Source: an uncultured Candidatus Saccharibacteria bacterium (GTDB taxonomy: Bacteria > Patescibacteriota > CAZHWT01). Taken from it: a DNA stretch of 64,000 nt. Position numbers and translations under genes: made by a program. Shown piece after piece: positions 1 to 64,000 of this stretch. Where the stretch lies: contig CAZQWH010000001.1 in NCBI GenBank assembly GCA_964597145.1, forward strand, positions 166,441 through 230,440, in the 5' to 3' direction. The notes beneath the pieces were generated by a model. The model was given only the letters and a program-made list of their open reading frames with translations, searched no databases and had not been told where the DNA came from. Every line of letters starts with the position of its first letter. Within the stretch, counting starts at the first letter, position 1.

Positions 1-182
1 TTTCAACTAAGGCTGGAGCAATCCCGACAGTTGTAGAGTCTATGAAAAATATGAAAGAATCTGCAATCCCAACCTGGTTGGAGCGCAAAGCTGGAGCCGG
101 TCTGGTCAAAGCAAAGCCCGAGCGAGAGCAAATTACTTTCCCCATTGAGGAACAGTTAATCGTTGAGTACTACTCTCGTTAA
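1..182 (+). CDS. rpsD: 30S ribosomal protein S4, C-terminal fragment (gene continues upstream of window)
   Basis: Frame 3 translates to ...IPTWLERKAGAGLVKAKPEREQITFPIEEQLIVEYYSR*, typical S4 C-terminus; stop TAA at 180-182; directly upstream of rpoA as in the alpha operon. Confidence 0.75.
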   Translation, partial: STKAGAIPTVVESMKNMKESAIPTWLERKAGAGLVKAKPEREQITFPIEEQLIVEYYSR

Positions 183-203
183 GAGGGCAAAGGAGCAAAA
201 GAA

Positions 204-1125
204 TATGTCATTGTTAGAATTGAAACCATCAACAACCCAAACTGAATCAACTACCACCAGCGGTACATTTATTATAGAGCCATTAATGTCTGGTTTTGGT
301 CAGACCATTGGCAATGCCCTTCGACGGGTATTATTGTCTCACTTAACCGGCGCCGCCGTAACCAAAGTTCGGATTGACGGTGTATCTCATGAATTTAGTA
401 CTATTCCTGGGGTCAAAGAAGATGTAGTCCAGCTCATTTTAGCCCTAAAGCAAGTCCGCTTTGCCATGCACAGCGACGAGCCACAAACAGTAACCTTAAG
501 CGCCAAAGGCCCAGGCGTAGTTAAAGCCAGCGACTTAAAGTTGACTGCCGGGGTAAGCGTAGCTAATCCCGACTTCGAGATTGCCTCATTAACCGATGCC
601 AAAACCACGTTAAATATTGAACTCACCGTTGAGCGTGGCCAAGGGTATCGCCCGGCTCCAACCGAGAATATGGCAATTGGGGTGATTGGCCTAGATGCCC
701 GATTTAGCCCTGTTACACGGGTTAACTATGTAGTCGAAGATACTCGTGTCGGCCAAAATACCAATCTAGATAAACTAACCGTAACTATTCAAACCGATGG
801 CTCAGTTGCAGCTGCCGATGCATTAGCCCAAGCCAGTGCAATTTTGGTCGAAGCCTTTGGCTCATTGGACGGCAAGTCCGCAGTTGAAGCTGCAGCGCAA
901 GTAGTCTCCGCTCGTGGCAGCGAAGTAGGCGTATCGGTCGATGGAGCGGTTGCCGACGAAGCTTCCCTAGAAGAGTTAAATATATCCACTCGGGTTTTAA
1001 ATAGCCTAAAGAAGGCCGGTATAGAAACTGTTGGCGAATTACGCGGCAAAGACCGGGAAGAATTATTGCAAATCAAAAATCTTGGCGAAAAATCATTGGA
1101 TGAGGTGCTCAAGAAGATTGCCTAA
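204..1125 (+). CDS. rpoA: DNA-directed RNA polymerase alpha subunit
   Basis: Supplied ORF begins at TTG 163, but the ATG at 204 is preceded by AAGGAG. N-terminal domain ...GQTIGNALRRVLLS... and C-terminal alpha-CTD ...LSTRVLNSLKKAGIETVGEL... are both present. Confidence 0.95.
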
Positions 1126-1164
1126 TCTTCTCCGCCAGCAAGTAGATAATAATCAGGTAACATT

Positions 1165-1716
1165 ATGCGACATCAAGTACACGGTAAAAAATTAAATCGC
1201 TCATCCGGACATCGTAAAGCACTGTATCGAAATTTGGTGCAGTCCTTAGTAGAACATGAGCGAATCACCACTACACTAGCTAAAGCTAAGGCGGTGCGCC
1301 CTGTAGCCGAACAGTTAATTACTCGGGCCAAAAAACAAGACTTAGCCGCTCGACGAGCTGTAATTAGCTTTTTGCCTACCACCACAGCCGCCGATAAAGT
1401 CTACCAAGTATTGGCTCCTCGTTTTGCCGATCGACCAGGCGGGTATACCAGAATTATTAAAACAGGCCGGCGGGTTGGCGATGGGGTTGAGATGGCAGTT
1501 CTGGAATTAGTTGAGTTAAGCACTCCAACATCCAAAGCGGCAGCAACGAAGCAGGCCACTAAGAAATCTCGACCGACCGATAAAGCGAAAGCCAAGCAGG
1601 AAGCTACTCCAACTCCGAAAGAGCAAGCAACTGCCAAAGAATCCAAGGCGTCAAACCGACGCTCGCCAGCTAAGGCTAAAGCCGTCGAAGAAAAGAAGGC
1701 TGATAATGAAAAATAA
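1165..1716 (+). CDS. rplQ: 50S ribosomal protein L17 with Lys/Ala-rich C-terminal extension
   Basis: MRHQVHGKKLNRSSGHRKALYRNLVQSL...TTLAKAKAVRP..GGYTRIIK is a canonical L17 core. The tail is low-complexity K/A/T-rich. Confidence 0.9.
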   Translation: MRHQVHGKKLNRSSGHRKALYRNLVQSLVEHERITTTLAKAKAVRPVAEQLITRAKKQDLAARRAVISFLPTTTAADKVYQVLAPRFADRPGGYTRIIKTGRRVGDGVEMAVLELVELSTPTSKAAATKQATKKSRPTDKAKAKQEATPTPKEQATAKESKASNRRSPAKAKAVEEKKADNEK

Positions 1717-2140
1717 GTATTACAATCCCTCTCAAAAAGATATAGCTCAGACTTGGTATTTAATTGACGCTAAGGGCTTGCGCTTAGGCAAAGTAGCCAC
1801 CAAGGCAGCCACTTTGCTCATGGGTAAACATGACCCAAGCTATGTACCGCATTTGGATAATGGACATCGGGTGGTAATTATTAACGCCGCCCACCTGTCG
1901 ATTGATGAGCGCAAACTAGAGCATAAAATGTATTATCGCCACACCGGGTTCCCTGGCGGGTTACGCAGCAAAAACCTGGCTGAATTCCACACAGCTCAGC
2001 CAGCAGAAGTAATCCGCAAGGCGGTTAAAGGAATGTTACCTAAGAATCGCCTAGGTGCGGCCAGTATAAATAAACTGTATATTTACGCGGATGAAACGCA
2101 TGAACAACAAGCACAACAACCGCAACAGGTTGAGGTATAA
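1706..2140 (+). CDS. rplM: 50S ribosomal protein L13
   Basis: YYNPSQKDIAQTWYLIDAKGLRLGKVATKAATLLMGKH...VVIINA matches L13. Overlaps the rplQ stop by 11 nt. Confidence 0.9.
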   Translation: MKNKYYNPSQKDIAQTWYLIDAKGLRLGKVATKAATLLMGKHDPSYVPHLDNGHRVVIINAAHLSIDERKLEHKMYYRHTGFPGGLRSKNLAEFHTAQPAEVIRKAVKGMLPKNRLGAASINKLYIYADETHEQQAQQPQQVEV

Positions 2141-2144
2141 ATCT

Positions 2145-2615
2145 ATGGCAGAAACAGTTGTAAAAGAAAAAGAAACTAATCAAGCAGCCGAAACAGCAGC
2201 GGCAAAAAAGACCAAAGCTAAAGCCGACAAGCAGGCATATTGGAGTGTCGGCCGGCGCAAAACCGCTATCGCTCGGATCAAGATGTCATTAGGCAATGGC
2301 GAGATTATGGTAAACGATAAACCCGTGGAAGAGTTTGCCGACAGTCCAATCAAAAAAATGAAAATACTGGCACCTTTGGCGGCCACAGACCGGCAAGGTT
2401 CTTTTGATATTTCGATTAAAGTATCGAGCGGCGGCATAATGGCCCAGCTCGATGCAATAGCTATGGGAATTGCCCGTGCTTTATTGCAATATGATGAATC
2501 GTTGCGGGCTCCACTCCGAGCTCAAAACCTGCTAACTCGTGATCCGCGAATGAAAGAACGCAAAAAATATGGATTAAAGCGGGCTCGTAAAGCACCCCAA
2601 TTCTCTAAACGATAA
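2145..2615 (+). CDS. rpsI: 30S ribosomal protein S9
   Basis: ATG at 2145 preceded by GAGGT. Protein ends ...RDPRMKERKKYGLKRARKAPQFSKR, the S9 C-terminus. The supplied ORF starts earlier, inside rplM. Confidence 0.9.
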   Translation: MAETVVKEKETNQAAETAAAKKTKAKADKQAYWSVGRRKTAIARIKMSLGNGEIMVNDKPVEEFADSPIKKMKILAPLAATDRQGSFDISIKVSSGGIMAQLDAIAMGIARALLQYDESLRAPLRAQNLLTRDPRMKERKKYGLKRARKAPQFSKR

Positions 2616-2652
2616 ATTCCTGACTGCAAAAGTTACACAATCTTCCAAAAAT

Positions 2653-2673
2653 CTCCGGCCTGCCGGAGTTTTT
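2653..2673 (+). terminator. Rho-independent terminator after rpsI (CTCCGG-cctg-CCGGAG-TTTTT)
   Basis: Perfect 6 bp GC-rich stem followed by a T5 tract 38 nt after the rpsI stop. Confidence 0.6.
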
Positions 2674-2857
2674 GGATTTTGTGGTATTTGAACATAAATT
2701 TGATTGTATGATGTATAGGTTTTACTACATTAAAAACTAGATGATGTAATTGCATGTTATTGATAAGATTGTTAGGATAGAGGTAAATTCTATCCTTCAC
2801 TAGATCAACCTCAAAAAGCAGTAGACTACTAGATACGAGGGATAGTTCCGCAAGCTT

Positions 2858-4204
2858 ATGACTGCTGTCCAAATTAGATGTTGGTTTCAAACTCTGGTTG
2901 CGCATCCCGCTTTTCGTGATATTAATGCGCGGTATGCGGATCTGATGCATTACCCTCATGCCGATCGCTTAGCCATCCGTGTATTGTGGCTGCACGGGAT
3001 AGCCTTGGTCGTATTAGTTATAGTTAATGCCTTTTATCAAACACCGCTTATAATTCCTTCACCCTTCGGTTGGCGGGTAATCGGCGTTGAAGCTGGGCTC
3101 ATAGCACTACTACTCGGATTGGCGGCCACAATTACTCCCATCATGTTATACCGCCGGATTGAAAACCATTTTCTATGGCGATTAGTGCTAGCTACCGCCT
3201 TACTAACCTATTCGTATTTGCTTGTTTTTATTAGCGGCGGCGCAATTGAAATGCACTTCCACTTTTTTATTATTATGGCCTTTATGTCTTTATATGCCGA
3301 TTGGCGGATTGGCTGGTACATGTTTGGCCTAATCACCGTTAACCATTTACTGTTCAATGTATTTTGGCCAGATATGTTGTATTTTTACGGCCACAACGAT
3401 TTATCACCTTTGGTGCATTTACCGTTCATGTTTATCATGACCCTCTTTACCACCATTCTATGCCGCAATTATCGGGGGTCGGTAGCAGCCTTGGTCGCCG
3501 CTAAAAACCGTAATGATGAGTTCTTGGCCATTGCCAGCCATGAGTTAAAAACTCCCCTCACCAGCATGAAAGGGTATACCGAAATGTTGCACCGCAAGTT
3601 TAAACGAGTCTCAGATACAAGCTCGTTGGCCTATATTGAGAAATTAGATGATCAACTCAATAAAATAATCGGCTTAGTCCGGGATTTATTAGATATCTCG
3701 CGTATTCAATCGGGCCAAGTCCAGATTCGGCAGGAGTTAGTCTCGGTTGAATCGCTCGTCGAGAAGGCGGTGGACGAGGTTCAGTCGCTAACGCATCAAC
3801 ATCAAATTGAAGTCGTAGGGGACAAGCGAGTCATGGTCTATGGAGATAAAGCCCGGTTATCCCAACTACTCGTTAACTTATTATCGAACGCCATTAAATA
3901 TTCTCCAGAAGCCGATCGGGTTATTGTATCCATAAAAGCTGCTCGCGACCGCGTTGTAATTGAAGTGCAAGATTTTGGGATTGGCATATCGGTTACGGAA
4001 AAAGTGAAAATTTTTGAGCCGTACTTCCGCGGCCAGGCTCAACAACGAGAAGAGGTCCCAGGCGGTTTGGGTATGGGGTTGTACATCTGCGACGAAATTG
4101 TGCGGCGGCATCAAGGACGGCTATGGGTAGAAAGTACGGTCGGGCAGGGCTCAACCTTTTCCTTTCTCCTTCCTCTACCCCCTCGGGATGGAGGTATACC
4201 GTGA
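2858..4204 (+). CDS. Sensor histidine kinase with multi-TM N-terminal sensor, HisKA and HATPase_c domains
   Basis: Five or six hydrophobic helices. H-box FLAIASHELKTPLTSMKGYTEML. ATPase N, G1 and G2 boxes (LLSNAIKYS, DFGIGI, GGLGMGLYIC). Confidence 0.85.
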   Translation: MTAVQIRCWFQTLVAHPAFRDINARYADLMHYPHADRLAIRVLWLHGIALVVLVIVNAFYQTPLIIPSPFGWRVIGVEAGLIALLLGLAATITPIMLYRRIENHFLWRLVLATALLTYSYLLVFISGGAIEMHFHFFIIMAFMSLYADWRIGWYMFGLITVNHLLFNVFWPDMLYFYGHNDLSPLVHLPFMFIMTLFTTILCRNYRGSVAALVAAKNRNDEFLAIASHELKTPLTSMKGYTEMLHRKFKRVSDTSSLAYIEKLDDQLNKIIGLVRDLLDISRIQSGQVQIRQELVSVESLVEKAVDEVQSLTHQHQIEVVGDKRVMVYGDKARLSQLLVNLLSNAIKYSPEADRVIVSIKAARDRVVIEVQDFGIGISVTEKVKIFEPYFRGQAQQREEVPGGLGMGLYICDEIVRRHQGRLWVESTVGQGSTFSFLLPLPPRDGGIP

Positions 4205-4554
4205 GTAAAACCGTCTTTATCGTCGATGACGATGTAGCTATCCTTGAAGTTTTAAGTATTGTCTTAGAAGAAGAAGGTTATAACGTTGTAACCGATACCG
4301 GTAGCAAAATGCTGGCGATCACCGCCTCAACTCAACCCGATATTATTTTACTAGATATTTGGATGCGTGGCATCGACGGTCGGGAGTTGTCACGAGAGGT
4401 AAAAGCTAATACTGCATTATCAGCCATCCCGATTGTTCTAATGTCAGCCCACAGTCACGCTGATTCCGTAATCGAAGAAGCGAAGGCCGATGATTTTATT
4501 GAAAAGCCATTTGATATCGAATCCATGTTAAAAGTGGTCCGGCAGCATGTTTAA
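4201..4554 (+). CDS. Single-domain response regulator (CheY-like receiver)
   Basis: GTG at 4201 preceded by GGAGGT and overlapping the kinase stop (GTGA). VSKTVFIVDDD...ILLDIWMRGIDG...IVLMSAH is a receiver domain with no output domain. Supplied ORF 4123 starts inside the kinase. Confidence 0.75.
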   Translation: MSKTVFIVDDDVAILEVLSIVLEEEGYNVVTDTGSKMLAITASTQPDIILLDIWMRGIDGRELSREVKANTALSAIPIVLMSAHSHADSVIEEAKADDFIEKPFDIESMLKVVRQHV

Positions 4555-4656
4555 AATAATGAATAGTTAAATTTTAATGGATGCTTTCTTATAGCCAATA
4601 GTAACTATTCATTATTTTCCAGCTACCATTTTGATCAGAATCTCAATAGCCATTTA

Positions 4657-5217
4657 TTACACATCATAACTAAGAATATCTTGGAGTAACTTCGGAAAAC
4701 GATCGTATCCCGATGCGGTATTAAAGTGGCATGCATTGGGTATAACCTGCAGAGGCGAATCAAGCTGGTCAGCTAGATGTTGAGCAATATTCATCGGCAC
4801 AAAAGGGTCATCTGGACTATGATAAAGGGAAAAGGTCGTTTTCCGAAGCGTATCCCAATCAAATTGCTTGTCATAGAAACTATGATTAATAGCGTTCAGT
4901 CCCTCGTCGGGCAAATCTTGAATAAAACCGGCCACTAAACAGGCTACGCGAGGCTGGTTTAATTCAGCCAGTTTCTCTAATAGACTCAAGATGAACGTGG
5001 CCCCAATTGAGTGACCAATCAGCAAAGATTCCGTCGTAAAGCGGTTAAGATAAGGCTCTGCTACCCTCAGCCAAGCTTCTAGGCTTTGATTTACCGGAGA
5101 AGGAAACTGGGGAACATCAACAGCATAACCCCGCTTTTCCAGCTCGCCCTTTAACCACGGAAACCAATTTATCTCAGGTGTACCATAGGCGCCGTGGACG
5201 ATAATTGCGTTTTTTAT
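4657..5217 (-). CDS. YdeN/RBBP9-like alpha/beta serine hydrolase; probable non-canonical ATA start
   Basis: GHSIGA nucleophile elbow. Reading frame is open upstream through ...IKNAIIVHGAYGTPEINWFPWLKGELEKRGY..., the typical N-terminus of this family. There is no ATG/GTG/TTG before TTG 5025. ATA at 5215-5217 (minus strand) lies 7 nt after a GGAG. Confidence 0.5.
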   Translation of the reverse strand: MKNAIIVHGAYGTPEINWFPWLKGELEKRGYAVDVPQFPSPVNQSLEAWLRVAEPYLNRFTTESLLIGHSIGATFILSLLEKLAELNQPRVACLVAGFIQDLPDEGLNAINHSFYDKQFDWDTLRKTTFSLYHSPDDPFVPMNIAQHLADQLDSPLQVIPNACHFNTASGYDRFPKLLQDILSYDV

Positions 5218-5369
5218 TGTATTGCTCCATGTAATACATACATCATATAAAAATAGTAAGTGCCTAAATAGTGGGCTAAGCTCATGTTATTAAGTATTCA
5301 CTATTGTTTTAATAGTCAGCTATTCATTATTCAGTATTCTTTAAGCTATGCCGTTAAGTCGCAATTTGA

Positions 5370-7112
5370 CTATTGGAGGTAGTACACATTAATCGCTCCA
5401 CCTAAGATAGCCACTGGCTGGTGGTGGTCAATTACCCAACCCCAGTCATTATTCCGCTGACAAATGTGGTTGGTGATGGTCGAGCGAGAAATGGCTAAAT
5501 AGCCGGTATAACTATGATTATCAGGATCGGCGCTGGTGTAGGGTATGTGTAGATAGTCGGCTTCGGCCCGGCTAATAAAATTATCAAAAGCAATCGAGTC
5601 AATCTGCTGCTGTGATACGTAGGCAGCCAAAACCTTGGTCCCTTGACCCCAGTCGGTGTTGGAGTCATCGGCTACAAACGGAATAGCCTGCGGTTCTTGG
5701 GCGAGTATGTTGTAGTAAGGCAGGTAATACGGCCAAGCCATAAAGCTGGAGATGGCCACACTGCCAACCAAAACAATACAAGCAGTCAGGACCAGTTTGG
5801 CTTGGCGGCGCTGGTGACCGAAACGCAATAGTCGGGACAATCCGTATCCAGCGCCTATCAGTAATAAAATGTAAATTGGAAAGATATGACGGATACCAAT
5901 GTTTATCCCGGTTAATCCAGAAATAGCCAAGTAAACGACGGTTGGGACAATAAAAAAGTAGCTGGCAAAGGTTAGCCCAGGGGTGGGGGGGCGGAAGCGC
6001 CGCAGTAGATACCACCCAACGCCAGCCATAACAAGTAGTAAGGTTGGAAGTGGTGTCTTAAACAGGCTTAGGAGTGGGAAATAGTCCCAGCGACTCCCCT
6101 CAAAGCATTGTCCCAACAGATAGCCTTGGCGGTTTGGGGCAACAATATTGGCCACACCTTTAGCGTAGGTGGGTGGCAAAATCGTCAGAATGGTGCCAGC
6201 AGGCTGGAGAATATCTGGCCGCTGGGCAGGGTTTTGATCTGGGTTAAGGAGCATCAGCGTGCCGTACCCCAACCATATCAGGGCCAAGGCAATTAATCCA
6301 ATGCTAGCCACGGAAGCTATGTATTGAATCCATACTCTTGGAGAGTGAGCATGAATGTTGGCAGTGAGGTGGCGAAACGGCAGAGGCGCAATAGCTGCTA
6401 GCTGATGACGGTGATACGTTAGCCAGATCGCAGTCAAAACAGGCAAAATAATCGCCAGCATTCCCAGCGAGAATTTAGTCAGCATACCAAGACCAAGGAC
6501 AATGCCAGTAATAACTAACCAGCGGTAATTTCGGTGTTGTAAAAAATTCCAAAAGCTCGCCAGAACACCAATAAAAAACAAACTGGCACCAATATCGGTA
6601 TTAATAAGCTTGCCATGGGCAATAATGTTGGGATCAAAACTGAATAAGGCTAGCACCAAGAGCGCTGGCGTAGTCCCAAAGAGTTGTCGAGCCCACCAGA
6701 ACAACACTAAGGCCAGGCCTAGGGTGATAAACATCATCATCACTCGAGCGGCAAATAAAACTTGGTATGGGTCATCCGAACCCTGGAATAGTAGTTCCCA
6801 GCCCCATTGGTTAGCCTGGTAATAGGTGTTGTAGTCAATGTCCGTTTGTGTTGGTTGAAGATCTAAGGCTTGGTCTGGGATGTGCGGTTGGAGCCAGAGC
6901 AACGGTATCGCGGCAATGGCTTTGACTAAAAACGGGTGTTCAGGATCGAACAGCATATGGTGCTGGGTCAAAGTAGCGTACCCCGACAGTAAATGGATCG
7001 GTTCATCTGCCGTCGCCGAGTCGGTCTTGGCACTGACCACAAGTTGCACTACCAGTATGGCCAACAGGATAATCACCATAATTGGGGTAATAAAGCGGCG
7101 TAACTTAGTCAT
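5370..7112 (-). CDS. GT-C family glycosyltransferase (PMT/ArnT-like, PMT_2) with C-terminal soluble domain
   Basis: About 11 predicted TM helices. DEPIHLLSGY motif (the DE catalytic motif of GT39/GT83) in the first extracytoplasmic loop. 580 aa. Confidence 0.6.
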   Translation of the reverse strand: MTKLRRFITPIMVIILLAILVVQLVVSAKTDSATADEPIHLLSGYATLTQHHMLFDPEHPFLVKAIAAIPLLWLQPHIPDQALDLQPTQTDIDYNTYYQANQWGWELLFQGSDDPYQVLFAARVMMMFITLGLALVLFWWARQLFGTTPALLVLALFSFDPNIIAHGKLINTDIGASLFFIGVLASFWNFLQHRNYRWLVITGIVLGLGMLTKFSLGMLAIILPVLTAIWLTYHRHQLAAIAPLPFRHLTANIHAHSPRVWIQYIASVASIGLIALALIWLGYGTLMLLNPDQNPAQRPDILQPAGTILTILPPTYAKGVANIVAPNRQGYLLGQCFEGSRWDYFPLLSLFKTPLPTLLLVMAGVGWYLLRRFRPPTPGLTFASYFFIVPTVVYLAISGLTGINIGIRHIFPIYILLLIGAGYGLSRLLRFGHQRRQAKLVLTACIVLVGSVAISSFMAWPYYLPYYNILAQEPQAIPFVADDSNTDWGQGTKVLAAYVSQQQIDSIAFDNFISRAEADYLHIPYTSADPDNHSYTGYLAISRSTITNHICQRNNDWGWVIDHHQPVAILGGAINVYYLQ

Positions 7113-7440
7113 AGGCTTCCTCTAAATCGGCTGAGTCCACGAGGTAAGTGTTAAGATCAACAAACAAATTACCATCCTTCTCTGTAATCTCAACTCCTTC
7201 TTGGCGAAGTAGATAGGCTTGGTCCTCCTTAGTCACCGCCATATTCTCAATCGAAATCATGCCTTGGCGGTTAATAACTCGTTGCCAAGGCACTGGTTGA
7301 GTAGAGTTTTTAGCCAAAGCAACACCAACCATTCGGGCGGCTCGGGGTTGTCCTAAGACAGCCGCGATTTGCCCATAGGTAGCCACTTTACCATATGGTA
7401 TGCGTTGCACTACTTTATAAACGCTTAGGTGGAAGTTCAC
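7105..7440 (-). CDS. atl: Alkyltransferase-like protein (ATL; MGMT DNA-binding domain with Trp replacing the active-site Cys)
   Basis: RIPYGKVATYGQIAAVLGQPRAARMVGVALAKN...PWQRVIN: the PCHRV active site appears as PWQRV, the hallmark of ATL proteins. 8 bp overlap with the upstream gene. Confidence 0.7.
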   Translation of the reverse strand: MNFHLSVYKVVQRIPYGKVATYGQIAAVLGQPRAARMVGVALAKNSTQPVPWQRVINRQGMISIENMAVTKEDQAYLLRQEGVEITEKDGNLFVDLNTYLVDSADLEEAYD

Positions 7441-7497
7441 TGAGTTATTATACTATGGATCGGAATGGGTAGCTGCTTATCATTAACTGCGGAATGA

Positions 7498-8040
7498 CTA
7501 CCCTTGGCTGTCCATGGCTGGAGTAACGGTTCGGGACGGAGATTCGTTTGGAGGTAGTGGAGAATGCTCTAGCGATAGCATCATTGATATGTCTTCTACC
7601 GATGAGCCGGTATATTCATCGTCAAAAGTAGGTTTAAAACCAAGTTTGTTATAAAAATCTTTGGTATGGGGTGGATAGGTACTCTTAATCTTAACGTAAA
7701 TTTGCTCAAACCCTTGTTGTGTAAGAGTTCGACGGGCATGGTTAAATAATTGGGTTCCAACGCCCTGGTTGTGGTATCCACGTTTAATAATCAGGCAAAA
7801 TAGGTCAAGGCGAAGCGGATTAATAACATTACGCCTGCCCCCTAAAAACCCGATTACCACCCCTTCATGTAAAGCCATAAACAAGGTCCGAGCTTGAGGG
7901 TCCTCATCCAGGGCTTTGCCGGCTTGTTCTAAAATCAGTCGTCGATCTTGGAAGTCAAAAACATCAGAGTAAGCCTCTAGAATCGGAATAATTTTAGGGA
8001 AGTCCTGGTAAGAGCAGCGCTGGAGCAGTAATTGGTTCAT
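7498..8040 (-). CDS. GNAT family N-acetyltransferase
   Basis: Acetyl-CoA motif RGYHNQGVGTQLFNHA plus ...YNKLGF. Start is ambiguous: ATG at 8040 (MNQLL...) or the upstream start at 8112. Confidence 0.7.
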   Translation of the reverse strand: MNQLLLQRCSYQDFPKIIPILEAYSDVFDFQDRRLILEQAGKALDEDPQARTLFMALHEGVVIGFLGGRRNVINPLRLDLFCLIIKRGYHNQGVGTQLFNHARRTLTQQGFEQIYVKIKSTYPPHTKDFYNKLGFKPTFDDEYTGSSVEDISMMLSLEHSPLPPNESPSRTVTPAMDSQG

Positions 8041-8155
8041 CCTAGATTTGATTGTACCAAATATGGAGGTAGAGTAGAAACAGTTGCTTCCCTGTTGCTG
8101 ATTTAGTATCAAAGCGATACTGTAGAAGCGATAGTCTAATTGAAGGAGGAGTGCT

Positions 8156-8365
8156 ATGCCATACCAAACACTAAACGAATTACCCGATTCGGTTACAGAA
8201 CATCTACCACATCACGCTCAAGAAATTTACCAAGCAGCATTTAACAATGCCTGGGATGAGTATAACCACCAAGAGCAACGGGCTCACAAAGTAGCCTGGG
8301 CGGCCGTTAAAAACGAATACCACAAAAATGAAGAGACGGGGGACTGGGAAAAAGGAATCTCGTAA
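8156..8365 (+). CDS. ChaB-family small protein
   Basis: MPYQTLNELPDSVTEHLPHHAQEIYQAAFNNAWDEY...AWAAVKNEYHK matches the ChaB pattern. Strong RBS GAAGGAGGAG. Confidence 0.55.
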   Translation: MPYQTLNELPDSVTEHLPHHAQEIYQAAFNNAWDEYNHQEQRAHKVAWAAVKNEYHKNEETGDWEKGIS

Positions 8366-8516
8366 GTATAATCATTGTTTAACCTTATTTAATTCTGCTA
8401 GCATGTAAGTTATATCTACATTCGAATCAGGCAGTTTAGATGATATATTTGCAAAGCTGGACGTTGAAAAGGCGGCAAAGAAGCAAAAATATAAGCAGTC
8501 TACCCACCAAACCGCC

Positions 8517-8993
8517 GTGAGGCAACAAACAGTGCTAGAGAGAAATGATGCGATTGTTGCATCTAATACCCTCACCGACTCAGAAAGAGTTGAACAGATA
8601 GATGGTCTTATTCAGGTAGTTCAGCTTGAAACCCAAGGAAAATTAAAGATAATTGAAGATTTGAGGAATGGCCTCAAGGTGGATACTCACCAACTTGGTG
8701 ATAAGTTGGGTATGCCAACCAGATACGAGGATGGGGAAATTTTAACAACAACCGATTCAGGTAATAACTGGCAAAGAATTACGGTTGGCGATTTGCTCAC
8801 TGATAGTGAGTGGCAAGATAAGGGTATGGGTTACAGTGTAAATACTAATCGCATTCCACTTGATATTTGTCAGCAATATGTCGAATACTGGTCTCAAGCC
8901 GAACTTCGTAAACTACAAGATGACTACACCCGAGCGGCGTTAAGGATCGATGAAACTGCTAATACGTTTACACGCAATATCGCTGGGAGCTAG
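8517..8993 (+). CDS. Hypothetical protein
   Basis: 158-codon ORF with a GTG start. No recognisable motif and the start is uncertain. Confidence 0.3.
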   Translation: MRQQTVLERNDAIVASNTLTDSERVEQIDGLIQVVQLETQGKLKIIEDLRNGLKVDTHQLGDKLGMPTRYEDGEILTTTDSGNNWQRITVGDLLTDSEWQDKGMGYSVNTNRIPLDICQQYVEYWSQAELRKLQDDYTRAALRIDETANTFTRNIAGS

Positions 8994-9040
8994 CTGACAG
9001 GCAACAGCGTATCGAGCATTTTGGCCAAACAGTTGAGATT

Positions 9041-9280
9041 ATGGTCAAAAACTTTATTGAGAAAATGAACATAGATAATGGATTCGATGTAAAAGTTGAA
9101 TTCGGTAGCCTGATCTTGGATTACGAATATAAAATCGATTTAATGATAACGATTCAGGATCGCCGACGTGGTGTAGTGATAGATGAAAGTCCTCATGCTG
9201 AAAAAGTCGGAATACAGCTTACCATCCTCACACAGGAAGATTTACTAATCGAGAAAGAGCAAAAGGTCGAGAGCACATAG
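9041..9280 (+). CDS. Hypothetical small protein
   Basis: 79-codon ORF. No recognisable domain. Confidence 0.3.
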   Translation: MVKNFIEKMNIDNGFDVKVEFGSLILDYEYKIDLMITIQDRRRGVVIDESPHAEKVGIQLTILTQEDLLIEKEQKVEST

Positions 9281-9518
9281 AAACGCTTACTCAGAAAAGG
9301 TCTAGTCGATGACGTAGCCTTCGTCAGTCTAGATGCACAGACATCAGACATAATGAAATCTAAGTATAATGAATGGCTCGACAGCAAATCCCCAGGTGGG
9401 CCTGATAAACTCTTGCCCATAGCAACCAAAGAGGCAATCTTTAGGGCTATATTTTACAAGATGCTTAGTCAAGACCAAACTGATGAAATGTGGTCACGCT
9501 ATCAATCAGATTCCGAGG

Positions 9519-10613
9519 TTAACTAGTTACATCACTCTCAATTACATCGTTGTTAGAAATAATGGTAGTAGGCCAGATCTTGCAGCCTGCAGCAATAACT
9601 ACGTCATCTCCAACTTGGGCATTATCCCCAATGGCTGTGCCAAAATAGGGTCGCTGGGTGTCAACCATTTGACCTTTAATAGCGGATTGTACTGTAGGGG
9701 AGGTAGTGGACGATGTAACTTTCAAACCCGATCCGAGTTCAACATTTTGACCTACAACCGAGTGGCTGAGTTGGCAATCTGGTCCAATAATTGCGCCACT
9801 GAAAATAGTGGAATCGGTAATAATGCTATTGTCGCCAATCGTTACGTTATCACCAATAACAGAGCTACCAGTAACAGAGACGTTTTCTCCAACATGAATA
9901 TTTTGGCCAAGAACCGGTTGACCGGTTAGTTTTTGATGGGCGCCAAGGATATGCCAAGGGTAGCCAATGGGTAGCCAGTAATCGACAACTTGAATGGTTT
10001 GAATGGGGTGAGTCTGAGCGAAGGCGGTAACGGTTTCGGTAAATTCGTATTCGCCCCGTGATGAAAGCTTAACCTGGTGATATAGATTAAAAATTTCGGT
10101 TGAAAGGAGGGCGGCGCCAGTGTAAGCTAGGTTGCCCATAAATTGAGCTGGTTTTTCAACGAGTTGAATGAGTCGGCCTTGTTGGTCGGCATTAAGGATG
10201 CCCCACTTTTCGGGATCGGTGACAGGTTGGCCAAGAACAGCAAACTCGTGTTGCAACAGTTGCTCAATGTCTTTAGGGCTATACAGGTCATCGCCATTCA
10301 GGCAGAGTAGTCGATGCTCGCCAGAGATAGAATGAGCTGCCGCCTGGTAGGCATTAGCTGTGCCGAGTGGTTGTTCTTGGACGGCAGTTGTAACTGGTAT
10401 AGGCCAATCATGATTATGGATATAGGTTGAGATTTGGTGGCCAAAATCGTTGGGTCCAATCACGACTATTACTTCGTCAACATAGGGCGCTACTGCTGAC
10501 ATATGATAATCTAAGAGTGGTTTATTTACGATAGGGATAAGAACTTTGGGGCGGGTGAGGCCAAGGGGGGCAAGTCGGGCACCGCCACCAGCTGCTAATA
10601 TAATTGCTTTCAT
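9519..10613 (-). CDS. Sugar-1-phosphate nucleotidylyltransferase with C-terminal left-handed beta-helix (GlmU/RmlA-like)
   Basis: N-terminal MKAIILAAGGGARLAPLGLTRPKVLIP (NTP_transferase G-x-G-x-R motif). C-terminal hexapeptide repeats (IGDNVTIGDNSIITDSTI...). Confidence 0.7.
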   Translation of the reverse strand: MKAIILAAGGGARLAPLGLTRPKVLIPIVNKPLLDYHMSAVAPYVDEVIVVIGPNDFGHQISTYIHNHDWPIPVTTAVQEQPLGTANAYQAAAHSISGEHRLLCLNGDDLYSPKDIEQLLQHEFAVLGQPVTDPEKWGILNADQQGRLIQLVEKPAQFMGNLAYTGAALLSTEIFNLYHQVKLSSRGEYEFTETVTAFAQTHPIQTIQVVDYWLPIGYPWHILGAHQKLTGQPVLGQNIHVGENVSVTGSSVIGDNVTIGDNSIITDSTIFSGAIIGPDCQLSHSVVGQNVELGSGLKVTSSTTSPTVQSAIKGQMVDTQRPYFGTAIGDNAQVGDDVVIAAGCKIWPTTIISNNDVIESDVTS

Positions 10614-10653
10614 AATACGATCTTAAGCTGCGCGCCACCTAGGAGTATCTTCA

Positions 10654-10842
10654 TTATTTTTCGTCACGAATCGTCAAACTTTGACTCTCTTCGTTATATT
10701 CAATAACTATCCTTTGCCCATCACGCCAACCCAACTGGCGAATGTAGCCGATGGGCAACGTTACAAAGTAAGAGGGGTTTTGGCTAGAGCCAGTTTGGCC
10801 GAGCTTACGGATATTTTCTTGACCAGATACACGACGAGACAT
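10654..10842 (-). CDS. Small AbrB/MazE-like (SpoVT-AbrB fold) protein
   Basis: 62 aa; LPIGYIRQLGWRDGQRIVIEY resembles a swapped-hairpin DNA-binding domain. A degenerate copy of the AT palindrome lies in its upstream region. Confidence 0.3.
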   Translation of the reverse strand: MSRRVSGQENIRKLGQTGSSQNPSYFVTLPIGYIRQLGWRDGQRIVIEYNEESQSLTIRDEK

Positions 10843-10857
10843 ACATGCTCCTTTAAT

Positions 10858-10885
10858 TTAATTATATAATAAAGTATATAAGTAA
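10858..10885. repeat. Degenerate copy of the dispersed AT-rich palindromic element (TTAATTATATAAT-AA-AGTATATAAGTAA)
   Basis: 11 of 13 matches in the second arm to the consensus seen at the five intact copies. Confidence 0.5.
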
Positions 10886-10961
10886 AGTAGGTTCGCGGCA
10901 AGGGAGGTAAGAATGAAGTGGGCCAATAGCAGATCGCTAATGACCCACCTGTGCTATCTAC

Positions 10962-11594
10962 CTATCTGGCTCGAACAAAGAATGAGTGCCACTTAGTTCG
11001 AAGGCTGCGAGGTTGATAGACATAGTCAACCAGTTCAAAGCCAGATACTTCCAAAACCGGCTCAAACTCTTCGCGCGTCCAGTAAGTAAAATGACGGTAC
11101 ATTTCTTGATCATCAATGGTCTCAACCTCAATCGTTTCACCCCGACCGTCTTTGAGCGAGATAAAACCAATCCCGCCAGGCCGTTGAGTATGTCGAATCT
11201 GCTTCAGTGCTTGATAGATTCGCAGCCGTGGAATATGAAGCAGCACCGCCGATGCCCAAAACCCGTCAAATGAATTATCAAAGCTGAGGTCATAGACGCT
11301 CTGCTCAATGAAAGTGTGGCCAGGCAGAGCTTGGCGAGCTATCTCGAGCAAACCTGAAGAAATGTCAGTGCCAACATAGTGGTAGCCAAGCGCGATAAGC
11401 TCCTTAGCATCGCGGCCTCCGCCCGAACCAATTTCGAGAATTCGACCCTGAGGCAGGAGTTGGTGGAACAAATCCATTTCCAGCTCCCAATAACCCGGCT
11501 CACCATGCTCGGCAGACCACTGGTGAGCGGCCCGATCGTAGTAACCAAGTGTCAGCTCCTCCTCGGGCAGTAACGGCAGGTGATGGTTGGCCAT
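10962..11594 (-). CDS. Class I SAM-dependent methyltransferase
   Basis: Motif I ILEIGSGGGRD. ATG at 11594 preceded by AGGAGAG. Supplied ORF extends to 11627. Confidence 0.75.
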   Translation of the reverse strand: MANHHLPLLPEEELTLGYYDRAAHQWSAEHGEPGYWELEMDLFHQLLPQGRILEIGSGGGRDAKELIALGYHYVGTDISSGLLEIARQALPGHTFIEQSVYDLSFDNSFDGFWASAVLLHIPRLRIYQALKQIRHTQRPGGIGFISLKDGRGETIEVETIDDQEMYRHFTYWTREEFEPVLEVSGFELVDYVYQPRSLRTKWHSFFVRAR

Positions 11595-11779
11595 TGTATT
11601 CTCTCCTGATGAAAGGCCATAGATCAACTGCTGTGCTTATACCGAAAGTACCTGAGGTTGTCAAATGTAATAAAGACCCCATCTACTTATTGGGCTAACA
11701 ATACCCACCAGTAATATCTTCAAATTTAAATCCCCTCCTCAACCAATGTATGATAAGTTTAACTGAGATAATATACATG

Positions 11780-11805
11780 AATTATATAATTAATTATATA
11801 ATTAA
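11780..11805. repeat. Dispersed AT-rich palindromic element, copy 1 (AATTATATAATT x2 + AA), with CTGAG flank at 11763-11767
   Basis: Same core and same orientation of the upstream CTGAG(T/A)TA flank as copies at 37446, 51858, 56880 and 61029. Confidence 0.8.
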
Positions 11806-12020
11806 AATAGAGACGTAAGTATCGCTCATTAATCGGATAAACGACAAATGTCAATCATATACTAATGTAATAGTATTGCCTATCAACTGGAGTAAGGAGA
11901 GGCAGAATTAATAAACCTCAATCGAGGACGAAACTTGTTTTTGCTGCCAATGGCATAAGGCTGCCCCAAACAGATGTCTCCGAGGGTAATCTGGGAGAGA
12001 GAGTAGGTAAAAGCCAAAGA

Positions 12021-12060
12021 AAAAGCACCTTGGGGTGTAATAGCTAGATAGGTGCTTTTT
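12021..12060 (+). terminator. Hairpin plus T-tract terminator-like element (AAAAGCACCT...AGGTGCTTTTT)
   Basis: 10 bp stem with a 19 nt loop followed by T5. Lies about 220 nt downstream of palindrome copy 1 with no ORF between. Confidence 0.45.
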
Positions 12061-12136
12061 CATTCTAGGGCAATTTTCCTAGAACATATGTGCCCTTCTT
12101 TCTGCACCTTACAGTGCTTCGCAATGACTGGTAACG

Positions 12137-12859
12137 TCATGCCTCAGAGGATGATTGGTAAAGTTCGGCCCGTTTACCTCGAGATTTATTGAATAACTCG
12201 ATCCAGCGCTGCGGTGACCATCCTTTGGGTATCCAATGCACCCACAAGCCACCACAAATTTGTTGTCCTCGACCGTATGGCCACTTTGATTGATATGGTG
12301 CCCATCCACTAACGTGATCCTCGACGAAGATTTCATCAAACATGATCGATCCATCTGCCTCATAAATGACCAGGCGATCACCACCATGAATGATGCGGAG
12401 CGAGTCATACCCGTCCAAACCATCAACTTCGATAGACCAATAGGCCCCCTCAGTGCCCGTTTCGAAAAAAGCTTCGAGTTTGCCGACTGCGGCGGTGGTG
12501 TTGGCTAGCCGTTCTCTTCGTTGAGCAATAAATCCCCGATCCTCATCGGTTAGTGATTGCTGTTGAAGATAGTTAGGAGTGATGGGGGTTTTCTGGCGCT
12601 CTACATCCCATCGCTCCGCCGCTTCCTGACATATGACTGCAAATTGGACAACAGCTTGAATTGCTGTGTCAATTTTGTCTTGATCAGAAGTAAAAGCGAT
12701 ACTTTTGTCGATTTGCTCGTAGCAGTCAGAGAGTTTCTGGTACGTCTTTTTATAAAGGTCGTACAGTTCTTGCTGGACAATCAGATCATAGCGAAACAAC
12801 AAGGTGTTGAGGTTATCCCAGGCAACATCGAATTCTCGACTCTTGGTTTGGTCGCTCAT
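12137..12859 (-). CDS. Hypothetical protein (coiled-coil N-half, Trp/Gly-rich C-half)
   Basis: 240-codon ORF with good coding appearance. No recognised family. Confidence 0.45.
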   Translation of the reverse strand: MSDQTKSREFDVAWDNLNTLLFRYDLIVQQELYDLYKKTYQKLSDCYEQIDKSIAFTSDQDKIDTAIQAVVQFAVICQEAAERWDVERQKTPITPNYLQQQSLTDEDRGFIAQRRERLANTTAAVGKLEAFFETGTEGAYWSIEVDGLDGYDSLRIIHGGDRLVIYEADGSIMFDEIFVEDHVSGWAPYQSKWPYGRGQQICGGLWVHWIPKGWSPQRWIELFNKSRGKRAELYQSSSEA

Positions 12860-12978
12860 GGTCTTCTCCTCTGTGAATTGAGCAACGCTATAGAACAGCA
12901 GGATTGTAGCACAAACTCCAGTTAATGTGTAGCTATAGGCTTATGTCTTAATTGTTTGTATTATGGATCAAATAGAAG

Positions 12979-13130
12979 CTGGTCGGGGTGAGAGTAACGT
13001 TCGCCCTGCTCTCGGCTCATAGCCTTCCACTATCAAATTCGTCGGTTCCATAGTTTCAGGCTATTAAATAAACCTCCGACCGACCAATGGAAGTAATTTC
13101 CCATACTGGCGCCCCGCGCCACCTAGGTTT
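12979..13130 (-). other. Degenerate tRNA-Pro-like partial copy (D-arm/anticodon-arm-like segment, T-stem start and exact 3'-end repeat CTCTCACCCCGACCAG)
   Basis: Minus-strand reading gives GGCGC-GGG-GCGCC-AGTATGGG...GGAGGTT...CTCTCACCCCGACCAG. It lacks a 5' acceptor strand. The 16 nt 3' end is identical to that of the adjacent intact tRNA-Pro. Confidence 0.4.
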
Positions 13131-13142
13131 AGTGTAATTTAC

Positions 13143-13219
13143 TGGTCGGGGTGAGAGGACTTGAACCTCCGACCTCCAGTACCCCATACTGGCGCGCTAG
13201 CCAACTGCGCCACACCCCG
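13143..13219 (-). tRNA. tRNA-Pro (anticodon GGG)
   Basis: Reverse complement CGGGGTG-TG-GCGC-AGTTGGCTA-GCGC-G-CCAGT-ATGGGGT-ACTGG-AGGTC-GGAGG-TTCAAGT-CCTCT-CACCCCG-A-CCA folds as a cloverleaf with a 7 bp acceptor stem, GGTTCAAGTCC T-arm and encoded CCA. Confidence 0.85.
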
Positions 13220-13468
13220 AAAACAAAGTTAAAAGTTAAAAGGCAAAAGGCAAAAGTGATTGACATGTAACATTTTAACTCTGGGATTATATCAGGTATA
13301 AAGCTAAAATTCTAACTCCGAACTCCTATCTCCGTACTTCCGGAACTGCTTGGCCGTTGACGTTTCGGGTTATGTTGGGGTATAGTTCTTATACTCCTTG
13401 CTACACTGTTGGCATGAGGTGTTTTATACTAGTATGGTTAGGTTTGAATAGTACGAAAGGATAATGTT

Positions 13469-14530
13469 ATGGCAACAGCCGCAGATCAAAATAAATCTCA
13501 AGCCATCAAATTGGCTATGGAGCAAATCGAAAAGCAATTTGGCAAGGGCTCTATCATGAAGCTCGGCGATAAGCAGGGCAGCATGAATGTGGAATGTACC
13601 GCGTCTGGGTCTATTGCTCTCGATATGGCGCTCGGTGGTGGTTATCCAAAAGGCCGTATTATTGAAATATACGGACCGGAGTCGTCCGGCAAAACTACGC
13701 TAACCTTGCATGCGGTAGCCGAAGTCCAAAAAGCAGGTGGCACAGCCGCGTTCGTCGACGCCGAACATGCTTTAGATCCGGTCTATGCCAAGCGTATCGG
13801 TGTTGATGTTGAAGCATTACTCGTCTCGCAGCCAGATAATGGTGAACAGGCACTAGAGATTACCGAAACTCTAATTCGATCCGGAGCAGTCGATATGATC
13901 GTGGTTGACTCCGTGGCCGCCCTAACTCCTCGTGCCGAGATTGAAGGAGATATGGGTGATGCCCAAATGGGCTTGCAGGCTCGATTAATGAGTCAAGCTT
14001 TACGTAAATTGACTGGTGCTATTTCTCGATCTAATTCCACCGTTATTTTCACTAATCAGCTTCGAGAAAAGATTGGCGTAATGTTTGGCAACCCCGAAAC
14101 CACGACCGGTGGTAAAGCCTTAAAGTTCTATGCTTCAATTCGGCTAGAAGTTCGCCGAACCGGTCAAATTAAAGATGCCGATAACGTCACTGGTAGCCAG
14201 ACCAAGGTTAAAGTAGTCAAGAATAAGATTGCTCCACCATTCCGTACCGCCGAGTTCGATATTATGTATAACGAAGGCATCTCTAAATCAGGCAGCACCT
14301 TAGATGTAGCTGTAGAAATGGGAATAATCCAGAAAGCTGGAGCTTGGTTTAGCTATAACGATGAAAAAATTTCTCAGGGACGTGAAGCCGCTAAGAAATA
14401 TCTCCAAGAAAATCCAAAAGTAATGGAAGAGGTTAACAAGAAAATTAGAGCCTCAAAAGTCGAAATCCCATTCGAAATTGGCCGTGACTCCGAAGCTGAG
14501 GATGACGCAATAGATGGCGCCAGCCAGTAA
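13469..14530 (+). CDS. recA: Recombinase RecA
   Basis: [20 protein letters not shown] Walker A and a full RecA core. RBS AAAGGA. Confidence 0.97.
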
Positions 14531-14563
14531 TTGCTACCGGGCCTCTATAAAGTGAGAAATGTC

Positions 14564-14593
14564 AAAAGACCTGAATAAAAATTCAGGTCTTTT
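14564..14593. terminator. Bidirectional rho-independent terminator between recA (+) and the HD gene (-)
   Basis: AAAAGACCTGAAT-aaaa-ATTCAGGTCTTTT: 13 bp stem flanked by A and T tracts on both sides. Confidence 0.6.
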
Positions 14594-14620
14594 GGGTGTA
14601 TAAATAATCCTGCTCTCCGT

Positions 14621-15229
14621 TTAACTTTGTAGCGACTCATCCACTTCGCGTTTTAGCTCAAGCATAAAGTCTTGCATAAATTTATATCGCTGAAGGGCTA
14701 TTTGCCTAGCTGAGTCTGTGTATAACATTTCAAACCATTCTAATTGAAAGGCAACCTGCTCGCTAATAGTCGCCGCAGTGCGCGAGCCCTGGCTTACTAT
14801 CACGCCTTCTGGATAGTCAGGCAAATGGCTTTTAGAAGTATAGGCCCGGATTAAACCAATCGCGCCTAAGCCGTCAATTTTATCTGCATCTTGCAAAATA
14901 TGTGCCAGCGCTCCATCGGATTCCTTAGCACTATGTTGCTCAATGGCAGCTATAATGCGATCTTTGGCTTCCGTTGTAAAATGAGACAAGTCATCGAGTA
15001 ACTCTTTAGCTAATTCTACTCCAGCCTGGTCATGACCCTGCTCCTCTTGCTGCAGTATACGTCCTAAATCATGTAACAGCCCAGCAGCCTCAGCCTCTTC
15101 AGCGCTCACACCTTCAGACTGAGCAATTAATTTAGCCAATCCAGCTACCCGCAGCACATGTTTAATATCGTGGGCCGGAATATAGTGGTCGGCAAATAAC
15201 GCTTTAACTTTAGCCTGTAATTGTTCCAT
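14621..15229 (-). CDS. HD-domain phosphohydrolase
   Basis: H...HDLGR motif (LLHDLGRIL) and further His/Asp residues. Start is ATG 15229 or TTG 15232, 7 nt after a TATAGT -10-like hexamer. Confidence 0.65.
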   Translation of the reverse strand: MEQLQAKVKALFADHYIPAHDIKHVLRVAGLAKLIAQSEGVSAEEAEAAGLLHDLGRILQQEEQGHDQAGVELAKELLDDLSHFTTEAKDRIIAAIEQHSAKESDGALAHILQDADKIDGLGAIGLIRAYTSKSHLPDYPEGVIVSQGSRTAATISEQVAFQLEWFEMLYTDSARQIALQRYKFMQDFMLELKREVDESLQS

Positions 15230-15297
15230 CAATAAAAACTATAACACATAGTAAATTGAAATCAATTCGGGTTGCGAAGTGTGGCATAATAAACACT

Positions 15298-16365
15298 ATG
15301 AATCCAACCACACCCCAAGAAGCAGCACGTTTAAGTAATAATCCGCACCTAAATACAGCCTTATCTTTAACCAAGCGCTATATACGCCAACTATGGTTGG
15401 CGTTAGTTAGGTTGTGGAAGTGGGCAGCGTATGCTATTGGGTCGGTAGTGCTAGCTATAGTCGCACTCATTGTAGTGGTCAGCTTGGCCAGCGACGGTGG
15501 CAGCGGAATGACCACGGCTAATGAACAATATATCTCCGGTTCAGGTGCTAATAAAATTGCCGTGGTACCAATTGAGGGCATAATTGGCCAAACTAGTCCA
15601 TCGGTTTTTGGTGGTGGGGTAGGTCTATCGGCCGATCTGATTCGAACCGATCTTAACCAGGCTCAAAACGATCCCACCGTTAAAGCTATTATCTTAAGCA
15701 TAAATAGCCCGGGTGGTTCAGCCGTTGTCTCAGATCAGATCTATCAACACATTACCCAATTCAAGCATAGCTCCAACAAGCCGGTAATTGCCAGCCTTGG
15801 CGATACTGCTGCATCTGGCGGATACTATATTGCCGCAGCTGCCGACAAAATTGTGGCTAATCCTGCCAGCTTAACTGGCTCGATCGGGGTAATTATGGAG
15901 TTCTATGATGCTTCTGGATTATTACGCAATATTGGGGTTAGCCCTGAGGTAGTTAAAAGTGGCACCTACAAAGATATGGGCTCATTTACTCGGCCAGCAA
16001 CGGATGAAGAGCGGGCTATTTTGCAGAGCGTGGTAGATGAGGCGTATGGACAATTCGTCGATCGAGTGGCAGAAGGACGAAATATGGAGCGAGAGACGGT
16101 TATGGCCCTAGCTGATGGTCGAATTTATACTGGCTCGCAGGCCAAAGACAAGGGGTTGGTCGATGAGCTAGGCAATCTAAATGTAGCCGTCGACTTAGCC
16201 AAAGACTTTGCCGGCATCAATCAGGCTTCAGTCGTAAAATACACTCATGGCGGCTGGTGGGACTCAGTCTTAAGTGTTACTCAGTCGCTGCAGCCATTAT
16301 CTGCGTTAAACAAGCTAGCATCCACCCCTACAGTAGGTGGACTACAATATCGCTGGGCACCGTAA
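15298..16365 (+). CDS. sppA: Signal peptide peptidase SppA (S49 family, 36K type)
   Basis: N-terminal TM helix. S49 catalytic region IASLGDTAASGGYYIAAAADKIVANPASLTGSIGV. ATG lies 7 nt after TGGCATAAT, so the mRNA is probably leaderless. Confidence 0.8.
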   Translation: MNPTTPQEAARLSNNPHLNTALSLTKRYIRQLWLALVRLWKWAAYAIGSVVLAIVALIVVVSLASDGGSGMTTANEQYISGSGANKIAVVPIEGIIGQTSPSVFGGGVGLSADLIRTDLNQAQNDPTVKAIILSINSPGGSAVVSDQIYQHITQFKHSSNKPVIASLGDTAASGGYYIAAAADKIVANPASLTGSIGVIMEFYDASGLLRNIGVSPEVVKSGTYKDMGSFTRPATDEERAILQSVVDEAYGQFVDRVAEGRNMERETVMALADGRIYTGSQAKDKGLVDELGNLNVAVDLAKDFAGINQASVVKYTHGGWWDSVLSVTQSLQPLSALNKLASTPTVGGLQYRWAP

Positions 16366-16422
16366 CCAAGCCCTTGAAATCGAAATTTAGAAAATAGAAA
16401 CTAAAATGAGTAGAAATGTATC

Positions 16423-16453
16423 GAGGTGGTTGCGTATAACACGCAACCACCTC
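16423..16453. terminator. Perfect 13 bp palindromic hairpin (GAGGTGGTTGCGT-ataac-ACGCAACCACCTC) between convergent sppA and the S21-like gene
   Basis: Seen directly in sequence. No strong T tract on either side. Confidence 0.5.
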
Positions 16454-16467
16454 TCGTAGTTATCTAC

Positions 16468-16743
16468 CTAGTAGTTGGCAAGAAGGCGCTGCCTCTTGCC
16501 TTCGGCCTGCTGTTTGCGCCGGCGAGACCGCAGGCGCGATGAACGCTGCCGACTGTTGGGTTGGAGGTACCAACCCTTATAGTATCCTTCCTTGTTGGGC
16601 CGGACTCGGCCGAACATCAGAAGTTCTGCACCCTCCTCCCCCAAGTCTCGCACAGCAGAGTCAATGTTAATTTTCAGCATCTTGTCGTAAGGTCGCATAC
16701 TGTTCGTCTGCTCCTCTTGGCTAAGACCTTCACCCAAAGACAT
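16468..16743 (-). CDS. Small basic protein, possibly ribosomal protein S21-like
   Basis: Arg/Lys-rich C-terminus ending ...RLLANY, which resembles S21 ...RRTRLY. YYKGWYLQPNSRQR resembles the S21 EYYEKPSEKRKR segment. Three candidate starts: 16743, 16698 and 16680. Confidence 0.3.
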   Translation of the reverse strand: MSLGEGLSQEEQTNSMRPYDKMLKINIDSAVRDLGEEGAELLMFGRVRPNKEGYYKGWYLQPNSRQRSSRLRSRRRKQQAEGKRQRLLANY

Positions 16744-16994
16744 TCATATAATAATAACCTATAGTACAAGAAATGTCAAGCATGACAAAGAACTCCTAAA
16801 TCAGTATCCAAGGAAGTGCTAGGTGGTCTGTAGCCCAATGGTAATCTAGTCCGCAAGTCCAGAGTTCCTGCGCTGCCAATAAACTCATACTAGTGTGTAT
16901 TGAGTTTAGGTATAAGCCCCTGCTCCCTGAGCGGTGAGCAGATTTACCGATAGTCTCTCTTGAGGCTATCGGTAAAAGAATCGGTGGGCATAAC

Positions 16995-17570
16995 CTAGCT
17001 TCGGATAGTTTTCAGTGCAGTCGACCAGGCTACTACCTGATCAAGCATGGCGGTGATTGGTGCCCCCACCGATTCATCCTTAAGCTGGCCTTGCTCATCA
17101 AAGGCTGCCCAAACATTTGGAATATGAACCGCCGCTCGAACATCAGCCATTTGCAATTCAGCTGCGACACCTCGCAAATGCTCTACTGCCCGCGCTCCGC
17201 CCGCGATGCTACCGTATGAAATAAAGCCGAGCGCTTTGTTGTTCCACTGTTGATAGACATAATCAATGGCATTTTTCAGTGCACTTGGAACACCATGGTT
17301 ATATTCGGCAGTAATAAAGACAAATCCATCAGCCTCACCAATCTTTTTAGTCCAAGCCTGAACGGTGTCGATATCATAAGGTTTACCATCCATAACCGAC
17401 GGAGTTACAGCTTGGTCATAAAGCGGCATAGAGTAATCTTTTAAATCAACTAGTTCAAAATCAGCATCTTGACGCTGATCAATCTGCTTTGTAGCCCAGT
17501 TGGCCACGGTTTGGCCGCTGCGACCTTCGCGAATTGAACTTAATACAATAAGAATTTTGGGTTTAGACAT
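16995..17570 (-). CDS. NAD(P)H-dependent FMN reductase (flavodoxin-like fold)
   Basis: MSKPKILIVLSSIREGRSGQTVANW... matches the FMN_red family N-terminus. Two hairpins lie downstream of the stop. Confidence 0.75.
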   Translation of the reverse strand: MSKPKILIVLSSIREGRSGQTVANWATKQIDQRQDADFELVDLKDYSMPLYDQAVTPSVMDGKPYDIDTVQAWTKKIGEADGFVFITAEYNHGVPSALKNAIDYVYQQWNNKALGFISYGSIAGGARAVEHLRGVAAELQMADVRAAVHIPNVWAAFDEQGQLKDESVGAPITAMLDQVVAWSTALKTIRS

Positions 17571-17805
17571 GAAAAGTACCTCCCTTAAAAGGTTTGTAAT
17601 AAATTATTTTGTGGGCCAATAAGGTAAAAACCACACCTGGTTCGTTTATCAGGAGGGGTTAAGTCTACGCGATGAAGCGAAGTGGCTAGTTGCACCAACC
17701 AACCACAGCTGCATCAAAGCTGTATGGATGATACTAAGACATGCTATCGTTAATACTTTACTAAGTAAAGTAGTTACAATAAGTAAAGCATGATATAATC
17801 CCAAT

Positions 17806-18144
17806 ATGATAACAAAAACTGCTTCAACAATTGATGCATCACTTAACCCCGAAACCTGTGGGGTGACCAAAACCATTAAAGTGATTGGTGCTAAATGGAC
17901 AACCTTAATCTTGCGGGATTTATTTGAAGGCACTAAGCGCTTTGGGGAGTTGCAACGATCTTTATCGGGAATTAGCTCAAAAACACTGTCGGTTAGGCTA
18001 CAGGAATTAGAGGCAGATGGCATAATCCACAAGCAAGTCTTTGCCGAAGTTCCACCTCATGTTGAGTATTCTTTAACCGATAAAGGGCAATCGTTACGCC
18101 AAATAATAGATGATATGAGAGCTTGGGGCGAGCGGTCGGCTTAG
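17806..18144 (+). CDS. HxlR-family winged-helix transcriptional regulator
   Basis: CGVTKTIKVIGAKWTTLILRDLFEGTKRFGELQRSLSGISSKTLSVRLQELEADGII is the canonical HxlR HTH. Divergent from the FMN reductase gene. Confidence 0.8.
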   Translation: MITKTASTIDASLNPETCGVTKTIKVIGAKWTTLILRDLFEGTKRFGELQRSLSGISSKTLSVRLQELEADGIIHKQVFAEVPPHVEYSLTDKGQSLRQIIDDMRAWGERSA

Positions 18145-18147
18145 AAC

Positions 18148-18615
18148 TTACTCAACAATCAAAGTGCCAGTCATGCCCATGTCTCGGTGCGGAATGCAAT
18201 AGAACTCAAAGTTGCCCGGTTCAGCAGCCACAAATTCAACAGTTTTCTGCTCACCAGCAGCTACATCCCCCGTATCGACATCAAATTCTGGCAAAGTAAA
18301 AGTGTGGGTGTCACCAACGCTAGAGAAAATGATTCGAACGACATCGCCACGGTTGACAGTAATGGTACGTGGCACAAAGGTCATATCCTCATTGGTTACT
18401 TCTATTTCCTTAACGATCCCCGAATCAGGTTGGTTGGCATCTTCAGACTCACTGCCCGATGGAGACGATTGTCGCTGGAGCTGAGTTGGAGTAGGGGTTG
18501 GGCTAGGAGTTTCAGTTCGATCATTTTGGTTAGCCGTGTACCAAATCCAACCAACCACAGCGGCAATAAGGACAATAATCACGATTGAGATAACTATTCG
18601 ACTGGTAGAATTCAT
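18148..18615 (-). CDS. Membrane-anchored cupredoxin (type-1 copper) domain protein
   Basis: N-terminal TM helix. C-terminal ...FYCIPHRDMGMTGTLIVE carries the Cys-x2-His-x4-Met copper ligand pattern, with a conserved His about 40 residues upstream. Confidence 0.6.
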   Translation of the reverse strand: MNSTSRIVISIVIIVLIAAVVGWIWYTANQNDRTETPSPTPTPTQLQRQSSPSGSESEDANQPDSGIVKEIEVTNEDMTFVPRTITVNRGDVVRIIFSSVGDTHTFTLPEFDVDTGDVAAGEQKTVEFVAAEPGNFEFYCIPHRDMGMTGTLIVE

Positions 18616-18726
18616 AGAGTATAGCTTAATACGATTGCCGCAGGTGAGGCAAGGAGCAAGCGAAATGAGGACTCTAAGTCATGCTTACTTGATTTCTATC
18701 GACAAAGAGAGTAAACTACCTGCTTC

Positions 18727-19656
18727 ATGCATAAAAAACCGGTGCTTATAACTGGATATGTCAACCCTGATTTAGATGCCTACGCTTGTGCGGTGGGGTA
18801 TGCCGAGCTATGGCAAAAAATGGGTCGAGAGGCAGTTGGCGGCTGTTATGGCGAACCACTCGATGAAGTGAAATACGTATTGAGCTTGGTGGGAGAATCA
18901 CAAGTCCTCGATTATGCTGTAGAAAATTATTCTGCCTATATTGTGGTAGATACCTCCGATCCCTACCATCTGCCAGCTGGTTTACCCACTAGTCAGGTAG
19001 AAGAAGTGGTCGACCACCACTTGTACAATGATCTAACGCTCTTTCCCAATGCTCGCCTAGATATTCAAGCAGTCGGAGCTGCCGCCACCTTGATTGTAGA
19101 GCGATTTCAAAATCATGGCCACCAGCCAAGCCGGTCCACAGCTGCACTATTATATGGCGCCATTATTTCAAATACCTTAAATTTTCAGGCTAAGGTTAGC
19201 ACAGAGCGGGATAGCAAGGCTGCCCAATGGTTGTTGCCCTTGGCTGAGTTACCCCAAGACTTTATTCACTCCTTGTTCACGGTCAAATCTAATGTGGCTG
19301 GGGATCGGTTATTAGAATTGCTGCGACTCGATATGAGCGGCAGTGAAACGGATGGCAAGATATATACCATTGGCCAATTAGAAATGGTTGGCGTGCCTGA
19401 ATTATTGAGCACCCGGGTGGCCGAATTACAGCAGTTTATGGCCGAGTTACACGATGCCCAGCATGCCTATGTCACTTTCTTATCGTTAAGTGATGTGGAA
19501 TTAGGGAAAACTTATTTTATAACACCTCTACCCGAAACGCGTCAGATCCTAGAATCTACTTTGCATATTCAATTTAAAAATGGAATAGGCGAATACCCAG
19601 AGCTGATATTGCGCAAGGAATACGTACCCATAGTCAAGCAATTCGCCACAACCTAA
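18727..19656 (+). CDS. DHH-family phosphoesterase (PpaC/NrnA-like, DHH + DHHA-type C-terminal domain)
   Basis: VLITGYVNPDLDAYACAVGY (motif I/II) and VVDHH (motif III). No clear GGGH motif, so sub-family is uncertain. Confidence 0.55.
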   Translation: MHKKPVLITGYVNPDLDAYACAVGYAELWQKMGREAVGGCYGEPLDEVKYVLSLVGESQVLDYAVENYSAYIVVDTSDPYHLPAGLPTSQVEEVVDHHLYNDLTLFPNARLDIQAVGAAATLIVERFQNHGHQPSRSTAALLYGAIISNTLNFQAKVSTERDSKAAQWLLPLAELPQDFIHSLFTVKSNVAGDRLLELLRLDMSGSETDGKIYTIGQLEMVGVPELLSTRVAELQQFMAELHDAQHAYVTFLSLSDVELGKTYFITPLPETRQILESTLHIQFKNGIGEYPELILRKEYVPIVKQFATT

Positions 19657-19692
19657 GTCAGTAGCTGGCAATCTAACCATTAGTTTAAAGAG

Positions 19693-20514
19693 TTAGTCTA
19701 TCTTATTTGTCTTAGAGTTAGGCTCAATCCGCTGGTCGAGGCGCTCAATGTGGGTTGCATTACCGTTAGTGTCGGTTTGGATCAGGACCGAACGAAAGTC
19801 AACCGGCCCTTCCTCCTCAGTTTCAAAACGATGGGGAGTCTGATGCATTTGAATCGAAATAATAGTTTCTGTCTTAACCCCCAACACGCTATTAAAGGGG
19901 CCAGTCATGCCAATATCAGTAACATAGGCGGTGCCTTGGTTAAGCAAAGTGGCGTCGGCTGTTGGAATGTGGGTGTGGGTGCCAACCACAGCTGAAACCC
20001 GACCATCTAGGTACCAGCCCAGGGCAACTTTTTCAGAAGTTGCTTCAGCATGAACGTCAACTAAAACTGCTTGATATTCATCTCGTGGATGCTGTTCCAA
20101 CAGCGCGTCAACACAGCGGAACGGATCGTCGGTTAAGTCACGCATAAAAACCCGACCTTGAAGATTAAGCAACAAAATTTTACCCTTCGCCCCTAAGTCA
20201 ACCTCTAGCCACCCCTTACCCTTAGCTCCACTTGGATAGTTAGCTGGTCGTGTACCCGGAACAGAGCCTTCATCGAGAGCATCAATAAAATCGGGGAACT
20301 TCCAAACATGGTCGCCATTAGTAAACGCATCTACCCCGGCTTGCATCATCAACTCAATACCATGCACCGAAGCGCCACGACCCTTGGAGGACAAATTATC
20401 GGCATTGGCAATAACCGCGTCGATATGTTTATCCTGCTTAATTTGTGGTAGTAATTTCATTACCGCTTTCCGACCAGGATTACCAACAATATCACCAATA
20501 TATAAAATATTCAT
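19693..20514 (-). CDS. ymdB: YmdB-family metallophosphoesterase (TIGR00282; 2',3'-cyclic nucleotide phosphodiesterase-like)
   Basis: MNILYIGDIVGNPGRKAVMKLLPQIKQDKHIDAVIANADN...GDHVW is a canonical YmdB N-terminus. Same strand as rny. Confidence 0.8.
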   Translation of the reverse strand: MNILYIGDIVGNPGRKAVMKLLPQIKQDKHIDAVIANADNLSSKGRGASVHGIELMMQAGVDAFTNGDHVWKFPDFIDALDEGSVPGTRPANYPSGAKGKGWLEVDLGAKGKILLLNLQGRVFMRDLTDDPFRCVDALLEQHPRDEYQAVLVDVHAEATSEKVALGWYLDGRVSAVVGTHTHIPTADATLLNQGTAYVTDIGMTGPFNSVLGVKTETIISIQMHQTPHRFETEEEGPVDFRSVLIQTDTNGNATHIERLDQRIEPNSKTNKID

Positions 20515-20563
20515 TCGTAAATCTCCGTAATTTTCCTGCTAAAAATAATATCCTGTATCTATA

Positions 20564-21193
20564 CTACATTACCGTAACCTGCGCAAGGTGTGGTGGCTCG
20601 AGTGTCAAAGATAAAGAGTCGGGAAGGGTGGGCAACTGGTCAACCTCAATCGGAATCCGGCCAAGCGTTATGTGCGGGTTAAACACCCTCGGGGGAGCGT
20701 GGTGTAAATTGCGGCTCTTTTCTATAAAGCTAATTGGCTCATTTGTAAGATGTTTGGCTAAATTATGGGTCACGATAGTAAATATCTCTCGATGTATTTG
20801 GTCAATAGACTCATTACGAATTATACTCAAGGCTACTGCCGGGCTCCTAGCGCTGCCGTAGAGATTAAGATGCTCTGCTTCAACCCCAATTTCATCCTCG
20901 ATGCTCTGGGTGAAAGAATAAAGGTCTTGTAATAACTCAGTAAACAGTCCCATAAATGAGTCATAAGTAAGCTCAGGGTTAACGCGACGGTACTCAAAAT
21001 AAAGATCTTGAGGAATACCAAGATGAATAAGCGTCAAATGAAGGTAATCTGAATCTTTAGCCCTAAAATCTGGTACTGTATCCTGAATAATCCTCTGAAC
21101 TTCTAGTAATGCTCCTAACTCCTTTGGCTTTTGTTCCACCGTCACCCTCAAATGGCGGCCGTTAGCCTTGCGATTTACCCTCAACTGCATCAT
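20564..21193 (-). CDS. 2H phosphoesterase superfamily protein (LigT/CPDase-like)
   Basis: Two H-x-T-x motifs, HLTL (LHLTLIHLG) and HITL (PHITLGRIP), spaced about 110 residues apart. Confidence 0.55.
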   Translation of the reverse strand: MMQLRVNRKANGRHLRVTVEQKPKELGALLEVQRIIQDTVPDFRAKDSDYLHLTLIHLGIPQDLYFEYRRVNPELTYDSFMGLFTELLQDLYSFTQSIEDEIGVEAEHLNLYGSARSPAVALSIIRNESIDQIHREIFTIVTHNLAKHLTNEPISFIEKSRNLHHAPPRVFNPHITLGRIPIEVDQLPTLPDSLSLTLEPPHLAQVTVM

Positions 21194-21726
21194 AAGTGCT
21201 TGTTAATTTGCTGCAGGTACGCTTTAAATTCATCCATATTTGTTACCTTATGCTCCAAGACCGCCGTATATAAGTCTAAACTGCTAACACCACGGTGATA
21301 CCTGTCACTGGCTGCTAAGATTTGTTTTAGCTCAAGAATGATAGACTTATTTTCGTCAGTGATTTTGGAGGCTATCCGATCGAGCAGGTTGCGACGCTTG
21401 GTGGCTTCATCGCCTTCTATCAGCCAAATATCCACCTGCCACTTAAGGTCGTGGTGGGTTATATCTGGGCCCAGATAAATACCCTGCGGCATAGTAGGCT
21501 GACCGAGATGGTTAGCAATGGTGACTCGAGCCACTTGAGGCAAATCAAGCAGCTGGGCAAGAATAGGTAGCGTCGCGGTGTTAGTCGGCCTATCCTTGGT
21601 GACAACTTCGATATCAATATCAGGCCAGACCATTAACCCCATCTTGGCACTGCCAGTTAAGCTAGGCCGACCAACAGGACTCAATATTTGAAACAGCTTA
21701 AGCTCGGCCAAGAGCTGTTGGACCAA
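21190..21726 (-). CDS. GrpB/UPF0157-like nucleotidyltransferase-fold protein
   Basis: GSAKMGLMVWPDIDIEVV fits the GrpB GS...KP-IDI-V signature. 4 bp ATGA overlap with the 2H gene. Confidence 0.45.
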   Translation of the reverse strand: MVQQLLAELKLFQILSPVGRPSLTGSAKMGLMVWPDIDIEVVTKDRPTNTATLPILAQLLDLPQVARVTIANHLGQPTMPQGIYLGPDITHHDLKWQVDIWLIEGDEATKRRNLLDRIASKITDENKSIILELKQILAASDRYHRGVSSLDLYTAVLEHKVTNMDEFKAYLQQINKHL

Positions 21727-21805
21727 CGACTGAAGCTCTATTTGGCGTTCAAATAATTGGGATCGGTTGAGCCCCAGGTTAGCCTGTTTTATGCACTACT
21801 CCTGG

Positions 21806-23323
21806 TTACTTGGCAATATCATGGGCTCTGGTTTCGCGAACAACCGTGACTTTTACTTGACCAGGATAGGTAACGGAATCATGAATTTTTTCCGCTACAT
21901 CATGGGCTAGAATTACCATCGCCGAATCATCAACATCTTCTGGCTTAACAATTACTCGAACCTCTCGGCCAGCCTGAATCGCATATACTTTATCTACACC
22001 GTGGAATCCAGAAGCTACATTCTCAATATCTTTGAGCCGTTTAATGTAATCTTCGACACTTTCATGGCGAGCACCTGGACGGGAGCCAGAAATCGCATCA
22101 GCAATGTAGCCAATCACCGACTCAACAGATGAAAATGGCTTATCTTCATGGTGTTCAGCAATAATATTGACCACCTCTTGCGGAAAGCCCATCTTTTCGG
22201 CAAACTTTACTCCAAGTTCTATATGAGTCCCTTCCTCGTCAGTAAATACTTTCCCAATATCATGCAATAATCCGCCTAAGCGCACCGTGTTAACATCGGC
22301 GCCAATTTCTCGAGCCAAAGCCATACCAATCTTAGTTTCTTCTAGGGTATGAGTCAGCATATTTTGGCCATAGGAGAAGCGGTATTTGAACTTACCTAAA
22401 GCATCAACTACTTCACGCGGCAAGTTATAGGCTCCCACGTCATGCGCTAGTTTCTCTCCAGCATCACGCATAATTTTATCAACTTCTTTAGTCTTTTTAG
22501 CAACCACTTCTTCAATTCGCGTCGGTTGGATCCGCCCATCCTTAAGTAATTCTTCTAAAGAAAGGCGAGCAATTTCGCGCCGAACACCATCAAAACTTGA
22601 AAGGCGGATAATTCCCGGAGACTCATCCACATCAACGTCAACCCCTGTAGCCATTTCAAACGCTTTAATGTTACGGCCCTCTTTGCCAATAATCCGACCC
22701 TTTGCATCCTCATCGGGGAGTTTAACCACCGAAGTAGTATGTTCGCTAACATAGTCAGTTGCGCCATGCTTCATCGCGTCAACCAGCAATCTCTGGGCCT
22801 TTTCTTCTACCGAATCTTTAATTGACTGCTCAGATTCCTTAATTCTCCGGGCTTTCTCATCCTTTAGCTTGGCATTCATTGCCTCCATAATGATTTTCTT
22901 AGCTTCATCCCGACTCATTTTAGCCGCCCGCTCCAACTTAGAGAGCTGTTCAACTTTAATTTCTTCTAACTCCTTCAGACGAGCGTTAACTTCTTCGAAT
23001 TGAGCATCTAACTCAGTATCTTTTTTATCAACGTCGGCTAATTTTTTATCAAGCGATTCCTCTCGCCGTTGAACTTTGCGCTCAAATTCAAGCGCTTCTT
23101 GGTGGTGTTGACGAGCTAAATCCTCAGCCTCATGCTTAATTTTAAGGGCCTGATCTTTAGCTTCAAGTATGATTTCACGGGCTTTGGCCTCGGCCTCAGA
23201 TATGCCGCCAACTGTATTTACCTCAGTAGTAGGTTGCTTGCTAGTTTGTCGGGTATAGAGATAATAGGCGGCCAAAATGAGAGCTCCTGCCGCCAGCAGG
23301 ATATAGAATAAATCTTGTGACAT
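21806..23323 (-). CDS. rny: Ribonuclease Y
   Basis: N-terminal TM helix, a coiled-coil region, KH domain (GRIIGKEGRNIKAFE) and HD domain (LLHDIGK). Confidence 0.95.
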   Translation of the reverse strand: MSQDLFYILLAAGALILAAYYLYTRQTSKQPTTEVNTVGGISEAEAKAREIILEAKDQALKIKHEAEDLARQHHQEALEFERKVQRREESLDKKLADVDKKDTELDAQFEEVNARLKELEEIKVEQLSKLERAAKMSRDEAKKIIMEAMNAKLKDEKARRIKESEQSIKDSVEEKAQRLLVDAMKHGATDYVSEHTTSVVKLPDEDAKGRIIGKEGRNIKAFEMATGVDVDVDESPGIIRLSSFDGVRREIARLSLEELLKDGRIQPTRIEEVVAKKTKEVDKIMRDAGEKLAHDVGAYNLPREVVDALGKFKYRFSYGQNMLTHTLEETKIGMALAREIGADVNTVRLGGLLHDIGKVFTDEEGTHIELGVKFAEKMGFPQEVVNIIAEHHEDKPFSSVESVIGYIADAISGSRPGARHESVEDYIKRLKDIENVASGFHGVDKVYAIQAGREVRVIVKPEDVDDSAMVILAHDVAEKIHDSVTYPGQVKVTVVRETRAHDIAK

Positions 23324-23403
23324 GTTATGCGTCCTTGTCTGTTCATGATGAATATTTTACCAGAGTCGGGCAGCCTATCCAAGTCAATGCTAAACGGGGG
23401 GCG

Positions 23404-24138
23404 CTAAAGTCGCTTCGAGTTATCATCCTGGAGTAACTCTTGAGTAACTTGGTTAATAACATCCCAATCAAAGCCCCTTCCGGCCAGGTAACGCGATAAT
23501 TTTTGTTTCTGTTCATAATTTGAGAGTTGATTATGCTTTTTGAGGTACTTAGTCGCCAGCTGGGTAGCAGCTTCGGCTTCATTAAATTCCGTCAACTCAC
23601 TGCTAAAGTGCCCTTCCTCGCGCGGGGTCATTAAGGCGGCTTCAATGTCGGCAGTAGAAACACCCTTGGCTTTGAGTTCTAATAGGAGCAGTCGCTTGCC
23701 ACGAGGACGAAATCGCTGCCGATTGGTAATCCACCATCGAGCGAAGGCAACATCATCAATATACCCTGCCTCAGTTAGTCGAGCCATAACCTGCTCAATG
23801 CTGGTCTGTTGTTCGGCAATAAAGCGCAGTCGAGAATCCGATTGGGAGTTATGTGTATAATCGGGGTGTTTATAAATCAGCTTCTGGCGCAAATACTGTA
23901 AAATTTCCCGGCTCGATCGAGGTCTAACCGACAGGAAATTTAGTGACTTATCATAAGCTTGGCGAAAGGCATCGGCCGCCTTAAGCTCGGCAACTTGTGA
24001 TTCGGTAACTTCTTGGTTTTTTTGTAAACGATGTTGAAGAAGAACTTCAATATGTAAGCCAAAAGCAAACTGGCCATCCACATAAATATTTACCCGGTCG
24101 CCATTTTTTTGTTGTGTGGCAATGTCGGTGATCTTCAT
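23404..24138 (-). CDS. recX: Regulatory protein RecX
   Basis: Three-repeat helical protein, 244 aa, immediately upstream of rny in the same orientation. The N-terminal pattern ...VNIYVDGQFAFGLHIEVL... is RecX-like. Confidence 0.6.
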   Translation of the reverse strand: MKITDIATQQKNGDRVNIYVDGQFAFGLHIEVLLQHRLQKNQEVTESQVAELKAADAFRQAYDKSLNFLSVRPRSSREILQYLRQKLIYKHPDYTHNSQSDSRLRFIAEQQTSIEQVMARLTEAGYIDDVAFARWWITNRQRFRPRGKRLLLLELKAKGVSTADIEAALMTPREEGHFSSELTEFNEAEAATQLATKYLKKHNQLSNYEQKQKLSRYLAGRGFDWDVINQVTQELLQDDNSKRL

Positions 24139-24311
24139 AGTAAAACGTATTATACTCTCTCACAGAAGACAGCAAATTCTTAAGCAATTTTCAGGCAAGC
24201 GTTCTGAAGTAATGTTATCCACATGAAAAATTGAGTAAGAAATTTATCCGAGTAAATTTGAGTGTAACGTTGTTACAGTTTTAACGCCATTGGTTTGGAA
24301 TTGCAATCAAA

Positions 24312-24857
24312 TTGGGATTAGGTCAATATAGGTGCATAACTAATTTGTCTATGCCTTTTGCCTCTGCCCTGGCTCAAATTTCTCCAAACTCATCTTCTAT
24401 AACATCTACTAGCTGTCAACTATTACGCCCCGGCCAAAGGTTCGAATTAGTATCACTCACCATCCACCAAGATTCCACCGATGCGGTCTTCTTTGCCCGT
24501 CAAGACTGTTTAATTACAAGTCGTTTCCCTGGGTTTGAGACTCAATTATTAGAACTATTGCCGCACTTGCTCGATAATGTAAAGTGCTTTAACGGCCACA
24601 ATCACCATTTTGCCACCGAAATGCTAGCCACCGAAATGGGTCACCTATTTGAGCATATTTGGTTAGAAGTACTTTGCACGGAAAAGTTGAAGCACTCGCC
24701 CAAAGCTCATTATGCCGGGGAAACCAGTTGGAATTGGCGTCAAGATCCGCGGGGCATGTTCCATATTCACTTAAATGCCGGCATTGAAGACCGGGAGTTT
24801 ATTGAGCGCTCAGCAATAATGAGCAAGGTCATTTTAGACAAAGTTTTATCTCGGTAA
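24312..24857 (+). CDS. Hypothetical His-rich protein
   Basis: 181-codon ORF with a His cluster (GHNHHF...GHLFEH). Start is uncertain. Confidence 0.3.
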   Translation: MGLGQYRCITNLSMPFASALAQISPNSSSITSTSCQLLRPGQRFELVSLTIHQDSTDAVFFARQDCLITSRFPGFETQLLELLPHLLDNVKCFNGHNHHFATEMLATEMGHLFEHIWLEVLCTEKLKHSPKAHYAGETSWNWRQDPRGMFHIHLNAGIEDREFIERSAIMSKVILDKVLSR

Positions 24858-24995
24858 TTCCCTCCATAAAACCTATATCTGCAATAGCTGCTTAGTTTTT
24901 GCCTTGACAGTGGTAAATAATAGATGTTAGTCTGGAGTTAATCTATTATTATTCTTGTAGACTGCCCCTCTATATTAAGGGAGGTGAATTTTTCC

Positions 24996-25268
24996 GTGAC
25001 TAAGTCAGAATTAATCGAAATAGTAGCCAAGCAGGCTAAATTAACCAAGAAAGCTTCTAAGGAAGCGATTGAGGCCATGACGACTACCATTGAAAAATCG
25101 TTAGCCAAAGGCGACAAGGTGACCGTAACTGGTTTTGGTACATTTGTGGTTCGTAAGCGTGCTAGCCGCAAAGGCCGCAATCCCCAGACTGGTGAGTCTA
25201 TGCAGATCCCAGCTACCAAAACTCCAGCCTTTATTGCTGGTACCAGCATGAAGAATCGGGTTAAGTAA
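24996..25268 (+). CDS. hup: DNA-binding protein HU
   Basis: GTG at 24996, 8 nt after AAGGGAGGTGA. VTKSELIEIVAKQAKLTKK...GFGTFVVRKRASRKGRNPQTGESMQIPA is canonical HU. Confidence 0.9.
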   Translation: MTKSELIEIVAKQAKLTKKASKEAIEAMTTTIEKSLAKGDKVTVTGFGTFVVRKRASRKGRNPQTGESMQIPATKTPAFIAGTSMKNRVK

Positions 25269-25293
25269 CAGATTATTTGGAATGTAGATGTGT

Positions 25294-25322
25294 AAAGCAG
25301 AGCAGGAAGCTGCTCTGCTTTT
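25294..25322 (+). terminator. Rho-independent terminator after hup (AAAGCAGAGCAG-gaag-CTGCTCTGCTTT-TGTGT)
   Basis: 12 bp stem plus a T-rich tail. A second hairpin at 25343-25373 probably terminates the convergent MazG-like gene. Confidence 0.6.
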
Positions 25323-25379
25323 GTGTATACAGACATCTCTAATCCCTCTACTAACTAAGCAAGTAGAGAGGGGACAGTT

Positions 25380-25715
25380 CTACCCACTGGGCTTCTCCAG
25401 AACGCCTTGGCGTCGAAGATTAATTTTGGCTCGGTTCTGCTGCAGCCGGTCGGTGAAGGCTCGCTCTAAGTCGACACCATGAGCCAGGGCTAATCCGGCA
25501 GCGTAGTAAAGCAAGTCGGGGATAACCTGGGTTTCAATCACATCGGTGGATGGCTCTAGGCCATGTTCCCGCGGCTCCACAACGTTGCCCATTTTCCCCA
25601 TAAGCTTGGCCAAGTGTTCCAAAATATGACGGGTGTAGCTCGGTTCATCTTTAGCAGCGTGCCAGTAGGCATCTTCATGTTCTTGCACCATTTGCAAGAT
25701 TTGTTCGATCGTCAT
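25380..25715 (-). CDS. MazG-like nucleotide pyrophosphohydrolase (all-alpha NTP-PPase)
   Basis: ATG at 25715 preceded by AGGAGG. EHLAKLMGKMGNVVEPREHG...DLLYYAAGLALAHGVDLERAF matches the MazG EEXXE/D helical pair. Confidence 0.55.
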   Translation of the reverse strand: MTIEQILQMVQEHEDAYWHAAKDEPSYTRHILEHLAKLMGKMGNVVEPREHGLEPSTDVIETQVIPDLLYYAAGLALAHGVDLERAFTDRLQQNRAKINLRRQGVLEKPSG

Positions 25716-25819
25716 TAGCCACCCTCCTTGCTTGTAAATCGATCGTGCCAGCATTATAGCATTGTCTTTCTCTAAGGGATAAATAAAGAGCCGGAGTAAT
25801 CAGTGCTATAATCGGGCCG

Positions 25820-26815
25820 ATGAAAAAATTATTAGCTATAGTTGGGCCAACCGGAATAGGTAAAACTGCTTTGGCAATTGAAATGGCCCAAAAATATAAT
25901 GGCGAGCTAATCTCGGCGGATAGCCGCCAAATTTATATTGGCATGGATATTGCTACAGGCAAAGAAGTTGCAGCAGGTCAATGGCAACAACGGCGAGGTC
26001 AAAAAGCCCTGGTTATTGCTGATGTGCCGATTTTTGGTCTAGACTTGGTTCAACCAGATCAAGAGTTTTCGGTATTCGACTGGATGCAATTAGTGCGATC
26101 AGTTATTGATAAAATCCTGTCAGATGGAAAACGGCCAATTATAGTAGGCGGGACTGGCTTCTACCTCCAGGCATTACAAGGCAAAATTGCTACCTTGCAG
26201 GTACAGATTAACCACGAGCTGCGGCACAATTTAAACCAACTGTCAGTCGAAGGGTTGCAAGAAAAATTGCAACAAATTGATGCGGTTAAGTGGAAATCCC
26301 TCAATAGCCCAGATCAGAGTAACCCCAGAAGGCTAATCCGAGCAATAGAAGTTGCCTTGCAGTCTACGACTGCAGAATACAAAGGGCTGGATGTGGATAG
26401 CGGATTGGGACAAAAGTCACAAAGTTGGAAAGACGGCTCCCCATCCTCTACTCCCCACTCCTTCCACATGCTAGGTTTAACCATGGAGCGAGATATATTG
26501 TATGCCAAAGTAGATGCCCGGATAGAGCAAATGTTTGCCCAAGGGCTAATCGAGGAGACGCGGCACTTAGTAGCTAAATATAGTCGACAGCTGCCAGCCA
26601 TGAGCGGAATAGGTTACGCTGAATCAGCTGCATACTTAGCGGGTGAGACGTCTCTAGAAAAAGCAATCCAAGAAGTAAAATGGCGCACCCATGCCTACAT
26701 TCGACGACAATACACCTGGTTTCGCAAGCAAGAAGTGCAGTGGGTAGATGTTGGCCAACCCAGTTGGCACAAGGCGCTTCAGGCTATAATTAAATCAGTT
26801 GGCACAAGGCAATAA
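25820..26815 (+). CDS. miaA: tRNA dimethylallyltransferase
   Basis: MKKLLAIVGPTGIGKTALAIEMAQKYNGELISADSRQIYIGMDIATGK is the MiaA P-loop. ATG lies 7 nt after GTGCTATAAT. Confidence 0.9.
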   Translation: MKKLLAIVGPTGIGKTALAIEMAQKYNGELISADSRQIYIGMDIATGKEVAAGQWQQRRGQKALVIADVPIFGLDLVQPDQEFSVFDWMQLVRSVIDKILSDGKRPIIVGGTGFYLQALQGKIATLQVQINHELRHNLNQLSVEGLQEKLQQIDAVKWKSLNSPDQSNPRRLIRAIEVALQSTTAEYKGLDVDSGLGQKSQSWKDGSPSSTPHSFHMLGLTMERDILYAKVDARIEQMFAQGLIEETRHLVAKYSRQLPAMSGIGYAESAAYLAGETSLEKAIQEVKWRTHAYIRRQYTWFRKQEVQWVDVGQPSWHKALQAIIKSVGTRQ

Positions 26816-26861
26816 TCAGACTTGCATAGCCAGTAATTCATCTGTGATACAATAAGCGCAT

Positions 26862-27902
26862 ATGGACAAGCAGACAGTTAGAATTGAATTTAGCATTTCA
26901 TCATTGTTGATGGTTATTGCGGTTGCAGCCGGATTAGTTTTGGCTTTCTTGCTGCGTAATATTATTTTGTCGGTCTTCATTGCCTTTATTTTAGCGGCCG
27001 CAATTGAGCCCCTACTAAAGTTTCTCCAACGGTACAAACTACCCAAAAGCTTATCGCTAGCAATTACCTATGCCCTGGCTCTGGCAATTCTGGCCTTAAT
27101 GGGGTTTATCGTCTTTCCGCCGTTATTGCATCAAGTTGAGCTCTTTATCCGAAATCTCCCCGATCTAACTGGGCGGGCGGTCCAAGTCGTAGCTGGAAGT
27201 GGCGTAGATGAATCGGAAATTCAGCAGTACACTCAACGTGTGCTAGATTTTGTCTTTGGTCGAGCTGAACAAATTTCAAACAGCGTACTGCAGGTGGGAC
27301 TTGGGGTGCTAACGGGAGTAGCTTCAGTTGTAACCATTGTGGTCATCAGCTTTTACATAGTGGCTCAAAAGTCCGAACTATATGACGGCTTAGTGTACTT
27401 AATGCCTAAAAAGACCTACGATCAGGTTCGACTCATTTTGCCCAAGGTTGAGCGTAAGCTGGGCTTATGGCTGCGTGGCCAGCTATTACTCGGCTTGCTC
27501 ATTGGTGTTTTGACTTGGCTGGGATTAACTATTTTACAAATTGATTATGCGCTACCACTAGCAATTATTGCCGGAGTGTTAGAGCTCGTACCACTGGTTG
27601 GGCCAATAATTTCAGCCATTCCATCAATTATCATCGGGCTAACCATTAGCCCGGCCATGGCCATCGCGGTAACCATGCTCTATATTGTGGTCCAACAGTT
27701 AGAGTCAAATTTAATCGTGCCCAAAGTCATGGAACGAGCGGTAGGCTTAAATCCATTGTTAATCATTATTGCATTATTGGCAGGTGGATCGTTAATGGGG
27801 ATTATGGGAGCCATTATTGCCGTGCCAGTTGCAGTCGTAGTTTCAGCTGTGTTGGAGGAAATAAGGTCGGGAGTAGCTTCTAACGCACGACCGAAAGAGT
27901 AA
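26862..27902 (+). CDS. AI-2E family (UPF0118/PerM-like) transporter
   Basis: 346 aa, about 8 TM helices. Conserved central pattern ...LRGQLLLGLLIGVLTWLGL... and C-terminal ...IAVPVAVVVSAV... Confidence 0.6.
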   Translation: MDKQTVRIEFSISSLLMVIAVAAGLVLAFLLRNIILSVFIAFILAAAIEPLLKFLQRYKLPKSLSLAITYALALAILALMGFIVFPPLLHQVELFIRNLPDLTGRAVQVVAGSGVDESEIQQYTQRVLDFVFGRAEQISNSVLQVGLGVLTGVASVVTIVVISFYIVAQKSELYDGLVYLMPKKTYDQVRLILPKVERKLGLWLRGQLLLGLLIGVLTWLGLTILQIDYALPLAIIAGVLELVPLVGPIISAIPSIIIGLTISPAMAIAVTMLYIVVQQLESNLIVPKVMERAVGLNPLLIIIALLAGGSLMGIMGAIIAVPVAVVVSAVLEEIRSGVASNARPKE

Positions 27903-27904
27903 GT

Positions 27905-28183
27905 ATGTCGCAAGCACGTAAAACCCGACAACAAAAAATTCAACAGTCACAACGCAAGCCAAAACCAGTGCGTTCAGAGCCAGTTAGTATTCCTACAACT
28001 GCAATATATACTCCAGAGAAAGCGATAAACCGCGAAGTGGCAGATACCCAACTATATGTTGTGGACGAGCTCAAGCGGATTGGCTGGATTACCATTATTT
28101 GTGCAGTAATTTTGCTGTTAGCCACGCTTTTTCTGGCCGATTTTACCTGGGTTCAAGCCGTCCGAGATTCACTACCATTTTAG
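27905..28183 (+). CDS. Small C-terminally membrane-anchored hypothetical protein
   Basis: Lys/Gln-rich N-terminus and one C-terminal TM helix. Starts 2 nt after the transporter stop. Confidence 0.35.
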   Translation: MSQARKTRQQKIQQSQRKPKPVRSEPVSIPTTAIYTPEKAINREVADTQLYVVDELKRIGWITIICAVILLLATLFLADFTWVQAVRDSLPF

Positions 28184-28205
28184 TAGTACACCGATCTGAT
28201 AATTC

Positions 28206-28847
28206 TTACATTCCCAGCAGATGTAGCACTTTGTGTAGTAATCCATGAGAGCTGTTATTGGTATTGCTCGCCGATGTTTTTTCTTCCTGCTGTAATAAAT
28301 CAAGAATATTTTCCGGCCCTTCTACCCATCCTTGCACAGTAGCATCATCCTCCCAACAGAACCAATCGTCAATTTTAACCAGTTTTTGCAACGCATAGTA
28401 TGGCTGACTACCCGGAGCATAGTAGTAACGGTGGCCGTCATAAGTAATGCCGATAATTTTAGGTGCTTGGTTGCCGCTGTATTGGCAATGTTCGGATCCG
28501 GTAGTATCTGCATCAGCCTCAAAGCCACCTCGCGCCGGGGAGGGGAGGGAAGTAGGTGCTGGCAGATCATCCTCAACTACCGTAATAGATTGTTGGCTCG
28601 TTATCAAAGGGGTAGGGCTAGTTGCCAAAAGACCAGCGCTGCTCGTAGCAGCCGAAACATCATTGTCCGGAATATGGAGAGTCTGCTGTGGTTGAGGTAA
28701 ATCTCCTATTGCAGGGTTGGTGTGATCGCGAAGCAACCGGGGCGATGTTATCGCCACAACCGCTAAAGCAGTAAGCCCAAAAAAAATAATTGAAGCCCAC
28801 TTTAAATACGATGGAAAAAATTGATTCGCTGGTTCGTTGGATGACAT
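28206..28847 (-). CDS. Hypothetical membrane-anchored or secreted protein
   Basis: N-terminal TM helix, then Ser/Thr/Pro-rich linker and a Trp/Tyr-rich C-terminal domain. Confidence 0.4.
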   Translation of the reverse strand: MSSNEPANQFFPSYLKWASIIFFGLTALAVVAITSPRLLRDHTNPAIGDLPQPQQTLHIPDNDVSAATSSAGLLATSPTPLITSQQSITVVEDDLPAPTSLPSPARGGFEADADTTGSEHCQYSGNQAPKIIGITYDGHRYYYAPGSQPYYALQKLVKIDDWFCWEDDATVQGWVEGPENILDLLQQEEKTSASNTNNSSHGLLHKVLHLLGM

Positions 28848-29418
28848 GACATTGTAATAAAAACATCTTGTATGCTATCACAATCATGCGTGCACCGCAT
28901 CAGCCTGGCGACTCAGTTGCACCTACAGACACAGGAACGAAGAATAGTGAATTAAATATTTTTGAGGTCACGTTCTTAGTCTCTAGGCTTAAACCTTAAA
29001 GTTTAAATCCTAGCTGTCCTGGTTAGAGGGCCATGCATCCACTTTTTAGCAAATCACTGCATGCTTAACCGGCAAGGGACCGGGCGGAGAGTTCCTTGAG
29101 CGCTACTCGCCTTACGTCATTTCCGCACAACACTTCGACTTATAACGAGATAAGCCCACCGTTCGAAGCTTCAGGAAGACCGCAAACTCTCGAAAAGAGG
29201 TGTATCCCGTTAAAATGAAAGACTGTTCGTCTTGCTGGAGATTAAGGTGGAAACAACCAGGATAAGAGAAGTATATCGGTCAACAGCCCACGGTCGACTA
29301 TCCACGACATCCTGGCAATCTTACAATCTAGGCTCCAACTTCCCCTCGCCATAGTAAAGGCTACAGATGGTACGTAGCGAAGGCTACTACTCCGTATGGA
29401 GTGAATAACAAGCCATGG

Positions 29419-29452
29419 TAAAAACCCAACGACGCAACTCTATCGTTGCGTC
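29419..29452 (-). terminator. Rho-independent terminator downstream of comM (GACGCAAC-gataga-GTTGCGTC + GTTGGGTTTTTA on the minus strand)
   Basis: 8 bp perfect stem followed by a T tract on the coding strand of comM. Confidence 0.6.
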
Positions 29453-29465
29453 AGTATGCATAACG

Positions 29466-30995
29466 CTAGCTTGTGGGGCGATATTGCAGGGCTTCAGAAA
29501 GATGGGCGACGGTAATACTTTGGCTATTGGCCAAGTCCGCAATAGTGCGAGCTAGCTTAAGGATACGAAAATAGCTGCGAGCCGATAAATTGAGTTTGGT
29601 TGTGGCCAGCTGCATTAGCTGTTGCTCTTCCTCCCGTAGCAGGCAAAACTCTTTAATTTGCTGACTACTCATGCGGGCATTACAAGTTGTAAGGCTAGAG
29701 GCAAAACGCTGGTTTTGAATCTGACGGGCGGCCACCACCCGCTGGCGAATATGGTTAGAACTTTCTGCTAAATTGTGGGACTGCGACTGAGTGAAGTGCT
29801 TTTTATCCACGCGGGGAACATCCACATACAAATCAATTCGATCCATGATTGGACCAGAAACTCGTTTTTGGTAGGCTGCAACCTGACGTGCCGTGCAGAT
29901 GCAAGCCTTGAGCGGATCATTCAAGTGGCCGCAGGGACAAGGGTTTTGGGCAGCTAGCAGCTGAAAGCGGGCGGGAAACGTATAGCTCGCCTTGGCTCGG
30001 CTTACGGTAACCACCCCGTCTTCTAGGGGTTGGCGGAGGACTTCGAGAACTGAGCGAGGAAACTCAGCGAATTCATCTAAAAATAAGACTCCATGATGGG
30101 CCAGTGAAACTTCACCTGGCTTAGGGTTGGATCCGCCACCAATTAAACCAATGCTACTGGTTGTGTGGTGTGGCGCCCGGAATGGCCGCTGGCGGATTAA
30201 CGGCTCTTTACCGAGCAATCCACTAACACTAAAGATAGTGCTCACCTCAATGGCTTCGTCTAGTAGTAGAGGCGGCAAAATAGTAGGAAAGGCACGGGCT
30301 AATAAGGTTTTTCCACTTCCAGGCAGGCCTTGCATGAGTACGTTATGGCCACCAGCTGCAGCAATCTCCAGGGCTCGTTTAGCCATCTCTTGTCCTAAGA
30401 CATCTTGCATGTCCGTTAAATCGGCAATATCATGGTCGGTTAAATCGTACTGTGGCAGGGTAGCCGGGCAAGGAGAAAGTAACTTGACTTGAGTTAAATG
30501 GAGAATCAACTGTTTTAAACTAGTCACCCCATATACAGCCAGTCCCTCAACCAGCGCCGCTTCTGCCGCATTTTCGAGAGGCACATACAATTCAGCAATA
30601 CCGTGCTGTTTGGCTAAATTAGCTATGGCTAGGGTGCCAGCTACCGGACGTAGCGAGCCATCAAGTGACAACTCACCTATAAACCAGCGGCGATCCGTGG
30701 CACATTCAAACTGTTCGCCAGCTAGGAGTAGGCCCAAAGCAATTGGCAGGTCAAACGCCGGACCATTTTTAGGTAAATCAGCCGGGGCTAAATTAACGGT
30801 AATGCGATATTGGGGAAATTCGGCACCACTATTGCGCACTGCTGAACGGACTCGCTCTCGGGATTCATCAATCGCTTTATCCGGCAAACCCACCACGTTA
30901 AATGCCGGAAAAGATTGTCGAGCCACGTCGACTTCAACATGAATGGGAGTTGATTCTAAGCCGCAAATTGTAGCCGTATTAATTGTTGCTAACAT
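29466..30995 (-). CDS. comM: YifB/ComM family Mg-chelatase-like AAA+ ATPase
   Basis: 509 aa. N-terminal Lon-like domain, Walker A GLPGSGKT, Walker B LFLDEF, C-terminal ChlI domain. Sigma70-like promoter TTGACG-N17-TTAGAT plus RBS upstream. Confidence 0.9.
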   Translation of the reverse strand: MLATINTATICGLESTPIHVEVDVARQSFPAFNVVGLPDKAIDESRERVRSAVRNSGAEFPQYRITVNLAPADLPKNGPAFDLPIALGLLLAGEQFECATDRRWFIGELSLDGSLRPVAGTLAIANLAKQHGIAELYVPLENAAEAALVEGLAVYGVTSLKQLILHLTQVKLLSPCPATLPQYDLTDHDIADLTDMQDVLGQEMAKRALEIAAAGGHNVLMQGLPGSGKTLLARAFPTILPPLLLDEAIEVSTIFSVSGLLGKEPLIRQRPFRAPHHTTSSIGLIGGGSNPKPGEVSLAHHGVLFLDEFAEFPRSVLEVLRQPLEDGVVTVSRAKASYTFPARFQLLAAQNPCPCGHLNDPLKACICTARQVAAYQKRVSGPIMDRIDLYVDVPRVDKKHFTQSQSHNLAESSNHIRQRVVAARQIQNQRFASSLTTCNARMSSQQIKEFCLLREEEQQLMQLATTKLNLSARSYFRILKLARTIADLANSQSITVAHLSEALQYRPTS

Positions 30996-31313
30996 TCCTG
31001 CCCTTCCTGTAATCTAAATCTGTGGTGTGTTTGGCGTCAATACCAGTTGGTCCGGGTCTAGTCCTTCACCCATCAACTAAGAAACGATAGGTGGGTAAAG
31101 TAATAGGTACTAGGTTTCAAAGCCAAATGGCAGCCATTAAAGACGACCAGCGGTTGCCTGTATAAAACCCATTCACAGGATTGCAGATATCCGCTTGGAC
31201 GACACCTTATCAAGTATCGGTTACAACCACTAGTAGTGTTATGGGGCAGTAGTACAAATAGATATAACACGAATATAACCCGAATGTAAAGAGATAAAAT
31301 AAATAGAACGGCA

Positions 31314-31322
31314 TGCTATAAT
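31314..31322 (+). promoter_or_regulatory. Extended -10 promoter TGCTATAAT for rnpB
   Basis: TGCTATAAT ends 8 nt before the first base of the RNase P RNA P1 stem. The identical 9-mer precedes miaA and gltX. Confidence 0.6.
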
Positions 31323-31330
31323 GCAGGCGT

Positions 31331-31707
31331 TCTAAAAGGAGGATGGTTGGCCGCACCGGTCTCTCCGCCAATTGGCGGGCACTGGTGAGGAAAGTCCAGA
31401 CTGCGCAGAGCAAGTGACGGGGTGCAAGCCCCGACGGGTAACCGCTGGTGTCCGTCGTCGTATCCTACTAAACAGACGACGGAACGGAGGGTGAATCAAC
31501 ACTCTTCGAGAGCAACAGAGACGAGTAGGGATGAAACGGGCAATCCCAGCTGCAGCAACCTCCGATCGTGTCGTTATGAGTTGGCTCGACCAGACACAAA
31601 GACGAGGGCACCCTGGAACGCGAGGACCAGGGCGGGCAATCGCCTGACGATTGTCCGAGATAGATGGCACAACTAAAACAGAATCTGGCTTACAAGCCTC
31701 CTTTTAG
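31331..31707 (+). ncRNA. rnpB: RNase P RNA (bacterial type A)
   Basis: P4 5' strand GAGGAAAGTCCAGAC and 3' strand ACAGAATCTGGCTTA carry compensatory changes (CCGG/CCGG to CCAG/CTGG). GGGTGAA P10/11 region. P1 pairs TCTAAAAGGAGG with CCTCCTTTTAGA. Confidence 0.85.
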
Positions 31708-31883
31708 AACCTAGAAGAAAGCAATAAAATAGTGAATAGAGGTAATTTTACTTGTTTTGAAGCATTATTTTGAATTTTGTCTAAATTCCATCGTTTACTA
31801 TTTAATAATTTCCCAGTATGATTAACAGGCGGACATAAGTATTCTGCCACTATAAGAGTATAATAATTACCCGGAGTTTATCT

Positions 31884-32495
31884 ATGGCATCTCATTCAAT
31901 GAATAAAGCCCTCGAAGCCTTATTTATTTCTAAAGTACGAATTAAATTACTCGAAGTATTCTTAATTAATCCAGGCTCATTTTTATATGTCCGTGAATTA
32001 GTTCGATTAGTCGATGAAGAAGTGAACGCCGTGCGGCGGGAATTGACTCGTTTGCAAAAAATTGGCATGCTGCGATCAGAGGAGAGAGCCAATCGGTTGT
32101 ATTATCAATTACGAACCGACTTCACCTTCTTCCCCGAATTATTACGGATGTTTGCCAAAACCACCGATCTGGGTGGCGACATTGTTACCCATGCTGCTGA
32201 GCTGGGCAAAATTAAGCATGCAGTGCTCTCGGCCGCGTTTGTTAAAGGTCGAGTGGCTCGAAATTACGAAATTGACTTGCTTATTATTGGCCGAGTTAAT
32301 TCGGCCATTCTAGATGAGATTGTCAAAACCGCGCAACAACGGCATGGACACGAGATAAACTATACAATTATGACCGAAGAGGAGTATGCTTTCCGTAAAG
32401 GCCGGCGCGATCCATTTGTCATGTCTTTCCTCCAGCAAACCTGGGTCAACCTTATCGGTGATGAAGAAGAATTGGTTAAGCTGGAGCGGCAATAA
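31884..32495 (+). CDS. Winged-helix DNA-binding protein fused to a degenerate MNT-like (nucleotidyltransferase-fold) domain
   Basis: N-terminal wHTH (KVRIKLLEVFLINPGSFLYVRELVRLVDEEVNAVRRELTRLQKIGML). C-terminal VLSAAFVKGRVARNYEIDLLIIG resembles the MNT LFGSxARG-x5-SDIDLLV motif with GS replaced by AA. Confidence 0.5.
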   Translation: MASHSMNKALEALFISKVRIKLLEVFLINPGSFLYVRELVRLVDEEVNAVRRELTRLQKIGMLRSEERANRLYYQLRTDFTFFPELLRMFAKTTDLGGDIVTHAAELGKIKHAVLSAAFVKGRVARNYEIDLLIIGRVNSAILDEIVKTAQQRHGHEINYTIMTEEEYAFRKGRRDPFVMSFLQQTWVNLIGDEEELVKLERQ

Positions 32496-32917
32496 TGACC
32501 GCTGCTGGACGGTCTGAAGCTTGGTTAAAGCAAGCCGGGTTCGATCTTGAAGCAGCCCGACTAAGTCTTCAACACGGTTACTTTGAATGGGCTAGTTTTC
32601 AAGCCCAGCAGTCGGCCGAGAAGGCGTTAAAAGGCTTACTTGTATTTTTAGATGGATATGCTCCACGCGGACATCGTTTGGGCGGCTTGTTGGGAATGGC
32701 AAATCGGCTTGATCCGCAGGTAAAAGAGGAAATTAGGGTTTCACACGCCGCTTTGGAGGCGGCTACCTTTATATCCCGGTATCCATTTGCTATCCCGGCC
32801 CAAAAAATGAGTCCACATGAATTTATTGAAAAGGAGGATGCCGAAGAATGTCTCGCCGAAGCGACCGATATTTATCACCAAATCACGAATTTCGTCAGCA
32901 ATTACAAGCAGCCGTAG
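32495..32917 (+). CDS. HEPN domain protein (classical HEPN paired with minimal nucleotidyltransferase)
   Basis: ...AEKALKGLLVFLDGYAPRGHRLGGLL...FISRYPF matches the HEPN R-x4-6-H region and the C-terminal (Y/F)xxRYP motif. Start overlaps the upstream stop (TAATG). Confidence 0.7.
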   Translation: MTAAGRSEAWLKQAGFDLEAARLSLQHGYFEWASFQAQQSAEKALKGLLVFLDGYAPRGHRLGGLLGMANRLDPQVKEEIRVSHAALEAATFISRYPFAIPAQKMSPHEFIEKEDAEECLAEATDIYHQITNFVSNYKQP

Positions 32918-33207
32918 CAGATCTGGTTAAAGAGTTTTCTCCTGAGAAAATATACTTGTTTGGTAGTCTAGTTGAAGGCCAGGCTCGTCCCGAATCCAGC
33001 GCGGATATACTCATTATCGCATCTAGTGTTGCCACAACCCGGTTTATTGCTCGGATTAAGCGGGCCATCAAAGCGGCCAACACCCTGCCACATATTGCGC
33101 CTTTGGTATATACTCCAGAAGAGGTGGAGTTATTGCAACAACAGGGAGATGGGTTTATCCAAGATGTCCTCGACGATGGTAAGTTGCTCTATGAAAAGAA
33201 AAAGTAG
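32848..33207 (+). CDS. Minimal nucleotidyltransferase (MNT) partner of the HEPN protein
   Basis: IYLFGSLVEGQARPESSADILI is the GS-x9-D-x-D pol-beta NTase motif. The only canonical start (ATG 32848) overlaps the HEPN gene by 70 nt. Confidence 0.7.
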   Translation: MSRRSDRYLSPNHEFRQQLQAAVADLVKEFSPEKIYLFGSLVEGQARPESSADILIIASSVATTRFIARIKRAIKAANTLPHIAPLVYTPEEVELLQQQGDGFIQDVLDDGKLLYEKKK

Positions 33208-33280
33208 AAATGCGTTGGTGCAATCACTTGATGCGCTCAGGATAATTCTTTATACTCATCAACGAAAGTAACCACAAACT

Positions 33281-34690
33281 ATGAACATACGCCGAACCTT
33301 TTGGGTAATCATTATTCTAACTCTGGTAGCCGTTGTCATCGATTTACCTCGTATTCCGCTCAAATTCGACATCGCTGGCTGGAAGGTTGATACCGTTATT
33401 GCAGGCCCAGACCTCAATTTGACCACTTTAGGCATCCCTATTCAACGCCCGTTAGATATTAAGCAAGGCTTGGATTTGCAAGGTGGAACCCAAGTTGTAC
33501 TTGAGCTTGACATGTCAAAAATCTCGGGCTCAGAGCAGCAAGCAGCGGCCGATGCAGCCGTAAGTGTATTAGAGAATCGAGTCAACTACACTGGTGCAAC
33601 CGAAGCCGTAGTCCAGCCCGCTAGAGTAGGGGATGACTATCGGGTTTTAGTGGAATTACCCGGCGTGTCTAATACCGATCAAGCCATTGCTCTAGTTGGC
33701 CAAACTGCCCAACTAGAATTTCGTGAGTTTATAGATCCCGCCTCAGCTGCTGGAACCATCCCCACCTTAGAAAATACCAAATCAACTGGCTTGGGCGGTA
33801 ACGATTTAAAATCGGCAGTAGTAGACACTCAAAACCCAACTTCGCCAATGGTGGCCATCACCTTTACCGCCGAAGGTGGCAAAAAGTTTGCCGACCTTAC
33901 CAGTCGCCTTGTCGGGCAACCATTACCTGTTTTCTTAGACAACGTACCTCTAACGGCGCCAACGGTTCAAAATGCAATTATGGATGGAAGAGCAGTTATT
34001 AATGGTAGTTTTACTATAGAATCGGCCAAGCAACTGGCCCTTCAGTTATCAGCTGGAGCATTACCAGTGCCAATCAATGTAGTAGAACAACGCACCATTG
34101 GAGCCACTCTTGGCCAAGATTCGGTCAACAAAAGCTTGGTCGCGGGCAGCATTGGCTTAGTACTGGTCATGCTCTATATGCTGCTTAACTATCGTAAACT
34201 TGGGGTGGTCGCCGATATTGCCTTAGTACTCTATACCCTATTTAGCCTCGCCTTAATTATCTGGATCCCAATTACCTTAACTCTAGCTGGCATTGCTGGA
34301 TTAATTTTATCGATTGGCATGGCGGTTGACGCCAATATTCTCATTTTCGAACGGCTACGGGAAGAGTTGCGTCGTGGTAGTAAAATTCGGGCCGCCATTG
34401 AAATTGGTTTCGATCGAGCCTGGCCATCCATCCGCGACTCCAATATTTCAACGCTCATTACCTGCGTTATTTTGTACCTGTTTGGCACAGGAACCGTCCG
34501 TGGATTTGCTCTAACGCTGGGTCTAGGAGTGCTTGTTTCAATGTTTACGGCCGTAGTGGTAACCAGAACATTCTTGCGTTTACTCTATGGTAGCGGACAG
34601 TTATGGACAAAAAAAGCGAAGCGTAATGCGCAACTATCTCGATATCGGTCGGCTCGCCAGTCCGAACTACCTGCCCAAGGGAGCACCTAG
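33281..34690 (+). CDS. secD: Protein translocase subunit SecD
   Basis: N-terminal TM helix, large periplasmic domain, six C-terminal TM helices with the ...GIAGLILSIGMAVDANILIFERLREE... signature. Confidence 0.85.
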   Translation: MNIRRTFWVIIILTLVAVVIDLPRIPLKFDIAGWKVDTVIAGPDLNLTTLGIPIQRPLDIKQGLDLQGGTQVVLELDMSKISGSEQQAAADAAVSVLENRVNYTGATEAVVQPARVGDDYRVLVELPGVSNTDQAIALVGQTAQLEFREFIDPASAAGTIPTLENTKSTGLGGNDLKSAVVDTQNPTSPMVAITFTAEGGKKFADLTSRLVGQPLPVFLDNVPLTAPTVQNAIMDGRAVINGSFTIESAKQLALQLSAGALPVPINVVEQRTIGATLGQDSVNKSLVAGSIGLVLVMLYMLLNYRKLGVVADIALVLYTLFSLALIIWIPITLTLAGIAGLILSIGMAVDANILIFERLREELRRGSKIRAAIEIGFDRAWPSIRDSNISTLITCVILYLFGTGTVRGFALTLGLGVLVSMFTAVVVTRTFLRLLYGSGQLWTKKAKRNAQLSRYRSARQSELPAQGST

Positions 34691-34695
34691 TCACT

Positions 34696-35769
34696 ATGTC
34701 GGAATCTGCCCCTCATATAGACAAATCAATACATGTCTCAGCTCGGGCCAAGTCAGAGTCCGGGCCAAATCTCGAAACGCAGCCGGTGTTTGATTTTGAA
34801 GAGTTGCGTCAAACGCTACTTGAGCAAGTTGAGTTATTGCAAAGACAGTTTAAAGTTAAACACCGTAACTTGCTGCGTTGGGCTAAGAAACAAGGGTACA
34901 CTTTGCACTTTTTGGCCGATTCGTCTGCCAAGGTAGCCGTAACTGGCGGCTTGATTGGCAGTTTATTAGCTGGGGCGCCGCAACAGATCGCCCAACAATC
35001 CCTCGATCAATCGCCCTATCGTACAGAAATAGTCAACCAAACTCAAGCTCCCAAGTCCGAGGCGGCCGTCCGCCAGAAAGACCAAATGACCGTCATGGCG
35101 ATCCGGCAAAAGCAAGTTGCCGAGCAGCAACAAGCCATGGACACCTTATTGCAGATGAGCCAAGGGACACTCGGCTTAGCCAGTTCGACCACGGCCGCGG
35201 AATTAACCGCCCATCTCACCAATATTCCAGCAGTCAGCGATTTAGAAGGCTATCGTTTAAATACCAACGTCGGTCGCATTGGGGCAGAGCAGCATTTATA
35301 TCGGTATCCTGGAGATAATTTAAATGAGCATTTTAGTTCACCACAAGACCGAGCCATGCACCAATCATCGGGCTTTGCCCCAGGCTTGGGGGCGTATGGG
35401 TATTTTGCTCCGTCTAAAGCGGCTATGACCCCAGAAATCGCTCAGCGAGAAAAATACTATGTAGCTATTCAAACCTTCCTCTCGCCCAACTGGCAGGGTA
35501 ATGTTAACCAAGCCTACAATTGGTTTAAATATCGCAAGGTTGTGGTGTACCATCCAGTTACCCGTAAGGCGGTGGTTGCGGTAGTCGGTGATGCTGGGCC
35601 AGCCTGGTCTACGGGTAAAAATTATGGTGGCTCCCCAGAAGTAATGAGAGCGCTCAACGCGCACGATGGGTACGGGAGCCCTCCAGTCATGATGTTTTTT
35701 GTCAATGATGATCCAGACAATCCGGTACCGCTCGGTCCAGTCGACTTTGAGTTGCCGCCACTAGAATAG
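34696..35769 (+). CDS. Hypothetical protein with C-terminal RlpA/3D-like (DPBB-fold) domain
   Basis: C-terminal VVVYHPVTRKAVVAVVGDAGPA...GGSPEVMRAL resembles the RlpA/MltA-3D motif V-x-V-x-N..G-x-S-V-x-V-x-DRGP...IDLS. N-terminal half unrecognised. Weak call. Confidence 0.35.
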   Translation: MSESAPHIDKSIHVSARAKSESGPNLETQPVFDFEELRQTLLEQVELLQRQFKVKHRNLLRWAKKQGYTLHFLADSSAKVAVTGGLIGSLLAGAPQQIAQQSLDQSPYRTEIVNQTQAPKSEAAVRQKDQMTVMAIRQKQVAEQQQAMDTLLQMSQGTLGLASSTTAAELTAHLTNIPAVSDLEGYRLNTNVGRIGAEQHLYRYPGDNLNEHFSSPQDRAMHQSSGFAPGLGAYGYFAPSKAAMTPEIAQREKYYVAIQTFLSPNWQGNVNQAYNWFKYRKVVVYHPVTRKAVVAVVGDAGPAWSTGKNYGGSPEVMRALNAHDGYGSPPVMMFFVNDDPDNPVPLGPVDFELPPLE

Positions 35770-35784
35770 GGAGGTAAAGATCCA

Positions 35785-36117
35785 ATGAAAGCGATTATAG
35801 ATGCTGTAATAGACAAAGACCAATGGATGGTAGAGCTGGGGCTCAATAAATATACTCCGGCACAGCAACGCACTTTGTGGGATTTAGTTGCGCGCGCCCT
35901 ACAAACAAAAGCCATGGATGTTCTGCTAGATCAATTATCCCAAGAAGACCAACGCCGGTTTGTTCAATATCTATCCGAAGATGAGTTGTCGGAACAATTA
36001 GTGGTATTCTTAGGCAAGAAGATCCCAGGCTACTCAGAGTTGCTAAGCAAGGCGCTTTTGGAGTATAAGAAAGAACTGAAGCGAAACTTAAGTCGATTAA
36101 CTCCCAAAGTGGGTTAG
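35785..36117 (+). CDS. Hypothetical small helical protein
   Basis: 110-codon ORF with an RBS (GGGAGG) and no recognised motif. Confidence 0.3.
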   Translation: MKAIIDAVIDKDQWMVELGLNKYTPAQQRTLWDLVARALQTKAMDVLLDQLSQEDQRRFVQYLSEDELSEQLVVFLGKKIPGYSELLSKALLEYKKELKRNLSRLTPKVG

Positions 36118-36197
36118 TCAAATAGCGAATATCGAATAGCAAATAGTGAAACAATAGCGAATATTTAAATATTAAATATTGACTCTACACCTCATTA

Positions 36198-37289
36198 TTG
36201 TTTAGCTATTTATTCTTAAGTATTGAATTATTGAAATCCGGAGGATTTGTTTTGTTTGATTTTGTGGGTAAAAAAAGATATTGGTTTGGTTTATCGCTAG
36301 CCCTACTTATTCCGGCTATCGTATTTTTAGCCTTAGGCGGATTAAAACTAGGCTTAGATTTTACTGGTGGTAGTGAGTTAGAGTTACACATTACCAACGC
36401 CAACCGTGTTCAAGACGCCTTGCGGGCCCAAGCCAAAACCGAAAATTTGGATTTAGAAAAGATTATTCCAGCCCAAGATAACCACTATCTGCTCCGGTTT
36501 AAATCGTTAGAACAATCCCAGGTTAGCTCATATGTCCAGCATCTTAAAGATGGGCTGGGCGATGTAGAGCAAGTCAGTTTTACGTCGGTTGGCCCCACTA
36601 TTAGCGGCGATTTAAATTGGCAAACAGTTCTATCGGGCATTGGTTTGCCGTTGCGCTTATTTGGTGTAAATATAGATTCCAGTAATATCTCCCAAGCCAT
36701 CGGCGGGGTCTTCTGGGCTTCACTGATGATTGCCTTGTATATCGCTTACGCTTTTCGTAAGATTCCGGCTCCTTATTCACCCTGGGCATTTGGAGTAGCG
36801 GCGGTAATAGCCCTAATTCATGATGTCATTATTGTACTAGGTGCGTTTGCGCTCCTGGGCTACTTTTTCAACATCGAAATTGACACCTCTTTTGTTACGG
36901 CTTTATTGACGGTTATAGGATTCTCGGTTCACGACACTATCGTCGTGTTCGATCGTGTTCGCGAGAACATTCATAAATTCCACAATCTACATTTTGGCCA
37001 AGTAGTTAATATTTCGGTAGCCGAAACGCTGGGTAGGTCGATTGGTACTTCCTTAACCGTCATTTTTGTCTTGTTAGCCATGTTCTTGCTTGGCGGCGAA
37101 TCAATTCGCTGGTTCGTATTTGCCCTACTTGTTGGCATTGTGGCGGGCACCTACTCCTCAATCTTCAATGCCTCTCAACTCTTAACCGTTTGGGAGGAGT
37201 ATAAAGAAAAAGCTTCCGAGTCGCGGAATCAGCGCAGTAATAGCAAGCAATCCGCCCCCAAACTCAAAAAGCCAGCAACAACGGCTTAA
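36198..37289 (+). CDS. secF: Protein translocase subunit SecF
   Basis: Six TM helices. ...HDVIIVLGAFALLGYFFNIEIDTSFVTALLTVIGFSVHDTIVVFDRVRENI... is the SecF signature. Alternative start TTG 36252 lies 6 nt after GGAGGA. Confidence 0.85.
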   Translation: MFSYLFLSIELLKSGGFVLFDFVGKKRYWFGLSLALLIPAIVFLALGGLKLGLDFTGGSELELHITNANRVQDALRAQAKTENLDLEKIIPAQDNHYLLRFKSLEQSQVSSYVQHLKDGLGDVEQVSFTSVGPTISGDLNWQTVLSGIGLPLRLFGVNIDSSNISQAIGGVFWASLMIALYIAYAFRKIPAPYSPWAFGVAAVIALIHDVIIVLGAFALLGYFFNIEIDTSFVTALLTVIGFSVHDTIVVFDRVRENIHKFHNLHFGQVVNISVAETLGRSIGTSLTVIFVLLAMFLLGGESIRWFVFALLVGIVAGTYSSIFNASQLLTVWEEYKEKASESRNQRSNSKQSAPKLKKPATTA

Positions 37290-37445
37290 TCAGCAAGTAA
37301 ATACCACCGGTAACCGGTGCGAGTAATCCGAGTGTTCTACGAAGTTTCCTCAAGGTGTCTGGCCTTACCAGCCTTCGTCAATAAGGTAGCAACCAACCAC
37401 CTTCCTACTAGGCATGATAGTCATAAATTACTGAGTTATTTTAGG

Positions 37446-37473
37446 TTAATTATATAATATATTATATAATTAA
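37446..37473. repeat. Dispersed AT-rich palindromic element, copy 2 (TTAATTATATAAT-AT-ATTATATAATTAA), CTGAG flank at 37431-37435
   Basis: Perfect 13 nt inverted arms. Identical to copy 4. Confidence 0.8.
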
Positions 37474-38067
37474 TTTATAAGGCTAATTTTCAATTTTAAA
37501 CGATTTTTTGTCCCAAGTATCAGTCAGGAAAAACATGCAACCCCAGAGACAAAACAGGCCTCACGTTTTAGTCTAGCGGAGTAGTGCCAATGACGAAATT
37601 TTACGTCAAAAATGGGGCTTTGTCGTCATTGCTAGTAAAGCGCAGCAATCTTGCCTAAGGTGTAATCCAAACGTAAAACTCCGATTTAATCGGGGTAGGT
37701 TGTCCCCGTCTACCGTGCTGCGCAAGCAGACAGGGCAGGCCACACGGAGCCTGCCCTGAACTTGCTAAATAGAGTGATAGGTATACAAAGTATTCAGTGC
37801 TTGCAATAAGATAGCTCTACCATGCAACTTGCTGCCGTCAGCGCAATAAATTGAATTTCATAGTTTTCGCCAGCACATAAGTGGCCACATCCTCTCTTCC
37901 TGTAGCGATCATCCCCACCAACGTCAAGCAACCTGTATCTCTAGAGTTCTAACGCAACGCGGCAGATGCACTAGACATCCAACCAGTAGAGGCAAGGGGC
38001 TAAAATGCCTAAAACCCAAGCCCCCTGCCTGGAACCTGGAATCCGAAACCTGCTATACTAATGCCCT

Positions 38068-39858
38068 ATGAAGCAAAAAAAATGGGTAATAGCCGACCGT
38101 CTCGACCCTGCCCTAGAGCAGCATTTACTCCTCTCCCGATTACAACAGACGAACAGTAGTGCCGAACAGTATCTGCATCCGTCACTCAGCGATTTAAGCG
38201 CTCCAGCCAGCTTTACGGGTATGCAGCCCGCTGTTGAACGAATTATTCAAGCAATTAACAATCACGAGTCAATCGTAGTTTGGGGTGATTTTGACGCCGA
38301 CGGGGTCACCTCCACTGCCATTATGTGGGAAACGTTGCATCAGCTTGGCGCAATGGTTATGCCCTACATTCCAAACCGGGATACTGAAGGCCACGGGTTT
38401 TCGCCAGAAGGTGTTAAAAAACTGCTAGACGACCAGATTGGGTTGGTGGTTACGGTCGATCATGGCATTACCGCCATCGACGAAGTCGAAGCGCTCAGCA
38501 ATCAAGGTATTGAAGTGGTAGTTACCGATCACCATGAACCGAGACTCGCTAAAAGCGAGCAAAAGACAAAAGACAAAAGACAAAAGACAGAATTCGAATT
38601 GCCAGATGCCGTGGCAGTAGTCCACCCGCTCTTAATGGATAGTCCTCAACCACTAGCTGGGTGTGGCGTGGCGTACATGCTAGCATATGCGGTGTGGTTA
38701 GCGCATAGGTTTCAGGAATTTTCTAAATCCGACGTATTAGAAACCCGTCAAGAATTTGCCCAAGGTAAAATTGAACTGGCGGCCATTGGCGCCATTGCCG
38801 ATATGGTACCGTTGCTGGGGGATAACCGGGTATTGGCAACATATGGCCTCAAATCGCTCGTTAAAACAAGCCGGCCAGGTCTACAGCAAATGTACCGTTT
38901 AGCTGGAATGGAGGATAAACAGCAGTTTGGTGCCTACGAAATTGGCTTTGGGATTGGGCCACGCCTTAATGCACCAGGCAGGTTAGGCGATGCGTTGCAG
39001 AGCTTGCGCTTGCTTTGCACTAAAAATCTGCACCGTGCTACTCAATTAGCACAAGATTTAGATAGCCTAAACCAAAAGCGCCAAGAGTTGCTGGCCCAAG
39101 TTGCCGAGGAGGCAAAAACCGAAGTTTTAAAGCATACAGACGGGGTCTATGTCCTAACCAAACCCAACTGGCCTGCGGGGGTATGTGGCTTGGCGGCCGG
39201 CAAAATTGTGGAGAGCCTGTATCGGCCAACCGTAGTTATGGAATGTATGGGCGAGTTATCACGCGGATCAGCCCGGTCAATCCGTGGCTTCGATTTTACG
39301 GCAGCTTTAACCAGCATCGCCGACCTATTAGAAACCTACGGCGGACACGCTATGGCAGCCGGTTTTGTAGCCAAAACCGAGAATTTACCCCTCATTGAAG
39401 AGCGGTTAAGCGAATTACTATGGCAGCAGTTCGACAAGGACTCCCTCCACCCTCAGCTAATGATTGATGCCGAAGTTAAGTTGGATGAACTAAGTTGGGA
39501 TCTACATGCGTTTATTTGCCAGCTAGAACCATTTGGCATGGGTAATCCTAAACCAGTCTTTATTTCTCGCAATCTGGAAGTAATTAATCACCGCCTAGTG
39601 GGCAGCGACGGTAAGCACTTAAAGCTAACGCTCGCCCAAGGGGAAAGGGAAAAGGGAGAAGGGGAAAGTGGCCAAACCCTTAACCCCTTCAATGGTATTG
39701 CCTTCAATCTTGGCTACCTAGCCGAACAACTCAAGCCCGAAATTAAAGTTGATGTGGCGTACCAGTTAGATGAAAATATCTGGCAAAATCGACGTAGCTT
39801 ACAGCTTATGATTAAAGATATTCGAATAGTGAAAATGAAAAACGACCCCTTGGGCTAA
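38068..39858 (+). CDS. recJ: Single-stranded-DNA-specific exonuclease RecJ
   Basis: DHH motifs (VWGDFDADGVTS, VVTVDHGITA, VVTDHHEP), DHHA1 domain and C-terminal OB-fold. ATG lies 8 nt after TGCTATACT. Confidence 0.9.
   Translation: MKQKKWVIADRLDPALEQHLLLSRLQQTNSSAEQYLHPSLSDLSAPASFTGMQPAVERIIQAINNHESIVVWGDFDADGVTSTAIMWETLHQLGAMVMPYIPNRDTEGHGFSPEGVKKLLDDQIGLVVTVDHGITAIDEVEALSNQGIEVVVTDHHEPRLAKSEQKTKDKRQKTEFELPDAVAVVHPLLMDSPQPLAGCGVAYMLAYAVWLAHRFQEFSKSDVLETRQEFAQGKIELAAIGAIADMVPLLGDNRVLATYGLKSLVKTSRPGLQQMYRLAGMEDKQQFGAYEIGFGIGPRLNAPGRLGDALQSLRLLCTKNLHRATQLAQDLDSLNQKRQELLAQVAEEAKTEVLKHTDGVYVLTKPNWPAGVCGLAAGKIVESLYRPTVVMECMGELSRGSARSIRGFDFTAALTSIADLLETYGGHAMAAGFVAKTENLPLIEERLSELLWQQFDKDSLHPQLMIDAEVKLDELSWDLHAFICQLEPFGMGNPKPVFISRNLEVINHRLVGSDGKHLKLTLAQGEREKGEGESGQTLNPFNGIAFNLGYLAEQLKPEIKVDVAYQLDENIWQNRRSLQLMIKDIRIVKMKNDPLG
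38561..38588 (+). repeat. Heptanucleotide tandem repeat (AAAAGAC)x4 inside the recJ coding sequence
   Basis: Four perfect tandem 7-mers encode KDKRQKT within a Lys-rich insertion. Confidence 0.85.
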
Positions 39859-39900
39859 AAGCCCGCAGGGTCGCGACAGAGCAATGGATAACCAGACTGA

Positions 39901-40122
39901 CTAGCTAACTCCCATGCTCGAAAGACCACGGTTGATGCGGAAGATCATGTCTTCCATGATCGCGCGTGACGCCACGCCGATAACACCGGCGATGACCAGA
40001 AAAACCATCTTCCTCATCATGCCCATCTCCTTCTCTAACTGCTCAAAGTCAGTATAACCGAACTTCGGCCAATTCTTCCATCGCGGACTGCGACAGAAAT
40101 CATGCGCCAAGCATAGTGGCAA
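39901..40122 (-). CDS. Hypothetical small membrane protein
   Basis: One hydrophobic helix (MVFLVIAGVIGVAS). Weak. Confidence 0.25.
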   Translation of the reverse strand: MPLCLAHDFCRSPRWKNWPKFGYTDFEQLEKEMGMMRKMVFLVIAGVIGVASRAIMEDMIFRINRGLSSMGVS

Positions 40123-40177
40123 ACCCAGTTGTCGCCACCACAGTCTCCCAGTCTTCCAGCACCAACCCTCCTTTACC

Positions 40178-40426
40178 TTACCGGTCGGGCGGACGATTGT
40201 ACAGAACCGCTGCCGTCCCCACGATAATACAGCCTAATCCTAGAGCCATAAAGAACATCCCTTGATACAGATACTCCTCCGTGATGGGTTTGTCACCACC
40301 AAACCCTGTAAAGAACATGCTAAGAATCAATCCGAAACCAAGCCAAATTAGACTTTTCAAGTTTTTGGGCATCAGCTGCTCCTTGTTAGGTGCGAATATA
40401 AACCTATAGTATAATAAATTGATCAA
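40178..40426 (-). CDS. Hypothetical small membrane protein (two TM helices)
   Basis: LIWLGFGLILSMFFTGFGG and FFMALGLGCIIVGTAAVL helices. Weak. Confidence 0.25.
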   Translation of the reverse strand: MINLLYYRFIFAPNKEQLMPKNLKSLIWLGFGLILSMFFTGFGGDKPITEEYLYQGMFFMALGLGCIIVGTAAVLYNRPPDR

Positions 40427-40536
40427 AATGTCAAACTGCCAAGCAACCCAGATGCGAGGCAGCTTAATTCCAGATTAGCTGACCGCTGGGCTATAGATAC
40501 TTTATTGTGGTGTGCTGAATCAGCAAGCGTAGAAAT

Positions 40537-42582
40537 TTGCTCGGCTGTAGTATGATGTTTTTACCTATGCTAACCGCCCGACAATTGTCTGCGAAAATTC
40601 ATGAGTATTTACCCGAGGCTGACACCAGTTTGGTTGAGCGTGCCTACGCCTTTACCAAAAAGGCGCATCAAAGCCAGACCCGTTATTCTGGCGACCCATA
40701 CTTCACCCATTGCCTGGCTGTGGCCCGACATCTGGTAGAAATGCAGCTAGATGTGGCAACTATCGCGGCTGGATTACTTCATGATGTACCAGAAGACACC
40801 ACTATAACTACAGAGCAAATTGCCCATGAATTTGGCGACGACGTAGCCTTCTTGGTAGATGGTGTAACCAAATTAAGCAAAGTCCGCATGAGCCAACAGC
40901 AGGTGGACCAGCAAGTCCAGACCGATCAAACCGATAAAGCCGCTCTCGATCGGGAAAAGACCGCTATGGAGAATTTACGCAAAATGTTCTTAGCCATGGC
41001 CCAAGATATTCGCGTGGTACTAATTAAATTAGCCGACCGTCTGCATAATATGGAAACGTTGGCCGCTGTACCCGAGCACAAGCAGTACCGGATTGCCCGG
41101 GAAACCATAGATATTTACGCGCCGTTAGCCGAGCGGCTGGGAATGGGTGAAGTTAAAGGCCAGCTGCACGATTTAGCCTTCCCCTATATAGACCCCGAAG
41201 GATATAAATGGATTAAGCAGGTATCGGGTCCCATGTACCGCAATACCGAAAAATACTTGCGTCGGGTTATGAGCTTTGTCGAGCACGAGCTGGACCAGCG
41301 TCAAATCCCAGCCTCAATCCATGGCCGCAGTAAGCATTTGTATAGCCTATACCGCAAAATTCAGTCCAAGAGCCGGGATTTTAGCGAAGTATACGATCTA
41401 GTCGCGGTGCGGATTTTAGTAGACGATGTGTCGGAGTGTTACGAGGTTTTAGGCTTACTCCATCACCATTGGAAGCCGCTATTGGGCCGAATTAAAGACT
41501 ACATCGCCTTACCCAAGCCAAATGGTTACCAAAGTTTGCATACCACCGTTTTTTGTCTGGATGGTAAAGTGGTAGAATTCCAGATCCGCACTCATCAAAT
41601 GCATCGAGAGGCAGAGTATGGGATTGCTGCCCATTGGAGCTATAGCACCTATAAAGGCGACGGGCTGCAACAAAAAAGTAACCGTTTAGCTTGGGTGCAG
41701 CAGTTAGCCAGGTGGCAAGAGGACATCTCTTCCAGCCAGGAATTTATGGAAGGGTTAAAAATCGATACCTTTCGTCATCGCATCTTCGTTTTTACACCCA
41801 ATGGCGAAGTGAAAGACTTACCAGTCGGGGCTAAGCCACTAGATTTTGCCTACACGGTTCATACCAAAATTGGTGAATCATGCGCTGGAGCCAAGATTAA
41901 CGGTAAATTAGTAACCTTAAACACCTCGTTAAATAACGGCGATGTGGTAGAAATTTTAACCTCCTCTCGGGCTACCCCTAAATCAGATTGGCTGGATATG
42001 GTTATTACCTCTGGAGCTAAGGCTCACATTCGTAAATACTTGCGCGAGCACCAATCGGAAACCGAGGAGCCAGTTAAGTTGGAGAGTAAAATTGAAGAAA
42101 AGGCGACCACCCGATCGCAGCCGATTAAAGTCCACCCCATCAGCTCCCCAACTGGCGAAGTGGTTGTAGATGGCACGAAGGGTTACCTGGTGCGGTTAGC
42201 TAAATGCTGCAAGCCAGCTATTGGCGATAGTATTATGGGTATAGTCACCGTTAGCGAAGGTATCTCGGTCCATAAGCGCTGGTGCTCTAATATTCAGCAT
42301 GTATCCAATAAAGCTCGCCTCATACCGGTATCCTGGGACGATGATAGTAAGCAGCGAGCCAGTTTGCGACTCGAATCCTACGACAAGCCTGGTTTAACCC
42401 GAGAAGTGGCCAATATCATGGCTCGCCGCCGGGTAAACATTGTGTCTATCACCGGCAGTACTCAGGATGACGGCATTAATGTGATGACTTTAGATGTGGA
42501 TATGCCCAGCCAGGTAAATGTGAATGATGTGGTGAATGATTTGTTGCGACATAAGAGCATCTACTTTGTGGAACGGCAATAA
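40537..42582 (+). CDS. rel: Bifunctional (p)ppGpp synthetase/hydrolase (RelA/SpoT homolog)
   Basis: HD hydrolase domain (HCLAVARHL...LLHDVPEDT), RelA_SpoT synthetase domain, TGS and ACT domains. Alternative start ATG 40570 (MLTARQ...) lies after a TAGTAT -10-like hexamer. Confidence 0.9.
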   Translation: MLGCSMMFLPMLTARQLSAKIHEYLPEADTSLVERAYAFTKKAHQSQTRYSGDPYFTHCLAVARHLVEMQLDVATIAAGLLHDVPEDTTITTEQIAHEFGDDVAFLVDGVTKLSKVRMSQQQVDQQVQTDQTDKAALDREKTAMENLRKMFLAMAQDIRVVLIKLADRLHNMETLAAVPEHKQYRIARETIDIYAPLAERLGMGEVKGQLHDLAFPYIDPEGYKWIKQVSGPMYRNTEKYLRRVMSFVEHELDQRQIPASIHGRSKHLYSLYRKIQSKSRDFSEVYDLVAVRILVDDVSECYEVLGLLHHHWKPLLGRIKDYIALPKPNGYQSLHTTVFCLDGKVVEFQIRTHQMHREAEYGIAAHWSYSTYKGDGLQQKSNRLAWVQQLARWQEDISSSQEFMEGLKIDTFRHRIFVFTPNGEVKDLPVGAKPLDFAYTVHTKIGESCAGAKINGKLVTLNTSLNNGDVVEILTSSRATPKSDWLDMVITSGAKAHIRKYLREHQSETEEPVKLESKIEEKATTRSQPIKVHPISSPTGEVVVDGTKGYLVRLAKCCKPAIGDSIMGIVTVSEGISVHKRWCSNIQHVSNKARLIPVSWDDDSKQRASLRLESYDKPGLTREVANIMARRRVNIVSITGSTQDDGINVMTLDVDMPSQVNVNDVVNDLLRHKSIYFVERQ

Positions 42583-42844
42583 GGCTGGCATAGCCAGTTG
42601 AATATAGGATACAAGATACATAAATGCGGGATGCGGAAGACGAAAGACAGAAGATCGAATTACGGGACTGCTGGACGATTAGATGCGAAATTTGAATATT
42701 GAAATTCAAAACAAATCCTAAGCTCGAAATCAGAAATACCAAACCCAACAACCTAAAGCCCGATATTCGATATACGATCTTCGATCTACGAGCCCCCTTC
42801 CCCGTCATTCTGGAATGAAGCCTAGCGAAGAGATAGAATCCCTT

Positions 42845-42896
42845 CTACAGTCTACAGTCTACAGTCTACAGTCTACAGTCTACAGTCTACAGTCTA
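42845..42896. repeat. Heptanucleotide tandem repeat (CTACAGT)x7.4 immediately upstream of the aspS -10
   Basis: Seven perfect 7-mers ending 9 nt before the TG-n-TATAAT extended -10 at 42903-42911. Confidence 0.9.
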
Positions 42897-42936
42897 AACC
42901 TATGGTATAATCATCTCAGATAAATAAGGAAACCAT

Positions 42937-44262
42937 ATGACAGAACGAACTTTAACCAAAAATATTGTGAAACAAGTTGGTAAGCAGGTGCGGATTGCCG
43001 GCTGGGTGGCCAATCGCCGCGATCATGGCAAAATTACTTTTTTAGATATTCGTGACCGCAGTGGAATTGCGCAGTTGGTGGGCATTAAGCTAGAAGCGGT
43101 GCCTAATATGTTCGATACGGTAGAAATAGTGGGCCTGGTGAAGCAGCGCCCCGAAAAAATGGTTAACCCCGACTTAGCCACCGGAACTGTCGAAATCGAG
43201 ATTGAGTCACTCAAGATTCTCAACCCCGCGGCCGAACTACCCTTTGACATGGGTGGCCTCAATCTCGATGTGTCACTCCCAACCTTATTAGATTACCGAG
43301 CACTAACCCTACGTCATCCCAGGGTGGCGTCAATTTTCAAAGTCCAAGCCAAGATTGTGGAAGGTTTTCGTCAAGCTGCCGAGGCTGTCGGGTGTACAGA
43401 GGTATTCCCACCAACAGTCTCTGCTTCTTCTACCGAAGGAGGAGCTGAGGTGCTCAAGGTGGATTATTTCGGGCATCCCGCCTTCCTTGTCCAAAGCCCT
43501 CAACTGTATAAACAAATGATGGTTGGCGTGCTGGAACGGGTCTATTTAATTTCCCATATCTACCGGGCTGAGCCATCGGTCACTACTCGGCACTTGGTAG
43601 AGTCGGTGCAGATGGATTGCGAAATTGGTTTTATTGACTCGTTTAATCAGCTGTGCGACATAATGGAACAAACATTTGCTCAGACAATTGCTAACGCTCA
43701 AAAGGCAGCAGCGGAGGAGTTGCGGTATTTGGAAGTAAAGCCCTCTCAGGTCACACATAAAATTCCCCGACTAAAAATGCGGGAAGCTCAGCAAATTATC
43801 TTTGAACGAACTGGAGTAGACCATCGGACAGAAAAAGACCTAATGCCAGAGGATGAGCGGGAAATTGCGGCATGGGCACTGGAAGAACATAGGTCAGATT
43901 TAGTCACCATTACCCATTTCCCTACCACTAAGCGCGCCTTTTATACCATGCCCGACCCGAAAGATCCAGAATATAGCCTAAGCTACGACTTACTCTACAA
44001 GGGTTTAGAAATTTGCTCGGGTAGCCAGCGAATTGATAATGTGGATCAATTAACACAAGTTATTCGCGACCGCGGCATGAACCCAGCCGATTTTGCGCTG
44101 TATCTGCAAGCATTCCAGTACGGTATGCCTCCCCATGGCGGTTTTTCCTACGGTTTAGAGCGCACGACCATGAAAATGCTCAACTTGGCGAATATCCGCG
44201 AAGCTAGCCTATTCCCTCGAGATATGGAGAGGGTCGACTTCCGCTTCAGCAAAAATGATTAG
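42937..44262 (+). CDS. aspS: Aspartyl-tRNA synthetase, type 2 (archaeal-like class IIb; AsnRS cannot be fully excluded)
   Basis: 441 aa. N-terminal OB fold, class II motifs 1-3 (…FRAEPS..TRHL.E…, …GGFSYGLERT…). Its size is typical of short non-discriminating AspRS. Confidence 0.7.
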   Translation: MTERTLTKNIVKQVGKQVRIAGWVANRRDHGKITFLDIRDRSGIAQLVGIKLEAVPNMFDTVEIVGLVKQRPEKMVNPDLATGTVEIEIESLKILNPAAELPFDMGGLNLDVSLPTLLDYRALTLRHPRVASIFKVQAKIVEGFRQAAEAVGCTEVFPPTVSASSTEGGAEVLKVDYFGHPAFLVQSPQLYKQMMVGVLERVYLISHIYRAEPSVTTRHLVESVQMDCEIGFIDSFNQLCDIMEQTFAQTIANAQKAAAEELRYLEVKPSQVTHKIPRLKMREAQQIIFERTGVDHRTEKDLMPEDEREIAAWALEEHRSDLVTITHFPTTKRAFYTMPDPKDPEYSLSYDLLYKGLEICSGSQRIDNVDQLTQVIRDRGMNPADFALYLQAFQYGMPPHGGFSYGLERTTMKMLNLANIREASLFPRDMERVDFRFSKND

Positions 44263-44286
44263 GTAGATTTTAATAATTCGGGATGG

Positions 44287-44323
44287 GTACAGGGATTGAG
44301 GGTTCTACCCTCAATCCCTGTAC
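44287..44323. terminator. Perfect 17 bp hairpin (GTACAGGGATTGAGGGT-tct-ACCCTCAATCCCTGTAC) between convergent aspS and the next gene
   Basis: Seen directly in sequence. 25 nt after the aspS stop and 5 nt before the stop of the minus-strand ORF. Confidence 0.5.
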
Positions 44324-44327
44324 TAGT

Positions 44328-44792
44328 TTAGTCACAGTCCCAGCGGATGTTGGGACTAACGTTGAAGCAAGGGTGACGGTCGCCAATTTCATTAAGTACT
44401 TGTATGGTTTGTTCTCTCCACCGGCAATCCCACTGTTGGAGATCCCGATGAAGTAAACAATCACTAGCCGATGACTCATCCAAGAATAGAGCCACCACCT
44501 TATTAGTGTGCCCGCCCCAAAAGAGAGGAAAGGCAATATCTTCGAATGGACCTCCCTTAACTCGGTCAAAGAGCCAGATACCCCGCTCGGCGGTAATCCC
44601 GACTGAAGTACCATCCTCCAATCTGAACGGCTTGGGAGTACCCTCCGGCCCCTCAATAGACACGAGTCGCTCCACCGTCGGCCATTCCTTCTCACCCCAC
44701 CGCTGATCGGTGATCTGGTATAGAGATTCACTCGCAGTTACGGCAAAAAACTCATGGAGTAGATCGGCCTCAACTACAGTCTCTGTATCCAT
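44328..44792 (-). CDS. Hypothetical protein
   Basis: 154-codon ORF. An overlapping alternative frame (44270..44731) exists. No motif recognised. Confidence 0.3.
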   Translation of the reverse strand: MDTETVVEADLLHEFFAVTASESLYQITDQRWGEKEWPTVERLVSIEGPEGTPKPFRLEDGTSVGITAERGIWLFDRVKGGPFEDIAFPLFWGGHTNKVVALFLDESSASDCLLHRDLQQWDCRWREQTIQVLNEIGDRHPCFNVSPNIRWDCD

Positions 44793-45175
44793 GCCTCATC
44801 CTTTCTCGGGTTTTCTGGACTACACTTTGTCCAGCATGACAGAGCTATACCACTCTAGTCGTTATTACTCAACCACCGACTGCCAAATTATTCTCTCCAG
44901 GAGGCATTCTTTTGAGCTTTATATGGTGGCTGATAGCCAACATTCGATAATTTTATGGGTTATCCCTCGATTAGGTTGAGAACCAACTCTGTACCAATTA
45001 TGCTTTGTGATATGCACTCAATAGAACCTAGAATCTAAAACTATTCGACTACGCTCATAGCCATGGTAAATAAGGTAAATCGAGCGGAAGGCACTAAATA
45101 GCATGAGTAAGAGCGCTCTGTTAAATAGGGGGCAGCTTAAGTTGTGCCATAGATGCAAATATGCTGCAGCGGCAA

Positions 45176-46354
45176 TTAATTCGCGCCCAGCAAAGCCCGG
45201 ACAAACTCTTGATCAATCGCTGGAACATAGCCTACCCAGCGGGCATCGCCCACGTCGGTATTGGCCCGGCCTTCAAACATCCATACCGGCTGGACATAGT
45301 CGGAGTTTTTGCTATCGGGCTCTAGATAACACAGAGTAATAAATAAGACGCGCCCGCTCATAAATGACGATGGTGCTGTATCACTGTTAATGGGGTTAAC
45401 CGAAACTAAGTAAGAGCCAATGGCATTTTTAAACATTTCGAAGGCGGTTTGTGCGGTAATAATCGGATAAGTAGCAGATTTAGTAAGTTGGATAGGAAAA
45501 TAGTTGTTTTCCAAATCAACGATTTGGTCAATTTCTAAGGCAGTGGATCGATCATCCTCAACCTTAATTGTTTCTGGGACAATCACTATAGAAATTGGGC
45601 CAAACTTCCCACCGGCGGAGTAGACAGGTAAGTCGTTAATTTTTTGGCGGAGAAAGGTGGCTTGGGCGTAGTTAGTTGGTGCCACAGCTGTGCTGCTCTG
45701 CGGTACGTAACGGCCATTTACCGGATTAACAAATTGAACATCCGGCGCGTCGTACTGCAAATCAGGATATTGGAATTGGCTGCGAATAAATTGGCTGGTT
45801 TGTTGGCCAATCGGCGAGAAACGGCTAAAGCTCTGGCGGCGGGCAAAATTAATCCGGCTAATATCTACCGACAAGTCAAAAGTTTGGTTGTTCAAATTTA
45901 AAATCAGCGACCGAATACCCTCCCCCCATTTAAAAGTGGAGGGGGTTGGCTGGGTAGGGCTAGTGGTAAAACCAAGATTAGTAGCCCGCGCTCTAGCCCG
46001 GTCTTGAGCGCTCAGCGACAGGGCCGAATCCGCTGCCCGATAGACAATTGCCGAACTACTTGCTTCGGGGTAAGTACCGCTCACTAAATCTAGTTGAATG
46101 GTGGCAGTTTCCGTAGTTACGTCCGCTAAGGGTAAAACAGGTTGGTTAATTTGGCCAAACGCAGCTGTGGGCAGGTTAGTGGCCTGTTCGGTTGTAGCAT
46201 CGCCAGTTAAGGCTCCCACGATGGCAAAGAATATGCGCCCAACAATTAAAACCACCACTACAGCACCAAATCCAACGGCAAAAACGCGAGTCATTTTTTT
46301 AGCACGGGTTAGTGAGGTCATGGGCAGGAACGTAATGCAAAACGCAAAAGTCAA
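45176..46354 (-). CDS. Hypothetical membrane-anchored extracytoplasmic protein
   Basis: N-terminal TM helix (VFAVGFGAVVVVLIVGRIFFAIVGAL), then a roughly 340 aa Ser/Thr/Gln-rich domain. No family recognised. Confidence 0.4.
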   Translation of the reverse strand: MTFAFCITFLPMTSLTRAKKMTRVFAVGFGAVVVVLIVGRIFFAIVGALTGDATTEQATNLPTAAFGQINQPVLPLADVTTETATIQLDLVSGTYPEASSSAIVYRAADSALSLSAQDRARARATNLGFTTSPTQPTPSTFKWGEGIRSLILNLNNQTFDLSVDISRINFARRQSFSRFSPIGQQTSQFIRSQFQYPDLQYDAPDVQFVNPVNGRYVPQSSTAVAPTNYAQATFLRQKINDLPVYSAGGKFGPISIVIVPETIKVEDDRSTALEIDQIVDLENNYFPIQLTKSATYPIITAQTAFEMFKNAIGSYLVSVNPINSDTAPSSFMSGRVLFITLCYLEPDSKNSDYVQPVWMFEGRANTDVGDARWVGYVPAIDQEFVRALLGAN

Positions 46355-46596
46355 AGGTCAAAAGTTCAGTTAAAAAGTTAAAACTACCATAGTATAATGC
46401 TTGACCGTTACTTTGACTATTATTATAGCAACATATGTTTAAAGCACACAATTAGACGAAGGTTTATCAGAAACATAATCAGCTTTGAGTTTTTACACCG
46501 CACTTTTGGCCTACACACTTTGAGTTTTAACTTATACAAACCAGAGTATAGAGAGAATATTTTAAACAGTTTAAAGAAACATTCTCAGATAAGCCA

Positions 46597-46605
46597 TGCT
46601 ATAAT
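46597..46605 (+). promoter_or_regulatory. Extended -10 promoter TGCTATAAT, 6 nt upstream of the gltX ATG (leaderless transcript predicted)
   Basis: No SD can fit between the -10 and the ATG at 46612. Same 9-mer as at rnpB and miaA. Confidence 0.55.
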
Positions 46606-46611
46606 ACCCTC

Positions 46612-48033
46612 ATGTCTGTACGTACTCGCATCGCCCCATCACCCACCGGATTCCCTCATGTCGGCACCGCTTATCAATCGTTATTCGATTATGTTTGGGC
46701 CAAAAAACACGACGGTCAGTTTGTGTTGCGATTAGAAGACACCGACCGGGCCCGATTGGTAGAAGGAGCAGATAAAAACATTTACGAAATGCTACGCTGG
46801 TTGGGTTTGCCCTTCGATGAAGGTCCCGATATTGGCGGACCATACGCTCCGTATGTGCAATCGGAGCGGCTCGATGTGTATCAGCAACAGGTTCAAACCT
46901 TGCTTAAGAATGGCCATGCCTATTACTGTTTTTGCTCAGCCGATCGATTGGCCGAAATGCGGTTAAAGCAGCAACAGCAGCATTTGCCTCCCAAATACGA
47001 CCGCCTTTGCCTTAGCTTATCCAAGGCCGAAGTGACCGAACAATTGGCCCAAGGCACTCCCCACGTCGTCCGCATGAAAGTACCCCAAGGTCAAACCAGC
47101 TTTACCGATCGCATTCGCGGCACCATTACTTTCCAAAATGCCGAGATTGATGATCAAGTTCTACTCAAGTCAGACGGTTTCCCCACCTACCACTTGGCGG
47201 TGGTGGTAGACGATAATGCCATGCATATTACCGATATTATTCGTGGCGAAGAATGGATTTCATCAACACCCAAGCACATCTTGCTCTACCAATTCTTTGG
47301 TTGGGACGTGCCGGTATTTACTCATTTACCCTTATTATTAAATAACGATAAGTCTAAGTTATCCAAACGCAAAAACGATGTATCGTTGTTATCCTACAAA
47401 GAGCAAGGATACTTGCCAGAGGCACTACTCAACTTTTTAGCTCAGCAAGGCTGGTCGCACCCAGAAGGTAAAGATATCTATTCAATCGATGAAATGATTA
47501 GTCTATTCACTTGGGATCGGGTGCCCAAAACCGGCTCAATCTTTAGTTTCGAAAAAATGCAGTGGTTTAACGGGCAATATATTCGGGCGTACAGTGCTGA
47601 GCGTTTAGCCAGTATGGTGGAGGAGTATTCCCGCCACCCTGCATCCGAGATTAAGCGCGTATTGCCACTGGTACACGACCGATTAACGGTTTTAGGCGAG
47701 TTCGACGAACTAGTAGAGTATTTGTACGACACCTTGGACTATGATACAGCCTGGCTGATCGGTAAAAATCAAACGGTTGAGTTGACCCGCGAACTATTAG
47801 AAGCAATGCAAGGTCGGCTAATGAAGTTAGACAGTTGGGAGCAGGAGCCATGGGAGTCGGCGCTACGTGGCTTAGCCGAGGAACAAGGAATCAAGGCTGG
47901 CCAACTATTTATGACGTTACGCGTGGCCATTACCTTTACCAAAGCCTCCCCTCCATTACGAGAATCAATGGAATTACTGGGTCGAGATGAGTCAATTAAA
48001 CGTATAGAGTTGGCAATAAAAAAGCTGGATTAA
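46612..48033 (+). CDS. gltX: Glutamyl-tRNA synthetase
   Basis: PSPTGFPHVGTAY (HIGH-type motif), KLSKR (KMSKS motif), anticodon-binding C-terminal domain. Confidence 0.95.
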   Translation: MSVRTRIAPSPTGFPHVGTAYQSLFDYVWAKKHDGQFVLRLEDTDRARLVEGADKNIYEMLRWLGLPFDEGPDIGGPYAPYVQSERLDVYQQQVQTLLKNGHAYYCFCSADRLAEMRLKQQQQHLPPKYDRLCLSLSKAEVTEQLAQGTPHVVRMKVPQGQTSFTDRIRGTITFQNAEIDDQVLLKSDGFPTYHLAVVVDDNAMHITDIIRGEEWISSTPKHILLYQFFGWDVPVFTHLPLLLNNDKSKLSKRKNDVSLLSYKEQGYLPEALLNFLAQQGWSHPEGKDIYSIDEMISLFTWDRVPKTGSIFSFEKMQWFNGQYIRAYSAERLASMVEEYSRHPASEIKRVLPLVHDRLTVLGEFDELVEYLYDTLDYDTAWLIGKNQTVELTRELLEAMQGRLMKLDSWEQEPWESALRGLAEEQGIKAGQLFMTLRVAITFTKASPPLRESMELLGRDESIKRIELAIKKLD

Positions 48034-48055
48034 GTTTATAATCTGAAAGGTATAT

Positions 48056-48316
48056 ATGGGGTTTATCTTTGTAATTATCTGGCTGGTAGTAGCAATAGGG
48101 TTGCGCACTAGCCTAGTGAAATGGCAAAAACGCCAAAATCAGGCATGGGCTATGCGGGTGCTGGAAGTTATAGGAATAGCTTTGTTTAGCCTGCTTGCTA
48201 CCTATCTAGCCATAAAGGTGCTTTATGAGGAGATTTACCCCTGCATGTTTATTGATAACTATTATTGCAATTTCTGGGGCACGCAATACTGGGATTTGTT
48301 TGGTATAGAATTTTAA
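48056..48316 (+). CDS. Hypothetical small membrane protein
   Basis: Two hydrophobic helices. No motif. Confidence 0.3.
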   Translation: MGFIFVIIWLVVAIGLRTSLVKWQKRQNQAWAMRVLEVIGIALFSLLATYLAIKVLYEEIYPCMFIDNYYCNFWGTQYWDLFGIEF

Positions 48317-48334
48317 TGAAATCAGGAGGCAACC

Positions 48335-48517
48335 ATGAAAAAACTACTACGATCAAAACATAATCGGGTGATTGCCGGAGTGGCAGCCGGGATGGCCCAG
48401 TACCTCAATATCGACCCAACCGTCGTTAGAATTCTGTGGGCCCTACTCTTATTGCCTGGAGGCATTCCTGGCCTAGTTCTGTACATTGTTTGCTGGATAA
48501 TTATTCCTGAAGAGTGA
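48335..48517 (+). CDS. PspC-domain protein
   Basis: LRSKHNRVIAGVAAGMAQYLNIDPTVVRILWALL...LVLYIVCWIIIP matches the PspC domain. RBS AGGAGG. Confidence 0.7.
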   Translation: MKKLLRSKHNRVIAGVAAGMAQYLNIDPTVVRILWALLLLPGGIPGLVLYIVCWIIIPEE

Positions 48518-48997
48518 GTAGTTGGCAGGGCGCATGGAGTGTGCAAGATTAGTTACTGCTAATTAGCCAGCACTTGTTGCTCTGAGTTGGTGATTTTGGT
48601 ACAATCCGAAGCGCTGTCATAGACAGCACAGTAGCTGGTATTTGGTATCTTGTATGGGTTATATAGGCGTAGTCATTCTGGACTGAAGCCAAGCGTAAGG
48701 ATAGAATCTCTATCTACTAACTACAGTCTACGAACTACTGCAAGCAAAGCTTGCTGCGGCATCACCTCAACCGTCAGGTTGAGTAACCAGCTATAATGAA
48801 GGAAGCTTAACGGATAAGAACTAAATAATTGCTGCGAGATGGTGCTACGTAGTGGTTTTCTCTATGCCAACGAGCAATAGAATAGGCAAATTATGGATGA
48901 CGAAATATAATTGAGTCCAATTGCATCACATTCCGATGGAACATCGGAAAAGGCTTTGAAAGTTGGAAGAGATAATTTAATATAGTCAGACTAATAT

Positions 48998-49071
48998 TGG
49001 CGGATGGTGAAATGGCATCACACCACTCTCTGGAAGTGGCATTCTTGGTTCGAGTCCAGGTCCGCCAGCCA
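48998..49071 (+). tRNA. tRNA-Gln (anticodon CUG)
   Basis: TGGCGGA-TG-GTGA-AATGGCA-TCAC-A-CCACT-CTCTGGA-AGTGG-CATT-CTTGG-TTCGAGT-CCAGG-TCCGCCA-G-CCA. U1-A72 and G73 are typical for bacterial tRNA-Gln. CCA is encoded. Confidence 0.85.
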
Positions 49072-49079
49072 AGCAAAGT

Positions 49080-49104
49080 GCCCAACGATTGAGTTGGGCT
49101 TTTT
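49080..49104 (+). terminator. Rho-independent terminator after tRNA-Gln (GCCCAAC-gattga-GTTGGGC-TTTTT)
   Basis: 7 bp GC-rich stem plus T5, 9 nt after the tRNA 3' end. Confidence 0.6.
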
Positions 49105-49217
49105 GCTTGCTTGTGGGCTACAGAATCGGATCAACTAGGTTCGAAGATAGGAGAATAACTATAGCTGACTGGTTCATGCTATAGTTGTGAACTACTCTCG
49201 CGGGAATTGTGGGACAA

Positions 49218-49234
49218 TTCCGCGGCGACCAGGT
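49218..49234 (+). other. Direct repeat of the tRNA-Gln 3' end (CCAGGTCCGCCAGCCA), 147 nt downstream of the tRNA
   Basis: 16 of 16 identity to tRNA-Gln positions 61-76. Preceded by a bulged hairpin CGCGGGAATTG...CAATTCCGCGG. No matching 5' half found. Confidence 0.5.
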
Positions 49235-49279
49235 CCGCCAGCCATGGTTGGTTGATTATTCTTCTGATATACTCTAAGG

Positions 49280-49699
49280 ATGCTGATATCCCAGCGAATG
49301 ACCAGAGCTCAAAAAGTTGCTGCGGCCCTAGGTGTCTTTGCCTTGCTAGTTATTTTTGTTTCCGCACTTAATCGCCAATTTATTGTAAAAACATATAGCA
49401 ACCTGGTGCTCGTAAATTCTGAGCAGTTTTTACCTTGCGAGCAACTGCCCGAAATTGAGAAAGTTGAGCAAAAGTATGAAGAAAATCAGGAGCTGCGAAT
49501 TCAGCTGCAGCAGATTTCGCCAAATCTGGCCGTATCCGTAGAGAGGGATAAAGCAGCAGATATCGGACTCGATACCTGGCAATGCCCAGGTAAGGCTGAT
49601 ATTCTGATAACTGTCCAATCAGAAGAACATCGTCAAAATATTTCGCAAATTGTTGGAAATAGTTTTGATGGCGTTCCATATAGAATTATCAATTATTAG
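49280..49699 (+). CDS. Hypothetical membrane-anchored protein
   Basis: N-terminal TM helix followed by a roughly 100 aa soluble domain. Confidence 0.4.
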   Translation: MLISQRMTRAQKVAAALGVFALLVIFVSALNRQFIVKTYSNLVLVNSEQFLPCEQLPEIEKVEQKYEENQELRIQLQQISPNLAVSVERDKAADIGLDTWQCPGKADILITVQSEEHRQNISQIVGNSFDGVPYRIINY

Positions 49700-49787
49700 C
49701 TGGCTCAGCGAGCACCATTGAATTCACACCCTCATAATAAGTTCCTACATAGTCCAAGCATGCCAGCCAAGTGAATCTATCTCAGAC

Positions 49788-49814
49788 AAAAAACCGTGTT
49801 GCCCACGGTTTTTG
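49788..49814 (+). terminator. Rho-independent terminator (AAAACCGTG-ttgccc-CACGGTTTTT)
   Basis: Stem plus T5, 89 nt after the stop of the 49280..49699 gene. Confidence 0.6.
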
Positions 49815-50054
49815 TTGTTCCTAAGCTTGTATCATCAGCTTAAACATCAGTTCTAATCCATGTTCTCCTATCTTCAAATTAGTCTATTGAAATGCACTTA
49901 GCCTATTGTCTGGATCAAATGCTTCTAATTCATCACAGACTAATATAGAAATGAGTCAGTTTTTAAAAGAATCTCTGTTTAATTTTAGCTTGACGCTCAT
50001 GTTACACTTTAAACGTCCTGTCGGCAGAGTACGATTACTTCAAAGGAGAGAGTC

Positions 50055-50378
50055 ATGACTTGGGATTGGTCTACGGGATTTATGGATCCGAATGCGCCGG
50101 GGATCAATGAGGCCAAGCGACGGCAAGCGGCAGCCGAGAGCCTGATTCGCAAGCTAGGGAGAGGAGATGATGAACTCTCTATAACTCTTGGCAGCATGCT
50201 TCTTTGGGAGCCTTTATATAACGTCGATGATTGCGGTGAGCTGCGTCGATTTGGTGCCGATGGTATCCGCGATCAACTTGAACGGTTCAAGCAGCTACCG
50301 AGTGCTATGCTCACCGATGATGAGCAGGCATTAATACGGGACCTAGATGCGGTGATTGAGCGTTACCCTGAGGGGTAA
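50055..50378 (+). CDS. Hypothetical protein
   Basis: 107-codon ORF with RBS AAGGAGAGAG. No recognised motif. Confidence 0.35.
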   Translation: MTWDWSTGFMDPNAPGINEAKRRQAAAESLIRKLGRGDDELSITLGSMLLWEPLYNVDDCGELRRFGADGIRDQLERFKQLPSAMLTDDEQALIRDLDAVIERYPEG

Positions 50379-50523
50379 GTAAGATAAAAACCTATAAGCA
50401 ATGCCCTCACGACCCCAGCGGGCTGAGGGCTACTCTTACACTTACCAAGTGGTTATCCCTTGACACATAACTTTCAAGGGCGTAATAGTTAAAGCATAAT
50501 TCAACTGCCTCAGAAAGGCAGTT

Positions 50524-51210
50524 ATGTATATTCCTCAACCTAACTTTGCAAATGGTGAAATTTATCACATTTATAACCGCGGTATTGACCGCCGGCCGAT
50601 TTTTACCAACAAGCAGGAATATCGTCGGCTAATCCAATCCTTAGCCTTTTATATCCCCACCGACACCTCCATTCGGCTCTCTCATTACTTGGTGATGAGC
50701 CAGGGCGATCAACAGAAAGTCGACCTTCGCCGCCAAATGGCTTCTCGACGCGTCTCCACGCTCTCATACTGCCTGATGCCTAATCATTTTCATCTATTAC
50801 TTCGTCAGGAGAGCGAAGGTGGTATTTCTGAGTACTTAAGACTGTTGCAAAACAGCTACGCCCGCTATTTTAATATCAAACACTCTCGGTCCGGAGCTTT
50901 GTTTGAAGGTATATTCAAAGCAGTCTATATCGAATCACAACAACAATTAGTCCATGTTTCCCGCTATATTCACCTCAATCCCTACACGGCCTACCTTGTG
51001 AAAGATCCCAGCAACCTTGCTAACTATGCCTGGTCATCATTGCGTGACTATGTCGCGCCATCGCCGACTAGTTTTATTGACACCCAGACAATTCTTAGTG
51101 ATTTTTCCAGTACCTCAGCTTACTATGACTTTGTACTTGATCAGGCCGACTACCAACGCAGTCTGGTAAAATATGGACATCTAATCCTTGAGGATGAAGT
51201 AAAAAGCTAA
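50524..51210 (+). CDS. rayT: RayT/IS200-like HUH (Y1) transposase
   Basis: YHIYNRGIDRRPIF...YCLMPNHFHLLL (HuH motif) ...NSYARYFN...HVSRYIHLNPY (Tyr-containing helix). 228 aa. Imperfect hairpins at about 50405-50433 and 50495-50518. Confidence 0.7.
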   Translation: MYIPQPNFANGEIYHIYNRGIDRRPIFTNKQEYRRLIQSLAFYIPTDTSIRLSHYLVMSQGDQQKVDLRRQMASRRVSTLSYCLMPNHFHLLLRQESEGGISEYLRLLQNSYARYFNIKHSRSGALFEGIFKAVYIESQQQLVHVSRYIHLNPYTAYLVKDPSNLANYAWSSLRDYVAPSPTSFIDTQTILSDFSSTSAYYDFVLDQADYQRSLVKYGHLILEDEVKS

Positions 51211-51278
51211 GTGTCAGGAGATAACCACTTGGCAAGTATACGGAATTTAAGAGCCGATCTATTTGCTATACTTCCACT

Positions 51279-51794
51279 ATGATCCTCACGTATCCCCGAG
51301 ATCCCAGGCTTATTACAGTTCGACGAGGCGGTACGCTCACCCAGACAAACCATCACTGGTTGGCGTTATGGGCTTCAGCTTGTGCTGAGCATGTCCTACA
51401 CTTATTTGAACAGGTACAACCTGACGATAGCCGACCTCACCAGGCAATCGAATTAGCTCAGATGTGGGCCCGAGGCGAGGCAACTATGTCTCAGGCTCGT
51501 ACGGCTGGTGGTCATGCCAATGCTGCGGCTAGGGATCAGACAGGAGCGGCTCGTTATGCTGCATATGCTGCTGCTCAGGCAGCACTGGTTGCACATGTTG
51601 CTGCCCACGATCTAGGAGCAGCGGCTTATGCTATCAAGGCGGTACAGGCGGCAGTTCAGAAAGTGCAGCAAGAACAAGCTGGTCGCCAAGAATGCCAATG
51701 GCAGCGCACCCAACTACCAGCCAACATACAAAATCTAGTCCTAGATGACCAGCGGTTGCGTAACCACGTATGTTGGCATGTTTTTGAATGTTAA
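51279..51794 (+). CDS. Ala-rich all-alpha protein resembling polymorphic-toxin immunity-like proteins (family uncertain)
   Basis: ...HHWLALWASACAEHVLHLFEQ...RPHQAIELAQMWARGE... followed by Ala/His-rich helices. I recall this pattern from proteins annotated as putative immunity proteins, but cannot verify it. Confidence 0.3.
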   Translation: MILTYPRDPRLITVRRGGTLTQTNHHWLALWASACAEHVLHLFEQVQPDDSRPHQAIELAQMWARGEATMSQARTAGGHANAAARDQTGAARYAAYAAAQAALVAHVAAHDLGAAAYAIKAVQAAVQKVQQEQAGRQECQWQRTQLPANIQNLVLDDQRLRNHVCWHVFEC

Positions 51795-51857
51795 TAACCT
51801 ACCCAGATAATATCCTCTATCATTCCTGTTATTTATATTTATCTGAGTTAATTACAT

Positions 51858-51885
51858 TTAATTATATAATTTATTATATAATTAA
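51858..51885. repeat. Dispersed AT-rich palindromic element, copy 3 (TTAATTATATAAT-TT-ATTATATAATTAA), CTGAG flank at 51843-51847
   Basis: Perfect inverted arms. 125 nt upstream of the ogt start. Confidence 0.8.
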
Positions 51886-52010
51886 ATAATCACAATTTGT
51901 GACTAAAATACCAAAGTATCACAATGAGCTGAGTAAAGGTTTGTGGTAAGGTTGATCCAGATTACCTGGCTAATCAGGAGGAGGGACTATTCGGCTTATG
52001 AGGCTTATAG

Positions 52011-52517
52011 ATGACTAATCTAAAAGTGATCAGCACACGCACACCAGATGGCCCGTTTTCTATGGTGGTAGACCAGGCTGATATTGTCCGACTATCGGGG
52101 TTTAGTGATGTAGAACAACTAGCTAAACGTCTGCCTCGGAAACTACAAGGGTTGCCAATAAGCCCAGTTACGAATCATCCTTATATACAAGCGATAAAAG
52201 CTTATTATGACGGAGATACCGCCGCGTTGGTGAACATTCCCCGTAGCCAGAATGGCAGTCACTTTCAAGAACAAGTCTGGCGAGCAATTGACCGTATTCC
52301 TCTTGGCCATACCCTAACCTACAAACAGTTGGCCACGGCCTCCGGCTACCCTACCGCTGTACGAGCTACAGGAACAGCCTGCGGCGCAAATAAATTGATC
52401 CTGCTTGTACCTTGTCACCGAGTACTCAAAAGCGATGGAGGTATTGGCAGCTATCTTTACGGTTCAGCTATTAAAACATCGCTACTTAGGCACGAAAAGG
52501 TGCTACGTGGCTCTTAA
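52011..52517 (+). CDS. ogt: Methylated-DNA--protein-cysteine methyltransferase (Ogt/MGMT)
   Basis: ...TYKQLATASGYPTAVRATGTACGANKLILLVPCHRV... with the intact PCHRV active site. Confidence 0.85.
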   Translation: MTNLKVISTRTPDGPFSMVVDQADIVRLSGFSDVEQLAKRLPRKLQGLPISPVTNHPYIQAIKAYYDGDTAALVNIPRSQNGSHFQEQVWRAIDRIPLGHTLTYKQLATASGYPTAVRATGTACGANKLILLVPCHRVLKSDGGIGSYLYGSAIKTSLLRHEKVLRGS

Positions 52518-52780
52518 TGGCAACCTCACGTTTAAACCATAACACCTAATTTAAAAGTTGCAAATACTCATTAGCCGCGAATTGTTATTAAGTTCTCCAC
52601 CTGGCAGGTGAGTATCGTAAGCATATAAATTTAAATCTTTCTACCAGTTTTCGCCAACAAGCTTAAAGTTGCCACCTATGACAACCCTACCATGAGTACA
52701 ATAAACCGTAGGTGCAATGATAGTATATAATACTATAAGCCTAATATCTTAAAGTTGTCACTTCATCAGGGAGAGCTAGG

Positions 52781-52957
52781 GTGAGACTGGCAGATCTCCG
52801 AGACTGCGCTGATGAGATTCATGCAGTCAAGGACAGGTACGGTATCGTTGTCTTTGCCCTGTCGTTTGTGGATTGGGGGCTACGCAAACTATTCGCCGCA
52901 TTGAGGTTGCTACCCAAACATGGCCATTGGCGAGACCTTCGTTTTCCAGGCAAGTAA
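52781..52957 (+). CDS. Small hypothetical protein (58 aa; below the ORF-track cutoff)
   Basis: GTG start 9 nt after GGGAGAG. Followed by a terminator at 52989-53011. A direct repeat CTTAAAGTTG(C/T)CAC lies upstream. Confidence 0.35.
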   Translation: MRLADLRDCADEIHAVKDRYGIVVFALSFVDWGLRKLFAALRLLPKHGHWRDLRFPGK

Positions 52958-52988
52958 ATTGTTACTGCCTTCTTATATACAAGACATC

Positions 52989-53011
52989 GGGCGCTACTAG
53001 CGCCCGTTTTT
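52989..53011 (+). terminator. Rho-independent terminator (GGGCGC-tacta-GCGCCC-GTTTTT)
   Basis: 6 bp GC stem plus T5, 32 nt after the small ORF stop. Confidence 0.6.
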
Positions 53012-53159
53012 CTTTGTCTTGCGAGTCGGTAATTTCAATTATATAAACCAAGTATCACTACTTGTGATCTACCAAGTCTTCAATAGCTATAAAATCTCTC
53101 ACTCTGTCGTGCAGATAAAAACAATACACTGCTTTATAAAGCTCTGTTATCATGAATAG

Positions 53160-53594
53160 ATGCCGCAATTAAGCAAGACTACGCGACTAAAACTTTTCAT
53201 ACCCTTTATATATTTTGGCTGCTCGCTGCTCTTTTTCCTATTTACTTGGCCGCCACGCGCCGAAACTCACCATTTAATAGGAGTTTTGGTAGCAGTCGTT
53301 GGGTTTCTTCTTTGGTTAATAGCTCGTATACAACTTGGCAATGCCTTTACCATAGCCCCAGAAGCGCACTTCATTGTAAGTGGTGGCTTATATAGCAAGT
53401 TCCGCCACCCCGTCTATTATTTTTCAACACTGGCGGTAATTGGCCTCGGTATCTATATTTGGCTTTGGCCTATGCTAGTGGTTCTAGCAGTGATGATTAA
53501 CTTAGAGGCTTTTCGTCTGCAGAAAGAAGACGAGCAACTGACAAAAAAGTTTGGGCAGCAATACCTGGAATATAAAAAATCAACCTGGCTTTAA
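53160..53594 (+). CDS. Isoprenylcysteine carboxyl methyltransferase (ICMT)/PEMT-family membrane methyltransferase
   Basis: Four TM helices. ...SGGLYSKFRHPVYYFSTLAVIGLG...EAFRLQKEDEQLTKKFGQQYLEYKK matches the family C-terminal signature (RHP.Y, EE..L...FG..Y..Y). Confidence 0.6.
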   Translation: MPQLSKTTRLKLFIPFIYFGCSLLFFLFTWPPRAETHHLIGVLVAVVGFLLWLIARIQLGNAFTIAPEAHFIVSGGLYSKFRHPVYYFSTLAVIGLGIYIWLWPMLVVLAVMINLEAFRLQKEDEQLTKKFGQQYLEYKKSTWL

Positions 53595-53781
53595 TGTAGT
53601 CAAAGGCATGCATGTTCATACCCCCAGACATTCCTTTGATGACTTGATTGAGATAAAGCTCACTTGTTGCGTATCAATTCTCATAGGTCTGTGAGTTTTA
53701 AATGTGCAGGTTCATCAGGCACCTATGCAGCTGTAAGTCCATCACCAACCAACGCAGATGCGGTATGATTGAAGGACGCTT

Positions 53782-53961
53782 ATGTTTTCACGTAAATTTC
53801 TTATCTATCTTGGCATAGCAGTTGGCTCGGGGCTAGGCAGCATGGTGCCCCATTTATGGGGATCGGCGGCACTTTCGGGGTGGGGATTACTCTTTGGTAG
53901 CATTGGTGCAGTGGCAGGTTTTTATGTGGGGTTTAAGTTAGGAGAATGGGTAGAGCAATAG
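53782..53961 (+). CDS. Small glycine-zipper membrane protein (GlsB/YeaQ/YmgE-like; 59 aa)
   Basis: GxxxG-rich helices (GIAVGSGLGSMV...GLLFGSIGAVAGFYVG). RBS GAAGGA. Below the ORF-track size cutoff. Confidence 0.35.
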   Translation: MFSRKFLIYLGIAVGSGLGSMVPHLWGSAALSGWGLLFGSIGAVAGFYVGFKLGEWVEQ

Positions 53962-53968
53962 CTGGCTT

Positions 53969-54298
53969 TTAGGTAAATAACTGTCGTAAGGCGGTTTTTA
54001 CCGCTTCTCGTTTTCCAGTTTGCAGTGTGCCTACCGTATTCTCAATAATTGATGACTCAAGAGTGAATAGTTTATCTGGCCGAATAAAACTATCAATCTG
54101 CAGTGATCCGTTATCAAAATCCCCTGACGTGAGAGGGATGGCTCGTTTACTGGTATGAGCATTGGAGGTAATTTGACAGACAATTAGATTATTGAATTCT
54201 GCCTTGCCCACTATCAATGCCGGCCGCTTCTTGAGCCGGGTTAGATCAGCATACGGAAACGACACAATAATTACATCGCCTACTGTAAATGGACCCAT
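53969..54298 (-). CDS. mazF: MazF/PemK-family endoribonuclease toxin
   Basis: GDVIIVSFPYADLTRLKKRPALIVG...LIVCQITSN matches the MazF/CcdB fold. Confidence 0.75.
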   Translation of the reverse strand: MGPFTVGDVIIVSFPYADLTRLKKRPALIVGKAEFNNLIVCQITSNAHTSKRAIPLTSGDFDNGSLQIDSFIRPDKLFTLESSIIENTVGTLQTGKREAVKTALRQLFT

Positions 54299-54525
54299 GC
54301 TTCGTCTTCCTCTGGGGTATCCCAGTCGCTGAGACTATTGAGGCTCAATAAATACTCCTCATTAAATACTTTGTTGTGTTTAGACGGTACAGGTGAGGGA
54401 GTTATTTTAATTTCACCCTTAGTAGCCTTTAGTTCGACGTTCCCCGCTAAGCCACTTTCTTCTAAAAGCGGTTTTGGGATACGAACACCTTTTGAATTTC
54501 CAATAGTAATGATAGATGTTTTCAT
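54280..54525 (-). CDS. mazE: MazE/AbrB-family antitoxin
   Basis: TSIITIGNSKGVRIPKPLLEESGL...GEIKITP is a SpoVT/AbrB swapped hairpin. 19 nt overlap with mazF. Confidence 0.7.
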   Translation of the reverse strand: MKTSIITIGNSKGVRIPKPLLEESGLAGNVELKATKGEIKITPSPVPSKHNKVFNEEYLLSLNSLSDWDTPEEDEAWVHLQ

Positions 54526-54646
54526 GTAATTACATTATATATACATAGCAAGTTGGCTGTCAAACTTACATAGCTGTGGCACACATAAAACATTAAACCA
54601 AATGGTCCAACCTTGCCCGTTGTTTGCATTATAGAATCTGGAGGAA

Positions 54647-55042
54647 TTATGATTTCTTTTTCTTAGATTGGTTGAGCTGGACGGCGTTGCAGATTAGGTC
54701 TTTGAAGGCCGCCTCGTCAATCTCATCTTCTTTACGAATAATCACGGCTCGGTAGGAATTGATCAGGCCCTTGGGATCATCGAGATCGGGACCCTTGGCA
54801 AAACCAATTCGCAGATGTTTTTTATAGGTTTCACCGGTGCAAATCATGCCGTCATGCGACCAGAGTGGCACGCCGTCTGGATTGGAGGGAGTTTTCCATT
54901 TAACCGCCTCAACTACGTCTGGGTCGGCCTGGTTAATCAAAGTACGAATCTGTGCCAATTTCTGCCCCCGCCAATCAGCAAACTTGGCAATTATCGCCTC
55001 TATCTCGTCCGATGGTGGGGTGTCTTTGGTAAATGATGCCAT
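54647..55042 (-). CDS. DUF1801 (YdhG-like) domain protein
   Basis: ...VEAVKWKTPSNPDGVPLWSHDGMICTGETYKKHLRIGFAKG fits the YdhG/DUF1801 pattern. Confidence 0.45.
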   Translation of the reverse strand: MASFTKDTPPSDEIEAIIAKFADWRGQKLAQIRTLINQADPDVVEAVKWKTPSNPDGVPLWSHDGMICTGETYKKHLRIGFAKGPDLDDPKGLINSYRAVIIRKEDEIDEAAFKDLICNAVQLNQSKKKKS

Positions 55043-55248
55043 GGCAACTACACCCTACCATGGCGGAAATAACTATGTAAATAAATAGAATACGAATAAG
55101 CGCGGAAATTGCATTATTTGTTTAATTCTGCGGTTGTCGTGGGTAAGCGAGCATAAATAGTAAAAGGTAGATGTCAGGGAAAACTGCTTGGTAAGTCTAA
55201 GAATCTCGTTATTCACTATGGCTATGGCGACAACTAGTTTGCTACAAT

Positions 55249-56739
55249 ATGGCTAACGCCATGAGCAGCCCTGATTCTCTACCTCTTGTAATAGTTATCA
55301 CTCATTTTGTTAATTTGTTTGCAATTGTTTTGTTAATCCGCAGTGGGTTACATATTCTCGCCGACCACCCCAAACTTTATTGGACAGATCATACTACCGA
55401 GAATAACCACTGGCTCAAATTTGGTAAAAAGAAAATGCCCCAAGACCAGATTTGGACTGCCCATGACGAAGTCGAGCCAATTGGACGGTTTGCCTTGCCA
55501 GGGGGTGGACATAAAGATTTCGGATCAGCCCGAAATTGGCATTTTGCCGCAGCCACTATTTGGATAATCACCGGAATAATTTATTATGGCTTTCTGTTTA
55601 TATCGGGAGAGTGGCAGCGATTAATTCCAACTAGTTGGGAGGTTTTTCCTCAAGCCCTCGACGCATTTATAAATTATATCCAATTTAAGATTCCACCAGA
55701 GTCAGCCTTCCAGCCATACGACGCCCTCCAGCAGTTAGCCTACGCGGTCGTAGTATTTGGTCTGGCTCCATTAATGGTTATAACAGCCATTGCCATGTCG
55801 CCAGCCCTAACCGGTTGGTACCCAGGATATCTCAAACTCTTTGGCGGCCGGCGGCAAGCTGCCCGCAGTCTACACTTTTTGGGAATGATTGGGTTTACCT
55901 TATTCATTCTCATCCATGTCACCTTAATATCCTTAGTCTACTTCTATCGCAACGTCAAACTAATTACTTTTGGTACCACCAATGTAGATATAGCTGCAGC
56001 CTTAACGGTGTTCGTGGCTGGATTGTTAATAGTCGTGGTCTTTAATGTGTGGGCCAGTTATATCACTATCAACCATCGGATAGTTACCCGTAAGTTCCTA
56101 GTTGGGTTCTATACCCCGTTTATTAAGGCAACTCTGGGGAAGTTTCATTCGCGCCAACAATATAGCGAACAGGATATATCCACATTCTTCCGGGTGAATG
56201 GTTACCCACCCAAAACCGAAGCATACAAACAACTACAAGCAACCAACTTCCAAGGTTGGAGGTTAACTATTGGTGGCATGGTTGACCAGGAAGTAGCTCT
56301 ATCCCTGGCAGAATTAAAAAAATTGCCCAGCCATACTCAAATTACCAAACATATTTGCATTCAAGGCTGGTCAGCAATTGCCCAATGGCAAGGCGTTCAA
56401 ATGCGCCATATCGTAAATATGGTTAAACCCCAGCAGGGAGTGCGGTTTGTGGTGTTCTACGCCTATGATGAAGATGAAAACGGCAAGCCGTTCTACGAAG
56501 CCTTGCGCTTGGAAGATATGAATGACGACCAAACAATACTAGCCTATGCCATGAATGGTCAGGATTTACCCATCAATCATGGCGCACCAATTCGGTTACG
56601 TTGTGAAAAGAAATTAGGTTATAAAATGATTAAGTATATTAAGCGAATAGAATTTGTGCACGACTTTGCCCATATAGGACAAGGGCGTGGTGGCTACCGT
56701 GAAGATGAAGTCTTATTCGACTGGGAAGCCAGTATTTAA
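55249..56739 (+). CDS. Fusion of a cytochrome b-type membrane domain with a sulfite-oxidase-family molybdopterin oxidoreductase domain (MsrQ-MsrP-like)
   Basis: N-terminal part has 5-6 TM helices with conserved His residues (HFVNLFAIVLLIRSGLHI..., ...ARNWHFAAATIW...). C-terminal HICIQGWSAIAQWQGVQM...NGQDLPINHGAPIRLRCEKKLGYKMIKYIKRIEFV matches the YedY/MsrP Mo-cofactor domain. Confidence 0.55.
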   Translation: MANAMSSPDSLPLVIVITHFVNLFAIVLLIRSGLHILADHPKLYWTDHTTENNHWLKFGKKKMPQDQIWTAHDEVEPIGRFALPGGGHKDFGSARNWHFAAATIWIITGIIYYGFLFISGEWQRLIPTSWEVFPQALDAFINYIQFKIPPESAFQPYDALQQLAYAVVVFGLAPLMVITAIAMSPALTGWYPGYLKLFGGRRQAARSLHFLGMIGFTLFILIHVTLISLVYFYRNVKLITFGTTNVDIAAALTVFVAGLLIVVVFNVWASYITINHRIVTRKFLVGFYTPFIKATLGKFHSRQQYSEQDISTFFRVNGYPPKTEAYKQLQATNFQGWRLTIGGMVDQEVALSLAELKKLPSHTQITKHICIQGWSAIAQWQGVQMRHIVNMVKPQQGVRFVVFYAYDEDENGKPFYEALRLEDMNDDQTILAYAMNGQDLPINHGAPIRLRCEKKLGYKMIKYIKRIEFVHDFAHIGQGRGGYREDEVLFDWEASI

Positions 56740-56879
56740 GCAAGTAGGCTTTCAGCGGTCAAATGGACAAAGTTGGCTTCGAAAGCTACGCAGCAGATAA
56801 TTACCCGGCCAGGAATTCATAATACAGTGAATTCATAGTGCAACCTATGATTGCAATAATTTACAGAGATAAAATAAGT

Positions 56880-56907
56880 TAATTATATAATATATTATAT
56901 AATTAAT
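56880..56907. repeat. Dispersed AT-rich palindromic element, copy 4 (TTAATTATATAAT-AT-ATTATATAATTAA), CAGAG flank at 56865-56869
   Basis: Identical 28-mer to copy 2. Ends 17 nt before the NUDIX stop codon. Confidence 0.8.
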
Positions 56908-56924
56908 GAGTATCCCATCTTTTG

Positions 56925-57398
56925 CTACTTTTGATATCGCAGATAGTATTCTTCAAGGACTGGTTGAAAGTTTCGGTATTGATTGAGGAAGACGAGATAT
57001 CCAGGGAGTTCGGCTAGGTTTACCCATTTATATTGTTGAACTTCGGTACGATCTAGTTGAATCTTGGCGTCGGGGTTGATCAGTCTAATGTAGACATGGT
57101 CTTTGTGCTGTCCCTGGTAGAGGTGGGTAATGGGGCGGTCTTCATCAATCATATCCTGCGGGAAGTCGTAAATATTTGGGTAGGATGAAACACCCAAGAC
57201 TTGCAAGTCGTGAGGGTTTAGGCCAAGCTCTTCACCTACTTCGCGCACGGCGTTTTCTTCTGGACTTTCTCCCTCCTCACGTCCCCCACCTGGGAAGTTC
57301 CATTCATCTGGTCGGTAGCTCTGATGTCGAATAAGTAGCAGATTGTTATTCTGATCAAAAATCAATGCATGCGCGCCGAGTCGATACGGTTTGTTCAT
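56925..57398 (-). CDS. NUDIX hydrolase
   Basis: Nudix box GGGREEGESPEENAVREVGEELGL. Confidence 0.9.
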   Translation of the reverse strand: MNKPYRLGAHALIFDQNNNLLLIRHQSYRPDEWNFPGGGREEGESPEENAVREVGEELGLNPHDLQVLGVSSYPNIYDFPQDMIDEDRPITHLYQGQHKDHVYIRLINPDAKIQLDRTEVQQYKWVNLAELPGYLVFLNQYRNFQPVLEEYYLRYQK

Positions 57399-57551
57399 AT
57401 TGGTATATTAGTCAAATCTCAGATGGCGGTCAAATGTACATTTGAATATTAGTGATGGGTGGTGAAGTGAGTAGAGGGCAAGCTAGTACTTATTGTCGTG
57501 GTTAGCCTGTAGGAGTACAATTGAATAAATTCGCGGGAAGGGGGTGAAAAG

Positions 57552-58037
57552 ATGGCTCAAACAACTCAAACTTCTAGCGATGATCGAGCGAAGGTTCTAT
57601 CGTTTCCTCCTGCGGTTGGCGCAATATTGATTCTAATCGGAATCGTGTTACATCTGCTCTGCCCATTACACATTTTGGATAATGGTTGGCTGGCGTTGAT
57701 ACTAGGTGTGTTGGTACTAGCTGTTGGTGTTGGCCTACAGGTTGCCTGTATTCGAGTATTCAAAAGAGCTCAAACTACTCCGCTATTTCAGAAACCTACT
57801 ACCAAAGTACTGCAACATGGCTTGTATGCCACATCACGCAACCCTATATATATCGCGGTCTTATTTCAGTTTTTAGGATTGGCGTTACTGGTAAATACAG
57901 CCTGGCTGCTATTAATGTTGCTGATTGTATTCCTTTATCTGCACTTTGGTGTTATCAGTGGTGAAGAGCGGTATCTAGAACAGAAATTCGGCGATGAATA
58001 TAAAAGCTATAAATCAAAAGTCCGTCGGTGGGTATAA
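57552..58037 (+). CDS. ICMT/PEMT-family membrane methyltransferase (second paralog)
   Basis: ...HGLYATSRNPIYIAVLFQFLGLALL...GEERYLEQKFGDEYKSYKSKVRRWV carries the same family signature as 53160..53594. Confidence 0.6.
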   Translation: MAQTTQTSSDDRAKVLSFPPAVGAILILIGIVLHLLCPLHILDNGWLALILGVLVLAVGVGLQVACIRVFKRAQTTPLFQKPTTKVLQHGLYATSRNPIYIAVLFQFLGLALLVNTAWLLLMLLIVFLYLHFGVISGEERYLEQKFGDEYKSYKSKVRRWV

Positions 58038-58096
58038 AAGCCGCTTGATCGCCTGGCCGAAAGCGCCAAGATGGTCAACTATTTCAACGGCGTTGA

Positions 58097-58450
58097 TTAT
58101 GATGCGTTTTGGGGTTTTCGGCGGGCGAGTATGCCTTTGATGGAGGGGCTAATTTCTTTGTCGGTGCGGTGGATACAACCAAGCCAACAGCAGGGGCGGC
58201 GCTGGCCGTCGAGTAATTCCTCGCTGGTGCGTCGGATGCGACGCTCCCGGGTTTGGGCTTGTTTAGCATCCTCGACCCAGCAGATAAATTCATTGCGGGC
58301 TAATGGTGTCAAACCCTCCCACAGTTCAATTACTTTGTCATTAGCAAGTATTGATTGCAGGAGGTCTTTTGGCATGGCATGAGCCACGCCAGCACTTAGT
58401 GTTCGTTCAGACATAGGGTAATTATATACTGTCCAGGCTACTTTTTGCAC
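58097..58450 (-). CDS. YdeI/OmpD-associated family domain protein
   Basis: ...MPKDLLQSILANDKVIELWEGLTPLARNEFICWVEDAKQAQTRERRIRR... fits the YdeI_OmpD pattern. Likely start MSERTL at 58414. Confidence 0.45.
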   Translation of the reverse strand: MQKVAWTVYNYPMSERTLSAGVAHAMPKDLLQSILANDKVIELWEGLTPLARNEFICWVEDAKQAQTRERRIRRTSEELLDGQRRPCCWLGCIHRTDKEISPSIKGILARRKPQNAS

Positions 58451-59007
58451 AATGTGGAAATATTTTTTATGTCAGAGGCAATCATAATAAGGTCATTGCT
58501 TAATTGATGGCCACCTTGGTTAAGCTCATGCCTTATCGCCTGGGGTAATTTTTGGGCATACAAGGCAAGGTGGGCAAATGGCACAACTTCGTCATCCCGA
58601 CTGTGATACAAATAGATTGGAGTAGACTGAGGGATTCTGGTGGCGATGTTACTCGAGAGCTCCAATTTTTCGTAACCTTCATAACGCCAACCATCTCCAC
58701 CCCAATACGGCGCAGCTAGGAGAAAAATGCCGGCGATTGGTTTTTGGGCCATAGTGTCATCTAGGTATTTGACCAGAATTGAAGCCCCAACCGAATGGCC
58801 AACAAGAATGATTCTTTCCGTCCCGGCTAGTTCCGCCTCAATTTGTTGTCTCCATAGCTCATACGGAGCATTTTCCTCATCCGGCATGGCCGGGTATCGA
58901 ATCTCGTACTCGGATCCAAGAGTGTGACGGAGGCTATCGACTAACGGTGCATCGGCGTGATAAGCCCCCTCGCCCGCGCCGTGGATAAATAGGATTTGTT
59001 TGCTCAT
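58438..59007 (-). CDS. Alpha/beta hydrolase-fold serine hydrolase
   Basis: MSKQILFIHGAGEG... and nucleophile elbow GHSVGA. 189 aa. Confidence 0.55.
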   Translation of the reverse strand: MSKQILFIHGAGEGAYHADAPLVDSLRHTLGSEYEIRYPAMPDEENAPYELWRQQIEAELAGTERIILVGHSVGASILVKYLDDTMAQKPIAGIFLLAAPYWGGDGWRYEGYEKLELSSNIATRIPQSTPIYLYHSRDDEVVPFAHLALYAQKLPQAIRHELNQGGHQLSNDLIMIASDIKNISTLCKK

Positions 59008-59116
59008 AATTTAGCTCCTGTATCGATTATAGCTGATAGCATCTTTTGGTTCTATCCCGAGAGGGGCAGTTGACTTAACTCATGTTGACCATCAGCCTTT
59101 TTGCTATGATGGGTTT

Positions 59117-59689
59117 ATGAAAGAGGACTATGAAATCATAGAGTTCAAGAATTTAACCGAGTGGCGGGAGTGGTTGAGCGAAAATCATTCGGCGATTGAT
59201 GGAGTATGGTTGCGGTTGTATAAAAAGGGTATCGGGATTGAATCCGTTTCGCATGCAGGCGCGCTGGACCAAGCTTTGTGTTTTGGTTGGATTGATGGGC
59301 TGAGGAAGGGTTATGATGACCAGTCATTCTTACAGAAATTTACTCCGAGACGGCGGAATAGTCTATGGTCAAAGCGTAATATTGAACATATTGAGCGCCT
59401 GACCAGGTCTGGCTTGATGATGGAAGCTGGACTGGCTGAGGTGGAGCGAGCTAAGGAAGATGGCCGTTGGCAGAAAGCCTATGATTCGTTCCGTAGCATG
59501 ACAGTGCCCGAAGATCTATCATTAGAGTTGGAAAAACGTCCACGAGCTAAGGTATTTTTTGAGTCGTTAAATAAAACCAACAAGTATGCAGTATTGTGGC
59601 GATTGCAAACGGCTAAGACCATAGCTACTCGTCAGAGGCGACTGGATAAGGTTCTGTCTATGCTGGAGGCGGGGGAAAAGTTTCACTAA
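59117..59689 (+). CDS. YdeI/DUF1801-family protein
   Basis: ...WLRLYKKGIGIESVSHAGALDQALCFGWIDGLRK...RLQTAKTIATRQRRLDKVL... matches YdeI full-length proteins. Confidence 0.5.
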   Translation: MKEDYEIIEFKNLTEWREWLSENHSAIDGVWLRLYKKGIGIESVSHAGALDQALCFGWIDGLRKGYDDQSFLQKFTPRRRNSLWSKRNIEHIERLTRSGLMMEAGLAEVERAKEDGRWQKAYDSFRSMTVPEDLSLELEKRPRAKVFFESLNKTNKYAVLWRLQTAKTIATRQRRLDKVLSMLEAGEKFH

Positions 59690-59710
59690 AATTGCTTCGA
59701 TAGATTTGTC

Positions 59711-59733
59711 GTCATGCTGGCCTTCGGCTCTGA
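59711..59733. repeat. Left arm of a 23 bp inverted repeat (GTCATGCTGGCCTTCGGCTCTGA) flanking the DHFR-family gene
   Basis: 22 of 23 identity to the reverse complement of 60956..60978. Confidence 0.6.
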
Positions 59734-59928
59734 GGCTCAGGCTCGAAGAGAGCAAAGCGTATTTTAGACACAAAGTGGCTCGTGCTTTAGCACATAGCAT
59801 CTATAAAAACTTGATTCAGATGAGATCCTATCGTGCGTAAACTCACTCCAGGATGACAGTGGCTGGGTTGGGAAACATACTTTGGGCTGCCTAAGTGTTA
59901 TGATGAGATAACAGTAAGGGAGGAATGC

Positions 59929-60573
59929 ATGTCAAAAGTAGTCGCTAACATATCAATGTCACTGGACGGCTTTATCGCCGGGCCCAATCCGACCCTCGAA
60001 GAGCCACTGGGTCAGCGTGGTGAAGAGCTACATGAATGGGTAGTCAAGTTGGCCTCTTGGCGTCAAGCTCATGGTATATCTGGTGGTGAGACGGGGCCCG
60101 ACAACGATATTATGGAGGCGTCGCAAGAGAATGTGGGGGCCGTTATTATGGGGCGCCGGATGTATAGTGGTGGTGAAGGTTCATGGGCAGATGATCCAAA
60201 CCCTGATGGTTGGTGGGGTGATACGCCACCATTTCATGCTCCGGTCTTTGTTCTGACTCACCACCAGCGAGAAACTGTGACCAAAGAAGGTGGCACTTCC
60301 TTTATCTTTGTGACCGATGGGATTGCCAGTGCCTTGGCTCAAGCCAAAGAAGCCGCTGGTGATAAGGATATCTCGATAGCCGGTGGGGCTAGTGTCATCC
60401 AGCAATGCATGAAAACGGGTCAAGTAGATGAGTTGCACATTCATCTGGCGCCGATCTTACTGGGCAGCGGCACACCTTTGCTGGTTGATCTGGGAGAGGC
60501 TAAGTTGGAGAAAATTGAGGCTATTGATGCTTCGCCTTATGTTACTCACCTCAAATTTCGGATAAAAAAGTAG
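59929..60573 (+). CDS. Dihydrofolate reductase-family protein (RibD C-terminal domain-like)
   Basis: MSKVVANISMSLDGFIAGPNP...IMGRRMY...PVFVLTH...ISIAGGASVIQQCMKTGQVDELHIHLAPILLGSGTPL is the canonical RibD_C/DHFR-like pattern. Confidence 0.75.
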   Translation: MSKVVANISMSLDGFIAGPNPTLEEPLGQRGEELHEWVVKLASWRQAHGISGGETGPDNDIMEASQENVGAVIMGRRMYSGGEGSWADDPNPDGWWGDTPPFHAPVFVLTHHQRETVTKEGGTSFIFVTDGIASALAQAKEAAGDKDISIAGGASVIQQCMKTGQVDELHIHLAPILLGSGTPLLVDLGEAKLEKIEAIDASPYVTHLKFRIKK

Positions 60574-60955
60574 TTCGCAAACTCAAACACAGTAGATAGA
60601 TAGTTCTAACTAGGCTTACTTTTTTAGGTCATTGCTGCGCTGCTTTGCTCTCCGTAGGGTCAGGCAGGAATCAACGACTATAACAACACCCCAGCGCCCG
60701 GATTACAGCTTTCGCCGGAATGATCTAGGAAACTACGTCATTGCGAGGGAGTATTAACGACCGCGGCAATCTTGTAGGGCCTGGTAGATTACTTCCTGAC
60801 CTTATACAGGACGGGTGGACAGTTTTACTCGCAATAACGACTCACATCCACGCATTGCGACCCCTTCTTCGTTTGACGCTGAGACCCTATCACTTCGTTC
60901 TCTTCGAGCTATTCGACAAGCTTCATAGTCATGACCTGAGCTCACTGTCGAAGGA

Positions 60956-60978
60956 TCAGAGCCGAAGGCCAGGATGAC
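60956..60978. repeat. Right arm of the 23 bp inverted repeat (TCAGAGCCGAAGGCCAGGATGAC)
   Basis: Reverse complement of 59711..59733 with one mismatch. Confidence 0.6.
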
Positions 60979-61028
60979 AGAACCATATTGATATACATGC
61001 TATCGTAAATTATCTGAGTTATTTTATA

Positions 61029-61056
61029 TTAATTATATAATAAATTATATAATTAA
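61029..61056. repeat. Dispersed AT-rich palindromic element, copy 5 (TTAATTATATAAT-AA-ATTATATAATTAA), CTGAG flank at 61014-61018
   Basis: Perfect inverted arms. Flank TATCTGAGTTATTTTA is identical to the copy 2 flank. Confidence 0.8.
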
Positions 61057-61287
61057 TTTTTTACAAATCTGGCTCCTATCCGTAGAGGATTTTTTGCTCC
61101 TAACATTGGACTAACCTTGATAGGGTGTTGGTGCTCTTAGGTGGTAGGTGAAGGTTGCTTGAAAAAAATAATACGAAAAAAATCAGGCTATAAAAAACTC
61201 AAGTCGAAGAAATGACTTCGATGAGGCCGAGTTTGGTACGTAAGGTAATGCAAAGCTCGCAAAATTAGTGCCATACATTCTAAGGAT

Positions 61288-61803
61288 TTAGGTGACAATC
61301 GAGTAAACCTGGACCGAATTAATTTGAGCCTGTTTACCAAAGCTATTGAAGGTGTAGAAGTTGCCAAACTCCACCATACCACCATCGGCAAATTTAAGCA
61401 CGCCATTGGCGGCTGCCTGGTTGCCATGGGTAATGATGGAATGGATAATTAATTCGGTGACGTGTGAGCGGTTAGCATCTTGGGTTAAAAGAGCTTCAAC
61501 CTGGTCCCTACCAGCAGCACGTTGGTGACCATAAATGTTAAGTTTGATGTCGTCGCTGACCATGGCCACAACAGCCCGGATATCAGCCTGGGCATTAGCC
61601 ACACAAAAATCGTAGATATAGCGCTTTTTAGGCGCATTACCACAATCTAGCCCAGAGGTAACCGTAATCATATTCACATCATACACTGTCCTACCACTAG
61701 TGTCATTCATATAATTTATTAGTTTAGGTTTCGGGGTGTAAGAGTAGGCACTATAAAAATTGCTGTAAACAAAAATAACCAACACCTCCGCATAGCGCTC
61801 CAC
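61288..61803 (-). CDS. NTF2-like/SnoaL-like fold protein (hypothetical)
   Basis: ...YIYDFCVANAQADIRAVVAMVSDDIKLNIYGHQRAAGRDQVEALL...NGVLKFADGGMVEFGNFYTF resembles the SnoaL-like pattern. Start uncertain, possibly MNDTS at 61710. Confidence 0.35.
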   Translation of the reverse strand: MERYAEVLVIFVYSNFYSAYSYTPKPKLINYMNDTSGRTVYDVNMITVTSGLDCGNAPKKRYIYDFCVANAQADIRAVVAMVSDDIKLNIYGHQRAAGRDQVEALLTQDANRSHVTELIIHSIITHGNQAAANGVLKFADGGMVEFGNFYTFNSFGKQAQINSVQVYSIVT

Positions 61804-61966
61804 GAATAAGCATCTGGCAGGCTAAGCTCTATCAAGTCTGAGGAAAAATAATTGAGTAATATAGCATCCAAAGAGGTTAAATGGAGTATATGGAATACAA
61901 GGTATCCCAGATTAGAGTGGTGTGGTCAAGAAATAAGCTTAATATTTGGTCTGATATAATGCCGGT

Positions 61967-62832
61967 GTGCATTATTTGTTGGCAGCTGTTCTCTCTAACC
62001 TTTCGTACGCTATAGCAGACAATACAAATGGCGTGGTGGCGCAGAAAAATAAACCGCTATCTGTTGCTATATGGGCTGCAATATTTGCAGTAGTGATATT
62101 TTTTATCCCCTTGGTCATATTTTTTCAACATGAAATTGCGAGGTTAACCTTTGAAAGTGTCTTGTGGATTCTGGGCACAGGAGTGTTGGTTGCTCTGGGG
62201 TATCTTTGCTTCATTAGTGGTATGAATAAAGGGAGCGTGACGTTAACCGGGGTAATTGGAGGCTCTTTCCCTGCAGTCACAACGGTGATTGCACTGCTGT
62301 TGTTCCAAGAACAGGTTTCTCTATTTCAAATATTGGCTATCCTGGTGATAATTTTGGGTATTATTTTATCTTCGATGCAAGGCAATCCTTCTACATTACT
62401 GAGGGATATAAAATCTCCATCCCTTCTATTCGCACTTGGAGCCTTCTTTTTGTGGGGTTTGTATTTTGCGTTAATTCGAATTCCCGTGGAGCAGGTTGGT
62501 TGGTTCCTGCCACAATATGGATCGAGTGTTATAGGCATTCCATTATACATTCTTATTGCTCAACTATCTGGTGAAAGCAGGTGATGTCAAAGCCCCAATT
62601 GCCAATTATAATCGCGGTCGCATCTTCTTTGCAGGTAGCTGGCAGTATGCTGTTTAATTACGCTATTAGCCAGGGTCCAACCACAATTGTAGCTCCAATT
62701 GCCGGAAGTTCGCCGGCGGTTTTTGTTGTTATTGCTCATTTTATCTTTAAAGAGCGCTTAAATACCTACCAAAATGTCGGCATCATAACGGCATTGGCCG
62801 GTATCATTGGATTGTCATTGCTGAGCGCTTAA
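61967..62832 (+). CDS. EamA/DMT-family transporter, apparently split into two ORFs (61967..62584 and 62581..62832) in different frames
   Basis: ORF1 carries about 6 TM helices of an EamA repeat pair. ORF2 carries the last 3 TM helices and begins GTGATG, overlapping the ORF1 stop. Together they make a typical ~288 aa EamA protein. Confidence 0.5.
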
Positions 62833-63004
62833 AGCGGACCGCTGAAAGAGAAATATTTGTAAGCTCATTTTATTCTATTCGTTAATTGCGAATAACCCGA
62901 CGTTGCCAGGGATGTCGACATCCGATGTCGAAAGTTTCACCTAATTTCTGGTTTTGGCTATGATGCTATAATTGACCCTTGTTGAATGGCACTGAGATAA
63001 AGGA

Positions 63005-63313
63005 GTGGAGCTGATGGCACTGTCGATTTCGGTTCGAGTCAATGTGCGTGGCGAGTGGCGGGCGATTGCCGAGGTTTCCCTGAAATGTGAGGTATGCGGT
63101 ACGACTTACAGCAATCTAAATGAACAGCCCATTACCGGGGCTTATGATTTTTTAACGCATAGAATTGTATGGGATGAGGAGGTATTGAAAGATTTGAGAG
63201 AGAACTCAAAGCCTGAAGGATGGACTAGCCAGGGGAAATCAAAAATATTTTCTGGTGAAGGACATCTGACTTCATGGACAGAGTGGTACTGTCCTGAGTG
63301 TTCATCGAAATAA
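63005..63313 (+). CDS. Hypothetical zinc-ribbon protein
   Basis: Two CxxC pairs (CEVCG ... CPEC) about 75 residues apart. Confidence 0.35.
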   Translation: MELMALSISVRVNVRGEWRAIAEVSLKCEVCGTTYSNLNEQPITGAYDFLTHRIVWDEEVLKDLRENSKPEGWTSQGKSKIFSGEGHLTSWTEWYCPECSSK

Positions 63314-63425
63314 GGTAAATCTCAAACTGCAATGGCGCGACTCTTTATAGTCGCGCTATTTTCAATTTCGTTGGTAGTGTTTAATGTATTGATTGGATTA
63401 GTGCATCTATGATTCTAGATTTTTC

Positions 63426-63941
63426 TTACTTGGTAGTTATCCCAGTATCCGTGTCTGGATGATTGTGCAATATACTCTGGATAAATGCGCCAAATGTTGT
63501 TCCGGTAACAGCGTGAAACAAGATTAAAACAAGCGCATAGGTTGGCCAACCGCCAGTCTGCTGTGGAGTATAGTTCACAAAGTAAATAGTATCACTAACC
63601 CAGATATACCCTTCCCAGGGGTTCTCAATAATCGCTGGTAGGGGAGCATATGTAATCAATACTTCGACGCATACCACCCAGATTATAAAAAGCAATGGAA
63701 CAATGAGCGCTAGTTGCTTCCAATTCTTTCGAAATAACCATGCATACGCAGCCACCCACAGAAAGAAAGACAAGCCAACACGGAAGGCACTTAGGGCAGG
63801 GGTAGGCGCGCAATTCTGTATGTAGCATTCTGTAAAATAATCACCTATAGGTGTGGTTATCTCACTTGCTCCCCAGATTACATTGAGTCCAATTAAGATC
63901 GGCAAGGTGATAATAAAAATTAAATGTCGAAGATGCGACAT
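63426..63941 (-). CDS. Hypothetical integral membrane protein
   Basis: 171 aa with about 5 hydrophobic helices. No motif. Confidence 0.35.
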   Translation of the reverse strand: MSHLRHLIFIITLPILIGLNVIWGASEITTPIGDYFTECYIQNCAPTPALSAFRVGLSFFLWVAAYAWLFRKNWKQLALIVPLLFIIWVVCVEVLITYAPLPAIIENPWEGYIWVSDTIYFVNYTPQQTGGWPTYALVLILFHAVTGTTFGAFIQSILHNHPDTDTGITTK

Positions 63942-64000
63942 GACTGAGGTGTGATAGATAGATTTATTTAGCTGCCTAAATTGGTAAAAGTACCCACTGA

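Follow-up and report, generated by a model that had tools for sequence, protein, structure and literature searches.

Dispersed promoter-like palindromes in a Saccharibacteria genome as candidate operators of a small AbrB/MazE-fold regulator

The window, by which we mean the whole 64-kb stretch of DNA analysed here, carries on its minus strand a gene for a 62-aa protein of predicted AbrB/MazE/SpoVT fold (10654–10842), singled out as a candidate cognate regulator by its PF04014 match, its fold model and its motif-adjacent homologues. The gene of a sugar-1-phosphate nucleotidyltransferase (9519–10613, minus strand; NCBIfam Arch_glmU-like, E=2.6e-72) lies 40 nt downstream and is a probable operon partner; this gene order is repeated in the P0002 and P0003 orthologues. 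A degenerate palindrome, copy A (10858–10885, 2 mismatches, no strand assigned), stops 16 nt short of the regulator gene's start and is a putative autoregulatory operator. Five further copies lie in directional modules, all on the plus strand. Module B (11742–11805) consists of an AT-rich flank, CTGAGA, 16 nt and two operator units at 11780–11803, with the palindrome at 11778–11805 (1 mismatch). Downstream of module C (37410–37473, palindrome 37446–37473) the next co-oriented gene is recJ (38068–39858), at 597 nt, while for module D (51822–51885, palindrome 51858–51885) it is an MGMT-like DNA_binding_1 gene (52011–52517), at 125 nt. Modules E and F are situated between convergent genes: E (56843–56906, palindrome 56879–56906) faces the 3' end of a NUDIX gene (56925–57398, minus strand), and F (60993–61056, palindrome 61029–61056) is placed between a RibD_C-like gene (59929–60573, plus strand) and a SnoaL-like gene (61288–61803, minus strand). 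The window also holds a RayT-like Y1 transposase gene (50524–51210; Y1_Tnp Pfam E=8e-8), around which a repeat search of the window found a pair of 38-nt inverted repeats (50437–50474 and 51203–51240). Scanning the window against Rfam at gathering thresholds returned two tRNAs and nothing else.

A search of the 64-kb window for TTAATTATATAAT-NN-ATTATATAATTAA, allowing up to 3 mismatches, returned exactly six sites where none was expected, since 100 dinucleotide-preserving shuffles gave 0 sites. The copies listed in the original prediction are therefore real, apart from an off-by-one in one of them (56880–56907, correctly 56879–56906), and all six are intergenic. The 10-mer ATTATATAAT occurs 11 times in the 64 kb, each time within the six sites (11/11) and never singly. 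The repeat unit is the self-complementary 12-mer AATTATATAATT, which contains TATAAT on both strands and of which each copy holds two in tandem, with a start-to-start period of 12 bp. The inverted repeat described earlier as 13-2-13, and the first copy thought to have no spacer, represent one geometry, in which the 'spacer' is the variable junction between units. A literature search with 10–13-mers of the repeat matched primers and organelle sequences only. Matches on viral contigs amounted to 12 single hits, mostly in AT-rich giant-virus bins, and were treated as chance.

With its perfect inverted arms of 13 nt and its total length of 28 bp, the palindrome resembles dif or hix, and the copies at 10858 and 11778 flank a methyltransferase gene; both features would suit a structural or recombinational element, that is, a cruciform, an intrinsic or bidirectional terminator, or an Xer/invertase-type crossover site. 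We hold this to be very improbable. The central dinucleotide varies by copy (AT, TT, AT, AA, TA), which is incompatible with crossover by a serine invertase, and a 2-bp centre is too short for a tyrosine recombinase, with its central region of 6–8 bp. The three tandem units found in copies from assemblies of the candidate phyla radiation (CPR) fit a repeat array instead of a two-armed recombination site. As for termination, the RNA folds into weak hairpins (−6.7 to −10.7 kcal/mol) with stems of A-U pairs only, no conserved U tract follows on either strand, the tails differ between copies, and the copies are absent from the list of the terminator scan; the terminator module that had been proposed is accordingly not supported.

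The copies resemble one another for about 36 nt leftward of the palindrome and not on its right side, so that the module measures about 74 nt. The sequence C(T/A)GAG(T/A)TA stands exactly 7 nt left of TTAATT in 5/5 intact copies, always on the plus strand, in agreement with the left flank and single orientation noticed originally. The module is thus ordered as an AT-rich stretch, C(T/A)GAG(T/A), 16 nt, and the TATAAT of unit 1. An unrelated metagenome organism carries the same directional module, so that the architecture has been seen in two organisms. Each genome has its own sub-consensus: CAGAGATAA with a trailing aTTTTa in Ga0079224 and CTGAGTTA in the window, where the latter occurs five times, three of them within the flank of palindrome copies. 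When 12 directional modules were compared, the palindrome was invariant except for the unit junction and the outer 2 nt, while the surrounding module was 64–74% identical, with blocks of 100% identity separated by variable positions. Such block-wise identity would be expected from selection on contact positions, whereas recent copying would give uniform identity.

All 12 directional modules have C(T/A)GAG(T/A), 16 nt and TATAAT, matching 9–10 of 12 consensus positions, so the likeness to a rightward sigma-70 promoter that was first noticed is real at the sequence level. As a −35 element C(T/A)GAG(T/A) is poor (3/6 matches); another factor may recognise it, or it may be part of an extended −10 that goes with a TAAAAT-like hexamer immediately left of the palindrome. 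A co-oriented gene or tRNA follows to the right of 7/12 modules, at 80–597 nt. The other 5/12 face the 3' end of a gene, and 3/12 lie between convergent genes; placement relative to genes is about what random intergenic positions would give. Within the window, as originally described, three copies (11778, 56879 and 61029) point towards minus-strand genes at their 3' ends. Copy B would be superfluous as a promoter because the methyltransferase gene near it has its own conserved promoter, TTGACA-17-TATAAG. Small ORFs (10–20 aa) on the left side of each copy suggested a leftward promoter, a reading given up because these ORFs are not mutually homologous and the neighbour of copy B is self-promoted. 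Likewise, a crude tally in other genomes (0 divergent versus 8 convergent contexts) suggested a 3'-end or terminator element; this was dropped in view of directional modules in divergent contexts and of CPR copies at a fixed distance to starts.

The 24-mer is present in multiple copies in assemblies of Patescibacteria, Bacteroidota and Clostridia. Assemblies with multiple copies of the motif include PFBB01 and JABMQE01. Where neighbours are co-directional in CPR assemblies, the array ends 3–93 nt before the downstream start codon, mostly 46–51 nt, and in Clostridia assemblies a perfect TTGACA hexamer stands symmetrically on each side of the same two units. These two observations, together with TATAAT on both strands of each unit and a −35-like hexamer at 16-nt spacing, could be explained without a dedicated regulator if the copies were sigma-70 promoters of the ordinary kind, strong or bidirectional, in which a doubled consensus −10 had arisen by convergence. 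That explanation appears quite improbable to us: 26 invariant bases are not normally common to promoters, the 10-mer is never found singly in the window, 5/12 modules have no co-oriented gene, and among the arrays upstream of regulator genes, described below, some are GC-rich (CTCCGGAG, ACGT cores) and yet retain the 12-bp register.

When every ORF lying no more than 400 nt from the motif was taken from all fetched loci and clustered without bias, one small protein family emerged, with motif-adjacent members in the window and in two Patescibacteria assemblies; the homologues in L031 and L035 start 11–14 nt from the palindrome motif. The family comprises about 580 clusters at 50% identity. The 62-aa protein of the window matches Pfam PF04014 with E=4e-5 and 23.9 bits, just under the gathering score of 24.7 bits, and 29/31 family members match it at E≤0.01 (best E 3e-7); NCBIfam has no model for the protein. 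The AlphaFold2 monomer (pLDDT 77) is a beta-beta-alpha-beta-beta fold, with elements E14-17, E24-27, H31-37, E45-50 and E55-60. When this model was compared with the PDB, Foldseek gave probabilities of 0.99 for the Sulfolobus AbrB-like 'histone-like protein' 5ITM, 0.95 for MazE, 0.95 for SpoVT, 0.63–0.87 for AbrB, 0.47 for Sso7c4 and 0.10 for C68, with E-values that are weak (0.17–2) because the domain is tiny. By profile and predicted fold, the protein belongs to the SpoVT/AbrB swapped-hairpin superfamily. Downstream of the regulator homologues lie genes for a glycosyltransferase, GalT, a polysaccharide deacetylase or a methylase, or unrelated genes, and homologues elsewhere stand upstream of glycosyltransferase clusters or GalT. 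No toxin gene follows the regulator gene in any locus examined; the loci thus lack the neighbouring, co-transcribed toxin that defines a type II toxin-antitoxin module (MazEF/VapBC type).

Evidence for a link between the protein and the palindrome also comes from the DNA upstream of the regulator's homologues, taken from close relatives and from CPR assemblies. In 13/13 homologues placed on DNA, an array lies just upstream of the start codon, about 10–50 nt before the ATG, the array being weak for P0010 and clear for the other 12. Orthologues at 82% and 69% identity have intact arrays at the position of copy A. Most arrays hold 2–3 units in a 12-bp register, and direct 12-bp periodicity, matched by at most 2/1000 shuffles, was found in 10/13. 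The P0007 array is a 12+12 inverted pair, while those of P0023 and P0010 are degenerate or weak. The sequence of the unit differs with the protein, with at least five unit classes among the sequences AATTATATAATT, AGTTATATAATT, AATTACGTAATT, AAATACGTATTT (P0028), GCTCCGGAGC (P0011), (A/G)CTCCGGAGC and AATTACTGAATT (P0009). Since GC-rich units could not serve as a −10, these arrays would be operators and not promoters in themselves. The three proteins with ACTGA-type units have in common a KLTK.GGG(K/R)-S motif, placed in their predicted beta1-beta2 loop; this motif is absent from the proteins with TATA-type units. The regulator's own promoters have TTGnnn 16–18 nt upstream of the TATAAT of a unit (score 9–11/12); that of the window, read along the gene, consists of TTGCCG, 17 nt and TATACT, with the ATG 16 nt past the array. 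Array position and unit co-variation mark the protein as a candidate autoregulated transcription factor with a putative cognate operator. The original suggestion of a genome-wide operator, or of sites for a dimeric regulator, gains support from the regulator gene beside the degenerate copy and from the co-varying arrays of its homologues.

We propose that the palindrome is the binding site of this small AbrB/MazE-fold regulator, copied into promoter-like intergenic modules, and give this reading a probability of about 0.6; binding, repression, promoter activity and the mode of module spread are all inferred. Each 12-bp unit would be bound by one dimer of the 62-aa protein. Copy A overlaps the −10 and start-site region of the regulator gene, so binding there would lead to self-repression. 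The intact copies can be read as high-affinity operators in rightward promoter-like modules: they fit the unit consensus better than copy A does, and thus would be filled first, at a lower protein concentration. With TATAAT present on either strand of the unit, protein bound there and RNA polymerase would be in direct competition for the −10. In that case the modules would serve as regulator-gated start sites, rightward and possibly leftward too. Two of them are upstream of recJ and the MGMT-like gene; the three that point into the 3' ends of convergent genes would produce antisense or orphan transcripts, or would be binding sites only.

A far-reaching extension, which we consider decidedly unlikely as a whole, would make a 60-aa AbrB-fold protein a global regulator of small-genome CPR-like bacteria, with an operator that doubles as a consensus −10. 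It would gate dozens of promoters per Mb by competition with sigma-70, with targets biased to DNA repair and recombination, and would control its own envelope-glycosylation operon, while the cassette would be copied to new intergenic sites, rewiring the regulon. The target bias refers to recJ, the MGMT-like gene and the NUDIX gene here, and to fpg, dinB, xth, recG, ruvB and uvrD in CPR assemblies.

Two relatives that encode the regulator show only the autoregulatory site within 18–20 kb of sequence, which indicates that dispersal of the motif is lineage-specific; a copying mechanism, rather than regulon evolution, could be responsible. Taken further, the modules might be a small non-autonomous mobile or self-copying cassette ('mobile promoter' or MITE-like) that spread intergenically, its operator likeness being ancestral or incidental and most copies having no regulatory role. 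We regard this as possible but unlikely. Placement relative to genes looks random, with 3/12 modules between convergent genes; the syntenic relative L117 lacks the stretch of about 370 nt that includes module B; five modules in 64 kb is a high density; each genome has a separate sub-consensus; and the element interrupts assemblies, with one Logan contig of this organism ending exactly inside the palindrome of module C. Copy B is present in every Logan contig covering its position. Propagation of promoters has, moreover, been described before (PMC3488235). On the other hand, the modules have no terminal inverted repeats, target-site duplications or rightward similarity beyond the palindrome, and their ends, ATG..TAAATTA on the left and ATAATTAA on the right, are not mutually inverted. 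Identity is found in discrete 100% blocks rather than uniformly, no transposase is associated, and a mobile cassette would leave the co-varying arrays upstream of the regulator homologues unexplained.

The palindrome is probably not a transposase-driven REP element either. It is directional and extragenic, has a conserved 5' flank and often lies near gene 3' ends, all as in REPs, and besides the Y1_Tnp gene in the window, weak Y1 homologues occur 2–3 kb from the motif in L048 and L052. The RayT-like gene lies between 38-nt inverted repeats of its own that bear no relation to the palindrome, and it has no palindrome at its flanks; the nearest one (51858) is 650 nt off, past an Imm5-like gene. 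The stem consists of A-T pairs only, there is no GTAG-type 5' tetranucleotide, and an identical motif in several phyla is unlike the species-specific REPs. For these reasons, the original suggestion that the copies are REP-like targets of this transposase has, in our estimate, scarcely any chance of being correct.

To our knowledge, Patescibacteria and similar reduced genomes have very few transcription factors, and almost none with a known binding site. In the family described here, the sequence upstream of each member's gene reveals its putative operator, whose architecture is simple and modular, and specificity has switched several times between homologues. Such readable, switching operators make the family tractable for studying DNA recognition by the swapped-hairpin fold, and make regulon prediction possible in uncultured bacteria. 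For annotation, the regulator would explain a conspicuous repeat that breaks short-read assemblies and is easily mislabelled as a REP or a MITE.

Several known systems bear comparison. REP copies flank the RayT gene in inverted orientation; they are species- or genus-specific imperfect hairpins that contain G+C and carry a conserved tetranucleotide on the 5' side. As in the REP/REPIN-RayT systems, the palindromes of the window are extragenic and dispersed and have a directional flank, and a Y1 transposase gene is close by; in contrast to them, that transposase gene is not flanked by the palindrome, which is common to several phyla. Putative mobile promoters are near-identical promoter-like sequences upstream of unrelated genes in one genome (Matus-Garcia, Nijveen and van Passel 2012, PMC3488235). 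The modules are also near-identical, promoter-like and placed before unrelated genes in one genome, but only discrete blocks of them (operator and flank) are conserved, a candidate for the cognate regulator is at hand, and almost half of the copies are without a downstream gene.

As for the protein, among its best structural matches are Sso7c4, Sulfolobus 5ITM, pSSVx C68 and pSSVi C56, which are likewise single-domain swapped-hairpin DNA binders of about 50–60 aa, by comparison with the predicted fold. These proteins come from archaea or archaeal plasmid-viruses, and we know of no defined tandem 12-bp operator array for any of them. MraZ, a regulator of the AbrB superfamily encoded first in the cell-envelope operon, binds short, evenly spaced repeats in its own promoter; it has two fused domains, forms large oligomers and recognises direct GTG-type repeats about 10 bp apart, whereas the protein here is single-domain, with palindromic units at a 12-bp period. 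The AbrB-fold antitoxins MazE and VapB, of the same Pfam family PF04014, are autorepressors on palindromic operators that overlap their own promoter. The present system differs from them in having no toxin gene in the loci examined and many extra putative operators elsewhere in the genome. AbrB, Abh and SpoVT of Bacillus share with the protein the swapped-hairpin beta-beta-alpha-beta-beta DNA-binding fold, as judged from its model; they are small and autoregulatory, and their targets are AT-rich promoter regions at numerous loci. AbrB is about 94 aa long, has a separate multimerisation domain and recognises no sharp consensus site, while the protein here (about 60 aa) comprises only the fold and a basic N-terminal arm, has a putative site made of a strict 12-bp self-complementary unit in a 12-bp register, and is of marginal sequence similarity to AbrB (profile E about 0.5). 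A transcription factor with its operator regulon is an already known kind of system, of which the protein and site described here would be a new pair.

We searched the window for TTAATTATATAAT-NN-ATTATATAATTAA with up to three mismatches and found six occurrences: a degenerate copy at 10858 (copy A, two mismatches) and five intact copies at 11778 (module B, one mismatch), 37446 (C), 51858 (D), 56879 (E) and 61029 (F). All six are intergenic, and 100 dinucleotide-preserving shuffles of the window, whose G+C content is about 45%, yielded no match at this threshold. Thus, the repeated AT-rich palindrome of the original prediction is real, and its coordinates were right overall, with a one-base shift at 56879. 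The 10-mer ATTATATAAT occurs 11 times in the window, always within these six sites, and is single only in the degenerate copy. Each site is in fact built from two units of a self-complementary 12-mer, AATTATATAATT, with a start-to-start period of 12 bp; what looked like a 2-nt spacer is where adjacent units meet, a junction of variable sequence. The first copy, previously described as two tandem units without a spacer, therefore has the same two units and the same period as the others.

In all five intact copies, C(T/A)GAG(T/A)TA precedes the palindrome at a distance of exactly 7 nt, and the left side also has an AT-rich stretch and, about 31 nt out, an ATG/TTG. Flank and palindrome add up to a module of about 74 nt; rightward of the palindrome, the five show no similarity. 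Conservation comes in blocks. Within the palindrome only the unit junction and the outermost bases vary, and the remainder of the module is only 64–74% identical; this pattern points to selection on binding positions and speaks against very recent copying.

Next, one genome per prokaryotic species, a set outside which the window's own genome lies, was scanned for AATTATATAAT-NN-ATTATATAATT, giving 90 loci. Single hits in very AT-rich genomes are probably due to chance. The motif is multi-copy in several assemblies at 40–46% G+C, and many of these sites extend the 12-bp register to a third unit: Candidatus Harrisonbacteria PFBB01 (9 loci retrieved), Patescibacteria WFTD01, Falkowbacteria JABMQE01, Saccharibacteria CAYVKO01 and Flammeovirgaceae QIDJ01. 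In three low-GC rumen-type Clostridia assemblies, a longer dispersed repeat of about 122 nt is built around the two units at its centre (CADAHH01: L010, L013, L021, L033, L057, L061; DOYA01: L003, L006, L051, L059, L080, L084; CAMZHI01: L015–L073). Symmetrically to the left and right of the units stand GTTC/GAAC and perfect TTGACA hexamers, with a 15-nt spacer from TTGACA to TATAAT, and the repeat has conserved flanks that are asymmetric; in L021 it lies upstream of ychF and between nrdD and nrdG. A metagenome scan requiring the left flank as well as the palindrome returned seven contigs (L092–L098), all from one sample (Ga0079224) and from a different organism (about 40% G+C). They share with the window one 53-nt match over the module itself and no other common sequence, and all seven read ...taaattaC(A/T)GAG(A/T)TAA-N6-TTAATTATATAAT-NN-ATTATATAATTAAtttt. 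Since flank and palindrome occur together in both, the directional module is conserved in at least two organisms. The element also breaks short-read assemblies; a Logan contig of the same organism (L091, position 1; window 37448) stops exactly within the palindrome, and many assembly loci lie at contig ends (e.g., L007, L035, L047, L078).

ORFs within 400 nt of the motif were gathered across all loci and grouped by similarity, and one small protein family recurred beside the motif in unrelated genomes. Its member in the window is a 62-aa protein (10654–10842, minus strand), the start of which lies 16 nt from copy A; in Patescibacteria WFTD01 (L035) the start is 14 nt from a three-unit array, and in Patescibacteria JACZRJ01 (L031) 11 nt from a two-unit array. 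The 62-aa protein matches Pfam PF04014 (MazE/SpoVT-AbrB domain; E=4e-5), as do 29 of 31 aligned family members, and has no NCBIfam model. Its AlphaFold2 model (pLDDT 77) is beta-beta-alpha-beta-beta, with Sulfolobus AbrB-like proteins, MazE, SpoVT, AbrB, Sso7c4 and VapB as the best solved-structure matches; a profile search of PDB sequences reached AbrB marginally (E ~0.5). The family comprises 582 clusters at 50% identity (E<=1e-3), with a length of 57–63 aa in nearly all members.

An array lies just upstream of the start codon in all 13 homologues placed on DNA. That of the window regulator is degenerate (TTAATTATATAAT AA AGTATATAAGTAA). P0002 (82% identical) has AATTATATAATT TATTATATAATT; P0003 (69% identical, syntenic locus L117) has AATTATATAATT AATTACGTAATT AATTACGTAATT; P0004 and P0005 have three units of AATTATATAATT; P0014 has two of AGTTATATAATT; P0028 has three of AAATACGTATTT; P0011 has three with the core CTCCGGAG; P0009 has AATTACTGAATT AATTCAGTAATT AATTCAGTAATT; and P0007 has TGCTACTGAATT AATTCAGTAGCA. 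The array of P0023 is of ACTGA type and degenerate, that of P0010 is weak, and the thirteenth homologue, P0020 (L031), has two AATTATATAATT-type units. Direct lag-12 periodicity was present in 10/13 arrays and was reached by at most 2 in 1000 shuffles. Across the 13 homologues the unit sequence co-varies with the regulator protein; in P0003, TATA changes to TACG symmetrically, with self-complementarity kept. The three ACTGA-class proteins have KLTK.GGG(K/R)-S in the predicted beta1-beta2 loop, where TATA-class proteins have KL(M/I/G)K.G.G-S, and this motif is a plausible specificity determinant in what is a small sample (three ACTGA-class proteins). GC-rich units cannot be -10 elements, and the loci with such units have separate TATAAT-like hexamers close by; the arrays upstream of regulator genes are thus predicted operators. 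Plain promoters can account neither for the GC-rich homologous arrays nor for the 26 invariant bases.

In the regulator upstream regions, TTGnnn precedes an in-unit TATAAT or TATACT by 16–18 nt (9–11/12), so the array covers the -10 element and start site. An operator in this position is the classical arrangement for autorepression, and the regulator would repress its own gene. The 16-nt spacing between flank and TATAAT in the original prediction was correct: each of the 12 directional modules, five in the window and seven in Ga0079224, places C(T/A)GAG(T/A) 16 nt ahead of the unit 1 TATAAT (score 9–10/12). Alternatively, this block may serve as the "-16 region" (cf. TRTGn) of a TAAAAT-like hexamer with 4 nt between its end and the palindrome; the hexamer would be paired with a conserved xTG about 17 nt further upstream. 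If so, the start site would fall at the first operator unit.

No toxin gene follows the regulator gene at any homologue locus examined. Downstream lie a sugar-1-phosphate nucleotidyltransferase gene (window, P0002, P0003), glycosyltransferase clusters (P0005, P0028, P0010), GalT (P0011) or, in the remaining homologues, unrelated genes. P0009 (L134, 3784–6315) precedes a DpnII-type restriction-modification cluster, not sugar-nucleotide genes, and a uracil-DNA glycosylase gene is found two genes downstream of P0007 (L136).

The palindromes had also been proposed as REP-like targets of the RayT transposase at 50524. This RayT/IS200-like, Y1-transposase-like gene (50524–51210) has 38-nt inverted repeats of its own on either side (50437–50474 and 51203–51240; 84% complementary). 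These show no relation to the palindrome and probably mark where the transposase's own element ends. Another gene separates the transposase gene from the nearest palindrome, and weak transposase homologues in L048 and L052 are 2–3 kb from the motif, not adjacent. A terminator role, likewise suggested earlier, does not fit the stems, which pair A with U throughout (-6.7 to -10.7 kcal/mol), or the lack of a U tract shared between copies. A recombination site was rejected because the 2-bp centre differs between copies, and a MITE because the modules have neither terminal inverted repeats nor target-site duplications.

A co-oriented gene or tRNA lies 80–597 nt to the right of 7/12 directional modules: recJ (C, 597 nt), an MGMT-like gene (D, 125 nt), tRNA-Lys (L092, 216 nt), dgkA (L095, 135 nt), and other genes in L093 (127 nt), L097 (80 nt) and L098 (146 nt). 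B, E, F, L094 and L096 have none, and three of the 12 modules lie between convergent genes; these proportions, 7/12 included, are close to those expected if modules were placed at random in intergenic DNA. Copy B lies in a segment of about 370 nt absent from L117. To the left of copy B, the methyltransferase gene has retained a sigma-70 promoter of its own (TTGACA-17-TATAAG; 11640–11670, minus), conserved in L117 (~7480–7520); this gene (10962–11627) probably starts at ATG 11594 (MANHHLP...) instead of TTG 11627. Within the same segment, directly left of module B, is a 20-aa hydrophobic ORF (11663–11725, minus; MKILLVGIVSPISRWGLYYI) with a strong GAGGAGGGG ribosome-binding site. Since L117 (18.5 kb) and L127 (20 kb) contain the autoregulatory site only, with no dispersed copies, dispersal is lineage-specific. 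Between module C and recJ, about 590 nt (37474–38067) have no ORF and no Rfam match at gathering score but contain G+C-rich hairpins (e.g., cagggcaggcc...ggcctgccctg); a long leader or an RNA missing from the annotation may lie here.

Many array-flanking genes have DNA-repair or recombination functions (~11 of ~76), a pattern noticed after the fact. They are RecJ (38068), MGMT-like (52011) and NUDIX (56925) in the window; PolB-exo2 exonuclease, DinB, ExoIII-family nuclease and Fpg in Harrisonbacteria; and RecG (twice), RuvB and UvrD in other CPR assemblies (loci outside the window: L008, L025, L064, L088, L002, L024, L032, L074). None were found in Ga0079224 or Bacteroidota loci, and for about half of the listed genes it is the 3' end that borders the array. 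We regard this neighbourhood as a lead, not a finding. Elsewhere in the window, about 7.5 perfect copies of the 7-nt unit TCTACAG stand in tandem (42844–42896) between a RelA/SpoT gene and an aspartyl-tRNA synthetase gene, with a diverged partial copy at 48713–48737.

In conclusion, the operator of a dimeric regulator, one of the options offered originally, best explains the palindrome, given the adjacent AbrB-fold gene and the co-varying arrays at its homologues. That the palindrome is a putative tandem operator of this regulator is the firmest part of the proposal and quite probable; that the dispersed copies function as promoters has an even chance. For the joint proposal, in which the operator would have been reused in this lineage in promoter-like modules across intergenic DNA, we estimate a probability of roughly 0.6. 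The operator code of this family would then be unusually legible and evolvable. The regulator itself is uncharacterised; an autoregulated transcription factor with a regulon is a well-known sort of system.

Follow-up and report, generated by a model that had tools for sequence, protein, structure and literature searches.

A functional tRNA-Pro(GGG) gene in the window (the whole 64,000-nt stretch of DNA analysed here) is followed by a short module that ends in a second, exact copy of the tRNA 3' end, and this module is one case of small tRNA-end-anchored insertions that recur in the lineage. Our preferred reading, to which we assign a probability of roughly 0.4, is that such modules are small, enzyme-less units that recombine within a tRNA end and rebuild the tRNA, giving att-like geometry in miniature. 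The RecA protein encoded in the window was nearest to those of Saccharibacteria MAGs (72 to 76% identity to the best-matching ones), which places the window in Candidatus Saccharibacteria. A second module follows the tRNA-Gln gene of the window, and by Pfam both loci sit among ordinary chromosomal genes (recA, methyltransferase, NTP transferase, and GltX).

The tRNA-Pro(GGG) gene, with an encoded CCA, lies at 13143 to 13219 on the minus strand and was called by ARAGORN and Rfam (tRNA, 61.1 bits). Exact pattern searching located the 16-mer CTCTCACCCCGACCAG on the minus strand at the end of this gene (inner copy, 13142 to 13157) and again at 12979 to 12994 (outer copy), where it forms the 3' end of a degenerate copy of the tRNA. 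ARAGORN, Rfam, and the pattern search thus confirmed the tRNA and the exact 16-nt repeat of its 3' end reported in the preliminary description of this DNA. The 16-mer comprises the T-stem 3' strand without its first C, the acceptor 3' strand, the discriminator A, CCA, and one G. It has exactly two matches in the window, against 0.01 expected by chance, and two matches were reached in none of 100 shuffles; near copies with up to 2 mismatches were absent from the window. The two copies are separated by 147 nt (12995 to 13141). The DNA that follows the inner copy differs from that following the outer one, i.e., the flank past the second copy is not duplicated. At its distal boundary, the Pro module meets a promoter-like site of the downstream 240-aa gene, which was found in a promoter scan at 12903 to 12931 on the minus strand and has a TG-extended -10 box, TACAAT. 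The motif that holds this -10 box, TGCTA(C/T)AAT(C/T)CTGC(T/G)GT, is present both in the window and in the related contig L253.

The DNA between the live gene and the outer repeat is largely tRNA derived. Collinear alignment and exact blocks delimit a degenerate, near full-length copy of tRNA-Pro(GGG), a pseudo-tRNA, at 12979 to 13126 on the minus strand, which begins 16 nt past the live gene and is set off from it in the sequence by a short A+T-rich spacer of 15 nt (13127 to 13141, minus strand). The spacer also contains two exact collinear blocks of the tRNA, the 13-nt GCGCCAGTATGGG (13100 to 13112, matching tRNA positions 13183 to 13195) and the 11-nt GGTCGGAGGTT (13071 to 13081, matching 13164 to 13174). 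The latter spans the variable region, the T-stem 5' strand, and the first two T-loop bases, and the identity and order of the blocks were confirmed by BLAST and by alignment. A 5' acceptor strand, previously thought to be missing, is present in degenerate form as CTAGGTG at 13120 to 13126, with 5 of 7 positions matching and 2 mismatched. The collinear similarity of the Pro spacer to tRNA nucleotides 7 to 56 gave a z-score of 6.7, reached by none of 1,000 shuffles; together with the acceptor-5' remnant, this indicates that 12979 to 13126 is nearly full-length and not 5' truncated.

Within the degenerate copy, the D-arm reads GCGC-GGG-GCGC, its loop having shrunk from 9 to 3 nt. The anticodon arm, CCAGT..ATTGG, keeps the GGG anticodon and carries ∼11 extra nucleotides after ATGGG, so that CCAGTATGGG is followed by the extra nucleotides and then by ATTGG. 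In place of the T-loop CAAGTC, sequence and alignment place a 76-nt hairpin-forming insert (12995 to 13070, minus strand), for which a nested hairpin ATAGCCT..AGGCTAT was predicted. Substitutions number ∼5 in ∼62 aligned positions (∼8%), and three loops have indels, two of them palindromic. The exactness of the last 27 aligned nucleotides was statistically indistinct from the rest of the copy. Folding of the whole 164-nt Pro module gave a z-score of -2.45 versus shuffles. Neither ARAGORN nor Rfam called the degenerate copy as a tRNA, even at E ≤ 10, and the two programs reported no tRNA or pseudo-tRNA in the window beyond tRNA-Pro(GGG) and tRNA-Gln(CTG); the second, intron-containing or pseudo-tRNA envisaged in the preliminary description was therefore not among the ARAGORN calls. 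The copy is unusable, and 12979 to 13126 cannot yield a tRNA; removal of the 76 nt would leave a T-loop of 2 nt. An intron-containing tRNA was rejected on the same grounds, since this removal also leaves a T-stem strand of 4 nt and a cloverleaf cannot be restored. The Pro locus thus has the anatomy of a live tRNA gene beside a dead paralogue. A terminator scan of 12800 to 13480 found none, including in the 15-nt spacer. Since a terminator between them is absent, the tRNA and the module are likely cotranscribed. The tRNA-like insert is most likely just a passenger in the tRNA 3' trailer.

The second module follows a functional tRNA-Gln(CTG) gene with an encoded CCA at 48998 to 49071 on the plus strand (ARAGORN, Rfam). 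All further parts of this locus are likewise on the plus strand. An intrinsic terminator with a 7-bp G+C-rich stem and a T run, which forms a strong hairpin in the fold, lies right after the tRNA (49080 to 49107). It is followed by a hairpin-rich spacer (49108 to 49228), characterized by folding, inverted repeats, and similarity tests, whose hairpins are AACTATAGC..GCTATAGTT and CGCGGGAATTG-TGG-GACAATTCCGCG. The spacer ends where the final 16 nt of tRNA-Gln, CCAGGTCCGCCAGCCA, recur exactly (outer copy, 49229 to 49244), and a near loop-less palindrome, TGGTTGGT, comes next. The inner CCAGGTCCGCCAGCCA occupies 49056 to 49071, so that 157 nt lie between the copies, and the chance expectation for such a pair was again 0.01. 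The Gln locus had been described as having the same pattern as the Pro locus, which applies to the exact 16-nt repeat and its distance and is not supported for the degenerate copy: beyond the 16-nt repeat, the similarity of the Gln spacer to tRNA-Gln was insignificant (z = 0.4 to 0.6). The 38 nt before the outer repeat showed marginal tRNA similarity, at an uncorrected P of about 0.02 to 0.04. The region from 49072 to 49245 folds with a z-score of -6.25, to which the included terminator hairpin contributes. The Gln module is followed by an orphan gene for which a homologue search found none.

The Pro and Gln spacers had no scaffold common to both. Neither recurred within the window or among the collected loci, which total about 1.8 Mb, and neither matched anything in phage, plasmid, or viral-contig collections. 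Only tRNAs were detected by Rfam in the window, at the gathering score as well as at E ≤ 10.

Comparison with relatives showed that both modules vary in presence. All population contigs retrieved (identical proteins, one sample series) carried the module unchanged, with no empty-site allele among them. In L253, a distant relative whose downstream protein is 59% identical, the gene order matches that of the window (recA / tRNA-Pro(GGG) / 253-aa homologue / methyltransferase) and the tRNA-Pro(GGG) is 100% identical, while the Pro module and the second 16-mer are absent and the gap between tRNA and gene measures 146 nt versus 283 nt in the window. The variation between relatives that the preliminary description had anticipated for this segment is thus real, with identical tRNA and the same flanking genes on both sides of the comparison. 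Upstream of its tRNA, L253 has an exact copy of tRNA nucleotides 1 to 20, placed 101 nt before the real gene and followed by a decayed rest. The Gln module is absent downstream of tRNA-Gln in L260 (GltX 81% identical) and L262 (70%). L260 carries exact tRNA-Gln nucleotides 1 to 12, located 142 nt upstream and including its own lineage-specific C3. These empty-site relatives, L253 for Pro and L260 and L262 for Gln, are distant (59 to 81% protein identity). Logan contigs that break inside the tRNA might have signalled population polymorphism, but this idea was rejected, a k-mer common to co-occurring relatives being the better explanation of the breaks.

Similar fragments recur at other tRNA genes. 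Scanning metagenomes with the tRNA-Pro 3' end gave 120 loci from a wide range of organisms, and 400 nt on either side of all 263 tRNAs collected were searched, in an unbiased manner, for exact same-strand matches of at least 11 nt. End-anchored fragments were found in few contigs only (the window, L253, L260/L261, L139, L191, L133, and L190) and, among the collected loci, almost only in Saccharibacteria contigs, which bears out the earlier suggestion of a lineage-specific feature of tRNA loci. NCBI lists the L139 proteins under Candidatus Saccharibacteria, and L139, L191, and L133 are mutually related. Seven upstream fragments begin at tRNA nucleotide 1 (L253, 1 to 20; L133, 1 to 19; L139, 1 to 22 and 1 to 16; L260/L261, 1 to 12; L191, 1 to 55). 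Downstream fragments reach CCA at the Pro and Gln genes of the window, at the His, Pro, and Arg genes of L139, and in L191; a seventh, in L190 (nucleotides 57 to 72), ends 5 nt before the CCA end. The 5'-anchored upstream fragments are thus as frequent as the 3' ones. Across these 14 end fragments, from about a dozen independent tRNA loci, the spacing between fragment and tRNA was 100 to 190 nt, and the inner break of the fragment fell in the D-, anticodon-, or T-loop. The few other matches of 11 to 14 nt were interior pieces, in fragment-bearing loci and a few others.

The contigs of the related Saccharibacteria clade illustrate how exact the outer pieces are. In L191, the outer pieces 1 to 55 and 57 to 77 make up one tRNA-Pro, split in the T-loop around an intact copy. 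These flanking pieces are exact (55/55 and 21/21 positions), and the two inserts appear ∼55 to 60% identical, as compared by eye. The same combination of an exact outer end with unrelated or highly diverged inner DNA was seen in the Gln, L139, and L191 modules. L139 and L191 have their units in a short array; the terminator is orthologous, and the outermost repeat is truncated. Several modules of this sister clade also open with an inverted copy of the tRNA 3' part. An inverted (antisense) tRNA arm was significant in L191, L190, and L139 and was not in the window modules.

The surroundings of the window modules were poor in mobile-element genes. No integrase, reverse transcriptase, transposase, CRISPR-associated transposon gene, or TnpB gene adjoins either module, and tblastn with a Saccharibacteria XerD-like recombinase found nothing in the 64 kb. 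A retron or other reverse-transcriptase noncoding RNA was rejected as a candidate because no reverse transcriptase is nearby, and a CRISPR-associated transposon crRNA or TnpB guide RNA because the associated genes are absent near both modules. The sole mobile-element-like gene of the window encodes a RAYT/IS200-like Y1 protein (Y1_Tnp; 50524 to 51210), 1.3 kb from the Gln module, with a Pfam score of 32.8 bits (above threshold) and an NCBIfam RAYT score of 53.5 bits, under the cut-off of 80. REP/RAYT and IS200/IS605 elements combine a Y1 HUH transposase with numerous dispersed copies of its hairpin; the module hairpins are single-copy in the 64 kb. None of 13 Saccharibacteria recA loci scanned in species-representative genomes contained a tRNA. 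In viral contigs of other bacteria (L233 and L221), CTCTCACCCCGACCAG adjoins integrase genes in true att contexts. In L258 and L259, the homologue of the 240-aa gene downstream of the Pro module has a XerD-like recombinase as its neighbour.

In the reading that we prefer, a short DNA of about 100 to 190 nt bearing its own tRNA end would recombine with the resident gene inside that end, which at the Pro locus would comprise the final 16 nt, T-stem 3' strand to CCA. On one side, a working tRNA would be rebuilt; beyond the inserted DNA, an exact end fragment would be left, and the product would have the order intact tRNA, spacer, repeat. The agent may be a trans-acting recombinase or host homologous recombination. 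The two direct repeats would permit loss of the unit again, via recombination or replication slippage, and only products keeping one intact tRNA would survive. The Pro module itself consists of a dead copy of the resident tRNA. The anatomy, the lack of the module in a relative, the recurrence at other tRNA genes, and the absence of an integrase, island, or intron family are observed; we infer the recombination step, its enzyme, and the mobility of the window spacers. Support comes from direct repeats of tRNA ends at two tRNA genes of the window, 147 and 157 nt apart, from the variable presence among relatives, from the anchoring of fragments at tRNA ends with exact outer and diverged inner parts, from their restriction to Saccharibacteria, from the arrays of L139 and L191, and from the use of the T-loop-to-3'-end part of tRNA-Pro as a recombination target elsewhere (L233, L221). 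Against it count the missing recombinase, reverse transcriptase, or transposase gene beside either module, the failure of both spacers to recur, the unchanged module in all population contigs retrieved, and the lack of detectable relationship between the window inserts and the covarying element of the other clade. Against it also stands the Pro spacer itself, a collinear copy of tRNA nucleotides 1 to 56 with ∼8% substitutions, which tandem duplication fits equally well.

Tandem duplication of the tRNA followed by neutral decay is accordingly the strongest competitor, and we regard it as possible, if rather unlikely. The 16-mer would then be the best-preserved piece of a young pseudogene, and the additions to the anticodon- and T-loops would be palindromic (template-switch) expansions tolerated in a dead gene. 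Taken alone, the Pro module is explained by neutral decay of a tandem duplicate: it is collinear with nearly the whole tRNA, anticodon included, only about 5 of about 62 aligned positions are substituted, and the additions are self-complementary (ATGGGAA..TTCCAT and ATAGCCT..AGGCTAT). In L253 the order is mirrored, the pseudo-copy preceding the intact gene, and the distances to the conserved flanking promoters in the window and L253 fit an ancestral pair with reciprocal loss. Tandem tRNA-Pro arrays are also known in other contigs (L111). The preliminary description, which had named a decayed tandem duplication or disrupted tRNA as an alternative, was therefore right about the anatomy of the Pro locus; by itself, however, this account leaves the exact outermost pieces across loci unexplained. 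The outermost end is exact in 14 end fragments, which is unexpected under random decay, and it is exact in the Gln, L139, and L191 modules even though the DNA inside is unrelated or strongly diverged. Moreover, the flank after the second copy is not duplicated, and the L260 fragment follows a lineage-specific change of its tRNA. Exact outer ends, flanks duplicated at no locus, and the C3 of the L260 fragment are all natural outcomes of recombination within the end, which we therefore rank first, with duplication and decay second.

A functional structured RNA, either a tRNA-derived noncoding RNA or a cis-acting trailer element, is an unlikely explanation of the window modules. Such an RNA would use its tRNA-like 3' end to recruit tRNA-processing or tRNA-binding proteins, or to compete with the tRNA strands during maturation. 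The second Saccharibacteria clade, represented by L139 and L191, carries within the T-loop a conserved ∼90-nt element whose three hairpins are closed by the T-stem. Across five copies, 93% of the cells were paired and compensatory changes occurred in 18 of 37 pairs, a degree of covariation reached by none of 500 shuffles and compared with at most 4 such pairs in slid controls. With 13 G-U cells and 0 A-C cells, the structure is assigned to the tRNA-sense strand. Rfam contained no match to this element, and a pattern scan of viral contigs for it gave chance matches only. The strong covariation and the strand bias, the likely cotranscription of tRNA-Pro and its module for want of a terminator, and the fold of the Gln module (z = -6.25) all speak for an RNA function. 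The window modules, however, are missing from the nearest relatives and have no homologues for covariation analysis; the Pro module folds modestly (z = -2.45), and the Gln z-score owes part of its value to the terminator hairpin. Nor does the covarying element extend to the window: a covariance model of it (R1) detected only the L139 and L191 copies (85 to 107 bits) and two weak ones, and with filters off it matched neither window module, the best scores in the window being 9 bits (E of about 4 to 5), elsewhere or on the T-arm. By architecture, the L139/L191 element and the window inserts belong to a common family, with no homology detectable between their sequences. In addition, conserved structure, diverged sequence, and patchy presence are also typical of folded single-strand recombination sites.

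The insertion and excision by an integrase proposed in the preliminary description agrees with the data in its att-like geometry and in the variation among relatives, but there is neither an integrase nor an island, and the bounded segment measures 147 nt. Its more specific version, a scar of integrase excision, is not supported, since precise excision would leave none and a plain attR would lack a collinear tRNA copy with anticodon. An island larger than this segment and bounded by the 16-mer was likewise rejected, there being only two copies of the 16-mer in the 64 kb. It is very unlikely, in our estimate, that a large integrase-borne island or prophage once occupied the tRNA 3' end and later lost its interior, leaving the att arms. 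This history would account for the attL/attR-like geometry at both Pro and Gln and for the terminator supplied directly after tRNA-Gln, and it is consistent with the use of the tRNA-Pro end by integrases elsewhere and with the XerD-like recombinase near the homologue of the 240-aa gene in L258 and L259. Random internal deletion is, however, an improbable source of 14 fragments that all have spacers of 100 to 190 nt; coding remnants and phage or plasmid similarity are all absent; the Pro spacer is a tRNA copy rather than a pair of att arms; and 5'-anchored upstream fragments are equally common. Finally, it is hardly credible that the modules represent an intron-containing or split tRNA, or a guide RNA (a homing crRNA of a CRISPR-associated transposon, or a TnpB-type RNA) directed at the tRNA gene by its 16-nt 3' end: the inserts do lie in tRNA loops, and a structured scaffold followed by 16 to 22 nt of target-identical sequence may resemble the layout of 3'-guide RNAs, but an intact tRNA is adjacent in every case, no cas12k, tnsB/C, tniQ, or tnpB-like gene is near either module, and neither a group I intron nor any other Rfam family matched at E ≤ 10.

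Several known systems resemble the modules in part. The attL/attR sites left by tyrosine integrases in the 3' part of tRNA genes (P4-type and related) likewise combine an intact tRNA, foreign DNA, and an exact direct repeat; the repeat ends at the tRNA end, and presence varies among relatives. In contrast to these sites, the window segments are 147 to 157 nt long and have no integrase or cargo, and the Saccharibacteria lineage has upstream, 5'-anchored fragments just as often. Moreover, DNA between attL and attR bears no relation to the tRNA 5' part, which is true of the Gln spacer (z = 0.6) and not of the Pro spacer (z = 6.7). Pseudogenes that arise from tandem tRNA duplication resemble the Pro module as a collinear copy, not callable as a tRNA, with loop indels, and differ in that its flanks are single and the outermost end is exact across loci. 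Folded single-strand sites (integron attC, IS200/IS605 ends, REP/RAYT) share the compensated hairpins, single orientation, and patchy presence of the sister-clade element. For REP/RAYT, a further likeness is the RAYT-like Y1 protein encoded in the window, whose score is below the curated cut-off; the window hairpins, unlike those of REP/RAYT and IS200/IS605, are single-copy. In archaea, integration and recombination of mobile elements have been named as the source of partial and disrupted tRNA genes, among them 5' pieces that precede an intact gene, and gene finders can overlook or misassign such pieces (Sugahara et al. 2012, PMC3293823; van der Gulik et al. 2023, PMC9897764). The archaeal cases involve kilobase elements encoding a recombinase, whereas the Saccharibacteria modules are bacterial, about 0.1 to 0.2 kb long, and without an enzyme gene.

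More speculatively, and with less confidence than in the recombination of modules within tRNA ends, Saccharibacteria may have an undescribed class of miniature elements of conserved structure that enter tRNA genes at the D-, anticodon-, or T-loop and restore the gene with the tRNA end they carry. Such elements might be mobile as folded single strands or might act as tRNA-tagged RNAs, and the modules of the window would be degenerate members. If duplication and decay were all that happened, the finding would be ordinary. If our preferred reading is true, essential single-copy tRNA genes in the very small genomes of these episymbionts would have been repeatedly invaded and rebuilt by enzyme-less units of 0.1 to 0.2 kb, a miniature form of tRNA-targeted integration. 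This would affect tRNA annotation, where fragments and pseudo-copies lie beside live genes, and assembly, where contigs break at these loci, as well as the search for a trans-acting recombinase, or an RNA function, behind the strongly covarying non-Rfam element.

Short exact copies of tRNA 5' ends were found upstream of the genuine genes in two relatives. In L253, a relative carrying the tRNA-Pro(GGG) gene of the window together with its neighbouring genes, positions 281-300 are identical to tRNA-Pro nt 1-20, and in L260, a relative at the tRNA-Gln locus, positions 5901-5912 are identical to tRNA-Gln nt 1-12 and include the C3 variant of L260's own lineage. Both fragments lie ∼100 to 140 nt upstream of the intact gene. 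In the window, TTATGGATGACGAAAT (∼48893-48908) matches tRNA-Gln nt 1-16 at 11 of 16 positions. Since it is positioned where L260 carries its exact 5' fragment, TTATGGATGACGAAAT may represent a decayed upstream tRNA-Gln fragment.

Downstream of tRNA-Gln(CTG) (48998-49071, plus strand), the exact repeat of its last 16 nt (49229-49244) terminates in GCCAGCCA, which directly abuts TGGTTGGT (49237-49252); together they form a loop-less palindrome that is nearly perfect if G-T pairs are permitted. L191, which together with L139 represents a second Saccharibacteria clade, has a comparable junction from sense to antisense (AAGTCCT|AAGATTTG) after its upstream element.

On these two contigs, partial tRNA copies adjoining intact tRNA-Arg, -His, and -Pro genes house a conserved ∼90-nt three-hairpin element in their T-loop. 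Copies are located at 2343-2450, 2854-2957, and 7189-7297 in L139, with weak additional ones at 7001-7101 and 9747-9866, and at 3166-3273 and 3467-3572 (minus strand) in L191. Compensatory pairs amounted to 18 of 37, a value attained by none of 500 shuffles, and Rfam yielded no match to the element. L139 also contains a c-di-GMP-II riboswitch match at 701-784 (minus strand; 42.8 bits, E = 1.7e-6), falling under the gathering score of 53.5.

An orphan family of 235 to 253 aa, with no match in Pfam or NCBIfam, is encoded directly 3' of a tRNA-Pro gene (anticodon GGG or TGG) in three lineages and directly 3' of a gene for a XerD-like tyrosine recombinase in a fourth. Its genes are located at 12137-12859 (minus strand) in the window, 605-1366 in L253, and, on two further contigs, 4001-4708 (L257) and 1434-2147 (L258). 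At the Gln locus, a RAYT/IS200-like Y1 (HUH) protein of 228 aa is encoded 1.3 kb past the repeat (50524-51210, plus strand; Pfam Y1_Tnp, 32.8 bits; NCBIfam RAYT, 53.5 bits, below the cut-off of 80), and no REP-like hairpins were seen flanking its gene. It is followed by genes for an Imm5-like immunity protein (51279-51794) and an MGMT-type DNA-binding protein (52011-52517, plus strand), the O6-methylguanine-DNA methyltransferase DNA-binding domain also being encoded within the 64-kb window by a separate gene at 7105-7440 (minus strand).

In a single study, the Logan contigs of numerous samples all begin or end on one 30-mer within tRNA-Pro (13173-13202 in the window). These contig ends correspond to a k-1 overlap, i.e., a branch in the assembly graph, which likely arose from co-occurring relatives having this stretch of tRNA-Pro in common.

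What the first reader, a model, noticed from the sequence alone, without database searches (positions are those of the whole stretch)
20564..21726. GrpB-like nucleotidyltransferase-fold protein + 2H phosphoesterase cassette inserted inside the conserved rny-ymdB pair
RNase Y (21806-23323) and the YmdB 2',3'-cyclic-nucleotide phosphodiesterase (19693-20514) are normally adjacent. Here two translationally coupled genes (ATGA overlap) lie between them on the same strand. The first has the GS...DIDxE NTase signature (GrpB/UPF0157-like). The second has two HxTx motifs (LigT, 2',3'-cyclic or 2'-5' phosphodiesterase fold). An NTase with a 2H enzyme recalls nucleotide-signal synthase/degrader pairs such as 2'-5' oligoadenylate synthetase with 2H phosphodiesterases, and RNA-end healing pairs. 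Embedded between an endoribonuclease and a cyclic-phosphate phosphodiesterase, the four genes could form an uncharacterised RNA-end or cyclic-nucleotide processing module.
Basis: partly seen in the sequence, partly recalled or inferred. Interest (0 to 1): 0.6.

Follow-up and report, generated by a model that had tools for sequence, protein, structure and literature searches.

The report
Nucleotidyltransferase and 2H phosphoesterase inside rny-ymdB operon
In a Saccharibacteria-like genome, a nucleotide-adding enzyme from an undescribed family and a LigT/Usb1-like phosphoesterase sit inside the RNase Y-YmdB operon; the placement recurs in related genomes, which hints at an RNA-end function that has not been shown.

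Summary
On the minus strand the order is rny (21806-23323), gene A, gene B (20564-21193), ymdB (19693-20514). No terminator-like site lies between them.

- **Gene A:** a Pol-beta-fold nucleotidyltransferase with G47-S48, D58xD60 and D121, invariant in 80 homologues. The AF2 model has pLDDT 95. It matches no Pfam or NCBIfam family, and no member matches GrpB. It most likely starts at ATA 21792, 6 nt after an AGGAG, not at TTG 21726.
- **Gene B:** a divergent 2H phosphoesterase with H52-L-T-L and H174-I-T-L. The top 43 PDB fold hits are all 2H enzymes.
- **Linkage:** A sits right after rny in six related loci. Four of these also carry B; in the two without B, A overlaps the ymdB start. B is seen next to A only there.
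- **Variability:** the slot diverges far more than its flanks. Window versus L008: rny 95%, ymdB 89%, A 36%, B 58% identity. Two A types are distributed against the flank phylogeny.
- **Outside this lineage:** neither family is linked to rny, ymdB or the other. A occurs after lepA in other CPR loci, and beside APH, MFS or MarR genes in Firmicutes, Actinomycetota and Chloroflexota.

The best reading is a lineage-specific accessory pair acting on RNA 3' ends or RNA-derived nucleotides, analogous to TUT1/Usb1. That function is inferred, not shown.

The parts
21806..23323 (-). rny, RNase Y (505 aa); first gene of the inferred operon
   Evidence: TIGR03319 E 1e-164; Pfam RNase_Y_N, KH_1 and HD. A promoter-like site lies at 23354-23381 (minus) in the recX-rny spacer (consensus match only).
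21790..21803 (-). Probable ribosome-binding site AGGAG (21799-21803) and non-canonical ATA start codon (21790-21792) of gene A
   Evidence: Homologues start MKQANLGLN. The window reads TAG-TGC-ATA-AAA-CAG-GCT-AAC, i.e. *-C-I-K-Q-A-N, in frame with A. A homologue in L103 has V (probably GTG) at the same position. The start is inferred, not shown.
21190..21792 (-). Gene A: 200-aa Pol-beta-fold nucleotidyltransferase of an undescribed family with no Pfam match (ORF as listed: 21190-21726, TTG start)
   Evidence: AF2 pLDDT 95.2, pTM 0.89. Foldseek against PDB returns NF90/NF45, Cid1, GLD-2, TUT7, OAS, CdnE/CdnC, RelP and the CCA-adding enzyme, with E 1e-5 to 1e-3 and TMq 0.5-0.6. No Pfam or NCBIfam family matches.
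21607..21654 (-). Nucleotidyltransferase signature G47-S48 ... D58-I-D60-I-E62 of gene A; the third carboxylate D121 is at 21430-21432
   Evidence: G47, S48, D58, D60 and D121, plus W118, K156 and Y165, are invariant in an 80-sequence alignment. The strand and helix positions in the model fit the Pol-beta core.
20564..21193 (-). Gene B: 209-aa divergent 2H phosphoesterase; its start overlaps the stop of A (ATGA)
   Evidence: Pfam 2_5_RNA_ligase2 E 7.9e-5 and LigT_PEase E 2.2e-4, both below the gathering score. Relatives reach the gathering score. AF2 pLDDT 75. The top 43 Foldseek PDB hits are all 2H enzymes, including TT0787, LigT, PH0099, Usb1, drCPDase, AKAP18 and MHV ns2.
21029..21040 (-). 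First HxTx motif of B (H52-L-T-L)
   Evidence: H52 is nearly invariant and T54 invariant in a 45-sequence family alignment; both are invariant in close homologues.
20663..20674 (-). Second HxTx motif of B (H174-I-T-L)
   Evidence: H174 is invariant in the 45-sequence alignment.
20555..20566 (-). Conserved 12-nt element TAGTATAGATAC (the B stop codon plus 9 nt; near-palindrome GTATA/GATAC), function unknown
   Evidence: Identical in all four B-carrying loci although the B proteins are 45-62% identical. Unique in the window and absent from the other 100 loci.
19693..20514 (-). ymdB, YmdB-type metallophosphoesterase (273 aa); last gene of the inferred operon
   Evidence: PF13277 E 1.6e-88. It follows B after a 49-nt spacer containing GGAG. 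No terminator-like site lies on the minus strand between rny and ymdB.

Best explanation
**What it is (shown).** rny-A-B-ymdB is a four-gene, same-strand, tightly packed unit in a Saccharibacteria-like (Patescibacteria) genome.
- A is a catalytically intact Pol-beta-superfamily nucleotidyltransferase from an undescribed family of about 200 aa.
- B is a divergent LigT/Usb1-like 2H phosphoesterase with both HxT motifs.

**How it most likely works (inferred).** The pair is a lineage-specific accessory to RNase Y-initiated RNA turnover.
- A transfers a nucleotide from an NTP onto an RNA 3'-OH, or onto an RNA-derived nucleotide.
- B cleaves or heals the corresponding phosphodiester or 2',3'-cyclic-phosphate ends, as Usb1 trims TUT1-added tails and as LigT/ThpR opens 2',3'-cyclic phosphates.
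- YmdB removes 2',3'-cyclic nucleotide products.

**Core and add-on.** A is the conserved resident of the slot. B is an add-on found in one subclade.
For: **Gene identities**
- The flanking genes and both inserted genes are identified by family searches, alignments, models and fold searches.

**Operon features**
- A and B overlap by ATGA.
- An AGGAG lies just after the rny stop.
- The B-ymdB spacer is 49 nt with GGAG.
- No terminator-like site lies on the minus strand, and the G+C content matches the flanks.

**Recurrence in related loci**
- Window: rny-A-B-ymdB.
- L008: rny-A-B-ymdB.
- L099: rny-A-B-ymdB followed by a P-loop kinase.
- L089: rny 3' end-A-B.
- L001 and L090: rny-A-ymdB, with an ATGA overlap between A and ymdB.
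- These loci span ymdB identities of 67-90%.
- The A+B pair was seen four times, always directly after rny.

**Other CPR context**
- A directly follows the translation GTPase gene lepA, with overlapping start and stop in L040 and L072 and an 85-nt gap in L020.

**Fold neighbours**
- For A: terminal uridylyl and adenylyl transferases (Cid1, TUT7, GLD-2).
- For B: LigT, CPDases and Usb1.

**B-family fusion**
- One B-family protein, P0222, is fused to an AAA_33 P-loop kinase. This is the kinase plus cyclic-phosphodiesterase layout of RNA end-healing enzymes.

**Literature**
- TUT1 and USB1 act in sequence on the U6 snRNA 3' end, leaving a 2',3'-cyclic phosphate (PMC13219678, PMC6265477).
- In B. 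subtilis, ymdB is adjacent to rny and subject to polar effects from it (PMC3297567).
- It has been suggested that YmdB acts on nucleic acids (PMC6123443).
Against: - There is no biochemical evidence.
- A is small and has no recognisable RNA-binding domain.
- A is not basic: pI ranges from 4.8 to 7.9 across homologues.
- TM-scores to terminal transferases are only 0.5-0.6.
- Outside this lineage, the A family shows no link to rny, ymdB or 2H genes in about 90 loci. It often sits near APH-family kinase, beta-lactamase-family, GNAT, MFS or MarR genes, which suggests small-molecule chemistry.
- B is missing from two of the six rny-linked loci.
- RNase Y, an HD-domain metal-dependent enzyme, is expected from established knowledge to leave 3'-OH ends. 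It does not itself supply 2',3'-cyclic phosphates.
- In densely packed CPR genomes, operon membership may partly reflect packing rather than shared function.
Confidence: 0.4

Rival explanations
1. A is a small-molecule nucleotidyltransferase acting on an antibiotic, xenobiotic or metabolite. It merely rides in a well-expressed housekeeping operon, and B is an unrelated 2H enzyme that landed beside it.
For: - The architecture is an NTase core plus a short helical C-terminal domain of about 200 aa, with neutral to acidic pI.
- In non-CPR genomes A lies beside three different subfamilies of APH-type kinases, a beta-lactamase-family gene, GNAT, VanY, MFS and MarR genes.
- No neighbour is conserved across the whole family.
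Against: - None of the 80 members matches any NCBIfam model, and that library includes the resistance nucleotidyltransferase families.
- The top fold hits are RNA and nucleotide transferases, not aminoglycoside transferases.
- Six related loci keep A exactly between rny and ymdB with start/stop overlaps, and three further CPR loci place it directly after lepA.
- APH-family and MFS genes are very common in soil bacteria, so their adjacency is weak evidence (inference).
Confidence: 0.25
2. This is a nucleotide-signal synthase and degrader pair. A makes a 2'-5' or 3'-5' linked oligonucleotide or alarmone-like signal. B, together with YmdB, hydrolyses it, as 2H enzymes degrade 2'-5' oligoadenylate or cyclic oligonucleotides.
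For: - Fold hits for A include OAS1/OAS3, CdnE, CdnC, RelP and the SpoT synthetase domain.
- Fold hits for B include MHV ns2 and AKAP18.
- One B relative gives a weak Acb1 Pfam hit, E 0.0056.
Against: - The RelP and SpoT alignments have rmsd of 10-15 A.
- A lacks the C-terminal domain of OAS and CD-NTases, being 200 aa against 300-400 aa.
- Neither A nor B matches any PADLOC profile.
- No effector or receptor gene is nearby.
- B is absent from two loci and from all non-Saccharibacteria A loci.
Confidence: 0.1
3. This is a conflict or selfish cassette, such as a toxin-antitoxin-like, immunity or defence module. It occupies a hypervariable slot, and the position next to rny is incidental.
For: - The slot diverges far more than its flanks. 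Window versus L008: rny 95%, ymdB 89%, DHH-family gene 87%, but A 36% and B 58%.
- Two A types (about 192 aa and 202 aa) are distributed against the flank phylogeny.
- A MITE-like element sits in the same spacer in L001.
- A 12-nt element is conserved at the B boundary.
Against: - No PADLOC match.
- No HEPN or other known partner of NTase toxins or antitoxins is present.
- A occurs as a stand-alone gene in hundreds of genomes.
- G+C content is the same as the flanks, and no mobility genes are present.
- Catalytic residues of both enzymes are strictly kept.
Confidence: 0.1
4. A is a protein nucleotidylyltransferase that AMPylates or UMPylates RNase Y, YmdB or another partner, and B removes the modification.
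For: - Some Pol-beta-fold enzymes modify proteins, for example GlnE, GlnD and MntA (established knowledge, not tested here).
- The operon linkage and translational coupling to ymdB are consistent with this.
Against: - No specific similarity to these families was found.
- 2H enzymes are not known as de-AMPylases (established knowledge).
- This reading is purely speculative.
Confidence: 0.05

Closest known systems
Non-canonical terminal nucleotidyltransferases (Cid1, TUT7, GLD-2, TUT1) of the Pol-beta superfamily
   Same: - These are the best structural neighbours of A.
- A shares the GS, DxD and third-Asp catalytic set.
- A helical region follows the core and carries an invariant Lys and Tyr (K156, Y165).
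   Different: - A is about 200 aa against more than 300 aa.
- No PAP-associated or RNA-binding domain was detected.
- TMq is only 0.5-0.6 and sequence identity 12-19%.
- No sequence-level match exists to any solved structure.
TUT1 + Usb1 (U6 snRNA 3'-end tailing and trimming)
   Same: It pairs a Pol-beta nucleotidyltransferase with a 2H phosphoesterase acting on the same RNA 3' end, and a 2',3'-cyclic phosphate is involved (PMC13219678, PMC6265477). Usb1 is among the top fold hits of B.
   Different: - The TUT1/Usb1 system is eukaryotic and its genes are unlinked.
- The resemblance rests on fold class only.
- No activity is shown for A or B.
- B is equally close to LigT and CPDase enzymes.
LigT/ThpR RNA 2',3'-cyclic phosphodiesterase (2H superfamily; Pfam LigT_PEase and 2_5_RNA_ligase2)
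   Same: B has two HxT motifs, a 2H fold and a similar size.
   Different: - The window protein scores below the Pfam gathering scores.
- It scores far below the TIGR02258 cut-off: 21 bits against 65.7.
- B belongs to a separate subfamily of about 136 representative clusters, with extra conserved positions R16, H57 and N162.
GrpB/UPF0157 family
   Same: Both are Pol-beta-type folds with a local motif resembling GS-x-x-x-GL-x-x-x-P-D-I-D-I. One UniRef record names a homologue 'GrpB family protein'.
   Different: None of the 80 family members hits Pfam GrpB at E<=1. The only weak hits are NTP_transf_2 (6 of 80), Polbeta (4 of 80) and DUF4269 (2 of 80).
B. subtilis rny-ymdB operon
   Same: The flanking genes and their order are the same. 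ymdB is adjacent to rny and affected by polarity from it (PMC3297567).
   Different: Here two extra enzyme genes lie between rny and ymdB. This arrangement did not turn up in the one literature search made for it.

Membership tests
Pol-beta-like nucleotidyltransferase superfamily (gene A) | hG[GS] motif followed about 10 residues later by DxD/E on the next strand | tested here: met
   G47-S48 and D58-I-D60-I-E62. G47, S48, D58 and D60 are invariant in 80 sequences.
Pol-beta-like nucleotidyltransferase superfamily (gene A) | Third catalytic carboxylate on a later beta-strand | tested here: met
   D121 is invariant and lies in strand 116-126 of the model.
Pol-beta-like nucleotidyltransferase superfamily (gene A) | Alpha/beta nucleotidyltransferase core fold | tested here: met
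   The AF2 model has pLDDT 95. The top 50 Foldseek PDB hits, 46 of them at E<=1e-3, are all Pol-beta-fold or related enzymes.
GrpB/UPF0157 (Pfam PF04229) | Match to the family profile | tested here: not met
   The window protein gives no hit, and none of the 80 family members hits at E<=1. A profile-profile comparison was not available.
GrpB/UPF0157 (Pfam PF04229) | Closest structural neighbours are GrpB structures | tested here: inconclusive
2H phosphoesterase superfamily (gene B) | Two H-x-T/S-x motifs | tested here: met
   H52-L-T-L and H174-I-T-L. T54 and H174 are invariant and H52 nearly invariant in 45 sequences.
2H phosphoesterase superfamily (gene B) | 2H fold | tested here: met
   The top 43 Foldseek PDB hits are all 2H enzymes. 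The model is of moderate quality: pLDDT 75, TMq 0.4-0.5.
2H phosphoesterase superfamily (gene B) | Pfam LigT_PEase or 2_5_RNA_ligase2 at the gathering score | tested here: inconclusive
   The window protein scores 21.8 against 23.3 and 23.2 against 27, both below the cut-off. Relatives P0126, P0130, P0131, P0133 and P0135 pass.
ThpR/LigT equivalog (TIGR02258) | Score above the curated cut-off | tested here: not met
   21 bits against a cut-off of 65.7.
CBASS CD-NTase, OAS or other known defence systems | Match to defence-system profiles, plus an adjacent effector | tested here: not met
   Neither A, B nor three A homologues hit any PADLOC profile at E<=1. No effector-like gene is adjacent.
Antibiotic nucleotidyltransferases (ANT and Lnu families in NCBIfam) | Match to a curated resistance family model | tested here: not met
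   None of the 80 family members matches any such model at E<=1.
Terminal uridylyl/adenylyl transferases (Cid1/PAP type) | PAP-associated (PAP/OAS1 substrate-binding) domain after the catalytic domain | tested here: not met
   No Pfam hit to such a domain. The protein ends after four short helices at residue 200.
Terminal uridylyl/adenylyl transferases (Cid1/PAP type) | Template-independent nucleotide addition to an RNA 3'-OH | not testable with these tools
   This needs an enzyme assay.
rny-ymdB operon | RNase Y and a YmdB-type phosphoesterase on the same strand, co-transcribed | tested here: met
   Both genes are identified. They share a strand and no terminator-like site lies between them. 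Transcription itself was not tested.

The most novel reading that the evidence does not exclude
A and B form a bacterial counterpart of the eukaryotic TUT1/Usb1 system, physically wired to RNase Y. It would be a minimal 200-aa terminal nucleotidyltransferase that tails RNA 3' ends, with a 2H enzyme that trims or heals them. If so, the wider A family in Paenibacillus, Clostridium, Actinomycetota and Chloroflexota would be an unrecognised class of bacterial RNA-tailing enzymes. That matters for RNase Y-type bacteria whose tailing enzyme is not known. The two divergent A types and the fast-evolving B would then point to conflict-driven diversification of RNA-end marks.
Probability: 0.15. Interest if true: 0.75.

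Novelty: new variant of a known kind. Interest (0 to 1): 0.45.

Why it matters
- **An experimental handle on YmdB.** The physiological substrate of YmdB, and its relation to RNase Y, are still open questions in B. subtilis (PMC6123443). A lineage that repeatedly places a nucleotidyltransferase, and sometimes a 2H phosphoesterase, between rny and ymdB gives a concrete lead. If A and B act on RNA ends or RNA-derived nucleotides, that argues YmdB does too.
- **A family worth describing.** This roughly 200-aa nucleotidyltransferase family matches no Pfam or NCBIfam model and is spread over several phyla (188 hits).
- **If ordinary.** If A turns out to be a small-molecule transferase, the finding reduces to an unusual operon insertion in reduced genomes.

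Tried and rejected
**Searches that gave nothing useful**
- Pfam and NCBIfam on A gave nothing specific, for the single protein and for 80 members.
- Profile searches of A and B against PDB sequences gave only chance-level hits.
- PADLOC found nothing.
- A Foldseek search of A against viral structures returned only generic nucleotidyltransferase-fold ORFans.
- Literature searches found nothing on this family or on this operon variant.

A narrower alignment returned only two loci, neither carrying A.
- The genome scan pattern for A (LM[VT]W[PR]D...) misses the 192-aa type, which has LMAWPD. The count of rny-linked loci in genomes is therefore an underestimate.

**Ideas rejected**
- GrpB membership: no profile match.
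- Foreign-island origin by composition: the G+C content equals the flanks.
- MNT-HEPN toxin-antitoxin: no HEPN-like partner was seen.
- TTG 21726 as the true start: it would remove a conserved N-terminal helix covering residues 10-30 of the model.
Full report
**1. Observation**

On the minus strand the window carries five genes in a row:

| Gene | Coordinates | Evidence |
|---|---|---|
| recX | 23404-24138 | RecX HTH domains 1-3 |
| rny | 21806-23323 | TIGR03319 E 1e-164; RNase_Y_N, KH, HD |
| ORF A | listed as 21190-21726 | see below |
| ORF B | 20564-21193 | see below |
| ymdB | 19693-20514 | PF13277 E 1.6e-88 |

- The stop of A overlaps the start of B (ATGA).
- A 49-nt spacer containing GGAG separates B from ymdB.
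- No terminator-like site lies on the minus strand between rny and ymdB. The only promoter-like match upstream is in the recX-rny spacer (consensus scans only).
- The G+C content of A and B (0.42-0.50) matches the flanks.

**2. Corrected gene model for A**

- Homologues are about 202 aa and begin MKQANLGLN.
- In the window the same frame continues upstream of the TTG without a stop: TAG-TGC-ATA-AAA-CAG-GCT-AAC, i.e. *-C-I-K-Q-A-N-L-G-L-N.
- The codon aligned with the homologues' Met is ATA (21792-21790). An AGGAG lies 6 nt upstream, immediately after the rny stop.
- A homologue in L103 has Val (probably GTG) at that position.
- Starting at the TTG would remove most of a predicted N-terminal helix, residues 10-30.
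- I therefore take A as 21190-21792 (200 aa), with an inferred non-canonical start.

**3. What A is**

- A has no Pfam or NCBIfam match.
- A profile built from close homologues found 188 proteins. None carries a precomputed Pfam domain. Sources include Thermomicrobiales, Microlunatus, Paenibacillus, Nitriliruptor and Chloroflexi.
- A genome scan added Clostridium, many Actinomycetota, Chloroflexia and several Patescibacteria lineages.
- In 80 aligned sequences, G47, S48, D58, D60, W118, D121, K156 and Y165 are invariant. These include the GS, DxD and third-Asp set of Pol-beta-type nucleotidyltransferases.
- The AF2 model is very confident: pLDDT 95.2, pTM 0.89.
- Foldseek against the PDB returns only nucleotidyltransferase-fold enzymes, with E 1e-5 to 1e-3 and TMq 0.5-0.6. 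The list includes NF90/NF45, Cid1, GLD-2, TUT7, OAS, CdnE/CdnC, RelP/SpoT-synthetase and the CCA-adding enzyme. The RelP and SpoT alignments have high rmsd.
- Scanning all 80 members against Pfam gave only weak hits: NTP_transf_2 (6 of 80), Polbeta (4 of 80) and DUF4269 (2 of 80). None hit GrpB.
- None of the 80 hit any NCBIfam model, including the resistance nucleotidyltransferase models.
- No defence-system profile matched.
- A is therefore a catalytically intact member of the Pol-beta superfamily in an undescribed family. The 'GrpB-like' label fails the one membership test I could run.

**4. What B is**

- B scores just below the gathering thresholds of 2_5_RNA_ligase2 and LigT_PEase, and far below the ThpR equivalog cut-off.
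- Only four close homologues exist among 5.8 billion proteins.
- An exhaustive profile search found 136 representative relatives, mostly stand-alone proteins of 190-215 aa. Several of these pass the Pfam thresholds.
- T54 and H174 are invariant. H52, H57, R16 and N162 are nearly invariant.
- The AF2 model is moderate, pLDDT 75. Its top 43 PDB matches are all 2H enzymes: TT0787, LigT, PH0099, Usb1, drCPDase, AKAP18, MHV ns2 and plant CPDase.
- One relative, P0222, is fused to an AAA_33 P-loop kinase. This is the kinase plus cyclic-phosphodiesterase arrangement of RNA end-healing enzymes.

**5. Neighbourhoods**

Six loci with the window's synteny place A directly after rny:

| Locus | Arrangement | Notes |
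|---|---|---|
| window | rny-A-B-ymdB | A of the 202-aa type |
| L089 | rny 3' end-A-B | A of the 202-aa type; short contig that ends just after B |
| L008 | rny-A-B-ymdB | A of the 192-aa type |
| L099 | rny-A-B-ymdB-kinase | A of 189 aa; AAA_18/33 kinase downstream |
| L001 (same contig as L009) | rny-480 nt-A-ymdB | named Candidatus Saccharibacteria MAG |
| L090 | rny-A-ymdB | A of the 192-aa type |

- In L001 and L090 the A stop overlaps the ymdB start.
- The A+B pair was seen four times, always in this position.
- By ymdB identity the loci form two groups: window, L008 and L099 at 87-90%, and L001 and L090 at 78%. Identity between the groups is 67-71%. B occurs only in the first group.

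Elsewhere the linkage disappears.
- Among about 90 other A-family loci, none has rny, ymdB or a B-family gene within about 6 kb.
- No neighbour is conserved across the family.
- In three other CPR loci A directly follows lepA.
- In non-CPR genomes A is often near APH-family kinases, a beta-lactamase-family gene, GNAT, MFS or MarR genes.
- A B-family member in L096 lies between obg and a photolyase gene, with no A present.

**6. The slot is unusually variable**

| Comparison | rny | ymdB | DHH-family gene | A | B |
|---|---|---|---|---|---|
| window vs L008 | 95% | 89% | 87% | 36% | 58% |
| window vs L099 | 83% | 88% | n/a | 36% | 45% |

- The 192-aa and 202-aa A types are sister clades in a rough neighbour-joining tree.
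- The 202-aa clade also contains Thermomicrobiales and other non-rny-linked sequences (no support values).
- Each flank-defined group contains both A types, so the A allele has been exchanged at least twice.
- The catalytic residues are kept throughout.
- L001 carries a MITE-like element in the rny-A spacer, with 27-nt inverted repeats 231 nt apart.

**7. Mechanism**

Shown:
- The gene identities, the catalytic motifs and the compact same-strand layout.
- The recurrence of rny-A-(B)-ymdB in one lineage.

Inferred:
- Co-transcription of the four genes.
- A function tied to RNA turnover.

The most coherent model has three steps.
- A nucleotidylates RNA 3' ends, or RNA-derived nucleotides.
- B cleaves or heals phosphodiester or 2',3'-cyclic-phosphate ends.
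- YmdB clears cyclic nucleotides.

The closest analogy is TUT1 plus Usb1 on U6 snRNA (PMC13219678, PMC6265477). In B. subtilis ymdB is adjacent to rny and affected by polarity from it (PMC3297567), and a nucleic-acid substrate for YmdB has been suggested (PMC6123443).

Against this model:
- A is small, not basic (pI 4.8-7.9) and lacks any RNA-binding module.
- The contexts of its relatives elsewhere look like small-molecule chemistry.
- B is dispensable in two of the six loci.
- RNase Y itself should leave 3'-OH ends (established knowledge).

I put about 0.4 on the RNA or nucleotide-end reading and 0.25 on a hitch-hiking small-molecule transferase. Smaller weights go to a signal synthase and degrader pair, a conflict cassette, and protein nucleotidylylation.

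**8. Novelty and verdict**

- Both enzymes belong to known superfamilies.
- New here are the undescribed nucleotidyltransferase family, its conserved residence inside the rny-ymdB operon of a Saccharibacteria-like lineage, its pairing with a private 2H subfamily, and the allele turnover in the slot.
- I rate it a new variant of a known kind, with moderate interest (0.45).
- The gene identities are solid, the linkage is real but lineage-restricted, and the function is untested.

Noticed in passing
window 21790-21803 (minus strand): Gene A appears to start at a non-canonical ATA codon, 6 nt downstream of an AGGAG and 13 nt after the rny stop. The conserved N-terminal 22 residues lie upstream of the first ATG/GTG/TTG. 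A homologue in L103 has Val (probably GTG) at the same position.
   Followed up: partly
window 20555-20566 (minus); L008 2291-2302; L089 1301-1312; L099 2843-2854: The 12-nt sequence TAGTATAGATAC consists of the stop codon of B plus 9 nt and is a near-palindrome (GTATA/GATAC). It is identical in all four B-carrying loci although the B proteins are only 45-62% identical. It is unique in the window and absent from the other 100 loci. It could be a promoter, an operator, a processing site or a cassette boundary.
   Followed up: partly
L001 3866-4150: The 480-nt spacer between rny and A in the Saccharibacteria MAG holds a MITE-like element. Its 27-nt inverted repeats are 93% complementary and 231 nt apart.
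   Followed up: partly
window 21178-21198 (minus); protein P0001: The public gene call for this same gene (P0001) starts at an internal ATG and ends KHLWCSWG. It reads the two TGA codons as Trp, so the caller apparently applied the wrong genetic code to that contig.
   Followed up: no
L040 4235-6603; L072 4301-6615; L020 2853-5301: In other CPR-type loci (Daviesbacteria and two MAGs labelled Gammaproteobacteria), the A-family gene directly follows lepA (EF4). The start and stop overlap in L040 and L072.
   Followed up: partly
L092 4259-5221; L101 2599-3573; L093 9320-10327; L103 2039-3031; also L043, L026, L010: APH-family kinases of three different subfamilies lie next to, or within 3 kb of, A-family genes in non-CPR genomes. 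Beta-lactamase-family, GNAT and VanY genes are also nearby in some. This may hint at small-molecule chemistry, or it may simply reflect how common these genes are.
   Followed up: partly
protein P0222; L099 3934-4416: One B-family 2H domain is fused to an AAA_33 P-loop kinase (P0222). In L099 a 160-aa AAA_18/AAA_33 kinase gene follows ymdB. This is reminiscent of kinase plus cyclic-phosphodiesterase RNA end-healing modules.
   Followed up: no
window 23404-26815 versus L090 1153-4147: The block recX / cyanophycin_syn-like ORF / HU / miaA upstream of rny is inverted in the window relative to L090. As a result rny follows recX here but follows miaA there.
   Followed up: no
proteins P0158, P0196, P0201, P0223: Very large proteins of 777-1962 aa carry a C-terminal B-type 2H domain. 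Pfam assigns nothing to the rest of these sequences.
   Followed up: no
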